In this document: one piece after another, positions 1 through 64,000 of the stretch
How the letters are laid out: every line of letters starts with the position of its first letter
Position numbering within the stretch: position 1 is the stretch's first letter
Assembly: GCA_963770895.1 (NCBI GenBank)
Contig: CAVYRF010000001.1
Coordinates: 1,088,001 to 1,152,000 of the forward strand
Length of the DNA: 64,000 nucleotides
Reading direction: 5' to 3'
Source of the DNA: an uncultured Acidobacteriota bacterium
GTDB taxonomy: Bacteria > Acidobacteriota > Thermoanaerobaculia > Multivoradales > UBA5704
Program-made: the position numbers and the translations under genes
Notes under the pieces: model-generated
Seen by the model: only the letters and a program-made list of their open reading frames with translations
The model's database searches: none
Told to the model about the DNA's origin: nothing

Positions 1-695
1 AGCGCCACCGCCGGTTCCGCCAGCAGGGCAAAGCTGCTGGCGATGCCGGCGGGTCGCGCGCCGCCAGCCGCGCCGCCCGCGCGCCGATCGCCGGCAGCGC
101 CGGCATCGCCTGCAGCCACGGCGGGCGCCGCGGCCGGCGGCGCGGCGCGCAGCGCGAGCATCAGCAGCAGCGTCAGCAGCGTCGCCGCCGCGAACACCGG
201 GAAGATCCGGTACCACGCAAAGCCGGCGCCGATCACCAGCGTCGTCAGGTAGGGGCCCGAGATCGAGCCCAGGCTCTTGATGAACTGGGCGAACGTGAGG
301 TTGCGCGCGTAGCGCCCCGGCGCGCTGACGTCGCGCAGGATCGGGTTGCCCGCCACCTGCAGCGCCGCCATGCCGGTGCCGACCAGGAAGATGGCGCCCA
401 GCAGCAGGCCGAAGCTGGCGATCGTGATGCTGGGAATCAGCTCGCCGGCGAGCACCACGACCAGCGAGCCCACCATCAGGAGCCGCTTGCCGTACCGGTC
501 GGCGACCACTCCGGCGGGCACCGACACCAGCGCAAAGGCGATGAAGCCGAAGAAGGGGAGCAGCCCGGCCTGCGCGCCCGACAGGTGAAACTCCTTCTCC
601 GCGAAGCCGACCAGCGTCCCCACCGCGTCGGCAAAGCCCATGACGAAAAAGCCGCAGAAGATGGGCAGGGTGCGCAGGGCGCGCGGATCGTTCAT
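1..695 (-). CDS. MFS transporter (FucP/glucose-galactose type), 3' end outside window
   Basis: Manual translation from ATG at 695 (ATGA overlap with upstream stop): MNDPRALRTLPIFCGFFVMGFADAVG...AGVVADRYGKR (MFS motif A)...ALQVAGNP; hydrophobic helices. Confidence 0.85.
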   Translation of the reverse strand, partial: MNDPRALRTLPIFCGFFVMGFADAVGTLVGFAEKEFHLSGAQAGLLPFFGFIAFALVSVPAGVVADRYGKRLLMVGSLVVVLAGELIPSITIASFGLLLGAIFLVGTGMAALQVAGNPILRDVSAPGRYARNLTFAQFIKSLGSISGPYLTTLVIGAGFAWYRIFPVFAAATLLTLLLMLALRAAPPAAAPAVAAGDAGAAGDRRAGGAAGGARPAGIASSFALLAEPAVA

Positions 696-1936
696 CGCGG
701 CTGGCTTTGCACGTCCGGCGTGGCGATGTGCTCGGGCCGGAAGCCCAGGCCGACGATGCGCGCGGCGACGCGGCGCAGCAGCGGTGCCAGCAGGGCCAGC
801 AGCTTGCGGGCGGCCCACGGCACCGGCAGCGCCTGCTTGCCCGACGGATCGCCGAACATGCGCCGGTGGATGAGCACCTGGATCGCCTGCATGCGCCGCA
901 CCGGCGGCTCGCGCCGCCGCTGGACGCGCTGCAGATCGGATTGCCCCAGCGGCGTGCGCTGGCGCAGGTTGGCGGCAAGCAGGTTGGCGGTCGCCACCGC
1001 GTCCTGGATCGCGTAGTTGATGCCGACGCCGCCGGCGGGAGACATGGCGTGCGCCGCGTCGCCGATGCACAGCAACCCCGGCCGCTGCCAGTGGCGCAGG
1101 CGGTTGACCTGCACCGTCAACAGCTTTACCTGGTCCCAGCTGTCGAGGTCGGCGGTCGCGTCGGCCAGAAACGGCGCCGCCTCGCCGATCCTGGCGTGGA
1201 ACGCCGGCAGCCCCTGGCGCTGCATGTCCGGGAACGCGCCCTTACGGATGATCAGGCCGCACTGGTAGTAGTCGCCGCGCGGGATGGTGACCAGCAGCGT
1301 GCCGCCCTTGATGCGGCCCAGCGACGGCGCCGGCTCGTCGACCTTGGGGGCCAGACGGAACCACAGCACGTCGATGGGGACGCCAAAGTCGACCCGCTGC
1401 AGCCCTGCCCGTTCGCAGACCGTGGAGTGGCGCCCGTCGCACGCCACCACCAGGTCGGCGCGCACCCGCAGCTCGCCCCCCGCCGTCCGCGCCTTCACCC
1501 CCACGACGCGGCCGCCCTCTTCGATCAGGTCCGCCACCTCCGCCTGCATGAGCAGCTGAAACCCGGGATAGCGCCTCGCCTGCTCGGCCAGGAAGTTGAG
1601 CAGGTCCCACTGCGGCATCAGGGCGATGAATTTGCAGAGCGTCGGCAGGCGCGAAAAGTCGGGCCCTTCGATGTCCCGCCCTTCGAACGAAAGGTAGATC
1701 CGGTGCAGCTCCTGGTGCGGCAGGCGCAGAAACGCGTCCAGCAAGCCCAGCTCGTGCATCACCTGCAACGTCGAAGGGTGCACCGTGTCGCCGCGGAAAT
1801 CGCGAAAGAAATCGCCGTGCTTTTCGAGCACCACCACCGGCACCCCCGCCCGCGCCAGCAGCAGCCCCAGCATCATCCCCGCCGGCCCGCCGCCGGCGAT
1901 GCAGCAAGAGGTCTTGATCTCCTGCGGAGTGTCCAT
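692..1936 (-). CDS. FAD-dependent oxidoreductase/monooxygenase (UbiH/PheA-like fold)
   Basis: IAGGGPAG Rossmann motif, ACDGRHS (DG motif), IGDAAHAMSPAGGVGINYAIQDA (GD motif). Confidence 0.92.
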   Translation of the reverse strand: MDTPQEIKTSCCIAGGGPAGMMLGLLLARAGVPVVVLEKHGDFFRDFRGDTVHPSTLQVMHELGLLDAFLRLPHQELHRIYLSFEGRDIEGPDFSRLPTLCKFIALMPQWDLLNFLAEQARRYPGFQLLMQAEVADLIEEGGRVVGVKARTAGGELRVRADLVVACDGRHSTVCERAGLQRVDFGVPIDVLWFRLAPKVDEPAPSLGRIKGGTLLVTIPRGDYYQCGLIIRKGAFPDMQRQGLPAFHARIGEAAPFLADATADLDSWDQVKLLTVQVNRLRHWQRPGLLCIGDAAHAMSPAGGVGINYAIQDAVATANLLAANLRQRTPLGQSDLQRVQRRREPPVRRMQAIQVLIHRRMFGDPSGKQALPVPWAARKLLALLAPLLRRVAARIVGLGFRPEHIATPDVQSQPR

Positions 1937-2063
1937 GGTCAGGGAAGTCTAATCCAGATTCCCCGCCTGGCAGGCGCGGCGTCTGCCGTCGCCGGGGCCG
2001 CGGCACTCGACTTCGGCTACTCTGGGAGGGGTGATCCGGAGGCCGGATGAGGGGGTCGGGACC

Positions 2064-3662
2064 ATGGCAAGCGATGAGACCACGGAAAGGGGGGCGGCCG
2101 CGGCGGACGTGGCCGCGGTGGACGCGCCGCCGGTTTCCGCGGCGTCGGGGCGGGCGGTGTTGGCGGCGGCGATCCTGGGCTCGTCGATGTCGTTTCTGGA
2201 CGGCACGGCGGTCAACGTCGCCCTGCCCGCCTTGCAGAGCGGCCTGGGCGCCACGCTCACCGACGTGCAGTGGGTGGTCGAAGCCTATGCGCTGTTTCTG
2301 GCCGCGCTGCTGCTGGTCGGCGGTTCGCTGGGGGACCGCTATGGACGCCGGCGGGTGTTCGTGCTGGGGGTCGTCGTCTTCGCCCTGGCATCGGCGGTGT
2401 GCGGGATGGCCCCCTCCATCGGCTGGTTGATCGCGGCGCGGGCGGTGCAGGGGGTGGGCGCGGCGCTGCTCGTGCCGGAAAGCCTGGCGCTCCTGTCGGC
2501 CAACTTCGAGGGTGCGCGCCGCGGGGCGGCGATCGGCACCTGGTCGGCTTTTTCGGCCGTCACCGCGGCGGTGGGGCCGCTGTGCGGCGGCTGGCTGATC
2601 GACCACCTGTCGTGGCGCTGGGTGTTCTGGCTCAACCTGCCGCTGGCGGTGGTGGTGATCTACCTGTCGCTGCGCCACGTCCCCGAGAGCCGCGATCCCG
2701 CGGCGCCGCACCGGCTGGACCTGGCGGGGACGCTGCTCGCGACGCTCGGCCTGGGCGGCCTGACCTACGGCCTTACCGAGGCGGGCAGCCGCGGCCTGGG
2801 CCAGCCGCTGCTGGTCGCGGCGATGATCCTGGGTGGCCTGGCGCTGGTGGCGTTCGTCGCCGTCGAGGCGCGCCGCGCGGCGCCCATGATGCCGCTGTCG
2901 CTGTTCCGCTCGCGCGCGTTCGCAGGCGCCAACGCATTGACGCTGTTTCTGTATGCCGGGCTGGGCGGGGTGCTGTTCTTTCTCCCCTTCGAGCTGATCC
3001 AGATCCATCACTACCCGGCTACCGCGGCGGGGGCCGCGCTGCTGCCCCTGATCGCCCTCATGTTCCTGCTGTCGCGGTGGACGGGCGGCCTGGTCGCCTG
3101 CCACGGCGCGCGCCTGCTGCTGGTATGCGGGCCGGTGATCGCGGCGATCGGCTGCGCGCTGCTGGCGCTGCCGGGCACCGGCGGCAGCTACTGGACCACC
3201 TTCTTTCCCGCCGTCTCGGTGCTCGGGCTCGGCATGTCGATCAGCGTGGCGCCGCTCACCACGGTGGTGATGAACGCCGTCGAGGTGCGCCACGCCGGCC
3301 TTGCCTCGGGGATCAACAACGCCGTCTCGCGCACCGCCGGCCTGCTCGCCGTGGCGCTGCTCGGCCTGGTCATGGTGGCCGCTTTCACCCGTGAGCGCGA
3401 CCGCAGGCTGGCGCCCTTGAACCTGCCGCCGGCCGTGCGCCAGGCGCTCGATCGCCAGCTGCCCGCGCTCGCGGCAGCCGACATCCCGGCCGGCGTCGGT
3501 CCGGCCCAGAGCGCCGCCCTGCGCGCCGCGCTCGACAATGCTTTCGTTGCCGGCTTCCGCCGGGTCGCCGCCGCCAGCGCCGCCCTGGCGCTCCTGGCCG
3601 CCCTCTGCGCCGCGGCGAGCCTTGGGGAGCGCGCCGCGCCCGGCCGCGCGGGAGGGTCCTGA
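2064..3662 (+). CDS. DHA2-family (EmrB/QacA) MFS efflux transporter
   Basis: [39 protein letters not shown]; about 14 TM segments. Confidence 0.92.
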
Positions 3663-3719
3663 TACACTCTTTGAACTGCCCAGCAGCCTGCGCTCTTGGT
3701 TGGAGGATGCTCGCGATTG

Positions 3720-5123
3720 ATGGACGGATCGTTTCTAACCTATCGCGCGGGCGAGCTGTGTGTTGAAGGTTTGGCGCTGCCGGCGCTGGCGCAGGGACGC
3801 GAAACTCCCTTCTTCATCCTGAGCGAGCGCCGGCTGCGCGTCGCCTATGCGGGCCTGGCGCGGGCGTTTGCCGCCGCCGGCGTGACGGCGGAGCTGCGCT
3901 ACTGCGCCAAGACCAACTCCGAGGCGGCGGTGCTGGCGATCCTGGCGGGCTGCGGCGCCGGCCTCCTGGCCTGTCACCCGGCGGAGGTCGAGCTGGCGCG
4001 AGCGTGCGGCTTTGCGGGCTCGCGCATCGCCTACCAGAAGCCGGTGCTGACGCCGCGCGAGCTGGACGCCGTGCTCGCCCAGGGCGTCGGCCTGGTGCAC
4101 GTCCACCTGGCCTCCGACGTGGCACTGATCGAGGCGGCCGCGGCGCGCGCCGGCCGGCCGGTGCGCCTGTCGCTGCGCCTGGCGCCGCCGCGGGCGCTGT
4201 CGCCGCTGCGCGCGCTGGGCCGGCGGGTCGGCCTGGACGAAGACCAGGCCGTCGCCATCGCCGCCGCCGTCCGCGGGTCGCGCTGGCTGCAGGTGGTGGG
4301 TGTGAACCTCTACATGGGGACCCAGCAGCGGGCCGCCAGCCTGGAGCGCGCCGCCGGCCAGGGCTTCGCGCTGCTGCGCCGCCTGGCCGCCGCCGGGGTG
4401 GAGCTCGAAGAGGTGAACCTGGGCGGCGGCATCCCCTCGCCCACGCTGTCGCGGCTGTCGCTCGCCCGGCTGGTGCCGCGCCTGCTCGACAGGCCGGCCG
4501 GCGGCCGCTCGCCCGCCGCGCCCGGCCGCGGCATTGGCGGCGCGCCGGGTGCGACGATCCACCCGTTCGCTCTCCGTGTCGCCCAAACCTTTGCCGCTCT
4601 GGGCCGATCCCTGCCGGCGAAGGTCCGCCTGGTGGTCGAGCCGGGGCGTTCGCTGGTCGGCGCGGCCGGCATCCTGGTGACGCGGGTGCGCGCGGTGCGC
4701 GGCCGCTGGCTCTACCTCGACGCCAGCCGCGACTTCCTTCCCGAGTCGCCCTGGCTGCTGACCCGCCCGGTGCTGCCGGCGCTCGAGCCGCGCTCCGCGG
4801 CCCGGCGGTTTGTCCACCTGTCGGGATGCGGCCTGAGCACCCTCGACGTGCTCGACCTGCACCGCCGCCTGCCCAGGGTGGACGCCGGCGAGCTGCTGGT
4901 CCTGGGCGACGCCGGCGCCTATTCCATCTCGCGCGCCGCCCGCTACACCGGGCTGTCGCCGGCGGTGTACCTGCTCGGCGAAGACGGCTCGCTGCTGCTG
5001 GCAAGGCGCGCCGAAACGGTCGCCGACCTGACGGGTCCGATGGCGCCGGCCATGCCGCAGGCTGCCGCCGTGCCTGCCGGCGCCGCCGGCGCCGACGCCC
5101 GGCGCGGAGACCGCCTGGCGTGA
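3720..5123 (+). CDS. Divergent PLP-dependent fold-III decarboxylase (LysA/ornithine decarboxylase family)
   Basis: YCAKTN (PLP Lys), VNLGGG, VVEPGRSLV, DAGAY motifs; the usual HIGSQ and CESGD motifs are altered. Confidence 0.8.
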   Translation: MDGSFLTYRAGELCVEGLALPALAQGRETPFFILSERRLRVAYAGLARAFAAAGVTAELRYCAKTNSEAAVLAILAGCGAGLLACHPAEVELARACGFAGSRIAYQKPVLTPRELDAVLAQGVGLVHVHLASDVALIEAAAARAGRPVRLSLRLAPPRALSPLRALGRRVGLDEDQAVAIAAAVRGSRWLQVVGVNLYMGTQQRAASLERAAGQGFALLRRLAAAGVELEEVNLGGGIPSPTLSRLSLARLVPRLLDRPAGGRSPAAPGRGIGGAPGATIHPFALRVAQTFAALGRSLPAKVRLVVEPGRSLVGAAGILVTRVRAVRGRWLYLDASRDFLPESPWLLTRPVLPALEPRSAARRFVHLSGCGLSTLDVLDLHRRLPRVDAGELLVLGDAGAYSISRAARYTGLSPAVYLLGEDGSLLLARRAETVADLTGPMAPAMPQAAAVPAGAAGADARRGDRLA

Positions 5124-6214
5124 GCGGCGGCGAGGCGGTTGGGGGTGCGCCCCGCGCCGGCCTGGCCGAGGAAGTCCTGGTGACCGGCGCCTCCGGCTTT
5201 CTGGGCCGGCCGTTGGTTGGAGCGATCGCTGCCGCGGGACGCTCGGTGACCTGCCTTTCGCGCCGGCCGGTCCCGCCGCCAGCCGTGGAGCAGCGGGGCC
5301 GCGTGCGCTGGGTTCAGGCCGACGTGCGGCACCCGCAGAGCTACCAGCCGCACCTGCGGCCGGGGATGACGGTCTACCACCTGGCGGCACTGCGCAGCGG
5401 CGCCGGCCGGCACGCCGGCGACTTCGAAGCTGTCAACGTCGCGGCGTGCGGCGAGCTGGCGCGCCGCTGTCTCGATCGCGGCATCCGCCGCTTCGTCCTG
5501 GTGACCTCGGCCCATCTTTTCGGGCCTTCCCAGCATGGCGAAACGCGCCGCGAAGCCGGCGCCTGGTCCGACGCCGCCGGCAGTCTGGAGCCCATTCCGG
5601 GCGGCGGCAGAGAGCCGGCGCTCGGCTGCTACGAGCGCTCGCGGCAAGCGGGGCTGCTGGAGGTGCGCCGCCTGGCGGCGGCAGGACTGGACGCCGTGAT
5701 CGTGTGCCCGACGATCATCTTTGGCCCCGACCACCCCTCGCATCCCAACCGCGTCACCGGCGAGCTGCGGCGCATCGTCGCCGCCAGGCCCATCACCGTC
5801 CTGATCGCCGGCGGCACCGCGACACGCGACCTGGTGTACGTCGACGACGTGGTTGCAGCGGCGCTGGCCGCCGAGCGGCTGGCGCCGCCGGGAACCGAGC
5901 TGCTGCTGGGCGGCGAGCCCGCCTCGCATCGTGAGCTGCTTTTGCGAACGCTGGCGCTCCTCGGTCGCAGCGGTGCGCGCCTGCCGGCGATTTCGCTGCC
6001 GGCGGCGGCGGCCCTGGCCGCGGCGCGCGCGGCGGACCGCGTGCTGCGGTACGATGCCGGCTGCGGTTACGCCGCGGCGGTGATCCGGATGCTGCGGGAT
6101 TGGCGTTTCGATTCAGGGAGGGCGCAAAAACTGCTCGATTACCGGCCGCTGTCTCTCGATCAAGGCCTGGCCAAGACCCTGCGCTGGCTGCGCGGCAAGG
6201 ACGCGGCGCTTTGA
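5120..6214 (+). CDS. NAD-dependent epimerase/dehydratase (extended SDR)
   Basis: VLVTGASGFLG, YHLAA, YERSR (YxxxK variant), RDLVYVDDVV; GTGA overlap with previous stop. Confidence 0.88.
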   Translation: MSGGEAVGGAPRAGLAEEVLVTGASGFLGRPLVGAIAAAGRSVTCLSRRPVPPPAVEQRGRVRWVQADVRHPQSYQPHLRPGMTVYHLAALRSGAGRHAGDFEAVNVAACGELARRCLDRGIRRFVLVTSAHLFGPSQHGETRREAGAWSDAAGSLEPIPGGGREPALGCYERSRQAGLLEVRRLAAAGLDAVIVCPTIIFGPDHPSHPNRVTGELRRIVAARPITVLIAGGTATRDLVYVDDVVAAALAAERLAPPGTELLLGGEPASHRELLLRTLALLGRSGARLPAISLPAAAALAAARAADRVLRYDAGCGYAAAVIRMLRDWRFDSGRAQKLLDYRPLSLDQGLAKTLRWLRGKDAAL

Positions 6215-7098
6215 TCGATTCCAACCAGCCCGATCGATCGCAAACCGAGACGCCGCCAGGACTGTCGCTGCGCGAGCAGCAGCGCCAGGACTGGGAGCGC
6301 ATCGCGGGCTCCGTGTCCGATTTCTTCGGCGCCCCCAGCACGCAATATTACCGACGCTGCGAAATCGCACTTTTCGAACGCAGCTTTGGATCCTTGCGCA
6401 ATAAACGTCTGCTCAAGCTCGACCTGTGGAACGAAGCGTTTAACACCCGCATCCTGCATTGGGCGCGCGATCAGGGCGCCGAAGTGTACGGGCTCGACCT
6501 CTCACAGGTGGTCGCCGCCCGCGCCCAGCGCAACGACCGCGAAGCCGGCGCCGGCGGCGCGGCGCTCCGCCTGGTGCGCGCCGACATTCGCGAGATCCCG
6601 TTCGCCGACGCCTCCTTCGACCTGGTCTACACCATGGGGACCATCGAGCACATCGACGAATACGCGCAGGCGATCGCGGAAGTCGAGCGCGTGCTGCGGC
6701 CGGGCGGGCTCGCCGTCATCGGCGTACCGCACCGCTGGAATCTCTTCCTGCGGCCGCTGATGGTGGCGGTGCTCACCGCCTGCGGGCGCTACCTCTACGC
6801 CCCCGAAAAGTCGTTCGGCGGCGGCGAGTTTCGTCGCCTGATCGAAAGCAAGGGCCTGCGGCCCATCTGGCGCAGCGGCGTGCTGACCGCGCCGGGCATC
6901 CTGCGCATGGCCGACCTCTACTTCTACACCCGCAAAAACCCGCTCTGGCGCCTGTCCCGGCTGTGGGTCCCGTTTTTCGAGATGGCCGAAACCCGCTGGC
7001 GTTGGCCCGGCCGCTTCGGCTACCTGATGGCCGTGCTCGCTGAAAAACCGCTCGCCGGCCCGCCGGCGGCAGGATCGCCTTCCGGCATGACGACGTGA
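6211..7098 (+). CDS. Class I SAM-dependent methyltransferase-like protein
   Basis: YGLDLS, ADIREIPFADASFDLV, RVLRPGG; motif I atypical (LKLDLWNEA); TTGA overlap. Confidence 0.82.
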   Translation: MIDSNQPDRSQTETPPGLSLREQQRQDWERIAGSVSDFFGAPSTQYYRRCEIALFERSFGSLRNKRLLKLDLWNEAFNTRILHWARDQGAEVYGLDLSQVVAARAQRNDREAGAGGAALRLVRADIREIPFADASFDLVYTMGTIEHIDEYAQAIAEVERVLRPGGLAVIGVPHRWNLFLRPLMVAVLTACGRYLYAPEKSFGGGEFRRLIESKGLRPIWRSGVLTAPGILRMADLYFYTRKNPLWRLSRLWVPFFEMAETRWRWPGRFGYLMAVLAEKPLAGPPAAGSPSGMTT

Positions 7099-7154
7099 GC
7101 GCCGGATGGCGCGGCGATCGGCCGGGCATGCTGCGCAATTGATATATTTCAGCA

Positions 7155-9323
7155 ATGAATCTCTCATCCTTGCGCGCCATCTGGCGCCGGCTGCCGCTCG
7201 CCCCGTTGCTGTGCCTGCCGCTGCTGGGTGCCGCTCCCGTCGCGACCTCTCCGGCCCCCGCCGTACCGCCGTCTCCCGCCGCGTCGAGCCCTGCACCGGC
7301 CGGCGCGGACCTGATCAAGAAGTGGCCCGAGCTCACGGGCGTCGTCGAGGAGTACCGCGGCTTGCGTTTCAAGAGCTCGGTGCCATGGGAGCTCATGTCG
7401 CCGGCAGAGTTCGCCAAAGCGGTCGCGACCGGCCTCAACATCGGCGCCCCTCTGGAGGGTGGCACCACGGAGATGGAGCTGGGCCTCAAAGCCTTCGGGT
7501 TGCTGCCGCAGACGCTGACGCTGGAAGACTACCTGCCGAAGCTGACCCTGGCCCAGCTTGCCGGCTTCTACGATTCGCGGCGCAAGAGACTGGCCCTCAT
7601 CACCGGGCCGCAGTCCCTGTTCGGCGACGAAGCGCGCGCCGGCCTGGGCGCGCAGGCGTTCGTCAGCTCGCAAGAAGGGCTGGTGATCCACGAGCTGACC
7701 CACGCTTTGCAGGACCAGCATTTCGGTCTCGCCAATCTGGCCCCCACCGGCAACGGCCTGTCCGATGCCGACCGCGCGCGCGTCGCCCTGGTCGAAGGCG
7801 ACGCCACGCTGACCATGCTCGGCGACATCGCCGGCGTCTCGCCAGGCGACCTTCCCGTCATCGGGATCAAGCTGCAGAAGCTGCTCGGCGATCCGCAGCA
7901 GTTCATGGCGATGGCGTCGGGTGTCCCGGGCACGGCCGAGCTGGCATCCGCGCCGGCCTGGTTTCGCGACACCATGCTGTTTTCCTACCTGCAGGGTGCC
8001 GGCTTCTGTGCCAGCGTGCTGGAGCACGGCGGCCAGCGGCTCCTCGACTACGCGTTCAGCACCGACCCGCCGCGTTCCACCGAGCAGATCCTGCATCCGG
8101 AAAAGTGGTACGGCAAGCCTGACGAACCGGCCGCGATCGCCTGGCCCGACCTGACGGCGGAGCTGCCCGGGTACGCCAAGGCGGCCTCCGGGCAGCTGGG
8201 GGAGCTGGGCATCGGCATCCTCCTGCGACAGGGCCTGAAAGACACTCCACAGGGCGCCGCGGGCGCCGCCGCCGGTTGGGGAGGCGACCAGTTCGCCGTC
8301 TACCGGCTGCCGCCGGCCGGTGGATCAACTCCTGAAGGGAGCCGGGCCCAGCAGCCGACCCTCCTGGCCTGGATCACCCAATGGGACACCGATGAAGCGG
8401 CGGCCCGGTTCGCGGCGGCGGCAAAGGCCCTGGGACCCGATTGGGACGTCCAGCGCTCCGCCGCCCGCCGCGTGATCGTCCTGCGCGGCGCGCTCGCCGC
8501 CGGCACGCGGACCGCTCTGCTTGCCAAGCTGGCGGCGGCGCCGGCCACGTTCGCCCCTGCCCGTAGCATCGATCCCGCGGCGATCGATCCGCGGCGGCTG
8601 GTCGGCGCCGTCGGCCCCCTCGTCGCCGCCCGCGTTGCCGCAAAGCGCCTGGCGATGCTTCCCGCCCAGCCGCTCTCCACCATCGTGGTGAGCGAGGACG
8701 GCGGTACCTACACTTTTCCAGGCATCGGCCTCACGTTGCGCTTGCCCTATGCCGTCGTCGGCTGGAAATCCCAGCCGCCCGCCAATCCGACGATGCTGCT
8801 TGAGCTCACCGACCCGCGGCTGGGGGCCGGGCTGCTCGTCAGCGCATTCGACACGCTCCTCCCAAAGCCCTCCTTCGACGTGGTCGAGACGAACCTGGAG
8901 CAAGGCATGAAGGCGAACAATCCAACCTTCGCCAAGCTCAATGGGCGCATCGTTAAGGAGAACGGCCGGCGCGCCTACGAAACGCTGTTCAGCGAATCCG
9001 TGAAAGGCGTCGAAATTCTCGGCGTGCAACGCCTCTTCCTCGACGGTGGCCGGGGCGTGATCGTCTGGATAGGCGCCAGGAAGGACCACTGGGATGAGAC
9101 CCGGTTCATCGCGCGCAATGTGTTCGCGGCCCTTGCCTTTGGTCCCGCCGCGTCGGTCCCGCCGGTCGCGCCGCTGACCACTCAGCCGGCTCAACCGGCG
9201 GCGCCGGCACCGGCCGCTCTGCCAGCGCCGCCCGCGCCCGCCTCCTTGCCAGCACCGCCGCCGCCACCCGCCCGCCACAGGCTGCGCAAGCTGCGTCGCC
9301 TCGCGGAGGGTGATGCCTGCTGA
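7155..9323 (+). CDS. Secreted zincin-like putative metallopeptidase with additional C-terminal domain
   Basis: Signal peptide; AGFYD, VIHELTHALQDQHF (HExxH), ALVEGDA, PPRSTEQILHPEK, AAAGWGGD. Confidence 0.7.
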   Translation: MNLSSLRAIWRRLPLAPLLCLPLLGAAPVATSPAPAVPPSPAASSPAPAGADLIKKWPELTGVVEEYRGLRFKSSVPWELMSPAEFAKAVATGLNIGAPLEGGTTEMELGLKAFGLLPQTLTLEDYLPKLTLAQLAGFYDSRRKRLALITGPQSLFGDEARAGLGAQAFVSSQEGLVIHELTHALQDQHFGLANLAPTGNGLSDADRARVALVEGDATLTMLGDIAGVSPGDLPVIGIKLQKLLGDPQQFMAMASGVPGTAELASAPAWFRDTMLFSYLQGAGFCASVLEHGGQRLLDYAFSTDPPRSTEQILHPEKWYGKPDEPAAIAWPDLTAELPGYAKAASGQLGELGIGILLRQGLKDTPQGAAGAAAGWGGDQFAVYRLPPAGGSTPEGSRAQQPTLLAWITQWDTDEAAARFAAAAKALGPDWDVQRSAARRVIVLRGALAAGTRTALLAKLAAAPATFAPARSIDPAAIDPRRLVGAVGPLVAARVAAKRLAMLPAQPLSTIVVSEDGGTYTFPGIGLTLRLPYAVVGWKSQPPANPTMLLELTDPRLGAGLLVSAFDTLLPKPSFDVVETNLEQGMKANNPTFAKLNGRIVKENGRRAYETLFSESVKGVEILGVQRLFLDGGRGVIVWIGARKDHWDETRFIARNVFAALAFGPAASVPPVAPLTTQPAQPAAPAPAALPAPPAPASLPAPPPPPARHRLRKLRRLAEGDAC

Positions 9324-9326
9324 GCC

Positions 9327-11477
9327 TTGGCGCCACGCACGCCGCGCCACCTTGGCGGTGGCGCGGGCGATGAGCGCCTGGTGAGCGCGCCGTTTCCCGG
9401 CGCTCTCACGCTGCTCGCGCCGTGCGCCGTGGCGTTGCTGATCGCGGTCACCGCCTACGTCGCCGGCCGCACCCTGACCCGCGCCGTGCCCGCCGCAGGG
9501 GTTCTGGAGGTCGCCGTCCTGTCGCTCTGTGCCGGGTTGCTCCTGCTGGCCCAGCTGGGCCTGGCGCTCGGGCTGTGCGGCTGCCTGGCGCGCGGTCCCG
9601 TGCTGGCGGCGTTCGCCGCGCTGCACCTGCTCGGTCGCCGGGCCTGGCGCGAGCTGCGCTCCGCCTTCGACCATGCCCGCGAGGGGCGCGCCGCTCGCGC
9701 CGCAGCCCTTTCCGGCATGCCGCCTGTCCCCCGGCCCGGCCGGCGGATCCCGCCGCCGGCCGCGGCCGCGGCGGCGGCGCTCGGCGTGACTCTGGCTGCT
9801 GCGATGCTCCTGGCGCTCTACCCGCCGCTCGGCTTCGACGCGACCCTGTATCACCTGCCTTTTGCCAAGGCCTTCGCCGCGACGGGCCGCCTGCCGTTCC
9901 TGCCGGCGCTGCGCTTTCCGGTCTTCCCGCAGCTCGACGAGATGCTGCTGGCGCTCGCCCTGCTGTTGGGCGGCGAGCTCGCTGCGCAGCTGGTCATGAC
10001 GCTCGCGACTCTGCTCACCGTCGCGCTGCTGGTCGCCTGGGGCCGCAGCGCCTTCGGCGAGGCGAGCGGCGCGGGATGGCTTGCCGCCGCCGCCCTGGCC
10101 GGCAATCCGCTGGTCGTCTACCTGGCCGGCAGCGCCTATATCGATGCCGGCCTGGCGCTATGGGTCACCGCCGCCCTCTATTGCCTGCACCGTTTTCGCC
10201 TGGGCGAGCGCCGGCGCCGGTTGCAACCGGCCGCCGTCCATGCCGCCGCCACTGCGCCCGCGGGCGCCGCCGGCGCCGCGCTCGCCGCGGGTGGTCAGGG
10301 CAACGCCGCGGCCGCCGTGGCCGGACAGGAAAGCCCCGCGCCCACCGCGGCCGGGCGCGACCTCCCCGCCGCTTCGCCCCGTCTCACGGGGCGCCGCGAC
10401 GCCGTCGCCTGGGTGGTCCTCGCCGGCGCCTTCGCCGGCGGCGCCGCGGCCGGCAAGTACCTGGGACTCTTCTTTGTCGTCGCCATCGGCGCGATCGTGG
10501 CGTGGACCGACCGCCGCCGGGCGCTCTGGTTTGCCGCCGTCGCGGCCGCGGTCATGGCGCCCTGGTACGGCCGCATCGTCTACTACACCCACAACCCCGT
10601 TTTCCCGTACTTTCCGCAATGGTTCGGCCACTCCCCATGGGACCCGCTGCTCTTCCGTCCGGTCTTGTCGGCCGGCGCGTGGGCGTCCGCCCTGGGCCCC
10701 CACCTGCTGGCGCTCGTTCGCCTGCCCTGGGACCTGTCGTTCGGCTGGCGGTCTGCCGGCGCCGTGGCGCCGCTGTCGCCCGCGTACCTGGCGGCGCTGC
10801 CGCTCCTCGCCGCGGCTCTGGCGCGCGACGCCCGCATCCGCCGCCTGCTGCTGCTGGGCGTCGCCTTCGTCTTCGCCACCCTCTGGCTGCCCCGCGAGCC
10901 GCGCTACGTCGTCGCGGCCCTGCCGCTGCTCAGCATGGCCACCGGCGCCGCGCTCGCACCGGCGCTCGCCGCCGCCGCCGCGCGAGCCCGCCCGGCCGCC
11001 GGGCGGTGGTTCGGCATCGCGCTCTGCGTCGCCCTGCTGCTGCCCGGCTGGCTCTACGGGCTGGATCGCCTGCGCCGCCTGGGCCTGCCGCCGGTCAGCG
11101 CCGAGCAGCGCGACGCCTGGCTGGCCCGGCGTCTGCCGCTCTACCCGGCCCTGCGCTTTCTCAACCGGTCCCGCGGCGCCGCCTACACCGCCTATGGCCT
11201 GCAAGCAGAGAATCTGAAGTACTTCGCCGCCGGCACGCTGCTCGGCGACTGGACGGGTCCGGCCAGCTTCCTGCGCCTGCCCGCCCTGGACGGCGACCCC
11301 GACACCTTCGCCCGCGCCCTGCGCCGCCTGGGCGCCGGCTATCTCATCGTCCCCGCGCCACCCGGCCCGGCAGGCTGCGGCGCCGTCTTGCACCGCCGCT
11401 TCCAGCTCCTCTACGACGACGCGCGCGCCTGCGTCTTCGACCTTGCAGCCGCCGCGCCTCCCGGCGCAGGATCGTAG
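9327..11477 (+). CDS. Polytopic membrane protein, GT-C (ArnT/PMT-like) glycosyltransferase; start may be GTG 9381
   Basis: Many TM helices; FDATLYHLP, SAYIDAG, AGKYLG, PWYGR..THNPVFPY, EPRY. Confidence 0.7.
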   Translation: MAPRTPRHLGGGAGDERLVSAPFPGALTLLAPCAVALLIAVTAYVAGRTLTRAVPAAGVLEVAVLSLCAGLLLLAQLGLALGLCGCLARGPVLAAFAALHLLGRRAWRELRSAFDHAREGRAARAAALSGMPPVPRPGRRIPPPAAAAAAALGVTLAAAMLLALYPPLGFDATLYHLPFAKAFAATGRLPFLPALRFPVFPQLDEMLLALALLLGGELAAQLVMTLATLLTVALLVAWGRSAFGEASGAGWLAAAALAGNPLVVYLAGSAYIDAGLALWVTAALYCLHRFRLGERRRRLQPAAVHAAATAPAGAAGAALAAGGQGNAAAAVAGQESPAPTAAGRDLPAASPRLTGRRDAVAWVVLAGAFAGGAAAGKYLGLFFVVAIGAIVAWTDRRRALWFAAVAAAVMAPWYGRIVYYTHNPVFPYFPQWFGHSPWDPLLFRPVLSAGAWASALGPHLLALVRLPWDLSFGWRSAGAVAPLSPAYLAALPLLAAALARDARIRRLLLLGVAFVFATLWLPREPRYVVAALPLLSMATGAALAPALAAAAARARPAAGRWFGIALCVALLLPGWLYGLDRLRRLGLPPVSAEQRDAWLARRLPLYPALRFLNRSRGAAYTAYGLQAENLKYFAAGTLLGDWTGPASFLRLPALDGDPDTFARALRRLGAGYLIVPAPPGPAGCGAVLHRRFQLLYDDARACVFDLAAAAPPGAGS

Positions 11478-11492
11478 TCACACGGAGACCCC

Positions 11493-12134
11493 ATGACCCC
11501 TGCCGCCTACCAGCACCTCCAGGCATTCCTGTCGCCCGCCGAAGTCGCGCACTTTCGCCAGCTGGTGGACGATCACGCCAGCCTGATGGCCGAGATCCAC
11601 GGCCGCGGCGGCCTCGGCCCCCGCTACAAGGTGATCGACGGCGACCAGATCCGCGACCGCCTGCCGGCCATCGAAGCCCTCGGTCAGCAGCGCGTCCGGC
11701 CGGCCGTCGAACGCTTCGCCGGCGAGCCCCTGGGCGCCTTCGCCAGTCCCCGCCGCGCCCAGCGCGTGCAGGTTTACTCCCGCCGCGACCAGGGCTTTCG
11801 CTGGCACCGTGACGGCCACCCCTACGTCGCCCTGGTCACCCTGGAAAACGGCAACGCCGGCCAAACCCAATTCATCTCCCCAGCCCTCTCCCGCATCCTC
11901 CGCTACCTGATCTATCCGCTCTATCCAGTGCCGCAGCTGTTTTCCCTCCTGCCCCGCAGCGCCGTCACCTGCGACGCCGGCGATCTCCTGATCATGCGCG
12001 GCCGCCTGACCATCCACCGCGGCGTCACCCTTGCCGAAAGCGGCCGCCGCAGCCTCTTCGTCTACGCCTTCGACCGCGCCGGCGAGCACCCCAGCCCCCT
12101 GCGCGACCTCATCGCCCGCAAGCTCAACTACTGA
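11493..12134 (+). CDS. 2OG-Fe(II) oxygenase superfamily protein
   Basis: FRWHRD (HxD)...AGDLLIMRG..TIHRG...GRRS (distal His and 2OG-binding Arg). Confidence 0.8.
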   Translation: MTPAAYQHLQAFLSPAEVAHFRQLVDDHASLMAEIHGRGGLGPRYKVIDGDQIRDRLPAIEALGQQRVRPAVERFAGEPLGAFASPRRAQRVQVYSRRDQGFRWHRDGHPYVALVTLENGNAGQTQFISPALSRILRYLIYPLYPVPQLFSLLPRSAVTCDAGDLLIMRGRLTIHRGVTLAESGRRSLFVYAFDRAGEHPSPLRDLIARKLNY

Positions 12135-12227
12135 CGCCGGCCGAGGGTCGGGGGCTTGTGCAAGCGCGATATGTTGACGTAGCATAGAGAGGTGGCCAGC
12201 CTTCGTGAAACCAATAAGGAAACCGAG

Positions 12228-13139
12228 ATGACCGTCCGCCGGTTGCTCATCGCTTCTCTCGCTCCGTTCCTGGCCCTCACCGGCGCCGCTGCGCCCGTAG
12301 CGGCCCAGAACGTGCTGGTCAATCCGACCTTCGACACCAACCTCTCCGGCTGGACGATCGGCACCGACTCCGTCACCGTCACCTGGGACGGCACCCGCGA
12401 CGCAGACAGTTCCACGACCTCCGGTTCGGCCAGGACGGTCTGGGCGGCATCCACCGTGACCGGCAACTACGAGGCGTTCACGCAGTGTGTCAACGTCGAC
12501 CAGAGCGTCAACTACCGCTTCGGCGGCAAGGCGTTCATCCCCAGCGGCCAGGCCCTCGCCGGCCAGGCATACTTCCTCGCCGTACCGTTCAACCAGAGCA
12601 ACTGCCAGGGCGCGCCGCCACCCTCCGCCGCCGTCAGCACGCCCGCCGTCACCGCGCTCGACCAATGGACCGAGACGCTCGGAACCATCACCCCGATCGG
12701 GAGCTCGATCCTCATCGGCGCCTACCTGTCGGTGCCCGCCGGCGGCACCTTCACCGCCAACTACGACGACCTCCTGCTCGAGCCGGTCACCACCGGCTGC
12801 ATCGCCGACGGCCAGACCCTCTGCCTCACCGGCGGCCGCTTCCAGGTCACCGCCACCTACAACGCCGGCGGCAGCCTGGCCGGCCAGGCGCAGGTCGTAC
12901 CCGCGGGCGACAGCGGCCTCCTATGGTTCTTCAGCTCGACCAACATCGAAGCCGTCGTCAAGGTGATCGACGGCTGTGCCGCGGGAGGCCATTTCTGGTT
13001 CTTTGCCGGCGGTCTCACCAACGTCCAAGTCGTCCTCTCCGTCGTCGACACCCGGACCGGCGCCGTCAGGACCTACACCAACCCTCAGGGCACCGCCTTC
13101 GCCCCGATCCAGGACACCGCCGCCTTTCCCTGTCCGTGA
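12228..13139 (+). CDS. Secreted protein: carbohydrate-binding-like beta-sandwich plus conserved Cys-containing C-terminal domain
   Basis: SD AAGGA; signal peptide ending AAQ; NVLVNPTFD..LSGW; C-terminal CIADGQTLCLTGGRF...WFFSSTNIEAVVKVIDGC...FWFFAGGLTNV...IQDTAAFPCP. Confidence 0.75.
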   Translation: MTVRRLLIASLAPFLALTGAAAPVAAQNVLVNPTFDTNLSGWTIGTDSVTVTWDGTRDADSSTTSGSARTVWAASTVTGNYEAFTQCVNVDQSVNYRFGGKAFIPSGQALAGQAYFLAVPFNQSNCQGAPPPSAAVSTPAVTALDQWTETLGTITPIGSSILIGAYLSVPAGGTFTANYDDLLLEPVTTGCIADGQTLCLTGGRFQVTATYNAGGSLAGQAQVVPAGDSGLLWFFSSTNIEAVVKVIDGCAAGGHFWFFAGGLTNVQVVLSVVDTRTGAVRTYTNPQGTAFAPIQDTAAFPCP

Positions 13140-13307
13140 GGGTGCCCATGGGCGAAGCTCGCGGTGTCTGCCCCCGCGCCGCCTCCGCGGCAGGTCGAGA
13201 GGAAGACCAGCGGCAGCGGCTGGCCAGTCTCCCCGCAGGCGACCGCGCGCCAGGTCGCCGGCGACGTCCTGGCAGGGAGACCGGCGCCGAGGGAAGAGCT
13301 GGCTGCC

Positions 13308-13460
13308 GCCCGAGCGCGCACCGCGGGCTCAGGGTTTGGCGAGTGCGCGGTTGCGTGGGCAATGGTCCTGGTGGGGCAGGCGGATGGATCTGGCGCTATT
13401 GGCCGGAGTGAGAATCGCACGGGGGCCGTGGTGTGCGCGAGGCAAACGGATCGAAGGAAT
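13308..13460. repeat. ~153-bp dispersed intergenic repeat, copy 1
   Basis: GCCCGAGCGCGCACCGCGGGCTCAGGGT...GCACGGGGGCCGTGGTG.GCGCGAGGCAAA aligns by eye with 20727-20880, same orientation. Confidence 0.9.
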
Positions 13461-13474
13461 TTGGCTCAAGCGAG

Positions 13475-14818
13475 ATGCTGATGCTCGATTTTCATCGTGT
13501 CTTCTGCGTTGCAGTTGCTCTATTCGCCAGTGTGGCGGTGCCTGCGGACACGCAGTCCTCGCCCGGTGCATTCGTTCCGCTGTCGCAACATCTCGCGTCG
13601 GTGAGCAGCTCCCGCTATGCCGACCTGGTCAACTCTCCTCAGTTTGCCGTTGCAAGCGAAGCTGACTTTGAGGGCATGCGGGCGCATCTTCTGGCTCAAT
13701 ATCAAGGCGTGACGGCGGTCCATAGCTTCCTGCTCGGTGGCCGGTACGTCGATTGTATTCCCGTCATGCAGCAGCCCTCGGTTCGGCAGCTCGGCATCAC
13801 GACGCTCGCGCCGCCGCCGCTGTCGCCGGCTCAGAACGAGCTGCCCTCTGGTGAGAGCTTCGAGCCGCTGCTGACTCGCGGTCTCAGCGATTCGTTCGGC
13901 AATGCGATGCGTTGCGACGACGGGTCCATCCCGATGCCACGGGTGGGTCTTGAGGATCTGGTCCGGTTTCCCTCTCTCCACGCGTTCCTTGCGAAGAATC
14001 CTCCTCCCCCGACGACGCCGATCACCTGTCCAGCGGACTACCGCTATGCCGTGGGGCAGGTCGGTGCGCAGGTGCCGTTTTACGGAGCCTTGACGACGCT
14101 TTCGATCTGGTACCCGTCGATCGATCGGAGCTATGGGCCCCACCAGCATTCACTGTCTCAAATATGGGTGGAGGGGACGTCCTCGACCCAACCCTTGCAA
14201 ACCGTGGAGGTCGGGTGGACTGTCGATCCCAGCCGGACCGGCACGACCGCGGCAACACTTTTTGTGTACTGGACTTCGACCGATTACCAAAGCGACGGTT
14301 GCTATGACTTGAACTGTGCGGGCTTCGTGCAGACGAGCAGCCGTTGGGTGCTGGGCGCCCCCAACTGGCCAGGCCCCAGCGTCTCTGGCAAGCCGCGGGA
14401 GCAGGTATCCATCGGCCCGGTGCAATGGACATTGTCGGACGGCAATTGGTGGCTTTCCATCGGCTTCTGTTCGCCGTCGCAAAGCTCAAACTGTACGATT
14501 GGGTACTATCCGGGCAGCATTTACCGAGGCGGCCAGCTGGCTCACCATGCCACCGTCCTGCGGTTTGGCGGTGAGGTCTACTCTCCCACCCCGCCGGCAT
14601 TCTCCCAAATGGGGAGCGGCGCCTTGGCAAGCGCCGGCGGCGACTCCGCGGCATCTCAAAGCGGTGTTTGGTACATCGATGCTGCGGGCAGTCTTATGCC
14701 AGCAAACCTCAGCCTCGTAAAGTGCAACACCAGCTCCGCGTGCTTCACCTTTGCGTGCATCAACAGCGACTGCAGTTCCTTTTACTTCGGTGGCCCAGGT
14801 GGCGCCTCTTGTCCCTAG
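13475..14818 (+). CDS. Neprosin-family (glutamic) prolyl endopeptidase with pro-domain
   Basis: Signal peptide; pro-domain VDCIP..QQPS; HSLSQIWV, VEVGW (Glu), LFVYWT, GCYDLNCAGFVQ, IGYYP, FGGEV (Glu), MGSG. Confidence 0.88.
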   Translation: MLMLDFHRVFCVAVALFASVAVPADTQSSPGAFVPLSQHLASVSSSRYADLVNSPQFAVASEADFEGMRAHLLAQYQGVTAVHSFLLGGRYVDCIPVMQQPSVRQLGITTLAPPPLSPAQNELPSGESFEPLLTRGLSDSFGNAMRCDDGSIPMPRVGLEDLVRFPSLHAFLAKNPPPPTTPITCPADYRYAVGQVGAQVPFYGALTTLSIWYPSIDRSYGPHQHSLSQIWVEGTSSTQPLQTVEVGWTVDPSRTGTTAATLFVYWTSTDYQSDGCYDLNCAGFVQTSSRWVLGAPNWPGPSVSGKPREQVSIGPVQWTLSDGNWWLSIGFCSPSQSSNCTIGYYPGSIYRGGQLAHHATVLRFGGEVYSPTPPAFSQMGSGALASAGGDSAASQSGVWYIDAAGSLMPANLSLVKCNTSSACFTFACINSDCSSFYFGGPGGASCP

Positions 14819-15035
14819 TATTACTCCGTTAAGTCGATGTTGCCAATGAGCCGATTCGAGCGTACGATGGCGGCATGGACTCGCGGGCGTTGGCCTCGGC
14901 AGAGAGCCGGTTGCAGGCGTTCCTCGCAGATAAAGTGGCGCTCCTTGGGCGCGCGGAGGATGTAGCAGCTCGGCACTGTGCAAGCGTGAGTTCAGCGACA
15001 GAGGGGACCACCAGGCACGCCGCTCAGCGTGAAGA

Positions 15036-15518
15036 TCACCCGGCTCTCGCGAGTGCGATCCAAACCAATGCCATCGCTGCCATCACGCCGCAATTCGCCC
15101 ACCCAGACCACTTTGCCAGGTCGACAGGCATCGAGATCGGCGGAATCGGGGTTGTATCGGAGTCCTCGCAAAGTAGGGCATGCCGCGCAGCCTCAAGGTG
15201 ATCCCGGGAGCTTTCAGAGAAAATCGCCATCTTGGCGCTCGTGATGGAGGTAAGAACAGTCTGCAGGACGAAGACGATTGCAATTGCGTGGCTATGCTTA
15301 AGTGGTCTATCATGACTTACAATCAAAGCAATGCCAGCAATGTCGAATGTCAGAAAGACCGTGTAAAATTTCAGCCAAAGATCCCAACACGTGCGGAAGT
15401 TGGTGTTGACCTCTTCGTATTGCTTTTGCAGTAGCCAAGTTCGGCTGCTGGCACCACGGTCGGAAGGGTTCGCTAACATGAAATCCTCTCCGAAGTGCAA
15501 TTGGTCTGCACCTAGCAT
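15036..15518 (-). CDS. Small membrane protein (about 3 TM), function unknown
   Basis: Lower-GC ORF with hydrophobic segments WLKFYTVFLTFDIAGIALIV, AIAIVFVLQTVL, GVMAAMALVWIAL. Confidence 0.6.
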   Translation of the reverse strand: MLGADQLHFGEDFMLANPSDRGASSRTWLLQKQYEEVNTNFRTCWDLWLKFYTVFLTFDIAGIALIVSHDRPLKHSHAIAIVFVLQTVLTSITSAKMAIFSESSRDHLEAARHALLCEDSDTTPIPPISMPVDLAKWSGWANCGVMAAMALVWIALARAG

Positions 15519-15929
15519 GATCTAGTAAGTTCAACTACGAAGTATCGCTCCAAGCTCTTTGGCCGTCAAGAATATCTAGCCTCATCAATAGGTTCACTTC
15601 CCACGGGCCGCTCAACAGCAGGCCGACCGCGCGGGTGCTCTTCGCGCCCGGCCGCGACGCGCCCAGAGCGCGGCGAGCAGGAGCAGGGCGAGCGCCGGTA
15701 GCGGGCCGGCCCCCTACCCCAGGCAGACGTAGGCCGACGGGAGGAGCAGCGTGCCGCCCGCCCAGGAACCTCCGCCTCGCACTGGGCGCGGCGCGCGGCG
15801 GCGAGAAGGATGCCGGCGATCCCCAGCAGCACGAGAGCGGTGACCACCGTCCCCAGACGGGGACTGGCCCCCCCCAGAACAGCCGCAGCGCTGCGAGCGC
15901 ATCTCGCTCGATCCCCTCGGCCGATAAAA

Positions 15930-16115
15930 TCGCTCCCCGGCCAGCGCCTTCACCTCCGCTGTCCGACCCGCGGTCAGGTCGATCACCGCAAGCGCGAGCT
16001 AAACGACCGCCGCTTCGAGGGCATCGCGCCTCTCGACCAGGTCGTCCCGCACCTCCGCCAGTTCCGCTCGCGCCTCCTTTCCTGGCCCTCATCCACACGC
16101 GCGCTCAGCCGGTGG
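15930..16115 (-). pseudogene. Relic of the C-terminus of a TPR-like helical protein
   Basis: Manual translation RLSARVDEGQER / EARAELAEVRDDLVERRDALEAAVV*LALAVIDLTAGRTAEVKALAGE with a frameshift and in-frame TAG. Confidence 0.45.
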
Positions 16116-16186
16116 GTGTCCTCACAGTGTGTTGGTGTCTCCGCCGTTAATTCGTGTATGCTGCATTTCAACCTACCGTGGAGGAG

Positions 16187-16495
16187 ATGAAAATGAGGAA
16201 AGCTTTGATCAGTTTCGTCTTGAGTGCGGCGGTCTTTTCCTTTGCGCATGCTGCTCTTGCGGCTAACGCGGGGGTGGGAGCGGCTGCCGCCGTTTCGGCG
16301 AACGTGGCTGCGAAGGGGCCGTCTGCTGCGGCGGAGCCGCAGGCCGCCGGCTTTACAAGGTGGCTGAGCACCGGGAGCGTCAAGCTCCCTCCCACCCAAC
16401 CGGACAGTTTTTGCCAGTTTTGCGCTGCCCATGACGCTTCCTGCTGCTCGTCCGGGGAGCTGTCTCAGAACTACATTACTTGGTACTGCTGCTAG
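16187..16495 (+). CDS. Small secreted Cys-rich peptide (signal, Ala-rich pro-region, 6-Cys C-terminus)
   Basis: SD GGAGGAG before ATG; MKMRKALISFVLSAAVFSFAHA signal; ends DSFCQFCAAHDASCCSSGELSQNYITWYCC. Confidence 0.8.
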   Translation: MKMRKALISFVLSAAVFSFAHAALAANAGVGAAAAVSANVAAKGPSAAAEPQAAGFTRWLSTGSVKLPPTQPDSFCQFCAAHDASCCSSGELSQNYITWYCC

Positions 16496-16768
16496 CCGAA
16501 GCCTAGGGTCTCACCGCCGTCTCGCCCTGTTCCTGACGCGGGACGAGACGGCGGAGTTGCTGGGAGGCCCGCCGGCCCCTGGCGGGATGGGGTGCCGGCG
16601 GCATGTGCGGTGGGACACCCGCCGCGGAGGCCACGCCGTGGCGCGATCCCGGTCATCGGCTGTTCCTCCCCCTTGCCGCGACCTGGCAGCCCGACGCACC
16701 GCGGCCCGCGAGCCGCGGTCCTCGCCCTTCGCGCAGCGCCGCAAGCGGCGAGCTGGTATCCTGGAAAA

Positions 16769-18859
16769 ATGACAGCCATCACTCGGCGTGCATTCATTGG
16801 CCTGGCGGCAGCCTTCGGCGCGACCGCTGCTTGGGGCCGTTCCACCGGCACCGCGTCGCGGAGTGCGTGGAAGGAGCGGCGCAACCTCTATCCCGAGGGC
16901 GTCGCTTCGGGCGATCCCGATTCCCATAGCGTGCTGCTGTGGACCCGACGACCGCCGTCCGCCAGCGCCGCAACGGTCACGCACCTGACCGTGGAGGTGG
17001 CCGAGGACGAGGGCTTCCACCACGTTGTGGCGACGGCGCAAACGCCGATCTCGGCGGCGTCGGATTGGACCTGCCGGGTGCTGGTGGGCGGCCTGCAGCC
17101 GGCGCGGGTCTACTGGTACCGCTTCACCGACCCTTCAGGGTGGGGCAGCCGTGTCGGGCGCACGCTGACCGCGCCGTCCGACGACGATGGGCGCCCGGTG
17201 CGCTTCGTCTTCGTCAGCTGTCAGAACGCCAACGACGGCGCGCAGAACGCCTACCGGCGCATGATCCACGAGGACGAGCGGGCGCCCGAGGGCGAGCGCA
17301 TCGGCTTCGTGCTGCACCTCGGCGACTTCATTTACGAGATCGTGTGGTACCCCGAGGACCGGCCTCAGGGCATGTACGACCGGCGGGTGCGCGACCTGGT
17401 GCGTTATCCGCACGGCGAAAAGATCCACGACTTCCACGTCCCGACGACGCTCGACGACTACCGCGCCGTCTATCGCGCCTATCTCGCCGATCCCGACCTG
17501 CAGGATGCCCGCGCCCGCTGGCCGTTCGTCAACATGTGGGACAACCACGAGTTCAGCTGGCAGGGCTGGCAGGCCATCCAGCGCTTCGACGGCCAGAATC
17601 GCCCGGCGCAGACCCGCAAGGTGGCGGCCAACCAGGCGTTCTTCGAGTTCCAGCCGGCGCGCCTGGTGCGGCCGGGAGCGGCTCCCACCGAGAAGCTGGA
17701 GCGCTTCGAGGCGCCGCCGGTCGCCGATGTACCGGTCGAGCGTTTCGACGGCCACGGTATGGGCCAGGAGCCCAACAACCTGGCGGCCATTCACAGCCTG
17801 ACCGGCTATCGGGCGCTGCGCTGGGGGCGTCACGTCGAGCTGATCGTCACCGATCAGCGCAGCTACCGCTCCGAGGATCAGACCAGCCGCACCGAGGCGC
17901 ACGCCTTCGACAGTCCGGACTTCCCGCAGCTGGTGCCGGTCGAGGCGCTGGAGATGATGGATGGCTGCCGTGCCTACAACGGTGGCCGGCCGCCGGCGTC
18001 GCTGCCGTACGGCGGCGCCCGGGTGGCCAATTTCTGCCGCGATCTGCCGCCGCAGACCATCCTGGGGGCTGAGCAGCTGGCCTGGTTTCTCGACCGCCTG
18101 CGCGGCTCCCGCGCCACTTGGAAGGTCTGGGGCAACACCACGGCGACGCTCGATGCGCGCGCCGATCCGCAGAACCTGCCGCCGGGTGTGGCCAAGCAAC
18201 CGTGGCCGGGCGCCGCCTATGGCGCCATGAACATGGGCGACCACGGCAACGCCTTCGTGGAGCGCGGGCAGATCTACGACTTCGTGCGGACCCACGGCAT
18301 CACCGGCTTCGCCACAGTGGCCGGCGACCGCCACAGCTTCTGGGCAGGCCTGGCGGCGAAGGCCCTGCCGCCGCAGGCGTTCGAGCCGGTGGGCATCGCC
18401 TTCGTCACCGGCTCCATCTCGGCGCCGGGACTGGTCGAGGCGCTGGAGCACAACCTCGCCAAGGACCACCCGCTGCGCGCCCTTTACGTCGGCCAGGGAC
18501 CGCAGGACGCGCGGCCGCAGCCGACCCTCAACCTGCTGCTGCGCCACGGCGTGCGCGCCTGCCTCGAATACGCGCGCAGCGGCGACATCGCCAAGGCGCG
18601 GGCGCTGTCCAACCGCGAGCTGGCGCCGCACCTGGCGTTCGTCGATATGGGCGGCCACGGCTACTCGGTGGTGCGGGCGGCCGCCGACGCGCTGGAGACC
18701 GAGTTCGTCTGCATCCCGCGGCCGGTGGAGCGCGCCGCCCGCCCGGACGGCGGCCCCTTGAGCTATCGCGTCGTGCACCGCACGCCGCTGTGGCAGGCCG
18801 GCGAGACGCCGCGCCTGGAGCAACGCATCGTCGAGGGCGACCCGCGGTTCTCGGTGTAG
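16769..18859 (+). CDS. phoD: Alkaline phosphatase D family protein, Tat-exported
   Basis: TRRAFIG Tat motif; GVASGDP, LHLGDFIYE, WDNHE, QTILGAEQ, GDRH. Confidence 0.93.
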   Translation: MTAITRRAFIGLAAAFGATAAWGRSTGTASRSAWKERRNLYPEGVASGDPDSHSVLLWTRRPPSASAATVTHLTVEVAEDEGFHHVVATAQTPISAASDWTCRVLVGGLQPARVYWYRFTDPSGWGSRVGRTLTAPSDDDGRPVRFVFVSCQNANDGAQNAYRRMIHEDERAPEGERIGFVLHLGDFIYEIVWYPEDRPQGMYDRRVRDLVRYPHGEKIHDFHVPTTLDDYRAVYRAYLADPDLQDARARWPFVNMWDNHEFSWQGWQAIQRFDGQNRPAQTRKVAANQAFFEFQPARLVRPGAAPTEKLERFEAPPVADVPVERFDGHGMGQEPNNLAAIHSLTGYRALRWGRHVELIVTDQRSYRSEDQTSRTEAHAFDSPDFPQLVPVEALEMMDGCRAYNGGRPPASLPYGGARVANFCRDLPPQTILGAEQLAWFLDRLRGSRATWKVWGNTTATLDARADPQNLPPGVAKQPWPGAAYGAMNMGDHGNAFVERGQIYDFVRTHGITGFATVAGDRHSFWAGLAAKALPPQAFEPVGIAFVTGSISAPGLVEALEHNLAKDHPLRALYVGQGPQDARPQPTLNLLLRHGVRACLEYARSGDIAKARALSNRELAPHLAFVDMGGHGYSVVRAAADALETEFVCIPRPVERAARPDGGPLSYRVVHRTPLWQAGETPRLEQRIVEGDPRFSV

Positions 18860-19288
18860 AGCGGCGGGCACGAGAGGCGGCGGGTCGCCCGCGGGCGGCC
18901 CTGGGGCAGCCGCGGCGCGATCCGGTTCGGTGCGGGTTACGCGGTATGGAAGATGCGGTCGTCGCACTCGGTCGCCTTCGTCATGGCAATGCCGTTGATT
19001 GGCACCCCCGGCGGCCCCCCTGGCACCCAGCTTGACCTGGCTCCAGCGGCGAGACGCCCGGAGCTTCCGGACCAGGAGCTTCACGCCCTCAGGCTCCATC
19101 CTCCACATCGTGCCCGGTTCCCCCATGGTTGGTGCACATTCTCTGACGTATGAGGTAACTTTCTTCACCACCCTTGGCGCTCCAGCGGGCGACCACCTCC
19201 GGCCGGCTGCCCCCCGACAGGAGCCTACCCACGACTCGGTGCTATTGTGCGTATATACGTTTATGAGATTTTGAGACCGGAGGCCCAG

Positions 19289-19543
19289 ATGAAGAAGACG
19301 ACGCTCCGCTTCGTGACCCTTGCCCTGGCGATCACCCTGTGCGTGCTTGCCCAGAACCCTCGCGCGGTTGCCGCGGCGGCTTGCCCGACCCTGACCTGTG
19401 CCGAGTTGGCCAACGAGCTCAACGAGATCGGCTGCGGGGTGAACAGCATCAAAGGCGATGGCACCTGCACCGAAGGCGGTACGACGCACAACCTGCTCAT
19501 TCTTCACGGGGCCTGCGGACAGGGCGGAGTGTGCTACCAGTAG
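19289..19543 (+). CDS. Small secreted Cys-rich peptide (6 Cys in mature part)
   Basis: SD GGAGG; MKKTTLRFVTLALAITLCVLA signal; mature CPTLTC...GCGV...TCTEGG...ACGQGGVCYQ. Confidence 0.8.
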   Translation: MKKTTLRFVTLALAITLCVLAQNPRAVAAAACPTLTCAELANELNEIGCGVNSIKGDGTCTEGGTTHNLLILHGACGQGGVCYQ

Positions 19544-19866
19544 CCGGATCGCCGGTGGGGAATCCTTACGAGTTCCGCCTCAACACCGACACGGAGACGA
19601 TTCCCCTGATGGTCGTGCGATGCGCAGGCGCCGACGGCCGCTTCCCGGGGGACGTCCACGAAATCGGGGCGTTCCCGCCGGCCGAGACGAGCGAGGACAT
19701 CGTCTGGGTCGATGGCTATTTCGCCCGCTGGCCCGAGGACGAACCCGTGACGCGCCGCGATCTGGATCGCTTGGCATAGCCCACCGACGAGCAGGGCGTC
19801 AGCGCCACAAGGTGGTCCACCATGCGCCCGTCTCGTTCGACGCTGGCCGAAGCTCCAGGGCTCCGG

Positions 19867-20169
19867 TCACACGCTGTGCAGGCGGATCCGCTTGTCTCCG
19901 AAGTTGGCGACCACCTCGATCTCCCCGCCGAGGGCTTCGACATATTTCCGTAGCGTGGACAGACGGTGGTCCGTTCGGCGCTCGGTGTCCGAGACTTGAC
20001 CCTGTGACTGCTGGACCAGAGCCGCCATGTCCTGCTGGGTCTTGCCTACCAGCTCCCGGAGGCCTCGGAGGTCCATGTCGAGGATCTCCTGCTCAACCTC
20101 TTGGTGAAGCTGCTTACGCCGCGTCGTTCCCATCTTGTGCTGCAGATCCTTCCACTGATGGACGCTCAT
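19867..20169 (-). CDS. XRE-family HTH antitoxin (HigA-like)
   Basis: LRGLRELVGKTQQDMA..QSQGQVSDTERRTDHRLSTLRKYVEALGGEIEVVANF; directly downstream of toxin-like gene. Confidence 0.9.
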   Translation of the reverse strand: MSVHQWKDLQHKMGTTRRKQLHQEVEQEILDMDLRGLRELVGKTQQDMAALVQQSQGQVSDTERRTDHRLSTLRKYVEALGGEIEVVANFGDKRIRLHSV

Positions 20170-20174
20170 CGTGC

Positions 20175-20534
20175 TCACTCCTTGGCGAACTCTTCCGCGC
20201 GCTCACGCTGGTATTGCTCCCAGACCGTTTCCGCCCAGGGCACGTACTTTTCATAGAACCGGGCCTTGCCGCTCTTGTCCCCACCCAGGAGCAGGACCGC
20301 CTGGTGTTCGGGATCGAAGCAGTAGAAAACCCGCACTGGCCTGCCCCGATGCTGGACCCCACAGCTCCCGCAGCGGGTATCGCGACCCTTGGATTGCGCT
20401 CGAGTATGGGAATCCGAGCTTCATCCCCAATTCTTCAAGCAGGGTCACCAGAGACGAAAAACCGACTCCTGTTCGTCGATTGCCAGGGCCTCGTACCAGC
20501 CCTTGAACTCATTGGTAACGACGACTTCGACCAC
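20175..20534 (-). pseudogene. RelE/HigB (Gp49-like) toxin with two compensating frameshifts
   Basis: VVEVVVTNEFKGWYEAL / LLEELGMKLGFPYSSAIQGSRYPLREL / VQHRGRPVRVFYCFDPEHQAVLLLGGDK...; middle segment is in another frame. Confidence 0.82.
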
Positions 20535-20726
20535 GCCTTATTATCGTTCAAAACCGATATCGTGTCAACATGTTAGAGGGGCCGGCCCCGTCGGGGGGCT
20601 ACCGAGTGATGAGACCTCATCGCCGCCGCACTGCTCGCCCTGGCGGCGGCAACTCCAAAGACGATGCTTCGGGCTGCACCGTGCCGGGATCGAGTTTCGG
20701 GGGCTTCGCTCGCAGGGCTGGCAGTT

Positions 20727-20880
20727 GCCCGAGCGCGCACCGCGGGCTCAGGGTGTGGCGAGTGCGCGGTGGCGTTGGCAAAGATCTTGGTGGGGCAGGG
20801 GGATGGCTGTGGCGCTAGAGTCCGGCGGGAGAAGCGCACGGGGGCCGTGGTGCGCGCGAGGCAAAGGGGTCGAAGGGAAT
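20727..20880. repeat. ~154-bp dispersed intergenic repeat, copy 2
   Basis: Aligns with 13308-13460. Confidence 0.9.
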
Positions 20881-21095
20881 CGGAGGGCACGCCTCTGCCG
20901 GGCCTGGCCATGCCTCCCTGCTTGCGGCGCCGCCGGCTTGCGGCCGGAGTACCAGCGGTGCTTGCAGCGGCTGGCAAGTCCCGCACCGCAGCGCGCGCCG
21001 CGGACCGCTACCGCGGCTGTTTCTACGAGGCGGCGTTACGGAGAGTGGAGGCGTGGCGGGCCTGGGCGGCATCGACGAGGTGAACTAGGCGCTTA

Positions 21096-22374
21096 GGCAG
21101 CGTCAATAAATAACATTGACCTGCCGTGGAGATGGTGATACAACGATTTGGAGATGACAGATCTTCGATCGCTTCAGCAAAAGGTGGCTCTCCTCTGGCC
21201 CCATCTGGACGAGCGTGCACGACGACTCTTTGCGGCGAGCGAGGCTCGTCAACTGGGGCATGGCGGTGTGTCGACGGTCAGTCGGGCATGCGGTTTGTCT
21301 CGCGTCACAATCACGAAGGGTCTACAGGAACTCGAGAGTGCCCCTCTACCTGCGGGTCGGGTCCGGCGCGAAGGCGGTGGGCGACCATCGCTGGAAATGC
21401 TCGACCCCGACCTGCTGAGCCGGTTGGAGGCTCTCGTGGAGCCGCTGACGAGCGGCGACCCAGAGTCCCCGCTACGCTGGACAAGCAAGAGCACCCGCGT
21501 CCTCGCCGCGGAACTTGCGGCTCAGAACCATCCGGTCAGCCATGAGAAGGTGGCGCAGTTGCTGCGACAAATGGACTACAGCTTTCAAGGCAACCGGAAG
21601 GCAGACGAGGGGAGCAGCCATCCGGATCGCGATGCTCAGTTTCAATACATCAACGAGCAAGTGCGCAAAGCCTTGGCTGCAAAGCGGCCGGTCATCTCGG
21701 TTGACACGAAGAAGAAGGAGATCCTCGGCAACTACCAGAACAAGGGCAAGCAGTGGCGAAAGAGAGGGGATCCGCAGCGGGTCAATGTCCACGACTTTCC
21801 AGCTCCCTCCGTGCCGCGCGCGTACCCGTACGGTGTCTACGATCTGGGTCGAAACACTGGCTTCGTGACGATAGGCATTGACCACGACACTGGCGCCTTC
21901 GCGGTGGCGTCGATTCGCGGTTGGTGGCGCGCCGAAGGGCGGCGGCTCTATCCCAAGGCAAGGACTCTTCTCATCACCGCTGATGGTGGGGGCAGCAACG
22001 GCTATCGTCTGCGTCAATGGAAAATGGAGCTTCAGGAGCTGGCCGACGACTCAGGGCTCTCCATCATGGTTTGTCACTTTCCTCCCGGGACGAGCAAGTG
22101 GAACAAGGTAGAGCACCGCCTGTTTTCTTTCATCTCATCCAACTGGCGAGGAGAACCGCTTCGCGACTACGAGACTATCGTGCGTCTGATCGCCAAGACC
22201 ACCACCGCTCAGGGGCTTAGGGTGACATGCCGACTGGACCGACGAGCCTATCCCGTCGGGCGCAAGGTCTCTGACAAGGAGATCGCCACCGTGAACCTGC
22301 TGCCCCAATCCTTCCATGTCGAATGGAACTACATTATTCGGCCTCATGTGTAAATGTTGTTTATTGACGACGCC
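21096..22374 (+). mobile_element. ISAzo13-family insertion sequence
   Basis: Terminal IRs GGCAGCGTCAATAAATAACATT and (reverse complement) GGCGTCGTCAATAAACAACATT, flanked by TTA direct repeats (21093-21095, 22375-22377); lower GC than flanks. Confidence 0.92.
21154..22353 (+). CDS. ISAzo13-family DDE transposase
   Basis: LDERARRLFAASEA, GDPESPLRWTSKS, HPDRDAQF, ISVDTKKKE, ITADGGGSNG, HFPPGTSKWNKVEHRLFS. Confidence 0.95.
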   Translation: MTDLRSLQQKVALLWPHLDERARRLFAASEARQLGHGGVSTVSRACGLSRVTITKGLQELESAPLPAGRVRREGGGRPSLEMLDPDLLSRLEALVEPLTSGDPESPLRWTSKSTRVLAAELAAQNHPVSHEKVAQLLRQMDYSFQGNRKADEGSSHPDRDAQFQYINEQVRKALAAKRPVISVDTKKKEILGNYQNKGKQWRKRGDPQRVNVHDFPAPSVPRAYPYGVYDLGRNTGFVTIGIDHDTGAFAVASIRGWWRAEGRRLYPKARTLLITADGGGSNGYRLRQWKMELQELADDSGLSIMVCHFPPGTSKWNKVEHRLFSFISSNWRGEPLRDYETIVRLIAKTTTAQGLRVTCRLDRRAYPVGRKVSDKEIATVNLLPQSFHVEWNYIIRPHV

Positions 22375-22481
22375 TTAGCGTCTCTTGCCGGGGCCGCTTT
22401 TGGGGAATGGGGCGGCACGATGCCGCCCCGCTGTGCCTCTGGACTACTCAACTGCGATCACTTCTCTGCTCTGTCGCCGGC

Positions 22482-22859
22482 TCAGGTGGCGAGCGGTCGC
22501 AGCTCGCGATCGACGGCGGCGACGATTGCGCTTACCTGCACGGCCATCTTGCCGGCAAAGCGGGCAAGGCGGGCTTCCTGGGGTTCGAGGCACGATTCCT
22601 CGGCCGCTTGGCGCATTGAGTGAAAGAACCCCTCAATGAAGCGCAGCTCGGCCAGGGCGGCGCGCATCTCCGCGTGGCTGGTGGACTCGTCGCCGGGGAA
22701 CTCGGCCGTCACGATCGCCATTTCGTAGATCATCCGGCCGACCTGGCGCAGCGCCTCGCGCGACACCGGATCGTCAATGCAGATCAGAGTCGTTTCCCTG
22801 AAGGAATCGGCGGCGTTCCAGGGTGGCGGGGGCGGGTTAGACTGGCTGAAGCTCGGCAT
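22482..22859 (-). CDS. Hypothetical helical protein
   Basis: 125-aa ORF with SD AGGAGG and normal composition. Confidence 0.65.
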   Translation of the reverse strand: MPSFSQSNPPPPPWNAADSFRETTLICIDDPVSREALRQVGRMIYEMAIVTAEFPGDESTSHAEMRAALAELRFIEGFFHSMRQAAEESCLEPQEARLARFAGKMAVQVSAIVAAVDRELRPLAT

Positions 22860-23160
22860 GAGGCACGTCCTCCTGCTGGGTTAGGCGTCGGTCGGGGCTG
22901 CGATCCCCGCCCGGCGCTGCTTGTAGGGATGGGGCGGCGCGCGCCGCCCCGCCGTGTATCAAGTGTCGGGATTCGTGATGGCGATCACCCTGTCGCCGGC
23001 CGAGTAGCAGTCGGTGTCGGGTTTCGGCGGGGTGGCGTAAGCACGCCGCCAAGGCGTTTGACCAGGAAGGCGACGAAAGGCAGGGCGCCGCCTGGCGTCC
23101 TGCATCAAATCGGCAACAATTCTAGGGTCTAGGGTGTTGGTGCTGCGGGGGTGCTGGTTA

Positions 23161-23173
23161 CAACTCGTTGATT
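23161..23173 (-). promoter_or_regulatory. IHF consensus site next to the tRNA 3' end
   Basis: Minus strand AATCAACGAGTTG fits WATCARNNNNTTR. Confidence 0.5.
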
Positions 23174-23177
23174 TTAA

Positions 23178-23264
23178 TGGTGGAGGCGGGAGGATTCGAA
23201 CCTCCGTAGGGCGAAGCCCGGCAGATTTACAGTCTGCTGCCATTGTCCACTCGGCCACACCTCC
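23178..23264 (-). tRNA. tRNA-Tyr(GTA)
   Basis: GGAGGTG acceptor stem, anticodon arm GCAGA-CTGTAAA-TCTGC, long variable arm, GGTTCGAATCC T-arm, encoded CCA; 87 nt. Confidence 0.97.
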
Positions 23265-23376
23265 AGCCCGAACGGGCGGAGCGGAGTATATGCAGAACCG
23301 GGTGGCGCCTCAAGTTGGGTGATGTGGCGGACGCGGTGGGCGCCGCGGCCGGTGCCGCCGTCCGCGTGCACGGGGG

Positions 23377-23760
23377 CTAGATCCTGACGAGCAGGCGGCC
23401 GGTCCACAGGCCCAGGAGGCCGGCGGCCAGGCAGCCCAGGAGGGTGGCGGCGACGTTCAGAAGGGCGTACCCGGGGTTGTCGGATTGCAGGAAGCGGACG
23501 GTTTCGTAGTTGAAGCTGGAGTAGGTGGTGAAGCCGCCCAGGAGGCCGGTGGTGAGGGTGAGGCGGAGGGTGGGGGAGAAGAAGTCGGTCGCCAGGGCGG
23601 ATTCCATGATGGTCCCCAGGAGGAAGGAGCCGATGAGGTTGACGGCCAGGGTGCCCCAGGGAAAGGCGGGCCCCGCGGTGCGGGCCAGCCAGGAGGAGAG
23701 CAGGTAGCGGGCGCCGGTGCCGACGGCACCTGCCGCACAGATGGAGAGGAATCGCGCCAT
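23377..23760 (-). CDS. crcB: Fluoride channel FluC/CrcB
   Basis: GAVGTGARY, FPWGTLAVNLIGSF, GLLGGFTTYSSF. Confidence 0.96.
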   Translation of the reverse strand: MARFLSICAAGAVGTGARYLLSSWLARTAGPAFPWGTLAVNLIGSFLLGTIMESALATDFFSPTLRLTLTTGLLGGFTTYSSFNYETVRFLQSDNPGYALLNVAATLLGCLAAGLLGLWTGRLLVRI

Positions 23761-23833
23761 GTGGAGCCTCCTAGTCGCCGGGCGCGGCGTGGCCGGCGAT
23801 GCTGCGGATGCCGGGCGCCACCGTGGAAAGTGC

Positions 23834-23893
23834 GATCAGGAGTCATTGGCCGCTCCACCGGGAGCTGCGATTGAGGGCGGACTCCACCGCCGC
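23834..23893 (-). ncRNA. Fluoride (crcB) riboswitch
   Basis: Minus strand GGCGGTGGAGTCCGCC...AATCGC...GCCAATGACTCCT: P1 stem, GGAGT/ACTCC pseudoknot pairing, ~75 nt upstream of crcB. Confidence 0.88.
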
Positions 23894-24024
23894 TCCAGGA
23901 ATCCTACCGGAGGGCGAGCCGTGGAGGCCAGGGGTGCTCCAGGAGGCGCGTGCTGGTTGGGCCTGACGCGCGACGGCGACAGCCGCGGCGGCGCCGGGGG
24001 CGCAGGCCCTCGCGTCGCCGGGGG

Positions 24025-24917
24025 CTACGCGGGGCCTGGTCGTCCTGGCTGCGTGGGGCTTGCGGCTTCCAGGGCGATGGGCAGCTTGTAGACCTGGTCG
24101 GGCTTGGTGCGGTCGGAGATCTCGACCCGGTACTGGCCGGGCGGCAGGAAGCTGCGGGTCAGCTCCAGGGTGAAGGGTTGGGCGACGGGCGGCACGGCCT
24201 GGCCTGCCCATGCTTTGTGTTCGGGGCGCCCGGGGGGCGTGGCGTAGATGGCCAGGTCGTAGTGGGCCTGTGGGGTGATCGGAAGGTCGTCGAACACCAG
24301 GAGCGTGCGGTCGCCCATGGTGACGGTGAGAGGTTCTGGACCGCGAGGGTGCTCCAGGTAGGCCAGGCGCACGTTGGCCGCGGGGGGGCGGGCCAGCGCT
24401 GCGGCAGGCGGTTGGCTACCGCTGACAGGCCGGCTGCGCAGAGGAGAACGCTGATGACGGCGACGGCGGCGCGCGCGCCGCGCGACCAGCGCGCCGGTGC
24501 GGTGGGCTCGACGGCTCGCCAAGGGGCGACCTTGTGCGGCGGCGGTGCCCCATGCCGGTCGGAGCGCGGTGCGGCGGATTGCGCGGAGGGGGCCGCGGTG
24601 GCCTGCGCGTACCGCGACGTCGTGGCCTCAGGCTGGCGCTCGCCTTCGTCGCCGGTGACCAGGGATTGGCCCCGGTAGTAGGCGTCCAGGTCGAGCAGCA
24701 GGTGCGGGCAGGTGTCGCAGGTGGCCAGGTGCTCGCGCACCTGGGCCTCGTCGGCCGGGGGGAGCTCGCCGGCGGCGTAGGCGACCAGGGTTTCGAAGCT
24801 GGGATGGGGTGAGATCCCGGCCGGCTCGCGCGAGATCGGCGCCGGACCGGCGGCGGCAAGATAGCGCAGCGCCAGGGTCAGCGAGGGTGCATCTTGCTGT
24901 AGCGTGTCGTGATTCAT
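24025..24917 (-). CDS. zf-HC2 anti-sigma-like membrane protein, apparent frameshift at the C7 run (24382-24388)
   Basis: HPSFETLVAYAAGEL...REHLATCDTC (HxxxCxxC), TM AAVAVISVLLCAAGL; plausible C-terminal domain (ANVRLAYLEHPRG...SFLPPGQYRVEI) continues in another frame to the stop at 24025. Confidence 0.75.
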
Positions 24918-24971
24918 GGTGTCAGCTCCTCTCCTCCTTCAGAGATTCTTGGTCAGCCTCTCCCCTCCGGG

Positions 24972-25673
24972 TCAGAGGCCCGCCGGACGCAGCGCGCGCG
25001 GCACCAGGCGGCGGGCTTCCGCCAGCAGGGACGCTGCCTCCGCTTCTCGCAACCGCAGCACGGTGGCGACCTGGGCTTCGCTCAAGGGCAGGCGGTAGCG
25101 CAGTTGCAGGCAGGCTCGCGTGACGGGGGGCATGGCGTCCAGCGCCAGCTGCAAGGCTGCCAGGTCCGGCTCGCTGACCGGCGGCGCACTGGCTGCGGCC
25201 GCCGCGTCGTCGCCGCCCAGCGGCTCGGCCGGCCCGGCGGCACGGCGCAGCCACCGGTCGCGGGCCTTCTGCGCCGCGAAGGCGATCAGGCGTGCGTCGA
25301 GCGCGGTGGGCCGGGGCGGGGCCGCGCCGGGCGACCAGGAGGCGAAGACCTCGTTGAGCAGCACCGAGCGTTCGCCGGCGGCCACGCCCAGGCGGGCGAA
25401 GAAGGCGTCCAGATCGTCGCGGTAGCGCAAGGCGGCCTGGCGGTCCGCGACGGCGCGCCGTCGCTGCAGCCGCGCGGCGGCCACCATGGCGCCGAGCAGC
25501 ACCGGTACCGACAGCACGACCGCTGCCCCCAGCGCCGCTTGTTCGCTGAGCAGGCCGGCGGTCTGGGCCGCGGCCACTGGCACCAGCACCAGCACGAAGA
25601 CGGCGGCGACGCCCCAGAGGCGCGCCGCCACGCTGGCCGAGTCGCGCACCAGGTTGCTCCCCCGGCGGGTCAT
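24972..25673 (-). CDS. Degenerate ECF sigma-70-like protein with two N-terminal hydrophobic helices
   Basis: Region 2-like RYRDDLDAFFARLG...LLNEVF; region 4-like ALDAMPPVTRACLQLRY..LSEAQVATVL...ASLLAEARRL; ATGA overlap with upstream gene. Confidence 0.65.
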   Translation of the reverse strand: MTRRGSNLVRDSASVAARLWGVAAVFVLVLVPVAAAQTAGLLSEQAALGAAVVLSVPVLLGAMVAAARLQRRRAVADRQAALRYRDDLDAFFARLGVAAGERSVLLNEVFASWSPGAAPPRPTALDARLIAFAAQKARDRWLRRAAGPAEPLGGDDAAAAASAPPVSEPDLAALQLALDAMPPVTRACLQLRYRLPLSEAQVATVLRLREAEAASLLAEARRLVPRALRPAGL

Positions 25674-26086
25674 TTCAGCCACCTCCCGCGGTTGCGAATG
25701 AAGTTCAGCACCCCGTAGACCAGGAAGATCACGAAGAACACGGCCTGGGCGAGCTCGTGGAGATTGGCCAGGAGCCCGCGCAGCACCGCGCTGCCGGGAA
25801 GCTGTTCCAGGATCAGAGTGAAGTAGAACGGCAGGACCAGGATGACCATCGACAGGAAGTCGGCAAGCATGTCGATCAGCAGGTCGCGGATGCGATGCCA
25901 CACTTCGATCAGCCAGTGCCGGCGGCGGCGGCGCGGCGGCTTGCGTCGCGGCGGCGCGTGGTGAGACGGCGCTGCGGTGGCACCTGGATCGGCTGCGGCC
26001 GGGGGCGGCGTCTGGAGCGGTGCCTGGGGATGCGGCGCGGCGCCGTCCGCTGGCTCAGGCGAAACCGGTTTCCGTTCCAAGTTCAC
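25670..26086 (-). CDS. Small two-TM membrane protein
   Basis: GTG start after GGGAGA; Pro/Arg-rich N-terminus then FLSMVILVLPFYFTLIL and AVFFVIFLVYGVLNFI. Confidence 0.65.
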   Translation of the reverse strand: MNLERKPVSPEPADGAAPHPQAPLQTPPPAAADPGATAAPSHHAPPRRKPPRRRRRHWLIEVWHRIRDLLIDMLADFLSMVILVLPFYFTLILEQLPGSAVLRGLLANLHELAQAVFFVIFLVYGVLNFIRNRGRWLK

Positions 26087-26269
26087 GACAGTCTCCCGAA
26101 GCGTGGTGCGGGCGCGTCCCCCGGCATGGACCGGCGGGCTCTTGCCGCCAGGGGTGAAGACACGGTCGGGCAGATTTTTGTTGAGCCGGGTTGGCGCACG
26201 GCGCGGCCAGCGGCGGCGCTCCGGTGAGCAGGAGCGCCGCTGCCGTGGCACGCGGGTGCGCCGTCCGGT

Positions 26270-26461
26270 TCACGGCTTGGCGGGGCGGGGCGCCTTGAGA
26301 TCGCGCGGGCCGCTGCGGTTGGACTCGGCCGGCAGCTTGGGCGCGATGGTGATGCTGCGGTCATTGGACGGAGGGTTGATCTCGGTTTGCGACACCGGGA
26401 GGGGTCCGCCGCGGACGCGGCCTTGCTTCTTGTTCGCGGTCTGATCGTCCTGGTCGTTCAT
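26270..26461 (-). CDS. 63-aa hydrophilic peptide
   Basis: Strong SD AAGGAGG before ATG; MNDQDDQTANKKQGRVRGGPLPVSQTEINPPSND... Confidence 0.55.
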   Translation of the reverse strand: MNDQDDQTANKKQGRVRGGPLPVSQTEINPPSNDRSITIAPKLPAESNRSGPRDLKAPRPAKP

Positions 26462-26568
26462 CGATGCCTCCTTGCCCAGCGGTTGAGAGGTTGCGTCGCC
26501 GGCCTGACGGCGGCGGCGCTCGGGTCTGGTGCGGTAAGACACGCTTGGCGCCGTTGTGTGCAGAGGCG

Positions 26569-29500
26569 CTACTGCCAGTCACCTTCCAGGATGAAGCCGG
26601 CCCAGTGAAAAGGGTCTTGCCACTGCCGCTGCTGGCGCATCTCGGTCTGCGCCAGGCGCAGGGCTTCGCTGGCCGGGACCTTGCCTTTGAGCAGGTGACC
26701 GTAGAATCGGCGCATCAGCTCCATGGTGCTGCGGTCGCCGACGTTCCAGAGGCTGACCAGGACTCTACGGGCGCCGGCGGCCAGGAACGCTTGCGGCAGG
26801 CCGAACATCCCCTCGCGGTCGATCTCGGGACCCAGCGCGGTGGCGCAGGCGCTCAGCACCACCAGGTCGGCGGGCAGTCGCAGGCCCGCCAGGTCGTGGA
26901 CGCGCAGGTAGCCGTCGCGCGGAGCGCCCCGGCGGTCGACGGCGGACAGCAGGATCGCCGACAGCTCGGGATCGGCGCCGAGGGTGGTGCCGTGGGTGGC
27001 AAAGTGGAGGATGCGGGTGCCCTCCAGGGCGCCCCCGGTCACCAGCTCGCGGGTGGCGTCGAAGCCGGTTCGTGCCAGCCGCTGACCGCTCGGCACCAGG
27101 GCCAGGATGGCGTCGGCCTCGGCCTGCGTGTCGGCGAGCCGCGGCAGCTCGCCGGCGACGGGCGGCGGCGGCAGGGCCGGTGTGCGCGGCTGCCGCAGGC
27201 GCGGGTCGCCGGGGCCGAAGACCGGGTCGGCGACAACCGCCAGCTGCCGCCGCGGCGCCGGTTGGCTGGCGGCGCGCCGGCGGAGCTCGTCGATCACCGG
27301 CAGCGACGGGACGTAGACCGTCTGGTGGTGCAGCGCGAGCGGCCCACCCTGGCCGTCCGGCTCGGGCAGCGCGGCGAAGGGCAGGTATTGCAAGGCGCCG
27401 TTGGCGGCGATGACCAGCCGCTTGTCGCCCAGGATGCCGCTGGCCTGACCCAGCAGGATGCGGCTGAGCGCCAGGGCCTCGCGCTCGCCGCGCTCGCCGC
27501 GCTCGCCGCGCTCGCCGCGCTCGCCGCGCTCACCCCCCCCGTCGCCCCCGCTGCCCCGGCCGCCGCCACCGCTCCCACCGCTCCCGGCGCTGTCGCCGTC
27601 GTCCACCGGCGGCACCGTGGTGGTGTGCGCAAAGACGTCGAGCAGCGAGCGCACGCGCGCCTCGATGTCGCCGCGGCCGGGCAGCTCGAAGCTCTGGATT
27701 CGGCCGTCGGCGGCGAGGACCCACAGGAAGCTGCGCGGCTCGGCCAGGTAGTACTCCAGCAGCAACGAATCGCGGTCCAAAACCGCGGTGTCCGGCACCG
27801 CCGCAAGCGCCGCCGTGTCCGGGTCCTGGTCGCTTCCGCCGCGCGCGGCGCCCGCCGCGCCACCGCTACCGCCGCCGCCGCGCCGCACCCGCACCTCGAT
27901 CTCGCCCGCGGCGTCGAGCCTGGCGCGCAGCTCGCGCTCGATGGCGTCACGTGCGGTCCAGGCCAGATCGGGGTTGCGGCGCGCCAGGTCGAGCTGGTCG
28001 ATCCTGCGATTGAGCGACGCCCACTGCTCGCCCAGGGCCTCGCCGCCCGCGGTGCTCGCCGCGTCCGCCAGCTCGCGCCGCGCCACCAGCTCGTCGAGCA
28101 GGCGCCGCCCGCGGGACTCCTCGCTCCGCGCCAGCGCTTGCCGCGCCAAGCCCGCCGCCGGCTGCGATCGATGCGACCTCATCAGGTTGTCGATGAGCAG
28201 ATCGAAGTAGCCTTCCTGCAAGGCGAGGTAGGAGGTGCGCAGATCCGGCCGCACGGCGGCGGTGCGCAGCGACTCGACGAGCCGCAGACCTTCCTCGCCG
28301 TGGGCGCGGGCCAGGTCCAGGCTGCCGCGGTCGGTCTCTGCCTGGGCCTTGGCCATGCCCAGCTGGGCGACGGCCTCCAGGCTGGCGTCGTGCTGCTTGC
28401 GAGCCTCGGCCAGCGCCCGGTCGAAATCGGCCAGGGCCCGCTCCGGCCGGTGCAGCCCCAGCTCGCTCTGAGCCAGGCCGACGCGGACCGCCGCGGCGTC
28501 GAGCGGAGCGTTCAGGCGGTCGAGGATGTCGACGGCCTGCTGGAACGTGGCCAACGCCTGCAGCTCGTCGTGCTGGCGCAGCAGGCAGGCCGCAATCGAG
28601 CTCAACGCCACCGCACGGTTGCGCGACGGCGCGGTGTCGCTCTCCGGTTGCAGTTCCAAGGCGCGGCGCAGGTAGGCGAGCGCCGCGCCCTGGCGGCCGG
28701 CGGCGGCCTCGACCCGGCCCAGCTGGGTCAGGGTCGCGACCCGATGCGGCCGGCCCGGGCTGCGGTTGAGCAGCGCCAGTGCGCGCCAATGGCAATCGCG
28801 CGCCCGTCCCCAATCGGCGAGCGTCGCGTACACCCAGCCCATGCCGTTGAGAGCATTGGCCTCGGAGCCAAAGTCGCCGATGGCCTGTGCCAGCTCGCAG
28901 GCCTGGCGGAAGGTGGCGAGCGCCTGCCAGCTGTCGCCGTGGAGGTGGAGGAGCCGGCCGAAGTTGATCAGGGTCGAGACCTCGCCCCCCTGGTTCTTGA
29001 GGGTGCGCCAGAGGGCGAGCGCGCGCACGAAGGCCTCGCTCGCCGGCACGAAGTCGCCCTCCCCGCCGGCGGCCTGGCCGATCTCGTTGTTCGCCACCGC
29101 CTGGTCGTACGGCTGCGCCAGCGCGATGGCGATCGTCAGGCAGCGCTGGAACAGAGGCACGGCGTCCCGGTTGGCGCCGTGAATCACGTAGAGCCGGCCG
29201 AGCCGGAACAGCGGCTCGACCTGCGGCTCCTGGTCGCCGAGCCCTTGCCACAGGCGCAGGGCCCTTTCGTACTTGGCCGCCGTCTGCCAGAAGGGGCCGT
29301 GCGTCTGCTCGAGGGCTGCCGCTTCCCTGGCGGCCTGCTGGGCGGCGGCGCGGTCGCGGTCCGCGGCGCTGGCGGACCGCAGCGCCAGGACCTCCTGGTC
29401 GTAGGCGCCGTGATCGCCGGCATGAGCGGCATGGACCTCCAACCGGTAGCGGCCATCGTCGGGCGCGACCAGGTGCACGTCTTCGGGGCCCTTGGCGCCG

Positions 29501-29826
29501 TTGGGGCTGTCGGCGACAAAGAGCAGCCGCCGGCCGGGAGCAAAGACGTCGATCGCCACGTCGACGCCGCGCTGGTCGGCGCGGAAGTGCAGATACTGGC
29601 CGGCGGTCAGCTCGATCTCATAGACGTCCACCTCGCCGGCGCCCAGCTCGCACCGGCGGGGCGGTTGCAGCGCAACCGGCAGCACCCGCGCGGCGGTCGG
29701 CGCCGTCCCCGTCTCCGTCGCCGGCGGAGGCGCGAGCCGCTGCAGCTCGGGCGATGGCGGCGAGGGCGGTGGCGGCAGCCGTGGTGTCCACGGGCTGCCC
29801 GGCGCGCGCATCGCGCCCAGGCCCAA
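26569..29826 (-). CDS. TPR-CHAT (caspase-like) protease with N-terminal PPC-like domain; true start may be 29890
   Basis: ILHFATHG and VVLSACAT catalytic dyad, SLWNVGD, PFHWAGF; TPR repeats; YLHFRADQRGVDV beta-domain. Confidence 0.92.
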   Translation of the reverse strand: MGLGAMRAPGSPWTPRLPPPPSPPSPELQRLAPPPATETGTAPTAARVLPVALQPPRRCELGAGEVDVYEIELTAGQYLHFRADQRGVDVAIDVFAPGRRLLFVADSPNGAKGPEDVHLVAPDDGRYRLEVHAAHAGDHGAYDQEVLALRSASAADRDRAAAQQAAREAAALEQTHGPFWQTAAKYERALRLWQGLGDQEPQVEPLFRLGRLYVIHGANRDAVPLFQRCLTIAIALAQPYDQAVANNEIGQAAGGEGDFVPASEAFVRALALWRTLKNQGGEVSTLINFGRLLHLHGDSWQALATFRQACELAQAIGDFGSEANALNGMGWVYATLADWGRARDCHWRALALLNRSPGRPHRVATLTQLGRVEAAAGRQGAALAYLRRALELQPESDTAPSRNRAVALSSIAACLLRQHDELQALATFQQAVDILDRLNAPLDAAAVRVGLAQSELGLHRPERALADFDRALAEARKQHDASLEAVAQLGMAKAQAETDRGSLDLARAHGEEGLRLVESLRTAAVRPDLRTSYLALQEGYFDLLIDNLMRSHRSQPAAGLARQALARSEESRGRRLLDELVARRELADAASTAGGEALGEQWASLNRRIDQLDLARRNPDLAWTARDAIERELRARLDAAGEIEVRVRRGGGGSGGAAGAARGGSDQDPDTAALAAVPDTAVLDRDSLLLEYYLAEPRSFLWVLAADGRIQSFELPGRGDIEARVRSLLDVFAHTTTVPPVDDGDSAGSGGSGGGGRGSGGDGGGERGERGERGERGERGEREALALSRILLGQASGILGDKRLVIAANGALQYLPFAALPEPDGQGGPLALHHQTVYVPSLPVIDELRRRAASQPAPRRQLAVVADPVFGPGDPRLRQPRTPALPPPPVAGELPRLADTQAEADAILALVPSGQRLARTGFDATRELVTGGALEGTRILHFATHGTTLGADPELSAILLSAVDRRGAPRDGYLRVHDLAGLRLPADLVVLSACATALGPEIDREGMFGLPQAFLAAGARRVLVSLWNVGDRSTMELMRRFYGHLLKGKVPASEALRLAQTEMRQQRQWQDPFHWAGFILEGDWQ

Positions 29827-30112
29827 GAGGGTCCCCAGCCCCAGCCAAAGCCATCGCCGGCGAACGAAACGGGCCAGACGCCCTCCCCATTTCAGGTGAC
29901 TGCAAAATTATGTCGAATCAGGTCGCGGATGACAACACCTGCGACTATCCAAAAGACGCGCGAATCCGGGCGCCGGCGGACCATCGGGGGGGCTCGGCCG
30001 GGCGCCCGCCGGCGCCGCCCGCCCGCCCGGCGCGTGGCGCGGATATGATGCGACGCTGCGGCCAGGGAGATGCCGACCTGGCATCACGTTCGCGACCAAA
30101 GGAGCGCCCGTC

Positions 30113-31780
30113 ATGGATGCGAAGCTGCGCTGGCTCAGTGGGATCGCCGCAATCCTGGTACTTGGCGCCGCAAGCCATGCCGCCCCCGCGGCGCCGGCTG
30201 CCGCCGGGACCCCCGACCTGGCTGCCGGCGAGCGCTGGTGGGCGCACGTCCGCTACCTGGCCGACGACAAGCTGGAAGGGCGGCTGACCGGCAGCGCCGG
30301 CTATCGCCAGGCGGCTGCCTACGTGGCGCAGCACTTCAAGGAATACGGCCTGCAGCCGGCGGGGGTGGACGGCTACTACCAGCCCGTGCACTTCCTGGCG
30401 CAGCGCATCCAGGCCGCGGCATCAGACCTGGCGCTGGTGGGCGCCGGCGGCAAGGTGGAGCGCCTGGCGCTCGGCGAGGACGCGCTGCTCGGCGCCCGCC
30501 AGCCGCAGCCGCCGGCGATCGAAGCGCCGCTGGTCTTCGTCGGCTACGCCCTGCACCTGCCGGACGCCGGCTTCGACGACCTGGCGGCGGTGGACTGCAA
30601 GGGCAAGATCGTGGTCTATCTCAACGGCGGACCGGCGGACATCTCGGGCGCTCTCAAATCGCACGCGCGCGCGGCGCAGGAGTTCGCCAAGGCGCTGCAG
30701 GGGGCCGGCGCGGTCGGCGCGATCGCGCTCGCCAACCCGCAATCGATGGACATCCCCTGGGCGCGCCAGGCGCTCGCCGCCTCGCAGCCGGGCATGCGCA
30801 TCGCCGAAGCCGCCATGCAGGACGTCGCGGGGCACTTCTTCGTCGCCACCTTCAACCCGGCGCGGGCGGAGAAGCTCTTTGCCGGCTCGGGCCACACCTT
30901 CTCCGAGCTGCTGGCGCTGGCCGACGCGGGCAAGCCGCTGCCGCGTTTCCCGCTCGCGGTCAGCCTGCGCGCCAAGGTGGCCGCCACGACCGAACCCGTC
31001 GAAGCGCCCAACGTCGCCGGCTTGCTGCGCGGCAGCGACCCGGCGCTGGCGTCGCAGGTCGTGGTGTTTTCGGCGCATCTCGATCACCTGGGCGTCGGCG
31101 AGCCGATCGACGGCGACCGCATCTACAACGGCGCCATGGACAACGCCGCGGGCGTCGCCTCGCTCCTGGAGGTGGCGCGCAGCATGGCGGCGCCGGGGGC
31201 GGCCCGGCCGCGGCGGTCGGTGCTGTTCCTGGCCGTCTGCGGCGAGGAAAAGGGGCTGCTCGGCTCGCGCTACTTCGCCGGCCATCCGACGGTGCCGCGC
31301 GGCGACCTGGCGGCCGATCTGAACGTCGACATGTTCCTGCCGCTTTTTCCGCTGCACTACCTCACGGTACAGGGGCTCGACGAATCGTCGCTGGGCGACG
31401 ACGCGCGGGCGGTGGGGGCGGCGATGGGCGTCGAGATCGTGGCCGATCGCCATCCGGACCGCAACGCCTTCATCCGCAGCGACCAGTACAGCTTCATCCG
31501 CAACGGCGTGCCGGCGGTGGCGCTGGGGTTCGGCGCCGCTCCCGGCTCGCCCGAAGAGAAGACCTTGCGGGAATGGATCACCCACCGCTACCACGCCCCC
31601 TCCGACGACGTGAACCAGCCGGTCGACCTGGCGGCGGCAGGTCGGTTCGACGCCTTCGTGCTGGCCCTGGCGCGGCGGGTGGCCGACGCCGACGCGCGGC
31701 CGGCATGGAAGGAAAAGAGCTTCTTCCGCCGCTTCGCCACGCCGGCGGCAGCGCCCGCCGCCGCCGCCCCGGCAGGCTGA
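30113..31780 (+). CDS. M28-family aminopeptidase with PA domain, secreted
   Basis: LADDKLEGR, SAHLDHLG, NGAMDNAAG, GEEKGLLGS, RSDQYSF, YHAPSDD. Confidence 0.93.
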   Translation: MDAKLRWLSGIAAILVLGAASHAAPAAPAAAGTPDLAAGERWWAHVRYLADDKLEGRLTGSAGYRQAAAYVAQHFKEYGLQPAGVDGYYQPVHFLAQRIQAAASDLALVGAGGKVERLALGEDALLGARQPQPPAIEAPLVFVGYALHLPDAGFDDLAAVDCKGKIVVYLNGGPADISGALKSHARAAQEFAKALQGAGAVGAIALANPQSMDIPWARQALAASQPGMRIAEAAMQDVAGHFFVATFNPARAEKLFAGSGHTFSELLALADAGKPLPRFPLAVSLRAKVAATTEPVEAPNVAGLLRGSDPALASQVVVFSAHLDHLGVGEPIDGDRIYNGAMDNAAGVASLLEVARSMAAPGAARPRRSVLFLAVCGEEKGLLGSRYFAGHPTVPRGDLAADLNVDMFLPLFPLHYLTVQGLDESSLGDDARAVGAAMGVEIVADRHPDRNAFIRSDQYSFIRNGVPAVALGFGAAPGSPEEKTLREWITHRYHAPSDDVNQPVDLAAAGRFDAFVLALARRVADADARPAWKEKSFFRRFATPAAAPAAAAPAG

Positions 31781-31830
31781 GAACTTCCCGCCGCCGCTCG
31801 CGTACTGGTGCTCTACCCAAGGAGCATGGC

Positions 31831-32799
31831 ATGCACAGCGTAAGGCGGTTGGCAGATTGGGCAGGGCCGGGGGTCCTGTCGTTGCTGGCGGCGGTGGCGG
31901 CGGTTGCGCCGTGCCGCGCCGCGGACGGTCCGGCGATCTTCGCGCCGGGGGTGATCTCGGGGCCCGCCAACGACGCGGACCCGTGCTTCACGCCCGACGG
32001 GCGCACCGTCGTCTTCGCCCGCAACAATACGATCCTGGTGTCGCAGCGCACCGGCGACGGTTGGTCGAAGCCCGAGATCGCGCCGTTTTCGGGCCAGTGG
32101 CCCGACCAGCAGCCGGCCATCGCTCCCGACGGCTCGTTCCTGGTGTTCGTGTCGGGGCGCCCGATCTCCGCCACCGAGACGGCGCGCCCGGCGGGCAACC
32201 TGTGGCGGGTGGACCGCCACGGCGCCGCCTGGGGAGAACCGGTGCACCTGCCGGCGACCGTCAACCGCGACAGCAGCACCTGGGCGCCCAGCGTCGCCGG
32301 CGACGGCAGCGTCTACTTCATCGAGCGTCAAGATCCCAAGGCGCCGTTCCGGCTGTGGCGGGCGCAGGCGCGCAACGGCTCGTATGAGCCGGCGGTGGCG
32401 GTGTCGTTCGGCGACCCGGCTACCCAGGACGTCGATCCCGCCGTGGCGCCCGACGAATCGTTCATCGTCTTCGGCTCGATGCGGCCCGGCGTCGACCCGC
32501 ACGAGCGGCTGTTCATCGCCTTTCGCGAGTCCGCCGGGTGGGGCAAGCCCATCGACCTGGGCGACGCGGTCAACGGCCCCGACGACACCAACGAGGCGCG
32601 CCTGGGACCCGACGGCAGGACCCTCTATTTCAGCTCGGATCGCACGCTGCCCCTGCACTTCCCGCGCAGCCGCGCCCAGGCGCTGGCCGACGAGGAGCGC
32701 ATCGCCGGCTGGGACAACAGCAACCTCAACATCTGGAGCGTGTCGCTGGCCTCCTGGCTGGACGCTCACGCGCACGCCGCCCCTCACCCGCCCGCTTGA
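31831..32799 (+). CDS. Secreted TolB-like (PD40 repeat) beta-propeller protein
   Basis: Repeats PCFTPDG, PAIAPDGSFLVFVS, PAVAPDESFIVFGS, PDGRTLYFSS; SD AAGGAG. Confidence 0.85.
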   Translation: MHSVRRLADWAGPGVLSLLAAVAAVAPCRAADGPAIFAPGVISGPANDADPCFTPDGRTVVFARNNTILVSQRTGDGWSKPEIAPFSGQWPDQQPAIAPDGSFLVFVSGRPISATETARPAGNLWRVDRHGAAWGEPVHLPATVNRDSSTWAPSVAGDGSVYFIERQDPKAPFRLWRAQARNGSYEPAVAVSFGDPATQDVDPAVAPDESFIVFGSMRPGVDPHERLFIAFRESAGWGKPIDLGDAVNGPDDTNEARLGPDGRTLYFSSDRTLPLHFPRSRAQALADEERIAGWDNSNLNIWSVSLASWLDAHAHAAPHPPA

Positions 32800-33593
32800 C
32801 CGCGCCCGCTCTGACCGGTGACCCCGACCCGCCGGCGGCACCGGCCCTGGTCGTCAGCCACGAGCGCTCGGGGACGCATTTCCTGATGAACACCCTGGCG
32901 CTCAACTTCGGCTATCAGCCGTACGTCGACCTCGACGAGCGCCCGGGTTTCGATCCGCACTCGACGCCGCAGCTGCTGAACTTCCTGCTGGGGACGGCGT
33001 GGCCGCCGCGGACGGTGCTCAAGTCGCACCACCAGGCGGAAGTCTTGCTGCCCGTGCTGCCCTGGCTGGCCGACCTCTACCGGGTGTTCTACGTGGTGCG
33101 CGATCCGCGCGACGCGCTGCTCAGCCTGTGGCGCTTCGTCGCCAGCTCGCCCGCCGGCGAAGGGCCGTGCACCGCCACGGTCGGTGACTTCCTGCGCGCC
33201 GCCCCCGCCGGGCGCCTGCTGCGCTACCAGCGGCGGGCCGCGGCGACGATGGTCGAGCGCTGGCGGCTGCACGTCGAAGGGTGGAGCGACGCCGCCGACC
33301 GCCTGGGCGGCCGGCTGCACGTGGTGCGCTACGACGACCTGGACCAGACCTTCGCGCCCACCGTGGCGCGCCTGGCGGCGGCCCTGCGGCCGGCGGCCGC
33401 GCCGTCCCTGGCGCCAACGCCGCCAGGACCGCCGGAGCCGCCGCTGCGCCCTTCGAAAGTGCTCGACGTGATCCATCCCGGCGCCGGCGGCAGCGGCGCG
33501 CACCGCGCGCTCTTCACCGCGGCCGACCAGGCGCTGGTCCGCGAGCAGGCCGGCCAGGCGATGCGGCGATGGGGGTGGGAACCCGATTCGTGA
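32796..33593 (+). CDS. PAPS-dependent sulfotransferase
   Basis: VSHERSGTHFL (5'-PSB), LKSHH, VVRDPRDALLS (3'-PB), VRYDDL; TTGA overlap. Confidence 0.88.
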   Translation: MTAPALTGDPDPPAAPALVVSHERSGTHFLMNTLALNFGYQPYVDLDERPGFDPHSTPQLLNFLLGTAWPPRTVLKSHHQAEVLLPVLPWLADLYRVFYVVRDPRDALLSLWRFVASSPAGEGPCTATVGDFLRAAPAGRLLRYQRRAAATMVERWRLHVEGWSDAADRLGGRLHVVRYDDLDQTFAPTVARLAAALRPAAAPSLAPTPPGPPEPPLRPSKVLDVIHPGAGGSGAHRALFTAADQALVREQAGQAMRRWGWEPDS

Positions 33594-33602
33594 GTTAGCC
33601 GC

Positions 33603-34379
33603 TTAGCCGCGGCGGTGGACGATTTCGAGGTGCGGCATGCCCCAGCACTGATGGCCCATGTCCCGCGCCATCAGGCCCAGGCCCTCGGTTTCCAGCTCGC
33701 CGCCGGCCTGGCCGGTGAAGGGGCTCGGCCAGCGGCCGAAGGGGTTGCGCCGCCCGTACGGAAAGGCGGGGAAGACCAGCCCGTCGCGGTGCAGATCGGC
33801 GCGCACCAGGAGCATCGTGCCGCCCACCGCGTCCAGCCGCACCAGCTCGCCCTCGGCGCGCAGGTCTTCCAGGTGGAGGCGGCCGGCGTCGCGCCAGGCG
33901 TTCAGATCGAACGTCGGCCCGCCCGCCCAGCGCACGCAGTGCGGCTGCACGATGTCGCGTTCGACGGCGAGCAGGCGTTGCAGTACGTCGGCAGGGAACT
34001 GCTCGACGTCCACGTCCAGCCACAGCACCCACTCTTCGTCGTCCAGGGCGCGCGACAGCAGGTGGTTGCGGCTTTTGGCGAGCACCGTCCGGCGGGGGAT
34101 CTGCAGGCCGTGCTCCCAGCGCGGGATGCCCGGCGGCAGGTGGAAGTGGAAGTCGCGCTTCCATGTCTGGGCGCGGCGCCGGCCGGCGCGCAGCCGCGGC
34201 AGGAGCGCCGCGAGCGCCTCCCAGGTGCCGTCCCTGCTGTCGCTTTCCAACAGGCCCACCGACAGCCGGTCGCGCGGATAGGTGAGGGCGTCGAGCAGCT
34301 CGCAGTAGCGCTCGAGCGAGCCGGCCGCGTCCTTGACCGGCGTCAGGATGAGAACGGCGGGGGCGGCGTCGGGCTGCAT
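33603..34379 (-). CDS. Anp1/Mnn9-like (GT62-type) GT-A glycosyltransferase
   Basis: VLILTPVKD, LTYP, RRTVLAKSRNHLL, WVLWLDVDV (DxD), FDLNAW, LDAVGG..LVRA, ETEGLG. Confidence 0.85.
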   Translation of the reverse strand: MQPDAAPAVLILTPVKDAAGSLERYCELLDALTYPRDRLSVGLLESDSRDGTWEALAALLPRLRAGRRRAQTWKRDFHFHLPPGIPRWEHGLQIPRRTVLAKSRNHLLSRALDDEEWVLWLDVDVEQFPADVLQRLLAVERDIVQPHCVRWAGGPTFDLNAWRDAGRLHLEDLRAEGELVRLDAVGGTMLLVRADLHRDGLVFPAFPYGRRNPFGRWPSPFTGQAGGELETEGLGLMARDMGHQCWGMPHLEIVHRRG

Positions 34380-34512
34380 GCAGGGGCCTCGGCAGGTGGC
34401 AGGTTTGGCAGGCGACGCCGCGCCAGGGCGTCGGCGAGGCGGCTCCAGGGGGACTGCTCCGCGGCTGCCGGCGGATTGACGGCATTCACCTGGCGCACGA
34501 TACTACGCGCCC

Positions 34513-34950
34513 ATGGAAGGCAAGGTGGAAGGCACCGGCACCGACCCAGACCCAGGCGCGGCGGCGGAAACGCCGGCAGCGGCGGCGATCGATTGGGAGA
34601 TGCGGCCCCGGCGTGCCGCGGGCATCGAGCTGAGCGAGGTGACCGACGGCTTCCTGGTCTACCAGCCGCAGCGCGACCGCGTGCACTACCTCAATCCGAC
34701 GGCGGCGCTGGTCCTCGAAGCGTGCGACGGCTCCATCCGGGCGGGCGATCTGCCGGTCTTCCTGGCCGGCGCCTTCCAACTGGCCGTGCCGCCGTACGAC
34801 GAGGTGGCGGGCTGCCTGGCGAAGCTCCTGGCGGAAGGGTTGCTGGTGGCGGCGGCGGACGGCGGCGATGGCGGCCTGGACGATCGGGAGGGTCGGGAGG
34901 GTCGGGACGGTCGGAGCGGTGGCGAGGGTGGCGGCGCGCCGCCGCTGTGA
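34513..34950 (+). CDS. PqqD-family RiPP recognition element (stand-alone RRE)
   Basis: EVTDGFLVYQPQRDRVHYLNPTAALVLEACDG...VAGCLAKLLAEGLL. Confidence 0.9.
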   Translation: MEGKVEGTGTDPDPGAAAETPAAAAIDWEMRPRRAAGIELSEVTDGFLVYQPQRDRVHYLNPTAALVLEACDGSIRAGDLPVFLAGAFQLAVPPYDEVAGCLAKLLAEGLLVAAADGGDGGLDDREGREGRDGRSGGEGGGAPPL

Positions 34951-35054
34951 TAACCTAATGGTGACCGTAGTTTAGGTTGCGTAGCTGCTTCAGGGACACG
35001 TATACGGACTGATTCTCGATCGATTCTCGATCGACCTTCAACGGGGGTGAACGC

Positions 35055-35534
35055 GTGGCACCGGAAGAGTCACAGCGACTGTTGGATCGTCTGGGTTCCG
35101 ATCGTCGGCAGTTCCTGCAGAAAATCCTGCTGACCGCCTATGCCGCGCCGTTCGTGGCGTCCTTCGGCATGAAGGGCCTGGGGCTGGGCGAAGCGATGGC
35201 GCAGTCCAACCTCTGCTCCAACGTGACGGTGCCCAATACCTCGGCCGACCTGGTCATCACCAAGAGCGCCTCACCCAGTCCGGCGGTGCCGGGCGCCAAC
35301 CTTACCTACAGCATCTTCGTCGTCAATTGCGGGCCGGCCGTCGCCACCAACGTCAGCGTCTCCGACCCCATCCCGACCGGTACCACGTTCGTGTCGGCCA
35401 GCCAGACCAGCGGCCCGACCTTCACCCTGGGCACGCCGCCGGTGGGGGGCACCGGCACGTTCATGGCGACCATCCCCACCCTGAGCGCGAACGCCACGGC
35501 CAGCTTCCAGCTGGTCGTCTTCGTGACCCCCTGA
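35055..35534 (+). CDS. Leader-bearing precursor: twin-Arg/YxxP leader, short Ser/Asn/Cys segment, C-terminally truncated DUF11 Ig-like domain
   Basis: DRRQFLQK...AYAAPFVASF; AMA-QSNLCSNVT; ADLVITKS...PGANLTYSIFVVNCGP..ATNVSVSDPIPTGTTFVS...ASFQLVVFVTP*. Confidence 0.85.
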   Translation: MAPEESQRLLDRLGSDRRQFLQKILLTAYAAPFVASFGMKGLGLGEAMAQSNLCSNVTVPNTSADLVITKSASPSPAVPGANLTYSIFVVNCGPAVATNVSVSDPIPTGTTFVSASQTSGPTFTLGTPPVGGTGTFMATIPTLSANATASFQLVVFVTP

Positions 35535-35550
35535 CGGAAAGAAGATCGCC

Positions 35551-35817
35551 ATGGGCCTGAAAATGCGCATGCTTGCCGCCCTGCTTCTCCTGCTGCCGGC
35601 GGCCGCCGTTGCCGCGGTGCCGCAGATCACCAACACCGTCACGGTCACCGCCACCAACGCCTTCACCGCCAACGGCGACGGCACCATGACCCTGGTGACG
35701 CCGGTGCTGATGGCGGCGCCGACGCTGTCGACGGCCGGCCTGGTGACCCTGGCCCTGGCGCTGGCGGTGTTCGCGGTCGCCCGCATGCGGCAGCGTCAGC
35801 TGCAGTCGCGCGCCTAG
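35551..35817 (+). CDS. Mini-protein: Sec signal, ~30-aa beta-rich peptide, IPTL-CTERM-type anchor
   Basis: MRMLAALLLLLPAAAVAA / VPQITNTVTVTATNAFTANGDGTMTLVTPV / APTLSTAGLVTLALALAVFAVARMRQR. Confidence 0.85.
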   Translation: MGLKMRMLAALLLLLPAAAVAAVPQITNTVTVTATNAFTANGDGTMTLVTPVLMAAPTLSTAGLVTLALALAVFAVARMRQRQLQSRA

Positions 35818-35826
35818 CGCGGCACG

Positions 35827-36969
35827 GTGCCAAACCAGCAAGACGGAGGCGGCGTCCTGCTTTCGGCCGCCCTCATCGTCCGCAACGAAGAACGGTTTCT
35901 GGCCGGCTGCCTGCAATCCATCGCCGGGCTGGTCGACGAGGTCGTGGTGGTCGACACCGGCTCGACCGACCGCAGCCGCGAGATCGCCCGCGGCCATGGC
36001 GCCCGGCTGGCGGAGCTCCCCTGGCGCGGCGACTTTGCCGCCGCGCGCAACCACGCGCTCGACCTGGCGCGCGGCGCCTGGATCCTTTACATCGACGCCG
36101 ACGAACGGGTGAGCGCGGGCGGGCGGGCGGAGCTTGAACCGCTGCTGCGCGATCCGCACCTGGCCGCGTGCACCGTGCGCTTCCGGCCGGTCACCGGCTT
36201 CACCCGCTACCGCGAATATCGCCTGTTCCGCAACCGCCCCGACCTGCGCTTTGCCGGCGTCATTCACGAGACTCACGTCCCGGCGCTGATCGACGTGTGC
36301 GCCCGCGAAGGGCTGGCCATCGCCGACAGCGCGGTGGCGATCGATCACCTCGGCTACGACGGCGACCTGGCCCACAAGCATCGCCGCAACCTGCCGCTGC
36401 TGCGCGAGCGGCTGGCGAGCGACCCCAACCACGTCTACAGCTGGTGCCACCTGGGCGTCACCCTGCACGGCATGGGCGACCAGGAGGGGGCGGAGCAGGC
36501 GTGGCGCCAGGGAGTCCAGGTGGTGCGCCAAAAGCAGGCGCGAACGATCGCCGACAGCGGCCCCTACGTCGACCTGACCCACACCTTGATGCGCCGCGGC
36601 CAGCCGGTGACGGAACTGCTGGACGAAGCGCTCTTTTTCTTCCCCGACAACTTCACCTTGCAATGGCTGCGCGCCCGCGCCCTGATCGAGGAGGGGCAGT
36701 TTGCCGCGGCGCTGCCGATCGTGGAGCGGCTGGCGGCGACCGATCCCGAAGTGGAGCTGGGCGGCGTCCTGGCCCACGACGAGCGGATCTTCGGCCTGTT
36801 CGCCTACGAGGCCCTGGGTCTGTGCTGCTTCCGGCTCGGACGTTACGCGGAGAGCGCGCGCTGGTACGGCCGCGCCGCGGAGGTCGCGCCGGCGCCGCTC
36901 GAAAACCGCACCAAGATGCAGCTGGCCGCGACCCTTGCCAATGCCACCAGCGGCGCCGGCGCGCCGTGA
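35827..36969 (+). CDS. GT2 glycosyltransferase with C-terminal TPRs
   Basis: LIVRNEE, VVVDTGSTD, DFAAARN, YIDADE, GVIHE, IDHLGY, RNLPLL followed by TPR helices. Confidence 0.92.
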   Translation: MPNQQDGGGVLLSAALIVRNEERFLAGCLQSIAGLVDEVVVVDTGSTDRSREIARGHGARLAELPWRGDFAAARNHALDLARGAWILYIDADERVSAGGRAELEPLLRDPHLAACTVRFRPVTGFTRYREYRLFRNRPDLRFAGVIHETHVPALIDVCAREGLAIADSAVAIDHLGYDGDLAHKHRRNLPLLRERLASDPNHVYSWCHLGVTLHGMGDQEGAEQAWRQGVQVVRQKQARTIADSGPYVDLTHTLMRRGQPVTELLDEALFFFPDNFTLQWLRARALIEEGQFAAALPIVERLAATDPEVELGGVLAHDERIFGLFAYEALGLCCFRLGRYAESARWYGRAAEVAPAPLENRTKMQLAATLANATSGAGAP

Positions 36970-38354
36970 ACCGGCGCCCGACCGCGCTGCTGGTCGCGCC
37001 GCTCCTGCCGGCCACCGGCGGCAACGGCCTGGCGATGCGGGCCGGGGTGTTCCTGGACGCCCTGGCCCTTGACCACCAGGTGACGCTGCTGGTGGTGCCG
37101 GTTGCCGGCGCTGGCACCGAGCCGGGCCCGCTGGTGCGCCAGTGCGCCCGGCGGGTGGCGGTGCTCGACCTGGGCGGTGCGCTGGACCCGCTGTACGCGC
37201 TCAGTTCCGGCGTGCGCGATCCCGACCAGCGCCTGGCGGCGCTGTGCGCCTACCCGCGGCCGCAGATGTGCCGCTGGGCGACCAGCCCGGCAGTCGCGCG
37301 GGCGGTCGCGGCGGTGGGCGCCGGCGACGGCGCGGAAGGCGCGGGCGACGCGGACGGTGCGGGCGAGCCTTGCGGTGCTGGCGAGGCCGAAGAGGCGGGC
37401 GAGCCTGACGGCGTTGGCGGGGCCGGCGCGGGAGGCGAGGCTGGCGAGAGAGGCGCGGCAGGCGAGCCGAGCTTTGACGCGGTGGTGGTGCTGCGCAGCT
37501 ACCTGGCGCCGTATGCGGCGCCCCTGCTGGCAGGCGCCGGAGGGCGCCGCCCGCGCTGCGTCCTGGACCTGGACGACGACGAACGGCTGACCCAGCAGCG
37601 GCTCGGCCAGCTCTACGCGCAGCGCGGCGAGGCCGGCCTGGCGCGGCTCGCCGCCGCCGAAGCCGCCAAGTACGTCACCCACGAGGCCGCGTGGCTGCCG
37701 CGCTTCGACCTGGTGCTGACCGCTGCCGATCCGCATGCGGCGGCGGTGCGGGCGCGCCATCCGGGCGTCGCGGTCGCCGTCGTTCCCAACGTCGTCACCG
37801 TGCCGGACGGCGTGGCGCGGCCGGAAGCGGCGCATGCTCCGCTGCGGCTGCTGTTGGTCGGCAATCTCGCCTACGAGCCGAACGTGGACGCCGCGCAGTG
37901 GCTTGCCGGGCAGATCGTGCCGCGGCTGGCGCAGGAGCTGCCGGTCGCGCTGCGGCTCGCCGGCGCGCGGCCGAGCGCCGGCGTGGCAGCCCTGGCCGGC
38001 GGCGGCATCCAGGTGGTGGCCGATCCGCCGGACATGGCGCCGCACTACGATTGGGCCGACGTCGCCGTGGTGCCCATTCGCGCCGGCGGCGGCACCCGCA
38101 TCAAGATCCTGGAAGCCTTCGCCGCGCGCGTGCCGGTGGTGGCCACGCGCCTGGGCGCCGAAGGCCTGGCGGTGCGCGACGGCGAGCACCTGCTGCTGGC
38201 CGACGACACCGCGGGCATCGCCGACGCCTGCCGCCGGCTGGCGGAGGACGCGGCGCTGGCGCGGCGGCTTGCCGCCAACGCCCTGCGCCTGGTGCGGGAG
38301 CGCTACTCGCGGCCGGCGGGGCAGGCGCTGATCCGCGCGCTGCTCGCGAGTTGA
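36966..38354 (+). CDS. GT4 (GT-B) glycosyltransferase
   Basis: VGNLAYEPNVDA, PIRAGGGTRIKILEAFA..VPVVAT..GAEGL; GTGA overlap. Confidence 0.9.
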   Translation: MNRRPTALLVAPLLPATGGNGLAMRAGVFLDALALDHQVTLLVVPVAGAGTEPGPLVRQCARRVAVLDLGGALDPLYALSSGVRDPDQRLAALCAYPRPQMCRWATSPAVARAVAAVGAGDGAEGAGDADGAGEPCGAGEAEEAGEPDGVGGAGAGGEAGERGAAGEPSFDAVVVLRSYLAPYAAPLLAGAGGRRPRCVLDLDDDERLTQQRLGQLYAQRGEAGLARLAAAEAAKYVTHEAAWLPRFDLVLTAADPHAAAVRARHPGVAVAVVPNVVTVPDGVARPEAAHAPLRLLLVGNLAYEPNVDAAQWLAGQIVPRLAQELPVALRLAGARPSAGVAALAGGGIQVVADPPDMAPHYDWADVAVVPIRAGGGTRIKILEAFAARVPVVATRLGAEGLAVRDGEHLLLADDTAGIADACRRLAEDAALARRLAANALRLVRERYSRPAGQALIRALLAS

Positions 38355-38401
38355 GCTCGGGGGGGCGGGCGGTCTAAGCTGTGCGTCGTCGAGGCGAGCG
38401 C

Positions 38402-39277
38402 ATGGATCTGTCGATTCTCTATTTTGGCCACATCGGGTTCGCGGTCGACTTCATGGGCGAAGCCGACAGGCTGGGCTTTGGGCGGTTCTGGCTGGGCGAG
38501 CACCACAGCCAGTGGCAGTGCGCCAATCCGTTGCTGCTCGGCGCGTTGATGGCGGCGACCAGCAGCGGCATCCGGCTCGGCAGCGGCGGCGTCTGTATCA
38601 ACTACCACAGTCCGCTGCGCGTCGCCGAAGACGCGCGCCTCATCGAATACATGGTGCCGGGGCGTTTCGACCTCGGCGTGACGCGCGGCCTCAAGCTGGA
38701 TCCCGAGCTGCGGGACGCCCTGTTCGACGGCCGCCAGCCCGAGACGCTGCGGCCCTACGACGAGAAGCTGGCGGACCTGCACGGCTATGTCACCGGGCGG
38801 CTGGCGCCGGCGGACCCGCTGGCCGGCCAGATGTACCTGGAGGGCGGGCCGCCGATGTGGCTGCTGGGCACCAGCACCGCCAGCGCGGAGTGGGCGGCCA
38901 GCCATGGCACGGGCTTCTGCTTTTCGCTGCATCACGGCAGGGACAAGGACGGCGTCGCCGCCCTGCGCGAATACCGCCGGCAGTTCGTCCCCAGCGCCGA
39001 GTTTGCGGAGCCGCGGGCGATGGTCGTGGCGAGCATGCTGTCCGCGCCCACACGCGACGCGGCGCTCGCGGATCAAAAGGAAAAGGGGTTTGACCACGTG
39101 TCGCTGGTGGGTCCGCCGGCGGACTGCGTCGCGGGCCTGGAGGAGATCGCCGCCAGCTACGGCGTCGACGAAGTGATGATCCTCGATCTCCAGGCCGGGC
39201 ACATCGACGAGGTGAGTGAAAAGTACGGCGCGATCGCCGATCTGGCGGGGCTTGCGCCGCGCGGCGAAAAGGACTGA
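38402..39277 (+). CDS. LLM-class flavin-dependent oxidoreductase
   Basis: GFGRFWLGEHH, IRLGSGG, PLRVAED, PGRFDLGV, MWLLGTS. Confidence 0.9.
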   Translation: MDLSILYFGHIGFAVDFMGEADRLGFGRFWLGEHHSQWQCANPLLLGALMAATSSGIRLGSGGVCINYHSPLRVAEDARLIEYMVPGRFDLGVTRGLKLDPELRDALFDGRQPETLRPYDEKLADLHGYVTGRLAPADPLAGQMYLEGGPPMWLLGTSTASAEWAASHGTGFCFSLHHGRDKDGVAALREYRRQFVPSAEFAEPRAMVVASMLSAPTRDAALADQKEKGFDHVSLVGPPADCVAGLEEIAASYGVDEVMILDLQAGHIDEVSEKYGAIADLAGLAPRGEKD

Positions 39278-39348
39278 TGACCTCCCGCCGCATCGATAAA
39301 GTGATCGATTGCGGCGGAGCGCGGGCCGCGGGACCCAAGGAACCCAAC

Positions 39349-40128
39349 ATGCCAGCCACGATAGGGCGAAGGATCGGCCGGCTGCTGGCCGCCGGGGTGC
39401 TCCTGCCGCTGCTGCTGCTCGGCGGGCGGGGTGGGTGGGCCGGCCGCACCGCCGCCCCTGCCGCAGACGCCGCCGGCGCATCGCGCGAAGAGACCCGCAG
39501 CTACCGCATCCTCTTTCAGGAGGAGATCTATTCGTACCAGGTCTTCGCGCCGCGCGGCTACCGCTCGCGGCCGCCGGGGCCGGCGATCGTGTTGTTGCAT
39601 GGCGCGGGCGGCAACGGCCAGGCGTCGATCGCGGAGTGGCAGGATCTCGCCAACGAACAGGGAGTGCTGCTGGTGGCGCCCACCCTGCTGTACGGGCCGA
39701 AGTTCGAACCGGTGATCCCGACGCTGTTGCGCGCCATCCTGGCGGAGGTCAGGTCGGCCTGGAAGCCCGACCCCCGCCGGATCTACATCTTCGGTCATTC
39801 GGCGGGAGGCGTGCTGACGTTCGATACCGCGATGTTGGACGGCGACTGTTTCGCCGCCGCCGCGGTGCACGCGGCGGTGATCTATCCCAACTACGACTGG
39901 ATCCTGGGCCGCGCCAAGCGCAGGATCCCGATCGCCTACTACATCGGCGACCGCGACCAGTTCTTCCCCCTGGCGGCGGCCCGCCGCACGCGGGACCTGC
40001 TGACGGCAGCGGGTTTCCCGCTGCACTATCTCGAAATGCCCGGCCACGACCACGACTATCGTGCGGTTGCGCCGCAGGTCAATCGCGACGCCTGGGCCTA
40101 TCTCAGCCAGCAGATCCTTCCTGATTAA
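39349..40128 (+). CDS. Secreted alpha/beta hydrolase (esterase, PHB depolymerase-like)
   Basis: VLLHGAGG, DPRRIYIFGHSAGG (GxSxG), GDRD, GHDH. Confidence 0.87.
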   Translation: MPATIGRRIGRLLAAGVLLPLLLLGGRGGWAGRTAAPAADAAGASREETRSYRILFQEEIYSYQVFAPRGYRSRPPGPAIVLLHGAGGNGQASIAEWQDLANEQGVLLVAPTLLYGPKFEPVIPTLLRAILAEVRSAWKPDPRRIYIFGHSAGGVLTFDTAMLDGDCFAAAAVHAAVIYPNYDWILGRAKRRIPIAYYIGDRDQFFPLAAARRTRDLLTAAGFPLHYLEMPGHDHDYRAVAPQVNRDAWAYLSQQILPD

Positions 40129-40153
40129 CGAGTGGCCTGGCCAGGACAGGCCA

Positions 40154-41128
40154 CTACTCGACCATTTCGAGCAGGACGCCGTGGGTTGCCGACGCGGGAA
40201 TCAAAAAGCGATCGTGGCCGCGGTAGTTGAAGATCGGCAGCGTCAAGCCGGTGCCGCGCTGCACCAGGCGGTGGGCGGTTTCCAGGTCGCCGACCTGCAC
40301 GCTGAGCCCCAGGATGCCCTCGCCGCGGTCGGCGGCGAAATCGGCGGCGAGTCCGGGACCGTCGGGTTGCAGCAGGACCAGGTTGGCGTTGTGGTAGTTG
40401 ACTGCGAGGCTCCAGGCGCCCAGGTAGCCGATGCGCACGGGCCTGGTGCCCACGCTGAGGCCGAGGCCGGTGAAGTAGGGCCTGGCGGCGTCCAGATCGG
40501 AGACCACCAGCCAGACCGTTTGGATGTGCCGCGCGGTGTTGGGATGCGGCCGGGGCGCGAGCGCCGGGGCGGCGACAAACACGTCGTGCACCTGCGCTTG
40601 GTCGTAAGCGAGGAAGAAGTTGGAATTGTCGGGGGCGATGTTCTCGGTGAGGATGATGGTGTCCCACAGGGGAACCTGGCCCACGACCTGGCCCGATGAT
40701 TGAATGGTAAGAGGCCCGGCAGGGATCGGGCCGACGTTCGGATAGCCGGCGCCGTCCAGGAACCCGATCGCCTGCGCGGCGTTGAGCACCTGGGTGCCGT
40801 AGTACTTGGCGCCCTCATGCTGGGCCAGGAACGCCAGGAACGGCGCGGTGCCGGCGTTGTCCGCGGTGATCGCGTCCAGCTCCAGGTACGACAGGTCGTC
40901 GAACCACACCAGGCGGTTTTCGACGCCCTCGGGCGATTGCAGCACCGGCGTGGCCGCGAAGCCGAGCTGCTGGGTGAGGACGTCCGCCTCGGCGGCGAAG
41001 TCGTCCAACCGCACCAGCACGCCGACGTGATCGATTCCGCGCCCGATGCCCAGTCCGGCGGCGACTGCCTGGCCAGCGAGCGCCGCCATGCCACACAGTA
41101 CAATTGTTACTATTCGTGTCGCGTTCAT
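40154..41128 (-). CDS. Secreted VOC/glyoxalase-like protein
   Basis: Signal peptide; GIDHVGVLV, GVENRLVWF..SYLEL, HPNTARHI, GVLLEMVE. Confidence 0.82.
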   Translation of the reverse strand: MNATRIVTIVLCGMAALAGQAVAAGLGIGRGIDHVGVLVRLDDFAAEADVLTQQLGFAATPVLQSPEGVENRLVWFDDLSYLELDAITADNAGTAPFLAFLAQHEGAKYYGTQVLNAAQAIGFLDGAGYPNVGPIPAGPLTIQSSGQVVGQVPLWDTIILTENIAPDNSNFFLAYDQAQVHDVFVAAPALAPRPHPNTARHIQTVWLVVSDLDAARPYFTGLGLSVGTRPVRIGYLGAWSLAVNYHNANLVLLQPDGPGLAADFAADRGEGILGLSVQVGDLETAHRLVQRGTGLTLPIFNYRGHDRFLIPASATHGVLLEMVE

Positions 41129-41270
41129 CGCACTTCTCCTCTCACAGTTCTAATGCAATCAGTTGGGAACGCCGCGGTGCCGCGCAATTGAGCGCATGAC
41201 GCGGCGCTGCAAGAATGAGCCTGCCCGGGTTGACGCCCGGCCAGCGTGACATTTCGATGGCGCGGACGAT

Positions 41271-41315
41271 CATCCAATAAATTGATCGCTGCGCGCGGCC
41301 ATCCAATAGATTGAT
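41271..41315. promoter_or_regulatory. Tandem imperfect palindromes, candidate operators in the divergent VOC/NRPS intergenic region
   Basis: CATCCAATAAATTGAT (41271) and CATCCAATAGATTGAT (41300), 29 bp apart. Confidence 0.55.
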
Positions 41316-41623
41316 TCGTGGGGGGCTCCGGGAAGAGGATTTATGCTTGACTTGTCGCGTGTTTTTTCGGATTCCCGCTGCTTCAAGAAGTTGTTCCTCC
41401 TACTTCAAGTAGTTGTTCCACAGGTGGTGGTGCGCTGAAATCTTTCTTTCGTGACAGAGGTTGTCCCGACTGAGGGGGCGGCAGGCATAAAGTGTGTTGA
41501 GGCGTGGGATGCTCCCACCCCCGCTTGACGGTTGACAGGTGGTGCAGTTCGTCCAGTCCACGCGATGTGCAAGTCCCGCCGCGACCATCCACGCCAGTGC
41601 CAGGTGCAGTGCCAGGTGAGGAG

Positions 41624-44600
41624 ATGAAAGGCTCAGCGATCCAACCTGCGGTCGGCATCCCCGCGACCCAACCGGACAGCCGCTCGGCAAGCCTCCAGCA
41701 GCTCGCGACCCGCGTCGCCGCCATCGCCTCGGCCGCGCTGGGGCTCGGCGCCGCAGCGCTCGACGCGGAGCGGCCGCTGACCGCGCTCGGGCTCGACTCG
41801 CTGGCCGCGGTCGAGATCGCCGCCGCCCTGGAAGCCGACTGGGGCACCGCGCCGCCGCTGTCGCTGCTGCTCGCCGGTGCCAGCTGCCACGAGCTGGCCC
41901 GATGGCTGCAAGCATCGCTCCGCGAGCGCGCCGCCGGCGCGCCTGCCGCGCCCGCGGTGGGCGCCGCGGGCGATAGTCGGGAGCCGATCCCGCCGGCGAA
42001 GGATTTCCCGCTGTCGCCGGGCCAGCAGGCGCTGTGGTTCCTGGAGCGGCTGGCGCCCACCGCCGGCGCCTACAACGTGGTGGTCGCGGCGGAGGCTCGC
42101 GGTCTGGACGCGGAGCTGCTGGTGCGTCTGCTGGCCATCCTGGCATCGCGCCACGCCGCGCTGCGCACGATCTTCCCGGTCCACGGCGAGCAGGCGGTGC
42201 AGCGCGTGCTGGCGGCGCCGGCGATCGATTTCGCCAGCCAGGATGCCGCACAGTGGAGCCCGGAGCAGCTGTTGCAGCGCATGGCGGAAGAGGCATGGCG
42301 GCCGTTCGACCTGGAGCGCGGGCCGCTGTTGCGGGTGCGCCTGTTCGAGCCCGCGCCGGTCGCGGGACCCTGGCGCGGGCCGCTGCTGATGGTCGCGATC
42401 CACCACCTGGTGGCGGACTTCTGGTCGCTGCGCATCCTGGCCCAGCAGCTGCGCGAGCTGCTGGAGGCCGCATCTCCGCTGGAGGCCGGATCTCCGTCCC
42501 CATGGGCCGCCGCCACGCCGGCGCCGGTTGCGGGGGTGACCGCCGCCGCGCCGGCGGCGACCTTCGCGGAGTGCGCCCGCCGGCAGGCGGAGCAGCTGGC
42601 GGGGCAACAGGGCCAGCTGGACTGGGCCTTCTGGCGCCAGACGCTGGCCGGCGAGCGCGGCGCCGTGCCCGACCTCGACCTGCCCACCGATCGCCCGCGG
42701 CCCGCCGTGCAGACCTGGCGCGCGCTGGCGCGCTCGACGGCGCTGGCGGCGCCGCGCGCTGCCGCACTGCGCCGGTTGGCGGCGGCCGAAGGCGCCACCC
42801 TGTTTGGCGCCCTGGCCGCGATCTGGCAGCTGCAGCTGGGCCGCGCCGCCGGGCAGGACGATTTCGCCGTGGGGACTCCGACGTCGGGACGGCGGGCGGC
42901 CGGCAGCGCCGGAGTGGTCGGGTACTTCGTCAATTCGGTGGCGCTGCGCGCCGACCTGCGCGGCGCACCGCCGGTGGGCCATCTGCTGGGGCGGGTGCGG
43001 CGATCGCTGGTGGTGGCTCTGGAGCACGCCGACTTCCCCTTTGCCTGGCTGGCCGCACGGCTGCGGCCGGCGCGCGATCCGGCGCGCCCGCCGCTCTATC
43101 AGACCGTGCTGGCGCTCGAGCCCCACCGGCCGGGCGATCCTCCGGGCCTGGCCGCGTTCGCCCAGGGCGAGCAGGGCGCCTGCCTGGACCTGGGCGGCGG
43201 CGTTGCGCTGACCGCGGTTGCCCTGCCCGAGCGGCGCGCCCAGGTCGAGCTGACCCTGAGCGTGGCCGAGCTTGCCGATGGCGGCCTGGCGCTGGCGCTC
43301 GAAGCCAACGCCGATCTCTTCGATGCGGCGACGGTCGACAGGATGCTGGGGCATTTCGTCACCCTGGCCGCCGCCGCCGCCGCAGAGCCCGAGCGCGCGG
43401 TGTGGGATCTGCCGCTGCTGACCGCGGCGGAGCAGGAGCAGCTGCAGCAGGAGTGGGGAGCGTCGCTGCAAACGCCCGCCGCCGCCGACGCTCGCTGCCG
43501 GCCGCTCCACGAGCTGGTGGCGGAGCGGGCGCGCCGTGCTCCCGCGGCCACGGCGCTGGTGATTGGAGATGCAGCCTGGACCTACGGCTGCCTGGTGGCC
43601 CGCGCCCACCATCTTGCCGCCCGGCTGCGCGGCCTGCTGGGAGCGCCGGGCACGCCGCCGGCCGCCGAACGGACGGTGGCCTTGCTGGTCGAGCGGTCGG
43701 CGGACCTGGTGGCGGGGGCGCTGGGCATCCTGGAAGCGGGCGGCACGCTGCTCGCGCTCGATCCCGAGTACGCCATGCCGCGCCTCGCCTGGACCCTGGC
43801 CGACGCCGGCGCGGCGGCGGTCATCACCCAGCGGCGGTTTGCCGCGCGGCTGCCGGATACGGCCCTGCCGCAGGTCCTGGTGGACCAGGTTGGCGCGGTG
43901 CTGGAACGCGGACCCGGCCGGGTGGCCGCCGCGTCCGTTGCCCCCACGGTCCGCGCAGGCACGGCGGCGATGGACGGCGGCGACGCCGGGGACCGCGGGA
44001 ACGGCGGGGACGGCGGGGACGGGGCAGATCCTGGAGTGCCGGGCGGGCCGGCGGCGACGGGCTGGGAGCCGTGGGAGGGTGCCAGGGCCGCCTACCTGGT
44101 GTACACCTCCGGCTCGACCGGCGTTCCCAAAGGCGTCGCGGTCAGCCACGCCGCGGCGGCCCATCAGTTCCTCAGCGCCGCGCGGACGCTGGCGCTGGCC
44201 GCCGGCGATCGCGTGCTGCAGCTGCCCTCGACCGGTTTCGACGCCGCGCTCGAACAGATCTTTGCCACCCTGCTGGCGGGAAGCACGCTGGTCATGCGCG
44301 GCCCCGAACCCTGGGGACCGCGCGAGCTGGCCGACCGCCTGGCGACGCGAGAGCTGACGGTCGTGGACGTGCCGGTTGCCTTCCTCACGCACTGGATCGC
44401 CGAAGCCGGCCAGCTGCCCGCGCCCGCGCCGTCGCTGCGCCTGGTCATGGTGTCGGGCGAAGAGCTGCGCGCCCAGACCGTCCGCCGCCATGGCGCCTCG
44501 CCGCTGGCCGCGGTGCCGCTGTGGAACTGCTACGGGCCGACCGAAGCCGTGGTCTCGGCAACCCTCTACGCGGTGCGACGCCAGGACGGCGACGGAGGCC

Positions 44601-47600
44601 CGGTGCCGATCGGCCGGGCGCTGCCGGGCCGGGTGGCGCGAGTGCTCGACCGCCACGGCCAGCCGCAGCCGCTGGGGGCCCCCGGCGAGCTCTGCCTGGG
44701 CGGCCTGCTCGCCCGCGGCTACCACGCCAGGCCGGACCTCACCGCCGCCAGCTTCGTCCCCGACCCCTGGGGCCCACCGGGCACACGCCTCTACCGCACC
44801 GGCGACCTGGTGCGGCGCCGCGCGCCGGACGGCCTGCTGCAGTTCCTCGGCCGTCTGGACCAGCAGGTCAAAGTCCGCGGCTTCCGCGTCGAACCGGGAG
44901 AGATCGCGGCAGTCCTGGCCGAGCATCCCGCCGTGGCCGCCGCCGCCGTCCTGGCGCTGCGGGCCGTCCCGGCGGTCGTTCCAGCCGTGCCGCCGGCGCC
45001 GGCCGTCCCCGCCCCTCTGACCGCGCCCGCGGCGCCCACGGAGCCAACTGCCTCAGCCATGGCGGTCGTGCCGGCCGCGCCGGTGGTCGAGCTTGAACAG
45101 GAGCAGGAGCTGCGGCTGGTCGCGTTCGTGGCGCCGGAGCTGCCGCCGGATCTGGCCGGGTTTGTGGCGCAGCGGCTGCCGGGCTACATGGTGCCGGCGG
45201 TGTGGCTGGCGCTGTCGCGGCTGCCCGCCAATGCCGCGGGCAAGATCGATCAGGCCGCGCTGGCCGCCCTTGCGCCAGATGCCCGCCCGCTGGCGGCGGC
45301 CCAGGACGGGGATGCGTCGGCGCCGCCGGACGCGTCGCGCGCCGCGATCGAGGAGCTGCTGGCCGGCGCCTGGGCGGCCCTGCTGGGCCGTGAGACGGTA
45401 GGCCGGCACCAGGACTTTTTCGCCCTGGGCGGCCACTCGCTGCTGGCGACGCGGGTGGTGGCGCAGGTGTCGCGATGGTTCGGCGTCGACCTGCCGCTGT
45501 CCGAAGTGTTCGCGGCGCCGACGGTGGCGGCGCTGGCGGAGCGGATCGCGGCTGCTGTCGCCCGCGGTTCCGCCGGCGGCCCAGAAGCGGCCGGCGATCC
45601 CTTAGCCGGCTCTCGTCCCAGCGCGGCGCCGCCGCTGACCGCCGGCCATCACGATGCGGCGCATTTGCCGCTGTCGTCTGCCCAGCGCCGCCTCTGGTTC
45701 CTGGAGCAGCTTGCCCCCGGCACCGCGCTGTACAACATTCCCGGCGCCTTGCAGCTGAGCGGCCCGCTGGCCGTCCCGGCCTTGGCGGCGGCAATGGCGG
45801 CCGTGGTGCGCCGCCATCAGGTGCTGCGGACGGCGATCACGGCCATGGCCGGGCAGCCGGTGCAGCGCCTGGTTGAGTGGCCGGCAACCATCCTGCCGCA
45901 GATCGACCTGGCAGCGCTCGCGCCGGCGGCGCGCCAGCATGAAACGGAGCGGCTGAGCGGCGCCGAGGCGCGGCAACCGTTCGACCTGGCGCAAGGGCCG
46001 CTGGTGCGCGCCCTGCTGCTGCGGCAGGGGCCGGCCGAGCACCGCCTGCTGGTGACGTTCCATCACCTGGTTGCGGACGGCTGGTCGCTCGGCGTGTTCC
46101 TCGACCAGCTGGCAGAGCTCTATCCGTTGTGGGTGGCGCGCGGCGCACAGGCCCCGCTCCAAGCGTCCCAGCTGCCACAGGCGTCCCTGCCGCACCAGGA
46201 ATCCCAGCCGCCTCAAGCATCTCAGCTGCCACAGCCGCCCCTGGCGCTCCCAGCGTCCCAGCAACCGCTACAGGCCCAGCTGCCACAGCCGCCCTTGCCG
46301 TCCCTGCCGGCATTGCCGCCGCTGCCGGTGCAGTATGCCGATTTCGCGGTGTGGCAGGCCGCCTGGCTTGCCGGCGGCGAGGAGCAGCGGCAGCTGGTGT
46401 ACTGGCGGTCGCGCCTGGCCGGGGTGCCGGCGACCGAGCTGCCAATGGATCGCCGGCGCCCACCGGTGCGCAGCTCGCGCGGTGCGACGCGCGCGGCAGC
46501 GCTGCCGGCGGCAGCGCCCGCGGCGATTGCGGCGCTGGCCCGCCGCGAGGGCGTGACGGTCTTCATGGCGCTGGCGGGACTGTTCCAGGCGCTGGCCGGA
46601 CGGTTGAGCGGCGACGACCGGGTGGCGGTCGGCACGCCGGTCGCCAACCGCCGCCGCGCCGAAGTCGAGCCTCTGATCGGCCTGTTCGTCAATACGCTGG
46701 TGCTCGACGTCGAGCTGGGCGACGACCCGTCGCTGGGCGACCTGTTGGCGCGGGTGCGGCAGGCCTGCCTGGGAGCGTACGCCCACCAGGATCTGCCGTT
46801 CGAACGCCTGGTCGAAGAGCTGCAACCGGGCCGCGATCTGGCTCGCCATCCGCTGTTCCAGCTGATGTTCGTCCTTGCCGATCCGCTGCCGGCGCGCACG
46901 CTCGACCTGCCGCCGGCCGTGGCCGCGGGCGCGCCCGGCGGTGCCGGCGGCGCCCTGCGCCTGGCGCCGCTGACCAGGACCACCGGGACCGCCAAGTTCG
47001 ACCTTCTGATGTCCATGATGACGGACGACCAGGGCGGCTGGCAGGCGCATGCCGAATACGCCACCGACCTCTGGGACCCGGCCAGCATCGACCGCCTGCT
47101 GGGCCAGTTCGCCACCCTGCTTGCCGCAGCCGCGGCGGCGCCGCGCGATGCCCGCCTTGCCACCCTGACCCTGCTATCCGCCGCGGAGCGTCAGCAGCTG
47201 CTGGCCGAGTGGAACGACACCGCGTCGCCGTCGCGCCGCCAGGACACGGAAGCCCCCGGCGCGTCCGCAGCGATCGGCGCGCCCGCTAACGCTGGCTTGA
47301 TCGGCGAGGTTGTGCCAGCGGACCTTTTCCGCCAGCCGACGGTGGCGGCGCTGGCGCCAGCGTCTGCCGCAACGGGTGCCGAGCGCTTGCACGAGCTGGT
47401 GGCGGCGCAGGTGGCGCGGATGCCGGACGCGGTGGCGGTGGTGGGTGGCGACGAGCGGCTCAGCTATGGCGCGCTGTGGGCGAGCGCGCGGCGGCTCGCC
47501 GCGCGTCTGCGCGGGCTGGGCGCTGGGCCGGACGTTCGCGCCGGCGTCTGCCTGGGCCGCACCCCCGACCTGATCACCGCGTTTCTCGGGGTGCTGGAAT

Positions 47601-50600
47601 CGGGCGCGGCCTACGTGCCGCTCGACCCGGCCTTGCCGCCGCACCGCCTGCAAACCATGCTGGAACGCGCCGGCGCGACGCTGCTGGTCGCCGACCGGGA
47701 GCACGCGGCGCAGCTCGATGCCGAACGCAGCTTCGCCGGCACGCTGGTGCTCTTCGGCGGCGATCGCCGCGACGCTGGCGACGACCGTGACGATTCCGAG
47801 CGCGACGTGCTCCACGTCGCACAGGGCAGTCTTCACGCCGGGACGCACGATGCCGCCGCGGTTCGCCGGGCAGTTGTTGCATCCGCCGGGCCGGTGGCGG
47901 GAAACAGCGGCGGCGACCGGCGGCCGGACGCTGCCGACACGCCGTTGCCCGGCGGCGGCCAGGCCAGCAGCGAGCTGGCGTACGTGATTTTCACCTCCGG
48001 TTCGACGGGCGAGCCCAAGGCGGTGGGCATCGAGCACCGCGGCGCGGTGGCGCTGGTGCGGTGGGCGCTGGGCGCGTTCACGCGCGACGAGCTGGCGGGG
48101 GTGCTGGCGGCGACGTCGGTCGGCTTCGATCTTTCGATCTTCGAGATCTTCGTGCCGCTCAGCTGCGGCGGCCAGGTGATCCTGGCGCCCTCGATCGCCG
48201 AGCTGCGCCAGGTGCGGGCGATCGGCGGCGTGACGCTGGTCAACACCGTGCCTTCGCCGATGGCCGAGCTGGTGGCGGCGCCGCTGCCGCCGGCGGTCCG
48301 CACCGTCAACCTGGCCGGCGAGGCGCTGGACGCGGAGCTGGTGGCGCGGCTGGCCGCCCACGCGCAGGTGCAGCGGGTGGTCAACCTGTACGGTCCCAGC
48401 GAATCCACCACCTATGCGACCTGGGACCAGGTGTGGTCGCGCCGCGCCAAGACGGCGGCAGCTCCCGGCGTCATCCGCGTCACCATCGGCCGGCCGGTCG
48501 CCGGGACAACCTTCCGCGTCTTCGGCCGCCACGGCGACCTGCTGCCGATCGGCGTGCCGGGCGAGCTCGCGCTGGGCGGCCAGGGCCTGGCGCGCGGCTA
48601 CCTGGGGCGCCCGGATCTGACCGCCGAGCGCTTTGTCCCCGACCCCTGCGCCGACCTGCCGGGCGCCCGCCTGTACCGCACCGGCGACCGCGCCCGCCTG
48701 CTGCCCGACGGGCGCCTCGACTTCCTCGGCCGCCTCGACCAGCAGGTGAAGGTGCGCGGCGTCCGCATCGAGCCCGGCGAGATCGAAGCCGTGCTCGCCC
48801 GCCATCCCCAGGTGGCACAGGCCGCCGTCGTGGCACGCGCCGCCGGTGGCGTCGCTGACGGGCCGCAGTTGGTGGCCTATGTCGTGGCCGCCGCAACGGC
48901 GGACAGCTCCGGCGGACCTGGAAGTGCCGGCGACGTTGAGGTCATGCCCGCTGGAGTGGCTATTGCCGCAGACGGCACCGGTGCGGCTGGCCGCGACGGC
49001 GAGCTGATGGCCGTTCTGGCCGCCTGGCTGCGGGAGCGCCTGCCGGCGGCGATGGTGCCCGCCGCCTGGGTGGTATTGCCAGCGCTGCCGCTATCGAGCA
49101 ACGGCAAGGTGGACCGGCGCGCGCTGCCTGCCCCGGCCGCGGCGGTGGCCGGGGAGGCGGTGGCCGCAGGCGAGGCGCCGCGCGCGGGCGCCGAGCAGGC
49201 GCTGGCAGCGATCTGGCGCCAGGTGCTGGGGCGCGACCGCATCGGCAGGCACGAAGATTTCTTCGCTGCCGGCGGCCATTCGCTGCTGGCGCTGCGGGCG
49301 GTCTTCCGCATCGGCGAGGCGTTTGGCGTCGAGGTGCCCGTCACGGCTCTCTTCCAGGCGCCGACCGTGGCGGCTCTCGCCGCCTGGCTTGCGGCTGGCG
49401 CGGCCGGCACTGCCGTTGGCCTTTCAGATATGCCCGGCGGGGCTCCGCCGGGCACCACGGGCGCCGTCTCTGCTCTGGCTTCGGTCGGTACGGCCGCAGC
49501 TCTCGCAGGCGCCCGCGGCGAGGCTCCTGCCAGTGGCGGAAGCAGCGCCGCCGCGTTGGCGCGCCTTCGCCTGGGTGGCGCGACGCTGGAGGAGCCTGCC
49601 GCCGCCGTGGCGCCCGATCTGGCCGCGAGCAGCCAGGCCCCGGAGGCTCCCGGTGCCGCAGCCTCGCGCGGGCTGCCGCTGTCGGCGGCGCAGCGGCGGC
49701 TGTGGTTCCTGGAGCGGCTGCACCCCGGCCAGGCGGGCTACGAGCTGTCGGTGGCGGTGCGGCTGGATGGCGCGCTGTCGCTGCCGGCGCTGGCGGGCAG
49801 CGTCGCGGCGGTGGTCGAGCGCCACGAGCCGCTGCGCACGGTGTATTCGGAGAGCGACGGGCAGCCGCGCCAGTCGGTCCTGGCGCCGCCGCGCCGGCCG
49901 CTGGCGATGGCCGACCTGCGGGGCCTCGCCGCGGGGCGGCGCCAGGCGTCGTTGCGCGCTGCGCAAGGCGCGGTGGCGGCGCGGTCGTTCGACCTGGAGC
50001 GCGGGCCGGTCGCGCGGTTCCTGCTGGTGGCGCTGGACGAAGGTGCGCACGTGCTCTGTGTGGCGTGCCATCACATCGCCGCCGATGGGTGGTCGCTGGA
50101 GGTGCTGTTCCGCGACCTGGCGGCGCTGTACGGCGCGGCGCTCGCCGGGCTCCCGTCGCCGCTGCCGCAGCCGGCGCCGCGCTACGCCGACCACGTGCTG
50201 GCACAGGGCCGGCGGGTGCAGCATGGCGACCAGCTGGCGCGGCAGCTCGCCTGGTGGCGCGGGCAGCTGGCGGGGCTGCCGACGCTCGATCTGCCGCTCG
50301 ACCGGCCGCGCCCGGCGCGGTGGAGCTCGCGCGGCGTGGCGCGGCGGTTCGAGCTGGACGAGCGGACGGCGAGCGCCCTGGGCGCCGTCGCCAGGTCGCA
50401 GGGCGCGACGCCGTTCATGGCGCTGCTGGCCGGGTTCTTCACCTTCCTGGCGCGGCACAGCGGCCAGGACGACGTGGCGGTGGGAGTGCCGGTTGCCGGC
50501 CGCTCGCACGCCGATGCCGAAGGGATGGTCGGCCTGTTCGTGAACACGCTGGTGACGCGGGTCAGCCTGGCGGACGGCCCCAGCTTCGCCGACCTGGTGC

Positions 50601-53600
50601 GGCGCGTGCGCCACGCCACTCTGGAGGCGCAGCAACACCAGGATCTGCCGTTCGAAACCCTGGTCGAGGACCTGCGCCCGGAGCGCGCCAGCGGCGCTTC
50701 GCCGCTGTTTCAGGCGCTGTTTTCGCACCTGGCCGCCGCCTTCGGCGCCGTCCAGATGGCGGGCCTGGAGCTGCGCCTGGTGCCGGAGGAAAGCCCGACG
50801 GCGCGCTTCGACCTGTCGTGCGACGTGCACCAGCGCGACGGGCGCCTGGGCGGCAACCTGGACTTCGCCGCGGCACTGTTCGAGCCGGCCACCGCCAGCC
50901 GCATGCGCGACCACCTGCTGGCGCTGCTCGCCGCCGCGGCGGCGGCGCCGCAGCGGCCCGCCCTGGAGCTGCCGATGCTCAGCGCCGCCGAGCGCCACCA
51001 GGTGGAGGTGGAATGGAACCATCGCGCCGGCGACGGCATCACCGACGCGACGCCGCTGGACCACATCGTGCGCCAGGCGGCTGCGGCTCCCGGCCGGCGC
51101 GCGGTGGTGTGCGGCGGGCGCGAGCTGACCTATGGCGAGCTGGTGCAGCGGTCGCGGCGGCTGGCGGATCGCCTGGCGGCGCTGGGCGTCGGCGGCGAGG
51201 ACCGCGTAGGGTTGCTGCTCGACCGCAGCGCCGGGGTGGTGGTCGCCATGCTCGCCACCTGGCAGGCGGGGGCGGCGTGGGTGCCGTTCGATCCGGCGGC
51301 GCCCGCGGCACGCCTGGCGGCGCTCGCCGCCGACGCCGGCCTGGCGGCGCTGATCGCCGATCCGGGAAGCCGGCCCGCGCCCGACCTGGGGGTCCCCTGC
51401 CTGGAGCTGGCGCCAGACGACCTGGGCCGGCCGGCCGGCCGCGGCCGCGGCCAGGTCGCGGCGCCGCCGGCGGAACCATCCATCCCAGCGTCCGCATCCG
51501 GATCGGGAGCCACGCCTGGAAGCGGACCGGCAGCCGGAGCCGGTGCGCTTTCCGCGTCACCCCCGACCGCCCGAACCGCGGCGAGATCGCCGCTGCCTGC
51601 ACGCCCGGCTCCGGCGCCGGCGCCGGGCGACCTCGCCTATCTGATCTACACCTCGGGGACGACCGGGGTGCCCAAGGCGGTGGCGGTGGCGCACGGCAGC
51701 CTGTTGCAGACGCTGCTGGCCTGGCAGGCCGACTACCCGCTGCGCCCCGGCGACCGCGTGCCGGTGCTGGCGCCGCTGTGGTTCGACACCTCGGTGATCG
51801 AGCTGTTCGCGCCGCTCACCGCCGGCGGCGAAATGGAGATGGTGCCGTCGCTCGACATCCTGGACCTGCCGCGCCTGGTCGAGGTGCTGTCGCGGGCGAC
51901 CCTGGCGTTCCAGGTGCCGAGCCTGCTGCGCCGGGTCGCGGCGTTCCTGGCCGATCCGGACGGCGGCCGGCCGGCGCTGCCGCCGGCCGGTCCGCGCTGG
52001 CTGTTCCCGGCGGGGGAGCGGGTGTCCGGCGACCTGGTGCGCGAGCTGCAGCAGACCTTCCCCGCGACCCAGGTGATGGCCAGCTACGGCCCCACCGAGA
52101 CGGCGGTGACCTGCGCCACCTGGAGCCCGCCGCGGCCGCTGGTCGAGGGCGACGAGGGCGGCGTGCTGGGACGGCCGCTCACGGGGGTGACCCTCCTGGT
52201 GCGCGACTGCTGGGGCAACCCGGCGCCGATCGGCGTCGCCGGCGAGCTGCACATCGGCGGCGGCGGCGTGGCGCGCGGCTACCTGGGCCGTCCGCGGCTG
52301 ACCGCCGATCGCTTCCGGCCTGCTCCCGGCGGCGGCAGGTCCTACCGCAGCGGCGACCTGACCCGCCTGCTGGGGGACGGGCGCATCCAGTTCCTGGGCC
52401 GCATCGATCACCAGATCAAGCTGCGCGGCTTCCGCATCGAGCCCGGCGAGATCGAGGTGGCGCTGCGCGCCCAGGAAGGCGTGCTGGACGCCCTGGTGAC
52501 CGTCGTCGCCGCCGCGCCGGCCGCCGGCCGCGGCCTGGGCGAAGCACCGGGCGGCGATCTCCGCCTGACCGCCTACGTGGTGCCGGACGCGCCCGCGGCG
52601 CTCGCCGACGGCGCCCGCCAGCAGCTGCTCGACCGCCTGCGGCGGCGCCTGGCCGAGCGGCTGCCCGACTACATGGTGCCCGCCGCCTGGGTGCTGCTGG
52701 CCGCCTTCCCGCTGTCGGCGACCGGCAAGGTGGACCGCCGCGCCCTGCCGGCTCCCGCGCCGGACGCCGCGGCGCTCGACGGCCTGGACGCGGCGGCGGC
52801 GGCGGCCCGCACGCCGGAGGAGGAGCTGCTGGCGGCGCTGTGGGCTGAGGTGCTGGGCCTGGAAAGGGTGGGGCCGGCGAGCGACTTCTTCGCCCTGGGC
52901 GGCCACTCGCTGCTGCTGACCCAGCTGGCGTCGCGGGTGCGGCGCGCCTTCGGCGTCGAAGTGCCGCTGGCCGACCTGTTCGCGGCGCGGACGCTGGCGG
53001 AGCAGGCGCTGCGCCTGGGCGAGCTGCTGCGCCAGCAGGCGGCGCCGGCCGCCGGCCCGCCGGCCGCCCAACCGGTCGAGCTGCCGCCGATCCCACCGCT
53101 GCGGCCGCTGCCGCCGGCGGCGCGCCGCCAGCCGCTGCCGCTCTCCTTCGCGCAGGAGCGCCTGTGGCTGCTGGCGACGCTGGAACCGGGGCCGCTCTAC
53201 AACATGCCGGTCGCGGCGCGGCTGCGCGGCGACCTGCTCCTGCCGGCGCTGGCGGCGGCGCTCGGCGGCATCGTGCGCCGTCACGAGGTGCTGCGCACCC
53301 GCCTGGTGGCCGAGCGCGGCCGGCCGGCGCAGATCGTCGTCCCCCACCAGCCGCGGCAGGCTGCCCGCCTGCCGCTGGTGGACCTGTCGGCGCTGCCCGC
53401 CGCGCTGGGGGCGCCGGTGGCGCGCGCCCTGCTGGACGCGGAGGCCCGCCGCCCCTTCGACCTGGAGAGCGGCCGCCTGGTGCGCTCGCTGGTGCTGCGC
53501 CTGGGCCCGGCGGATCACCAGCTGGTGGTGGTGTTGCACCACATCGCCGCCGACGGCTGGTCGATGGGGGTGCTGCTCGACGAGCTGGCGGTGCTGTACA

Positions 53601-56600
53601 CCGCGGCCGCCGGCGCCGGTCCGGGCCTGCCGGAGCTGCCGGTGCAGTACGCCGACTTCGCCGTCTGGCAGCGGCAGTGGCTGGCCGGCGACCGCCTGGC
53701 GCGCGAGCTGGCGCACTGGCGCCAGCGGCTGGCCGGCGCTCCCGAAACGCTGGAGCTGCCGGCGGACCGGCCGCGCCGGCCGGACGGCGCGGCGCACGGC
53801 GGCCAGCGCTCGTTCGCCATGCCGGCCGGCACGCGCGGCCATCTGGCGCTGCTGGCGCGGCGGCGCGGCTGGACGCCCTTCATGCCGCTGCTGGCGGCAT
53901 TCGCCGCCCTGCTGGCGCGCTGGGGCGGCCGCCGCGACGCCGGCGAGGTGGTGATCGGCTCGCCGATCGCCAACCGCAACGTGCTCGAAACCGAGCGCCT
54001 GATCGGTTTCTTCGCCAACACCTTGGCGCTGCGCCTGGACCTGGAGGGCGATCCGGCCTTCGCCCTGCTGGCCGACCGGGCGCGATCGGTCTGCCTGGAC
54101 GCCTACGCCCACCAGGACCTGCCGTTCGAGAAGCTGGTCGAGGAGCTGGCGCCGGTGCGCCAGGCCGGCACCACGCCTCTGTTCAACGTCATGCTGGTGT
54201 TGCAGAACGTGCCGCTGCGCCTGGCGGTGCCCGGCTTGGCCGTCGAGCTGCTGGACGCCGGCAGCGGCACGGCCAAGTTCGACCTGGCGGTGTTCCTGAT
54301 GGAGTCGGGCGGCGAGCTCCTGGGCAGCATCGAGTTCCGCCGCGACCTGTTCGACGACGCGACGATCGAGCGGCTGACCGGCCACCTGCGCACCCTGCTC
54401 GCGGGAGCGATCGCGGCGCCTGCGGCGCGCCTTTCCGAGCTGCCGCTGCTGTCGCCGGCCGAACGCTCCCACCTGGCGCTCCAGGCCGCGGCGCCGCCGG
54501 CCGCGATCGCCGCCAGCCTGGCCGCCGGCCGCCGGCTGGCGCACCTGCGCGTCGCCGACCAGGCGGCGCGGACGCCGGACGCCGTGGCCGCGGTCTTTGC
54601 GGACAGCCACCTGTCCTACGGCGAGCTGGCCGCCCGCAGCCGCCGCCTGGCGGGCCAGCTGCGGCGCCTGGGCGTGGGGCCGGACGTGGTGGTCGGCTTG
54701 TACGTCGAGCGCTCGCTCGAGGCGATGACGGCGCTGCTCGGCATCATGGCGGCGGGCGGCGCCTTCCTGGCGCTCGATCCCGATTCCCCCGTCGAGCGCC
54801 TGCGCCTGATGCTCGACGACGCCCGCGCGCCGGTGATCGTCACCCAGGCGCTCCTCGCGGACCAGCTCCCCGCCGGCGGCACCGGCGCCGCGCGCCTGGT
54901 GGTGGTGGATCGCCCGGCGCACGACCCGCGGGACGCCGCGGACCGGGACGCCGCGGCCGCAACGCCACTGCCGGCGCCACCTCGCGGCGACCGCCTGCTG
55001 GCGGACCACCTGATCTACGTCTGCTACACCTCGGGCTCGACCGGCCGGCCGAAGGGGGTGGCGATGCCCCACGGCGCGCTGGCGGCGATGCTCGACTGGC
55101 AGCTGCGCACGTCCCACGCCGCGGACCGCACGCTCAACTTCACTTCGCTGTCGTTCGACGTCTCGTTCCAGGAGCTGTTTGCCACCTGGAGCGCCGGCGG
55201 CACCCTGGTGCTGATCGGCGAAGAGGTGCGCCGCGACCCGGCGGCGCTGGCCAGCCTGCTGGCGCGGCAACAGGTGACGCGCCTGTTCCTGCCGTTCGTC
55301 GCCCTGCAGCAGCTGGCGGTGGCGGCGCTGGCGGCGCCGCCCCAGGGGTTCCCTGGGGCGCTGCGCGAGGTGCTGAGCGCCGGCGAGCAGCTCTACGTGA
55401 CGCCGCAGGTGGCGGCGCTCGCGGCGCGCCTGCCGGGGGCGGCGCTTTACAACCACTACGGACCGACCGAAGCGCACGCCGTCACCTGGCTGCCGCTGAC
55501 CGGCGATCCGGCCGCCTGGCCGGAGCGGCCGTCGATCGGCGGACCGCTCGACCACGCGCGCATCCTGCTGCTCGACCGCAACCTGCGGCGGGTGCCGCAG
55601 GGCGTCCCCGGCGAAGTGTGGGCGGCGGGTCCCGGCCTGGCCCGCGGCTACCTGGGGCGCCGGCGGCTGACGGCGGAGCGCTTCATGCCCGACCCCTTCG
55701 CCGACGTTCCCGGCTGGCGGCCCGGCGCGCGCATGTACCGCGTGGGCGACGTGGCGCGCCAGCTGGCGGACGGGACGCTCGAGTTTCTCGGCAGGACCGA
55801 TTTCCAGGTCAAGGTGCGCGGCCATCGCATCGAGGTGGCGGAGATCGAAACCGCCCTGGCGCGCCACCCGGCGGTGTCGCAGGCGGCGGTCGTGGCGCAC
55901 GGCGAGGACGCGGCGTCCCGCCGGCTGGTGGCCTGCGTGGTCTGCGCGCCGCAGGTGACCGCGCCCACCGCCGCCGATCTGCGCGCCTGGCTGGGGCGCA
56001 CGCTGCCGGCGGCGATGGTGCCGTCCGGCTGGCTGCGCGCCGCGCGCCTGCCGCTCACCGCCACCGGCAAGCTCGACCGCCGCGCGCTCGAACGCTGGGC
56101 GGGCGGGGCCTTTGCCGCGCCCGACCCGGCCGCGGCCGCCGCCGCCGGCTACGACGTGGCGCCGCTCGATGCGACGGCCGGCGGTGCCGCCGCCGATGCG
56201 GCCGGCGCCGCGGACCAGGGCCCGGCGGCGTCGTTGCGCCACCCGGCCGAGGAGCTGATGGCCGGCATCTGGCGCGAGGTGCTGGGCGCGGTCGAGGTGG
56301 CGGCCGCCGACGACTTTTTCGCCCTGGGGGGGCACTCGCTGCTGGCGACGCAGGTGGTGTCGCGCATCCGCGAGGTGTTCGGCGTCGAGCTGCCGCTGCG
56401 CCGCCTGTTCGAGGAGCCGACGGTGGCCGCCATGACCGGTGCCGTGCTCGCCCTGCGCGCCGTTGGAGCCAACGGCGCCAACGGCGCCGGTGACGGCGGC
56501 GACGATCCGGCCGTCGCGGCGCCGCCCATCGTGCGCGCGGCGCGCGACCGGCCGCTGCCCCTGTCGTTTGCCCAGGAGCGTCTGTGGTTCCTGGATCGCC

Positions 56601-59600
56601 TGCAACCCGGCGGCTCGGCTTACAACCTGCCGCTGCTGCTGCGCGCCAGCGGCCCGCTCGCGCCGGCGCGCCTGGCGGCGGCGCTGTCGCGCGTGGTGCG
56701 GCGCCACGAGGTCCTGCGCACGCGCTACGCCGAGCAGGGCGGCCGGCCGGTGCAGATCGTCGACGACGCGGCGCCGGTGGCGGTGCCGGTCGCCGACCTG
56801 GCGGCCCTGCCCGCCGATCGGCGCCAGGAGGAGGCGCGGCGGCTGGTGGCGGCGGCGGCCGGCCAGCCGTTCGACCTGGCGCGCGGACCGGTGCTACGGG
56901 TGCTGATGGTGGCGTCGGGGCAGGACGGGCCGCTGCTGCTCGCGACGCTCCATCACATCGCCGCCGACGGCTGGTCGATGGGCGTGCTGGTGCGCGAGAT
57001 GCAGGCCGCCTGGGCGGCTCGCCCTGCCACGCCGCCGCCGCCGCTGGCGGTGCAATACGCCGACTTCGCGGTGTGGCAGCGCCAGTGGCTGGCCGGCGCC
57101 CCGCTCGCGCGGCAGCTCGGCTGGTGGCGGAAGCAGCTGCACGGCGCGCGCGCGGTGCTGGAGGTGCCGGCCGATCGGCCGCGGCCGCCGGTCGCCACGC
57201 AGCGCGGCGCCGAGCACGTCTTTGCGTTGGACGCCGGCCTGGCGGCGCGGCTGGCGGCGGCCGCCAGCCGCCACGGTGCGACCCTGTTCATGGCGCTGGC
57301 GGGCGGCCTCTATGCGCTGCTGGCGCGGCTGTCGGGCGAGCGCGACCTGATCCTGGGGACGCCGATCGCCAACCGCAACCGCATCCAGATCGAGCCGCTC
57401 ATCGGCTGCTTCGTAAACATGCTGGCGCTGCGCGTCCAGGTGGACGGCGAGGCGGCGTGGGGCGACCTGCTGGCGGCGGTGCGCGAGACCAGCCTGGGCG
57501 CCTACGCCCACCAGGACCTGCCGTTCGAGATGCTGGTCGACCAGGTGGCGCCGCAGCGCGACCTGTCGCGGCCGCCGCTGGTGCAGGTGGCGATGGCGCT
57601 GCAGAACGCGCCGCTGCCGGTGGCCGACCTGGACGGCGTGCGCCTGACGTCGCACGAGCCCGGCAGCGGCACCGCCAAGCTCGACCTCACCTGGAGCTTC
57701 GCCGCCGGTGCGGAAGGCCGCCTGGACGCGACGCTGCAGTACGCCGCCGACCTGTTCGACGCGGCCACCGCGGCGCGCCTGGCGCACCGCTTCGGTGTCC
57801 TGCTCGACGAGCTGCTGAGCCGGCCGCTGGCGCGGGTCGCGGCCGCGGCGCTGCTGGCGCCGGCGGAGCGCCACCAGCTGCTGCACGAATGGAACGACAC
57901 GGCGGCGCCGCCGCTGCCCGCCTGGGACGATCGGGCGGTGGCGCCGGCGGTGCACCACCAGGTCGAGCGCCACGCGGCGCTGCGTCCGCAGGCGCTGGCC
58001 GTCTGCCGCGGCGCGCAGCGGCTCACCTACGGCGAGCTGAACGCGCAGGCCGACCACCTGGCCTGGCAGCTGCGCCGGGCGGGCGCCGGCCAGGACGCGC
58101 CGGTGGCGCTGTGGCTGGAACGCTCTCCCGAGCTGGTCGTCGCGGCGCTGGCGGCGCTCAAGGCCGGCGCCGCCTACCTGCCGCTCGATCCGGCCTGGCC
58201 GGCGGCCCGCGTGCAGGCGATCCTGGACCAGGCGCGGGTGCGCGTGCTGGTCGCCGGCGCCGAGCAGCCGGCGCTCGCCGGCGCGGCGCGCGCCGATGCC
58301 GCCGACGCCGATGCCGCCGACGCCGCTGGCGATGGCGGCAGCAGCAGGCGGGGAGTGCGGCGACTGGACGTGCGAGAGGCGCTGACCCCGCCCGCGGCGG
58401 GCGAGCCGGCCCGGCGCGTCGCGGGTCCGCCGCCGGCGGTAGTGCTGCCGGGGACGCTGGCCTACGTCATCTACACCTCGGGGTCGACCGGCGAGCCCAA
58501 GGGGGTGGAGGTGTCGCACGGCGCGCTGGCCGGCATGGTGCGGTGGAACGCCACCACCTACGGCTGGGGCGCCGGCGAGCGCGGCACGATGCTGGCCACG
58601 CCGTCGTTCGACGCCTCGGTGTTCGAGATCTGGCCGGTGCTGGCGTCGGGCGCCAGCCTGCACGTCCCCGAAGCGGAAGTGCGCCTGGTGCCCGAGCGCC
58701 TGCTGGCCTGGCTGGCCAGCGAGGGGATCACCGTGTCGTTCCTGCCCACGGCGCTGGCCGAGCAGGTGGTGGAAGCCGCCGAGCGCGCGCTTCCCGCGGG
58801 CGACATGCGCCTGCGCACCCTGCTTTCCGGCGGCGACCGCCTGCGGCGGCCGCCGGTGCGCCCGCTCCCTTTCGCGATGGTCAACCTGTACGGGCCGGCG
58901 GAATCGACCGTCGTCTCGACCGTCGGCGCCTGTTCCGTCGTGCCCTCGGGCGGCGGCGAGCCGTCCATCGGCCGCCCGGTCGACGACACCCGGATCTACC
59001 TGGCCGATGCGGCGGGGGAGCTGGTGGCGCCCGGCGTGCCGGGAGAGATGTACCTGGCCGGCCGCGGTCTGGCGCGCGGCTACCTGGGGCGGCCCGACCT
59101 GACCGCCGAGCGTTTCCTGCCCGACCCGTGGAGCGGCCACGCCGGCGGCCGCCTCTACCGCACCGGCGACGTCGCGCGCCACGCACCGATCGGCGACCTG
59201 CACTTCCTGGGGCGCGTCGACGCCCAGGTCAAGGTGCGCGGCTGCCGCATCGAGCCGGCCGAGATCGAGGCGGCGCTGCGCCGCCACCCCGGTGTGCGGC
59301 AGGCGGCGGTGGTGCCGCGCCGCCAGCCTTCCGGAGAGATGCAGCTGGTCGGCTACGTCGTCTTTGCGCCGCCGATGGACCTGGCAGCGCCGGTTGTGGA
59401 CGGCGTGCCGCCGGCCGACCCGGCGGCGGGGGAGCCCGCCGCGGCCACGGCGCCGGCCCAGCTGCGGGCGCTGCTGGCCGCGGAGCTGCCCGAATACATG
59501 GTGCCCGCCGTCCTGGTGGAGCTGCCGGAGCTGCCCGTCACCCCCAACGGCAAGCTCGACCGCGCGGCGCTGCCGGCGCCGCCCGACCGGCAGGAAGCGA

Positions 59601-60001
59601 CGGCCAGCTTTACCGCGCCGCGCAACGACCGCGAGCGCATCGTCGCCGACGCCTGGCGCGAAGTGCTGGGGCGCGAGCGCATCGGCGTCGACGAAAGCTT
59701 CTTCGCCGTGGGTGGCAGCTCGCTGGCGATGGTGCAGCTGCAGAGCCGCCTGCGCTCGGCCCTGGGGCGCGAGGTGCCGCTGCTCGAGCTGTTCCGCCAC
59801 CCGACGATCGAAGGCCTGGCGGCAAGCCTGGGCCAGGACGCCGCCGCGACGGCGGATGCCGCCGCCGGAGCCGCCGAGCAGGCGCGCGCGCGCGTCGCCA
59901 CGCGCCGCGAGTCGCTGCGCCGCCAGCAGGTGCGGCGGCGCGCGCCAGGGGCGGCGGCCGCACCCGGAGATCGAGCCAAAGCAGGAGACAACCATGATTG
60001 A
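41624..60001 (+). CDS. NRPS, T-(C-A-T)x5, no E or TE domain
   Basis: SD GAGGAG before ATG 41624; N-terminal LGLDSL carrier; five HHxxxD C domains; five TSG(S/T)TG A domains; T domains GGHSL x4 and GGSSL. Confidence 0.96.
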   Translation: MKGSAIQPAVGIPATQPDSRSASLQQLATRVAAIASAALGLGAAALDAERPLTALGLDSLAAVEIAAALEADWGTAPPLSLLLAGASCHELARWLQASLRERAAGAPAAPAVGAAGDSREPIPPAKDFPLSPGQQALWFLERLAPTAGAYNVVVAAEARGLDAELLVRLLAILASRHAALRTIFPVHGEQAVQRVLAAPAIDFASQDAAQWSPEQLLQRMAEEAWRPFDLERGPLLRVRLFEPAPVAGPWRGPLLMVAIHHLVADFWSLRILAQQLRELLEAASPLEAGSPSPWAAATPAPVAGVTAAAPAATFAECARRQAEQLAGQQGQLDWAFWRQTLAGERGAVPDLDLPTDRPRPAVQTWRALARSTALAAPRAAALRRLAAAEGATLFGALAAIWQLQLGRAAGQDDFAVGTPTSGRRAAGSAGVVGYFVNSVALRADLRGAPPVGHLLGRVRRSLVVALEHADFPFAWLAARLRPARDPARPPLYQTVLALEPHRPGDPPGLAAFAQGEQGACLDLGGGVALTAVALPERRAQVELTLSVAELADGGLALALEANADLFDAATVDRMLGHFVTLAAAAAAEPERAVWDLPLLTAAEQEQLQQEWGASLQTPAAADARCRPLHELVAERARRAPAATALVIGDAAWTYGCLVARAHHLAARLRGLLGAPGTPPAAERTVALLVERSADLVAGALGILEAGGTLLALDPEYAMPRLAWTLADAGAAAVITQRRFAARLPDTALPQVLVDQVGAVLERGPGRVAAASVAPTVRAGTAAMDGGDAGDRGNGGDGGDGADPGVPGGPAATGWEPWEGARAAYLVYTSGSTGVPKGVAVSHAAAAHQFLSAARTLALAAGDRVLQLPSTGFDAALEQIFATLLAGSTLVMRGPEPWGPRELADRLATRELTVVDVPVAFLTHWIAEAGQLPAPAPSLRLVMVSGEELRAQTVRRHGASPLAAVPLWNCYGPTEAVVSATLYAVRRQDGDGGPVPIGRALPGRVARVLDRHGQPQPLGAPGELCLGGLLARGYHARPDLTAASFVPDPWGPPGTRLYRTGDLVRRRAPDGLLQFLGRLDQQVKVRGFRVEPGEIAAVLAEHPAVAAAAVLALRAVPAVVPAVPPAPAVPAPLTAPAAPTEPTASAMAVVPAAPVVELEQEQELRLVAFVAPELPPDLAGFVAQRLPGYMVPAVWLALSRLPANAAGKIDQAALAALAPDARPLAAAQDGDASAPPDASRAAIEELLAGAWAALLGRETVGRHQDFFALGGHSLLATRVVAQVSRWFGVDLPLSEVFAAPTVAALAERIAAAVARGSAGGPEAAGDPLAGSRPSAAPPLTAGHHDAAHLPLSSAQRRLWFLEQLAPGTALYNIPGALQLSGPLAVPALAAAMAAVVRRHQVLRTAITAMAGQPVQRLVEWPATILPQIDLAALAPAARQHETERLSGAEARQPFDLAQGPLVRALLLRQGPAEHRLLVTFHHLVADGWSLGVFLDQLAELYPLWVARGAQAPLQASQLPQASLPHQESQPPQASQLPQPPLALPASQQPLQAQLPQPPLPSLPALPPLPVQYADFAVWQAAWLAGGEEQRQLVYWRSRLAGVPATELPMDRRRPPVRSSRGATRAAALPAAAPAAIAALARREGVTVFMALAGLFQALAGRLSGDDRVAVGTPVANRRRAEVEPLIGLFVNTLVLDVELGDDPSLGDLLARVRQACLGAYAHQDLPFERLVEELQPGRDLARHPLFQLMFVLADPLPARTLDLPPAVAAGAPGGAGGALRLAPLTRTTGTAKFDLLMSMMTDDQGGWQAHAEYATDLWDPASIDRLLGQFATLLAAAAAAPRDARLATLTLLSAAERQQLLAEWNDTASPSRRQDTEAPGASAAIGAPANAGLIGEVVPADLFRQPTVAALAPASAATGAERLHELVAAQVARMPDAVAVVGGDERLSYGALWASARRLAARLRGLGAGPDVRAGVCLGRTPDLITAFLGVLESGAAYVPLDPALPPHRLQTMLERAGATLLVADREHAAQLDAERSFAGTLVLFGGDRRDAGDDRDDSERDVLHVAQGSLHAGTHDAAAVRRAVVASAGPVAGNSGGDRRPDAADTPLPGGGQASSELAYVIFTSGSTGEPKAVGIEHRGAVALVRWALGAFTRDELAGVLAATSVGFDLSIFEIFVPLSCGGQVILAPSIAELRQVRAIGGVTLVNTVPSPMAELVAAPLPPAVRTVNLAGEALDAELVARLAAHAQVQRVVNLYGPSESTTYATWDQVWSRRAKTAAAPGVIRVTIGRPVAGTTFRVFGRHGDLLPIGVPGELALGGQGLARGYLGRPDLTAERFVPDPCADLPGARLYRTGDRARLLPDGRLDFLGRLDQQVKVRGVRIEPGEIEAVLARHPQVAQAAVVARAAGGVADGPQLVAYVVAAATADSSGGPGSAGDVEVMPAGVAIAADGTGAAGRDGELMAVLAAWLRERLPAAMVPAAWVVLPALPLSSNGKVDRRALPAPAAAVAGEAVAAGEAPRAGAEQALAAIWRQVLGRDRIGRHEDFFAAGGHSLLALRAVFRIGEAFGVEVPVTALFQAPTVAALAAWLAAGAAGTAVGLSDMPGGAPPGTTGAVSALASVGTAAALAGARGEAPASGGSSAAALARLRLGGATLEEPAAAVAPDLAASSQAPEAPGAAASRGLPLSAAQRRLWFLERLHPGQAGYELSVAVRLDGALSLPALAGSVAAVVERHEPLRTVYSESDGQPRQSVLAPPRRPLAMADLRGLAAGRRQASLRAAQGAVAARSFDLERGPVARFLLVALDEGAHVLCVACHHIAADGWSLEVLFRDLAALYGAALAGLPSPLPQPAPRYADHVLAQGRRVQHGDQLARQLAWWRGQLAGLPTLDLPLDRPRPARWSSRGVARRFELDERTASALGAVARSQGATPFMALLAGFFTFLARHSGQDDVAVGVPVAGRSHADAEGMVGLFVNTLVTRVSLADGPSFADLVRRVRHATLEAQQHQDLPFETLVEDLRPERASGASPLFQALFSHLAAAFGAVQMAGLELRLVPEESPTARFDLSCDVHQRDGRLGGNLDFAAALFEPATASRMRDHLLALLAAAAAAPQRPALELPMLSAAERHQVEVEWNHRAGDGITDATPLDHIVRQAAAAPGRRAVVCGGRELTYGELVQRSRRLADRLAALGVGGEDRVGLLLDRSAGVVVAMLATWQAGAAWVPFDPAAPAARLAALAADAGLAALIADPGSRPAPDLGVPCLELAPDDLGRPAGRGRGQVAAPPAEPSIPASASGSGATPGSGPAAGAGALSASPPTARTAARSPLPARPAPAPAPGDLAYLIYTSGTTGVPKAVAVAHGSLLQTLLAWQADYPLRPGDRVPVLAPLWFDTSVIELFAPLTAGGEMEMVPSLDILDLPRLVEVLSRATLAFQVPSLLRRVAAFLADPDGGRPALPPAGPRWLFPAGERVSGDLVRELQQTFPATQVMASYGPTETAVTCATWSPPRPLVEGDEGGVLGRPLTGVTLLVRDCWGNPAPIGVAGELHIGGGGVARGYLGRPRLTADRFRPAPGGGRSYRSGDLTRLLGDGRIQFLGRIDHQIKLRGFRIEPGEIEVALRAQEGVLDALVTVVAAAPAAGRGLGEAPGGDLRLTAYVVPDAPAALADGARQQLLDRLRRRLAERLPDYMVPAAWVLLAAFPLSATGKVDRRALPAPAPDAAALDGLDAAAAAARTPEEELLAALWAEVLGLERVGPASDFFALGGHSLLLTQLASRVRRAFGVEVPLADLFAARTLAEQALRLGELLRQQAAPAAGPPAAQPVELPPIPPLRPLPPAARRQPLPLSFAQERLWLLATLEPGPLYNMPVAARLRGDLLLPALAAALGGIVRRHEVLRTRLVAERGRPAQIVVPHQPRQAARLPLVDLSALPAALGAPVARALLDAEARRPFDLESGRLVRSLVLRLGPADHQLVVVLHHIAADGWSMGVLLDELAVLYTAAAGAGPGLPELPVQYADFAVWQRQWLAGDRLARELAHWRQRLAGAPETLELPADRPRRPDGAAHGGQRSFAMPAGTRGHLALLARRRGWTPFMPLLAAFAALLARWGGRRDAGEVVIGSPIANRNVLETERLIGFFANTLALRLDLEGDPAFALLADRARSVCLDAYAHQDLPFEKLVEELAPVRQAGTTPLFNVMLVLQNVPLRLAVPGLAVELLDAGSGTAKFDLAVFLMESGGELLGSIEFRRDLFDDATIERLTGHLRTLLAGAIAAPAARLSELPLLSPAERSHLALQAAAPPAAIAASLAAGRRLAHLRVADQAARTPDAVAAVFADSHLSYGELAARSRRLAGQLRRLGVGPDVVVGLYVERSLEAMTALLGIMAAGGAFLALDPDSPVERLRLMLDDARAPVIVTQALLADQLPAGGTGAARLVVVDRPAHDPRDAADRDAAAATPLPAPPRGDRLLADHLIYVCYTSGSTGRPKGVAMPHGALAAMLDWQLRTSHAADRTLNFTSLSFDVSFQELFATWSAGGTLVLIGEEVRRDPAALASLLARQQVTRLFLPFVALQQLAVAALAAPPQGFPGALREVLSAGEQLYVTPQVAALAARLPGAALYNHYGPTEAHAVTWLPLTGDPAAWPERPSIGGPLDHARILLLDRNLRRVPQGVPGEVWAAGPGLARGYLGRRRLTAERFMPDPFADVPGWRPGARMYRVGDVARQLADGTLEFLGRTDFQVKVRGHRIEVAEIETALARHPAVSQAAVVAHGEDAASRRLVACVVCAPQVTAPTAADLRAWLGRTLPAAMVPSGWLRAARLPLTATGKLDRRALERWAGGAFAAPDPAAAAAAGYDVAPLDATAGGAAADAAGAADQGPAASLRHPAEELMAGIWREVLGAVEVAAADDFFALGGHSLLATQVVSRIREVFGVELPLRRLFEEPTVAAMTGAVLALRAVGANGANGAGDGGDDPAVAAPPIVRAARDRPLPLSFAQERLWFLDRLQPGGSAYNLPLLLRASGPLAPARLAAALSRVVRRHEVLRTRYAEQGGRPVQIVDDAAPVAVPVADLAALPADRRQEEARRLVAAAAGQPFDLARGPVLRVLMVASGQDGPLLLATLHHIAADGWSMGVLVREMQAAWAARPATPPPPLAVQYADFAVWQRQWLAGAPLARQLGWWRKQLHGARAVLEVPADRPRPPVATQRGAEHVFALDAGLAARLAAAASRHGATLFMALAGGLYALLARLSGERDLILGTPIANRNRIQIEPLIGCFVNMLALRVQVDGEAAWGDLLAAVRETSLGAYAHQDLPFEMLVDQVAPQRDLSRPPLVQVAMALQNAPLPVADLDGVRLTSHEPGSGTAKLDLTWSFAAGAEGRLDATLQYAADLFDAATAARLAHRFGVLLDELLSRPLARVAAAALLAPAERHQLLHEWNDTAAPPLPAWDDRAVAPAVHHQVERHAALRPQALAVCRGAQRLTYGELNAQADHLAWQLRRAGAGQDAPVALWLERSPELVVAALAALKAGAAYLPLDPAWPAARVQAILDQARVRVLVAGAEQPALAGAARADAADADAADAAGDGGSSRRGVRRLDVREALTPPAAGEPARRVAGPPPAVVLPGTLAYVIYTSGSTGEPKGVEVSHGALAGMVRWNATTYGWGAGERGTMLATPSFDASVFEIWPVLASGASLHVPEAEVRLVPERLLAWLASEGITVSFLPTALAEQVVEAAERALPAGDMRLRTLLSGGDRLRRPPVRPLPFAMVNLYGPAESTVVSTVGACSVVPSGGGEPSIGRPVDDTRIYLADAAGELVAPGVPGEMYLAGRGLARGYLGRPDLTAERFLPDPWSGHAGGRLYRTGDVARHAPIGDLHFLGRVDAQVKVRGCRIEPAEIEAALRRHPGVRQAAVVPRRQPSGEMQLVGYVVFAPPMDLAAPVVDGVPPADPAAGEPAAATAPAQLRALLAAELPEYMVPAVLVELPELPVTPNGKLDRAALPAPPDRQEATASFTAPRNDRERIVADAWREVLGRERIGVDESFFAVGGSSLAMVQLQSRLRSALGREVPLLELFRHPTIEGLAASLGQDAAATADAAAGAAEQARARVATRRESLRRQQVRRRAPGAAAAPGDRAKAGDNHD

Positions 60002-63000
60002 CGACATCGACCACCAGGAGCCGGAGCCCGAGCCCGAAACCGCGGCGGCCATCGCCATCGTCGGGCTCGCGGCGCGTTTTCCCGGCGCCGCCGACGCCGC
60101 CACCTACTGGCGCAACCTGAGCCAGGGCATCGAGTCCATCGCCCGGATGAGCGACGGCGAGCTGGCCGCCGCCGGCGTCGCCGCGAGCGACCTGGCCGAC
60201 CCGCGCTACGTCCGCGCCAAGGGCGCCCTGGCGGACGCCGACCTGTTCGACGCCGCTTTCTTCGGCATCACGCCGCGCGAAGCGGAGGTGCTCGACCCGC
60301 AGCACCGGGTCTTCCTGGAAACCGCCTGGGAGGCGCTCGAAGACGCCGGTTGCGACCCGCGGCGCGGCGGCGAGCGGGTCGGCCTGTGGGCCGGCGCCGG
60401 CGCCGCCACCTACCTGGCGGCCAACCTGTTCGCCGAGCGCCGGCGCCTCGAAGCGATCGGCAGCTTTCAGACCCTGCTGCTCAACGACCGCGACTTCCTG
60501 GCGACGCGCGCCGCCCACGCGCTCGATCTGCGGGGGCCCAGCGTCACCGTGCAGACCGCCTGCTCCACCTCGCTGGTCGCCGTGCACCTGGCCTGCCAGA
60601 GCCTGCTCGCCGGCGAGTGCGACGTCGCCCTGGCCGGCGGCGTCTCGATCAGCTCGCCGCTGCGCATCGGCTACTTCTACGAAGAGGGCGGCGTGATGTC
60701 TCCCGACGGCCGCTGCCGCGCCTTCGACGCCGCCGCGGCGGGCGCCGTGGAAGGCAACGGCTGCGGCGTCGTGGCGCTGATGCGCCTGGCCGACGCCACC
60801 GCCGCCGGGGCCCGCATCCTGGCCGTGCTGTGCGGTTCGGCGGTCAACAACGACGGCGCCTCCCGCCCCGGCTTCACCGCGCCCAGCGTCGAAGGCCAGG
60901 CCCAGGTCATCACCGAAAGCCTGCTGATGGCGGGCGTCGATCCGCGCACGATCCGCTACGTCGAGGCGCACGGCAGCGGCACGCCGCTCGGCGACCCGAT
61001 CGAGGTCGCCGCCCTGACCCAGGCCTTCCGCACCGCGGCGGGCGTTGGGGTGGAGCTGCCGCCGGCGTCCTGCGCCCTGGGGTCGGTGAAGACCGCCATC
61101 GGCCACTGCAACACCGCCGCCGGCATCGCCGGCCTGATCAAGACGGTTTTGGCGCTCACCCATCGCACTCTGCCCCCCAGCCTCCACTTTCAGACCCCCA
61201 ATCCGCGCCTGGAGCTGGCGGCCGGCCCCTTCTACGTGCCGGTCGCGGCGGCGCCCTGGCCCGCCGGAGACCAGCCGCGCCGCGCCGGCGTCAGCTCCTT
61301 CGGCCTGGGCGGCACCAACGCCCACGTCATCCTGGAAGAGGCGCCGCCGCCGCCGCCGGCCGACCCGCCGGCGCGCCAGCCGCAGCTGCTGGTGCTCTCC
61401 GCCCGCACCCCTGCCGCCCTGAGCGCCGCCGCGGCGCGCCTGGCCGAGCGCCTGGGCACGGACGGCGAGGAGGTAGTGGGCACCGCTGGCGCCGGGAAGG
61501 CGGCCGGCACCGTCACCGGCGAAGAGGACGATGCCGGTGCGCGCCTGGACCGGGGCGGCGACCAGGAAATCGGCGCCGCCGGCGGAGGAAGCGAGGCGCG
61601 CGCTGTCACTGGCGGGGAGCGCCAGGCGGCGGCGCATCTGGCGGACGTAGCCTGGACCTTGCAGACCGGCCGCCGGCTGTTCGAGCACCGCCGCTTCGTC
61701 GTGGTGCGCGACCGCGAGCAGGCGCGCGCCGCGCTGGCCGCGGCGCCGGCGCCCGGTTCGACCGGCCGCCGCGAAGGCGGGCGCCGCCGCCAGGTGGTGT
61801 TCCTGTTCCCCGGCCTGGGCGACCAGTATCCGGGCATGGCACGCGGCCTGTACGACGCCGAGCCGGTCTTCCGCCAGGAGCTGGACCGCTGCGCGCGGCT
61901 GCTGGCGCCGGCCCTGGCCGCCGCCGGTGCCGCCGAGGATCAGGCGGCAGACCTGCTGGAGGTGCTGTTCGCCGCGGCGGCGCCGCCCTCAGCCGGCGGC
62001 GGGAACGGCGCGGCGCCGGCGCCCCGGCCAGCCGGAGGAGATGCCGGCGCGATGGCGGCGGACCCGCCCGTCGCCGCGGCAAGCCGTACAGGCGGAGCGC
62101 TGCTGCGGCCGCGCCGCGGCGCCGCCGCTGCCGGCGCCGGCAGCGCGGCGGACGACCCGGCGGCGGCGCGGCTGGCGCGCACGCGCTTTGCGCAGCCGGC
62201 GTGCTTCGCCGTCGAATACGCGCTGGCCAAGCTTTTGATGTCCTGGGGCATCGAGCCGCAGGCGCTGATCGGCTACAGCGTCGGCGAGCTGGTCGCGGCC
62301 TGCATCGGCGGTTCGCTGACGCTCGAAGAGGCGCTGGACCTGGTGGCGGAGCGGGCGCTGCGCATCGACGAGCTGCCGGGCGGCGCGATGCTGGCGGTGC
62401 CGCTGCCGGAGCACCAGGTGCTGCCGCTGCTGGCGCCGCCGGACGGGGCAGCGCCCGGCGCCGGCGGCAGCCTGGCGCTGGCGGCGACCAACGGCCAGCA
62501 CTTCTCGGTGGTGGCGGGCGACGAAACGGCGGTGGCGGATCTGGAGCGCCGCCTGGCCGCCGCCGGCACCACCTGCCTGCGGCTGCGCACGACGCACGCT
62601 TTTCATTCGCCCGCCATGGCGCCCGCGGCCGCCCGCCTGCGGGCGCCGCATCGCTGGCCGATGCGGCCGCCGCGCATCCCCTGGATCTCCAACGTCACCG
62701 GCGGCTGGGTCGGCGCCGCCGATCTGGACGATCCCGGCTATTGGGCGCGCCACGTCACCGGCACCGTGCGCTTTGCGGAAGGGTTGAGCGAGCTGCTGGC
62801 CGAGCCCGACCGCCTGTTCGTCGAGGTGGGGCCGGGGTCCACGCTCTCCACCCTGGTGGCGCAGCATCCCGCTGCGACGGCGGCCACCGTGGCGGTCCCC
62901 ACCCTGCGGCGCGCCGACGAGACCGGCGACGACCTGGAGCGGCTGCTGGCCGCCGCCGGCCGTCTCTGGATCGAAGGGGTGCCGATCGACTGGCAGCGTT

Positions 63001-64000
63001 TCCACGCCGCCGCCGGCCGCCCCGCCAGGCGGCGTCGCGTCGCGCTGCCGACCTACCCGTTCGAGCGCCAGCGCTATTGGGTGGACCCGCCGCGGCCGGG
63101 GCAGGCCGCAGCGCTCGGCGAGCCCGGCGGGGGTCTGACCGCGGCATCGCCGGGCGGCGCGACAGGCTCCGCCAGCGGCCTGGCGGCGACGCGCGCCGCG
63201 GATCTCGCCGATTGGATCTGGGTGACCACCTGGAAGCGGCTGCCGCTGCCGCCCGCCGACCAGCGGGCTTCGACGGATGGGGTGCCGGCGGTCGCCAGTG
63301 GAATGCCTGCACCGCCTGGTCTGACCGGTGCTTTCCTGGCCGCGGCTGAGGGGAGGCTGGCTGCCTCACCCTCGACCGCTGCCAGTCCCGCGGCTGCCGT
63401 TGAGATGGCCGCCGGGCCTGGCTCGACCCAGGGGATGGCGACGGAGCCTCCGGCGGTTGGGGCGACGGCCGCGGCGGAGCGCTGGCTGATCTTTGCCGAC
63501 GCCGGCGGGCTGGGCGAGCGCGTCGCGTCGCGGCTGCGCGCCACCGGCCGCCAGGTGGCGACGGCCGTCGCCGGCGCCGGGTTTGCGGCGCTGGGGGAGG
63601 AGGCGTTTCGCCTCGATCCCGGCAGCCTCGCGGACTACGAAGCGCTGCTGCGCGAGCTGGGCGCGCCGCCGTCGCGCGTGCTCCACCTGTGGAGCTGCAC
63701 CGACGCGGAGCCGGACTTTGCCGCGGCGCAAGCCGGTGGGCTGGTGAGCGTGACGCTGCTGGCGCAGGCGCTGGCCGCGGTGCACGGCGGCGCCGCCGTG
63801 CACCTGGTGGTGGCGGGCAACGGCCTGTGCCAGGTGCTGGACGGCGACGCCGTGCACCCCGGCAAGGCGACGCTGCTGGGCGGCTTGAAAGTCATCCGGC
63901 AGGAGGTCCCGCGGCTGGACGTGGCGATCGTGGACGTGGCGCCGCCGCCCGCTGGGCAGGCCGGTTCGGCGGCGGCGGCGCGCCTGGTCGAGCAGCTGCT
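59994..64000 (+). CDS. Type I PKS (KS-AT, start of KR-like region), continues beyond window
   Basis: Manual translation from ATG 59994 (SD AGGAG): AIAIVGLAARFPGA, DPQHRVFLE, VQTACSTSL, EAHGSGT, AGVSSFGLGGTNAH, FLFPGLGDQY, GYSVGE, HAFHS, LPTYPFERQRYW. Confidence 0.95.
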   Translation, partial: MIDDIDHQEPEPEPETAAAIAIVGLAARFPGAADAATYWRNLSQGIESIARMSDGELAAAGVAASDLADPRYVRAKGALADADLFDAAFFGITPREAEVLDPQHRVFLETAWEALEDAGCDPRRGGERVGLWAGAGAATYLAANLFAERRRLEAIGSFQTLLLNDRDFLATRAAHALDLRGPSVTVQTACSTSLVAVHLACQSLLAGECDVALAGGVSISSPLRIGYFYEEGGVMSPDGRCRAFDAAAAGAVEGNGCGVVALMRLADATAAGARILAVLCGSAVNNDGASRPGFTAPSVEGQAQVITESLLMAGVDPRTIRYVEAHGSGTPLGDPIEVAALTQAFRTAAGVGVELPPASCALGSVKTAIGHCNTAAGIAGLIKTVLALTHRTLPPSLHFQTPNPRLELAAGPFYVPVAAAPWPAGDQPRRAGVSSFGLGGTNAHVILEEAPPPPPADPPARQPQLLVLSARTPAALSAAAARLAERLGTDGEEVVGTAGAGKAAGTVTGEEDDAGARLDRGGDQEIGAAGGGSEARAVTGGERQAAAHLADVAWTLQTGRRLFEHRRFVVVRDREQARAALAAAPAPGSTGRREGGRRRQVVFLFPGLGDQYPGMARGLYDAEPVFRQELDRCARLLAPALAAAGAAEDQAADLLEVLFAAAAPPSAGGGNGAAPAPRPAGGDAGAMAADPPVAAASRTGGALLRPRRGAAAAGAGSAADDPAAARLARTRFAQPACFAVEYALAKLLMSWGIEPQALIGYSVGELVAACIGGSLTLEEALDLVAERALRIDELPGGAMLAVPLPEHQVLPLLAPPDGAAPGAGGSLALAATNGQHFSVVAGDETAVADLERRLAAAGTTCLRLRTTHAFHSPAMAPAAARLRAPHRWPMRPPRIPWISNVTGGWVGAADLDDPGYWARHVTGTVRFAEGLSELLAEPDRLFVEVGPGSTLSTLVAQHPAATAATVAVPTLRRADETGDDLERLLAAAGRLWIEGVPIDWQRFHAAAGRPARRRRVALPTYPFERQRYWVDPPRPGQAAALGEPGGGLTAASPGGATGSASGLAATRAADLADWIWVTTWKRLPLPPADQRASTDGVPAVASGMPAPPGLTGAFLAAAEGRLAASPSTAASPAAAVEMAAGPGSTQGMATEPPAVGATAAAERWLIFADAGGLGERVASRLRATGRQVATAVAGAGFAALGEEAFRLDPGSLADYEALLRELGAPPSRVLHLWSCTDAEPDFAAAQAGGLVSVTLLAQALAAVHGGAAVHLVVAGNGLCQVLDGDAVHPGKATLLGGLKVIRQEVPRLDVAIVDVAPPPAGQAGSAAAARLVEQL

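What the first reader, a model, noticed from the sequence alone, without database searches (positions are those of the whole stretch)
35055..35817. Naturally split DUF11 Ig domain: candidate SpyTag/SpyCatcher-like covalent surface tether encoded by two adjacent genes
Seen: ORF 35055-35534 has a DUF11 domain (ADLVITK70...LTYSIFVVNCGP...VSVSD104PIPTGTTFVS...ASFQLVVFVTP) that stops where DUF11 domains normally continue with the final strands ('..ITNTATV....NN.A...V'). The next gene, 16 bp downstream, has its own ATG and Sec signal peptide. Its mature part is little more than QITN28TVTVTATNAFTANGDGTMTLVTPV followed by an IPTL-CTERM-type anchor (APTLS, TM helix, basic tail). Known: CnaA-type pilin domains such as RrgB D2, which DUF11 resembles, form autocatalytic Lys-Asn isopeptide bonds. 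These use a first-strand Lys, a catalytic Asp and an Asn on a late strand; SpyTag and SnoopTag are engineered splits of isopeptide domains. Inference: protein 1 supplies Lys70 and Asp104 (catcher) and protein 2 supplies Asn28 (tag). A protein modified in the cytoplasm and exported by Tat could then be clipped onto a separately exported membrane anchor by strand complementation and possibly a covalent bond. The separate signal peptide argues against a simple gene break.
Basis: partly seen in the sequence, partly recalled or inferred. Interest (0 to 1): 0.95.

Follow-up and report, generated by a model that had tools for sequence, protein, structure and literature searches.

The report
Isopeptide Ig domain split across two genes
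One Ig-like surface domain of a kind known to lock itself with an internal covalent bond is here encoded in two pieces on adjacent genes, each with its own export signal, so the two proteins probably snap together outside the cytoplasm like a natural tag-and-catcher pair.

Summary
ORF1 (35055-35534) has a twin-arginine leader and matches positions 1-84 of the 114-position DUF11 ("CLIPPER") profile. ORF2 (35551-35817) has its own signal peptide, then about 30 residues, then an IPTL-CTERM anchor. Three ORF2 homologues match DUF11 profile positions 65-114, 85-113 and 89-112. A profile of complete domains aligns to ORF1 over columns 1-96 and to ORF2 over 99-131.

Of 15 ORF1 copies in 13 loci, 13 are followed within -4 to +16 nt by a gene for "signal peptide + Asn strand". 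Spacing varies, so this is not an assembly error or a frameshift.

The solved CLIPPER domain 9IFR carries a Lys715-Asn806 isopeptide bond. Its Lys and Asn align to Lys70 of ORF1 and to the Asn position of ORF2.

Against a universal covalent bond: Lys70 is present in only 35 of 44 family members. The co-fold gave weak support (0.57; best control 0.02).

Best reading: strand complementation (about 0.65), with a covalent lock in Lys-bearing members such as this one (about 0.4). The pair sits in a conserved cassette of PqqD-like gene, ORF1, ORF2 and a SunS-like glycosyltransferase. My literature searches found no such natural split described.

The parts
34476..34504 (+). Promoter-like site just upstream of the PqqD-like gene. 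No terminator-like site lies between 34400 and 37100, which is compatible with one operon.
   Evidence: 1 site found, shuffles give a mean of 0.1; 0 terminator-like sites. This is a consensus match only and is weak.
34513..34950 (+). PqqD-like small protein (145 aa), the first gene of the conserved cassette.
   Evidence: Pfam PqqD 18.8 bits, below the 23.4 cut-off. Homologues in L014, L046 and L013 score 28.1, 30.7 and 31.2 bits, above the cut-off. Found directly upstream of ORF1 in 10 of 13 loci.
35055..35534 (+). ORF1, 159 aa, the 'catcher' half. It has a twin-arginine leader followed by strands 1-7 of a DUF11/CLIPPER Ig domain.
35055..35201 (+). Leader, residues 1-49. It has an RRQFLQ twin-arginine motif, a strongly conserved h-region and an A-M-A cleavage-type site.
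   Evidence: Seen by eye. R17, R18, A28, P32, A35, S36 and F37 are invariant in 44 of 44. No Tat HMM match. TatC is present in the genome.
35244..35531 (+). DUF11 strands 1-7 (residues 64-159). Lys70 is codon 35262-35264, Cys92 is 35328-35330 and Asp104 is 35364-35366.
   Evidence: Pfam profile 1-84 of 114. hhalign to complete domains, columns 1-96, probability 99.9. AF2 gives seven strands. Lys 35/44, Asp 42/44, Cys92 44/44.
35535..35550 (+). 16-nt spacer between ORF1 and ORF2. ORF2 is in a different frame.
   Evidence: Spacers in other loci range from -4 to +14 nt.
35551..35817 (+). ORF2, 88 aa, the 'tag plus anchor' half.
35551..35616 (+). Sec-type signal peptide of ORF2 (residues 1-22, ending A-V-A-A).
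   Evidence: Seen by eye. The same layout occurs in all 13 partner genes. No signal-peptide predictor was available.
35617..35709 (+). Mature N-terminal 'tag' (residues 23-53), corresponding to DUF11 strands 8 and 9. Asn28 is codon 35632-35634.
   Evidence: hhalign against complete domains: columns 99-131 to ORF2 residues 21-53. T27, N28 and T29 are invariant in 6 of 6. Homologues match DUF11 profile 85-113 and similar ranges.
35719..35790 (+). IPTL-CTERM sorting or anchor motif (P-T-L-S, a hydrophobic helix, then a basic tail to residue 88).
   Evidence: PF18203 and TIGR04174 above cut-off. It is one of 12 IPTL-CTERM matches in the genome.
35827..36969 (+). GT2 glycosyltransferase with a TPR tail, the last gene of the conserved cassette.
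   Evidence: Glycos_transf_2 73.7 bits plus TPR families. TIGR04195 SunS family 60.5 bits, far below the 350 cut-off. Found downstream in 11 of 13 loci.

Best explanation
ORF1 and ORF2 are the two halves of one DUF11/CLIPPER Ig domain that was split in the loop between strands 7 and 8.

ORF1 carries strands 1-7, including the isopeptide Lys (K70) and the catalytic Asp (D104). It leaves the cytoplasm on a twin-arginine leader. ORF2 leaves by Sec. After signal-peptide cleavage its free N-terminus is strands 8-9, including the isopeptide Asn (N28), and its C-terminus is an IPTL-CTERM anchor.

Outside the cytoplasm the ORF2 strands insert into the open sandwich of ORF1 (strand complementation). 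This attaches ORF1 to whatever ORF2 carries: here a membrane or sorting anchor, and in other genomes a GEVED or further DUF11 domains. In members that keep the Lys, as this one does, the completed core probably closes the Lys70-Asn28 isopeptide bond autocatalytically and makes the attachment covalent.

Shown: the split, its conservation, and which profile positions and triad residues lie on which gene.

Inferred: binding, the bond, the Tat route, the compartment, and the reason for the split. On the last point, ORF1 may be modified in the cytoplasm by the neighbouring glycosyltransferases and so need Tat, while the anchor needs Sec.
For: (1) Exact partition of one domain.
- ORF1 matches Pfam DUF11 positions 1-84 of 114.
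- ORF2 homologues match 65-114, 85-113 and 89-112.
- A profile of 14 complete domains aligns to ORF1 over columns 1-96 (probability 99.9) and to ORF2 over columns 99-131 (E 1.1e-5, probability 81.5).
- AF2 gives nine strands for a complete domain (pLDDT 97.9) and the first seven for ORF1.

(2) Conservation of the pair.
- 13 of 15 ORF1 copies in 13 loci are followed at -4 to +16 nt by a gene encoding a signal peptide and then an x-x-N-x-[AV]-x-[VI] strand.
- The Asn is present in 13 of 13 partners.
- The rest of the partner varies: IPTL-CTERM, GEVED, or a complete DUF11 domain. The strand is the constant feature.

(3) Triad.
- Complete domains of the same phylum keep K7, D41 and N106 in 14 of 14.
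- The K and N columns align to chain residues 10 and 101 of 9IFR, which are 91 apart, like Lys715 and Asn806 of the solved bond (PMC12617251).
- ORF1 keeps the Lys (35/44) and the Asp (42/44). No Asn in its C-terminal half is among the invariant or >=90%-conserved columns.

(4) Ancestral fused form. Single-chain signal peptide-(DUF11)n-IPTL-CTERM proteins exist (P0157, P0088), including in this genome.

(5) Co-fold: weak support.
- Score 0.57 (runs 0.60, 0.57, 0.55); best of 3 controls 0.02.
- The mark was reached by 58 of 80 solved complexes and 2 of 110 mismatched pairs. At 0.60 or under it was reached by only 7 of those 80 and by both mismatches that passed.
- The runs agree in at least 97% of contacts, and the partner's pLDDT is at least 67.
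- As halves of a domain with a solved relative, the pass may reflect likeness to known folds rather than binding.

(6) Engineered precedent. Splitting the Asn-bearing strand from a pilin gives a reactive pair (Isopeptag/Pilin-C, PMC4748275, passages).
Against: - Lys70 is replaced (S, A, N or V) in 9 of 44 family members and in 5 of 15 locus copies, although their partners keep the Asn. The bond cannot be universal, and the Asn may be kept for structural reasons.
- The co-fold is only weak support. No contacts or coordinates were returned, so the Lys-Asn distance is unknown.
- AF2 models ORF1 alone confidently over residues 71-159 (block means 83-94), and seven-stranded relatives exist (CLIPPER_2, passage). 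A self-sufficient ORF1 is therefore not excluded.
- 2 of 15 ORF1 copies (the second copy on contig 2, and L089) have no partner gene directly downstream.
- The ORF2 matches to DUF11 are all below Pfam's cut-off.
- No Tat HMM matched.
- A Tat substrate is expected to be folded before export, which sits uneasily with an incomplete domain.
- There are no expression data.
Confidence: 0.62

Rival explanations
1. Complementation without a covalent bond. ORF2's strands complete ORF1's sandwich non-covalently, as in donor-strand complementation. The Lys, Asp and Asn are inherited remnants, and no isopeptide forms even in this window's pair.
For: The Lys is dispensable in 9 of 44 members, and a whole ITSSGM subclade keeps the gene pair and the Asn. 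The CLIPPER K715A variant still folds (PMC12617251 section 2.4). Some DUF11 domains lack the triad (passage).
Against: Lys and Asp are kept in most members (35/44 and 42/44), and all three triad residues are present in this window's pair. The triad is invariant in 14 of 14 complete domains of the phylum, so the chemistry is in general use there.
Confidence: 0.25
2. Independent products of an old gene fission. ORF1 is a self-sufficient seven-strand Ig protein. ORF2 is an unrelated small anchored peptide, possibly itself the substrate of the neighbouring glycosyltransferases. The two no longer touch.
For: ORF1 alone is modelled with high confidence. The co-fold support is only weak. Two ORF1 copies lack an adjacent partner. 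ORF2's tag is Thr-rich and could be a glycosylation target (sequence).
Against: In all 13 partner genes the Asn strand lies within a few residues of the by-eye signal-peptide cleavage site, while everything after it changes between IPTL anchor, GEVED and DUF11. Overlapping stop and start codons (ATGA, TGATG) in 5 pairs suggest coupled translation. No Asn in ORF1's C-terminal half is among the conserved columns that could pair with its conserved Lys and Asp.
Confidence: 0.15
3. Fibre reading. ORF1 subunits also complement each other through their conserved mature N-terminal extension (residues 50-63, SNLCSNVTVPNTS). They would then form a short polymer, with ORF2 as the base anchor or initiator, as proposed for TafF and TafC in Tat-fimbriae.
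For: The N-terminal extension is conserved: N52, N56, A64, D65 and L66 are each in at least 90% of members. It resembles the end of a preceding DUF11 repeat (compare the repeat ends). There is an analogy with Tat-dependent fimbriae modelled as donor-strand exchange with a membrane-anchored terminator (PMC11821415, passages).
Against: The extension could supply at most one of the two missing strands. In the f7 genomes it is poorly conserved.
Confidence: 0.08
4. Artefact. The split would be a sequencing or assembly frameshift, a pseudogene, or a programmed frameshift or readthrough of a single gene.
For: None found.
Against: The short form recurs in independent genomes and metagenomes with spacers from -4 to +16 nt and differing frames. 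A complete signal peptide sits at the junction in every partner. ORF2 has GC3 of 0.944. No fused Tat form was found among 87-279-aa or 280-2000-aa candidates.
Confidence: 0.02

Closest known systems
CLIPPER (DUF11, PF01345) intramolecular isopeptide domain; crystal structure 9IFR (PMC12617251)
   Same: Same family by HMM and by fold: 9IFR is the top PDB match of the ORF1 model (E 1.6e-3, TMt 0.64, 98 columns) and of a complete-domain model (E 2.6e-9, TMt 0.78, 133 columns). The Lys, Asp and Asn positions are the same.
   Different: In CLIPPER the nine strands and all three residues lie on one chain, and the bond is intramolecular. Here strands 1-7 with Lys and Asp and strands 8-9 with Asn are on two genes with separate export signals.
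Engineered split isopeptide pairs: Isopeptag/Pilin-C, SnoopTag/SnoopCatcher (PMC4748275, passages), and SpyTag/SpyCatcher (origin recalled)
   Same: A short peptide carrying one reactive residue complements a truncated Ig-like domain that carries the other residues. In both Isopeptag/Pilin-C and here the Lys is on the larger partner. That the Isopeptag peptide carries the Asn is recalled.
   Different: Those pairs were made in the laboratory from single-chain domains. This one is natural, conserved, encoded by two genes, and unproven biochemically.
Donor-strand complementation filaments: chaperone-usher pili, TasA/TapA, and archaeal threads with donor-strand complementation plus a proposed intermolecular isopeptide (PMC9715654, passages)
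   Same: An incomplete beta-sandwich is completed by an N-terminal strand of another polypeptide. In the threads there is also a proposed covalent link that involves an Asn and releases ammonia.
   Different: Those are homopolymers missing one strand. The thread bond joins Asn57 to the N-terminal amine, not to a Lys. Here the system is a heterodimer missing two strands, with no chaperone or usher seen, and it uses the CnaA-type triad.
Tat-fimbriae of Haloarcula hispanica (PMC11821415, passages)
   Same: Tat-exported, glycosylated Ig-like subunits are proposed from AlphaFold models to join by donor-strand exchange and to be fixed by a membrane-anchored partner (TafF).
   Different: That system is archaeal, has unrelated families (the 'DUF11' hit in that paper is DUF1102), forms a filament, and has no isopeptide triad.
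Single-chain signal peptide-(DUF11)n-IPTL-CTERM surface proteins (P0157, P0088; also in this genome)
   Same: The last DUF11 domain followed by a short linker and IPTL-CTERM is, residue pattern for residue pattern, ORF1's domain plus ORF2.
   Different: They form one polypeptide with one Sec signal, and have no Tat leader, PqqD-like gene or GT2-TPR gene alongside.

Membership tests
DUF11 / CLIPPER (PF01345) | HMM match above the gathering score | tested here: met
   ORF1 scores 63.3 bits against 24.6. ORF2 alone has no DUF11 match. Three homologues score 17.8-20.4 bits, below the cut-off.
DUF11 / CLIPPER (PF01345) | Complete nine-strand sandwich on one chain | tested here: not met
   ORF1 covers profile positions 1-84 of 114 and has seven strands. 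A complete domain has nine strands.
DUF11 / CLIPPER (PF01345) | Isopeptide Lys on strand 1 and catalytic Asp on strand 3 | tested here: met
   K70 and D104 align to the invariant K7 and D41 of complete domains. In the family they occur in 35/44 and 42/44 members.
DUF11 / CLIPPER (PF01345) | Isopeptide Asn on strand 8 of the same chain | tested here: not met
   No Asn in ORF1's C-terminal half is among the conserved columns. The aligned Asn is N28 of ORF2.
DUF11 / CLIPPER (PF01345) | An isopeptide bond actually forms | not testable with these tools
   This needs mass spectrometry, SDS-PAGE or a structure. The co-fold returned no coordinates.
IPTL-CTERM sorting domain (PF18203 / TIGR04174) | HMM above cut-off at the extreme C-terminus, with a hydrophobic helix and a basic tail | tested here: met
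   24.3 vs 20.8 bits and 24.2 vs 20.5 bits, residues 57-80 of 88. The helix and the R/Q-rich tail are read from the sequence.
Tat (twin-arginine) substrates | S/T-R-R-x-F-L-K motif (recalled consensus) before a hydrophobic stretch and an A-x-A site | tested here: inconclusive
   S-D-R-R-Q-F-L-Q with the RR invariant in 44/44. No Tat-signal HMM matched at E<=1, and no TatP or SignalP was available. TatC is present in the genome.
Chaperone-usher type donor-strand-complemented pilins | Dedicated chaperone and usher genes, with subunits that polymerise | not tested
   None was seen among the neighbours I scanned, but I ran no directed search. The resemblance is in mechanism only.
SunS family peptide S-glycosyltransferase (TIGR04195), neighbour gene 35827-36969 | Equivalog score of 350 bits or more | tested here: not met
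   60.5 bits. It shares the GT2 plus TPR layout but is not a SunS equivalog.
PqqD family (PF05402), neighbour gene 34513-34950 | HMM above the gathering score | tested here: inconclusive
   The window copy scores 18.8 bits against 23.4. Its counterparts in L014, L046 and L013 score 28.1-31.2 bits.

The most novel reading that the evidence does not exclude
This would be a natural, genetically encoded Tag/Catcher system. A CnaA-type isopeptide domain is split into a Tat-exported 'catcher' (Lys, Asp) and a Sec-exported N-terminal 'tag' (Asn), which ligate autocatalytically after export. Bacteria would use it as a modular coupler. It would fix a cytoplasmically modified Ig module onto interchangeable partners: an IPTL-CTERM anchor, a GEVED domain, or DUF11 stalks. 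The modification may be S- or O-glycosylation by the SunS-like GT2-TPR, with the PqqD-like protein holding the unusually conserved leader. It would be the first sortase-independent, two-gene covalent protein-protein ligation in a bacterial envelope.
Probability: 0.35. Interest if true: 0.9.

Novelty: new variant of a known kind. Interest (0 to 1): 0.78.

Why it matters
Autocatalytic isopeptide domains are known only as intramolecular staples. Their split versions (SpyTag, SnoopTag, Isopeptag) are laboratory inventions that became major tools.

A conserved natural split would show that evolution reached the same solution. It would also give a new pair, orthogonal by sequence, with natural variants both with and without the Lys. 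And it would reveal a way for diderm bacteria to join a Tat cargo to a Sec-inserted partner after export.

The claim is directly testable with two small recombinant proteins.

The surrounding cassette (PqqD-like gene, SunS-like GT2-TPR, further glycosyl-, sulfo- and methyltransferases) also points to an undescribed protein-modification pathway acting on a folded Ig module.

Tried and rejected
- Word-index search with ORF2: 34 candidates, none at E<=0.01, not even ORF2 itself. The exact look-up shows that ORF2 from any of its three ATG starts is not in the protein collection. This blank reflects gene calling, not absence. The profile search did find the family.
- phmmer of P0157 against the PDB: no match. 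The profile A3 was needed.
- Fused Tat form: not found among 87-279-aa candidates or 280-2000-aa candidates. The longer hits cover about 60% of ORF1 or less, apart from one 1951-aa protein at 32% identity. P0050, P0051 and P0053 are pieces of multi-repeat proteins. This means 'not found in those searches', not 'absent'.
- Metagenome scan: only 6 loci, of which 2 were usable (L045, L046).
- Phylum sample: among 401 genomes, the only full-length matches listed are the three in the window's own genome. Order sample: 9 of 300 genomes.
- Sequencing runs: no RNA holder is listed. Only contigs were laid. One 624-nt contig of run X2 matches 34939-35562 without differences and just reaches across the ORF1 stop, but it may come from the source sample. 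No listed piece spans the whole stretch, and the uncovered part 35566-35676 shows nothing.
- Paper search 'SunS + S-glycosyltransferase + TPR': 0 papers.
- The 'DUF11 + twin-arginine' search hit DUF1102, not DUF11.
- Not in print, as far as I could search. I found no paper describing a natural two-gene split of an isopeptide domain. The searches were 'DUF11 + isopeptide', 'donor strand complementation + isopeptide', 'isopeptag + split + Asn + pilin', 'naturally split + isopeptide', 'DUF11 + twin-arginine' and 'IPTL-CTERM'. I saw listings only, except for the five papers cited. Subscription journals are not covered. Supplements were closed, so Tables S2-S5 of PMC12617251, which list DUF11 domains with and without the triad, were not seen.
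- My count of 9IFR's Asp in the printed alignment gives chain index 44, which would be residue 749 with the offset that fits Lys715 and Asn806. The paper says Asp-748. I treat the two as the same residue and leave the one-residue discrepancy open.
Full report
WHAT IS THERE

ORF1 runs from GTG 35055 to the stop at 35532-35534 (159 aa). ORF2 runs from ATG 35551 to the stop at 35815-35817 (88 aa). They lie 16 nt apart in different frames.

ORF1 matches Pfam DUF11 strongly (E 3.3e-17, 63.3 bits against a cut-off of 24.6). The match stops at profile position 84 of 114, two residues before the protein ends. TIGR01451 agrees.

ORF1's N-terminus reads S-D-R-R-Q-F-L-Q, then a hydrophobic stretch, then A-M-A. 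I recognise this as a twin-arginine leader by eye. No Tat HMM matched at E<=1. TatC is present in the genome.

ORF2 has four parts:
- a Sec-type signal peptide (by eye);
- about 30 residues beginning V-P-Q-I-T-N-T-V-T-V;
- an IPTL-CTERM match above cut-off in both libraries;
- a basic tail.

ORF2's third-position GC is 0.944 in a genome of 72.5% GC, so it is coding in that frame.

THE SHORT FORM IS A FAMILY, NOT AN ACCIDENT

A search restricted to 87-279 aa returned 54 proteins at E<=0.001. Down to 46% identity most are 154-177 aa and cover the whole of ORF1, leader included. I aligned 40 of them with four locus copies to make A1.

Searches of whole genomes found the full-length form in 9 of 300 genomes of the window's order. 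Among a 401-genome sample of the phylum, the only full-length matches listed are the three in the window's own genome.

The own genome has two further copies on another contig.

THE TWO GENES PARTITION ONE DOMAIN

Three ORF2 homologues match DUF11 positions 65-114, 85-113 and 89-112 with their mature N-termini. The E-values are 6.9e-4, 1.4e-3 and 4.3e-3, all below the Pfam cut-off.

I built a profile of 14 complete DUF11 domains, one from each of 14 genomes found in the phylum and relatives scans (domains cut out). hhalign places ORF1 on its columns 1-96 (probability 99.9). It places ORF2 residues 21-53 on columns 99-131 (E 1.1e-5, probability 81.5).

AlphaFold2 gives nine strands for a complete domain (pLDDT 97.9) and the first seven for ORF1. 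The cut therefore lies in the loop between strands 7 and 8.

The closest solved fold to both models is the CLIPPER domain 9IFR:
- ORF1 model: E 1.6e-3, TMt 0.64, 98 columns;
- complete-domain model: E 2.6e-9, TMt 0.78, 133 columns.

THE PAIR IS CONSERVED, AND THE CONSTANT PART IS THE STRAND

I could read the downstream DNA of 15 ORF1 copies in 13 loci: the window; contig 2 of the same genome; seven other genomes of the order, two of them with two copies each; and two metagenome contigs. One of those seven genomes was also reached through the genome-contig scan, as L014.

Thirteen copies are followed by a gene encoding a signal peptide and then, 2-6 residues after the likely cleavage site, a strand of the form x-x-N-x-[AV]-x-[VI]. 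The spacers are -4, -4, -4, -4, -1, 2, 7, 9, 13, 13, 14, 14 and 16 nt. The Asn is present in all 13.

What follows the strand differs:
- Eight partners end in an IPTL-type anchor. Pfam scores it above cut-off in five. One is weak (L002, 12.2 bits), and two are seen by eye only (L013, L045).
- One partner carries a GEVED domain.
- Two carry a complete DUF11 domain.
- One is at least 493 aa long and contains DUF11.
- One is cut by a contig end after 36 residues.

Two ORF1 copies are followed directly by the glycosyltransferase gene instead.

A profile of six ORF2s found 533 proteins at E<=0.001 among 1.84 billion representatives. I fetched 24 of the 150 listed. By eye, 16 are small full-length proteins of the same layout and 8 look like C-terminal pieces of long DUF11-IPTL proteins.

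Single-chain signal peptide-(DUF11)n-IPTL-CTERM proteins exist, also in this genome. They look like the unsplit ancestor.

THE CHEMISTRY

A 2025 paper renamed DUF11 'CLIPPER' and solved a member, 9IFR. It shows an intramolecular Lys715-Asn806 isopeptide bond with Asp-748 nearby. The K715A variant unfolds at about 45 C rather than about 80 C. I read passages and section 2.4 (PMC12617251).

In my 14 complete domains, K7, D41 and N106 are invariant. K7 and N106 align to chain residues 10 and 101 of 9IFR. These are 91 apart, as are residues 715 and 806.

Through the same profile, K7 and D41 correspond to ORF1's K70 and D104, and N106 to ORF2's N28.

ORF1 keeps Lys in 35 of 44 members and Asp in 42 of 44. 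No Asn in its C-terminal half is among the conserved columns. Two core residues of the triad are thus conserved on one gene, and the third lies on the neighbour.

WHAT SPEAKS AGAINST A COVALENT LOCK AS THE RULE

- Nine of 44 members lack the Lys: S in 5, A in 2, N in 1 and V in 1.
- Among the 15 locus copies, five lack it, including three close relatives of the window's copy, while their partners keep the Asn.
- The same paper notes DUF11 domains without the triad.
- The co-fold of mature ORF1 (50-159) with ORF2 (23-58) gave 'weak support'. The score was 0.57 (runs 0.60, 0.57, 0.55), and the best of 3 controls was 0.02.
- The mark was reached by 58 of 80 solved complexes and 2 of 110 mismatched pairs. 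At 0.60 or under it was reached by only 7 of those 80 and by both mismatches that passed.
- The runs agree in at least 97% of contacts, and the partner's pLDDT is at least 67.
- These are halves of a domain with a solved relative, so the pass may come from likeness. No contacts were returned, so I cannot say how close Lys70 and Asn28 lie.

HOW IT MOST LIKELY WORKS

ORF1 is exported, probably by Tat, and ORF2 by Sec. ORF2's new N-terminus supplies strands 8-9 to ORF1's open sandwich. This couples ORF1 to whatever the partner carries, which here is an IPTL-CTERM anchor.

I put strand complementation at about 0.65. I put a Lys70-Asn28 bond in this window's pair at about 0.4.

Known systems that work like this:
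- donor-strand complementation in pili;
- archaeal threads, which add a proposed intermolecular isopeptide (PMC9715654);
- the modelled Tat-fimbriae with a membrane-anchored terminator (PMC11821415);
- the engineered Isopeptag/Pilin-C pair (PMC4748275).

It is not a member of any of these. It fails the CLIPPER definition on one point that matters: the domain is not on one chain.

CONTEXT

The pair sits in a conserved cassette of PqqD-like gene, ORF1, partner gene and GT2-TPR glycosyltransferase.
- The PqqD-like gene was found upstream in 10 of 13 loci.
- The GT2-TPR gene was found downstream in 11 of 13 loci. The misses are mostly at contig ends.
- Nearby genes vary: GT10, GT1, an Anp1-like glycosyltransferase, a sulfotransferase and an FkbM methyltransferase.
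- There is one promoter-like site before the PqqD-like gene and no terminator-like site through the glycosyltransferase gene.

Two further features suggest that ORF1 is held and modified in the cytoplasm before export, which would explain why it needs a route different from its anchor. This is inference.
- The leader's hydrophobic region is unusually conserved: A28, P32, A35, S36 and F37 are invariant.
- Every member has N-C-G-P where ordinary DUF11 domains have N-x-G-P without the Cys. Cys92 is present in 44 of 44 members and in none of the 14 complete domains.

The GT2-TPR gene resembles SunS only distantly: 60.5 bits against a cut-off of 350.

The compartment is open. IPTL-CTERM marks a surface-layer protein in Methylomirabilis (PMC8671808, one passage). 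I recall no known sorting enzyme for IPTL-CTERM.

VERDICT

The Lys is not universal.

My searches found no natural two-gene split of an isopeptide domain in print.

I rate it a new variant of a known kind, with interest 0.78.

Noticed in passing
window 34513-36969, plus L013, L014, L045, L046, L081-L086 and L089: There is a conserved four-gene cassette: PqqD-like gene, Tat-DUF11 half, partner gene and GT2-TPR glycosyltransferase. The accessory genes vary (GT10, GT1, Anp1-like GT, sulfotransferase, FkbM methyltransferase). It looks like an undescribed protein-modification pathway acting on ORF1 or ORF2.
   Followed up: partly
window 35328-35330 (Cys92) and 35214-35216 (Cys54): Every family member has Cys in the N-C-G-P loop between strands 2 and 3 (44/44). 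Ordinary DUF11 domains have no Cys there (0 of 14 in A3). Cys54 in the mature N-terminal extension is present in 39/44. These may be a family-specific disulfide or a modification site next to a SunS-like enzyme.
   Followed up: partly
window 35055-35201: The leader is far more conserved than signal peptides usually are: R17, R18, A28, P32, A35, S36 and F37 are invariant in 44 sequences. This suggests that a partner binds it, and the PqqD-like protein is the obvious candidate.
   Followed up: no
L013 (own genome, contig 2): 5046-6405 minus strand: A paralogous locus has two ORF1 copies flanking one longer ORF2 (138 aa). The upstream copy lacks both the Lys and the Asp, and the downstream copy has both. 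The ORF1 stop and the ORF2 start overlap (TGATG).
   Followed up: partly
L084, L085, L086 and L087 (genomes G452, G460, G458, G463): In one family of the order the partner gene has no IPTL anchor. After the Asn strand it carries a GEVED domain or a complete DUF11 domain. Two of these partners end in a shared F-x-D/G-G-F-E-D-G-T-T-x-x-W-S motif of unknown meaning. Their starts overlap the ORF1 stop (ATGA).
   Followed up: partly
window 35551-35817: ORF2 from any of its three ATG starts is absent from the 15-billion-protein collection, although ORF1 is present. It was probably not called as a gene in this genome.
   Followed up: yes
window 35011-35034: A perfect 11-bp tandem repeat (GATTCTCGATC, 2.2 copies) lies 20 nt upstream of the ORF1 start, in the 104-nt gap after the PqqD-like gene. 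It may be a regulatory site.
   Followed up: no
window 35461-36777 minus strand, and other long ORFs in 33000-38500: Many long overlapping ORFs appear on both strands, for example a 438-aa antisense ORF across ORF2 and the glycosyltransferase gene. They are the usual product of 72.5% GC and are not genes. Such an ORF may be why ORF2 was not called.
   Followed up: no
own genome, 12 places: The genome has 12 IPTL-CTERM matches above cut-off, several at the ends of very long open frames (1555-2781 aa), at least one of them a DUF11-repeat protein. I searched for no sorting enzyme.
   Followed up: no
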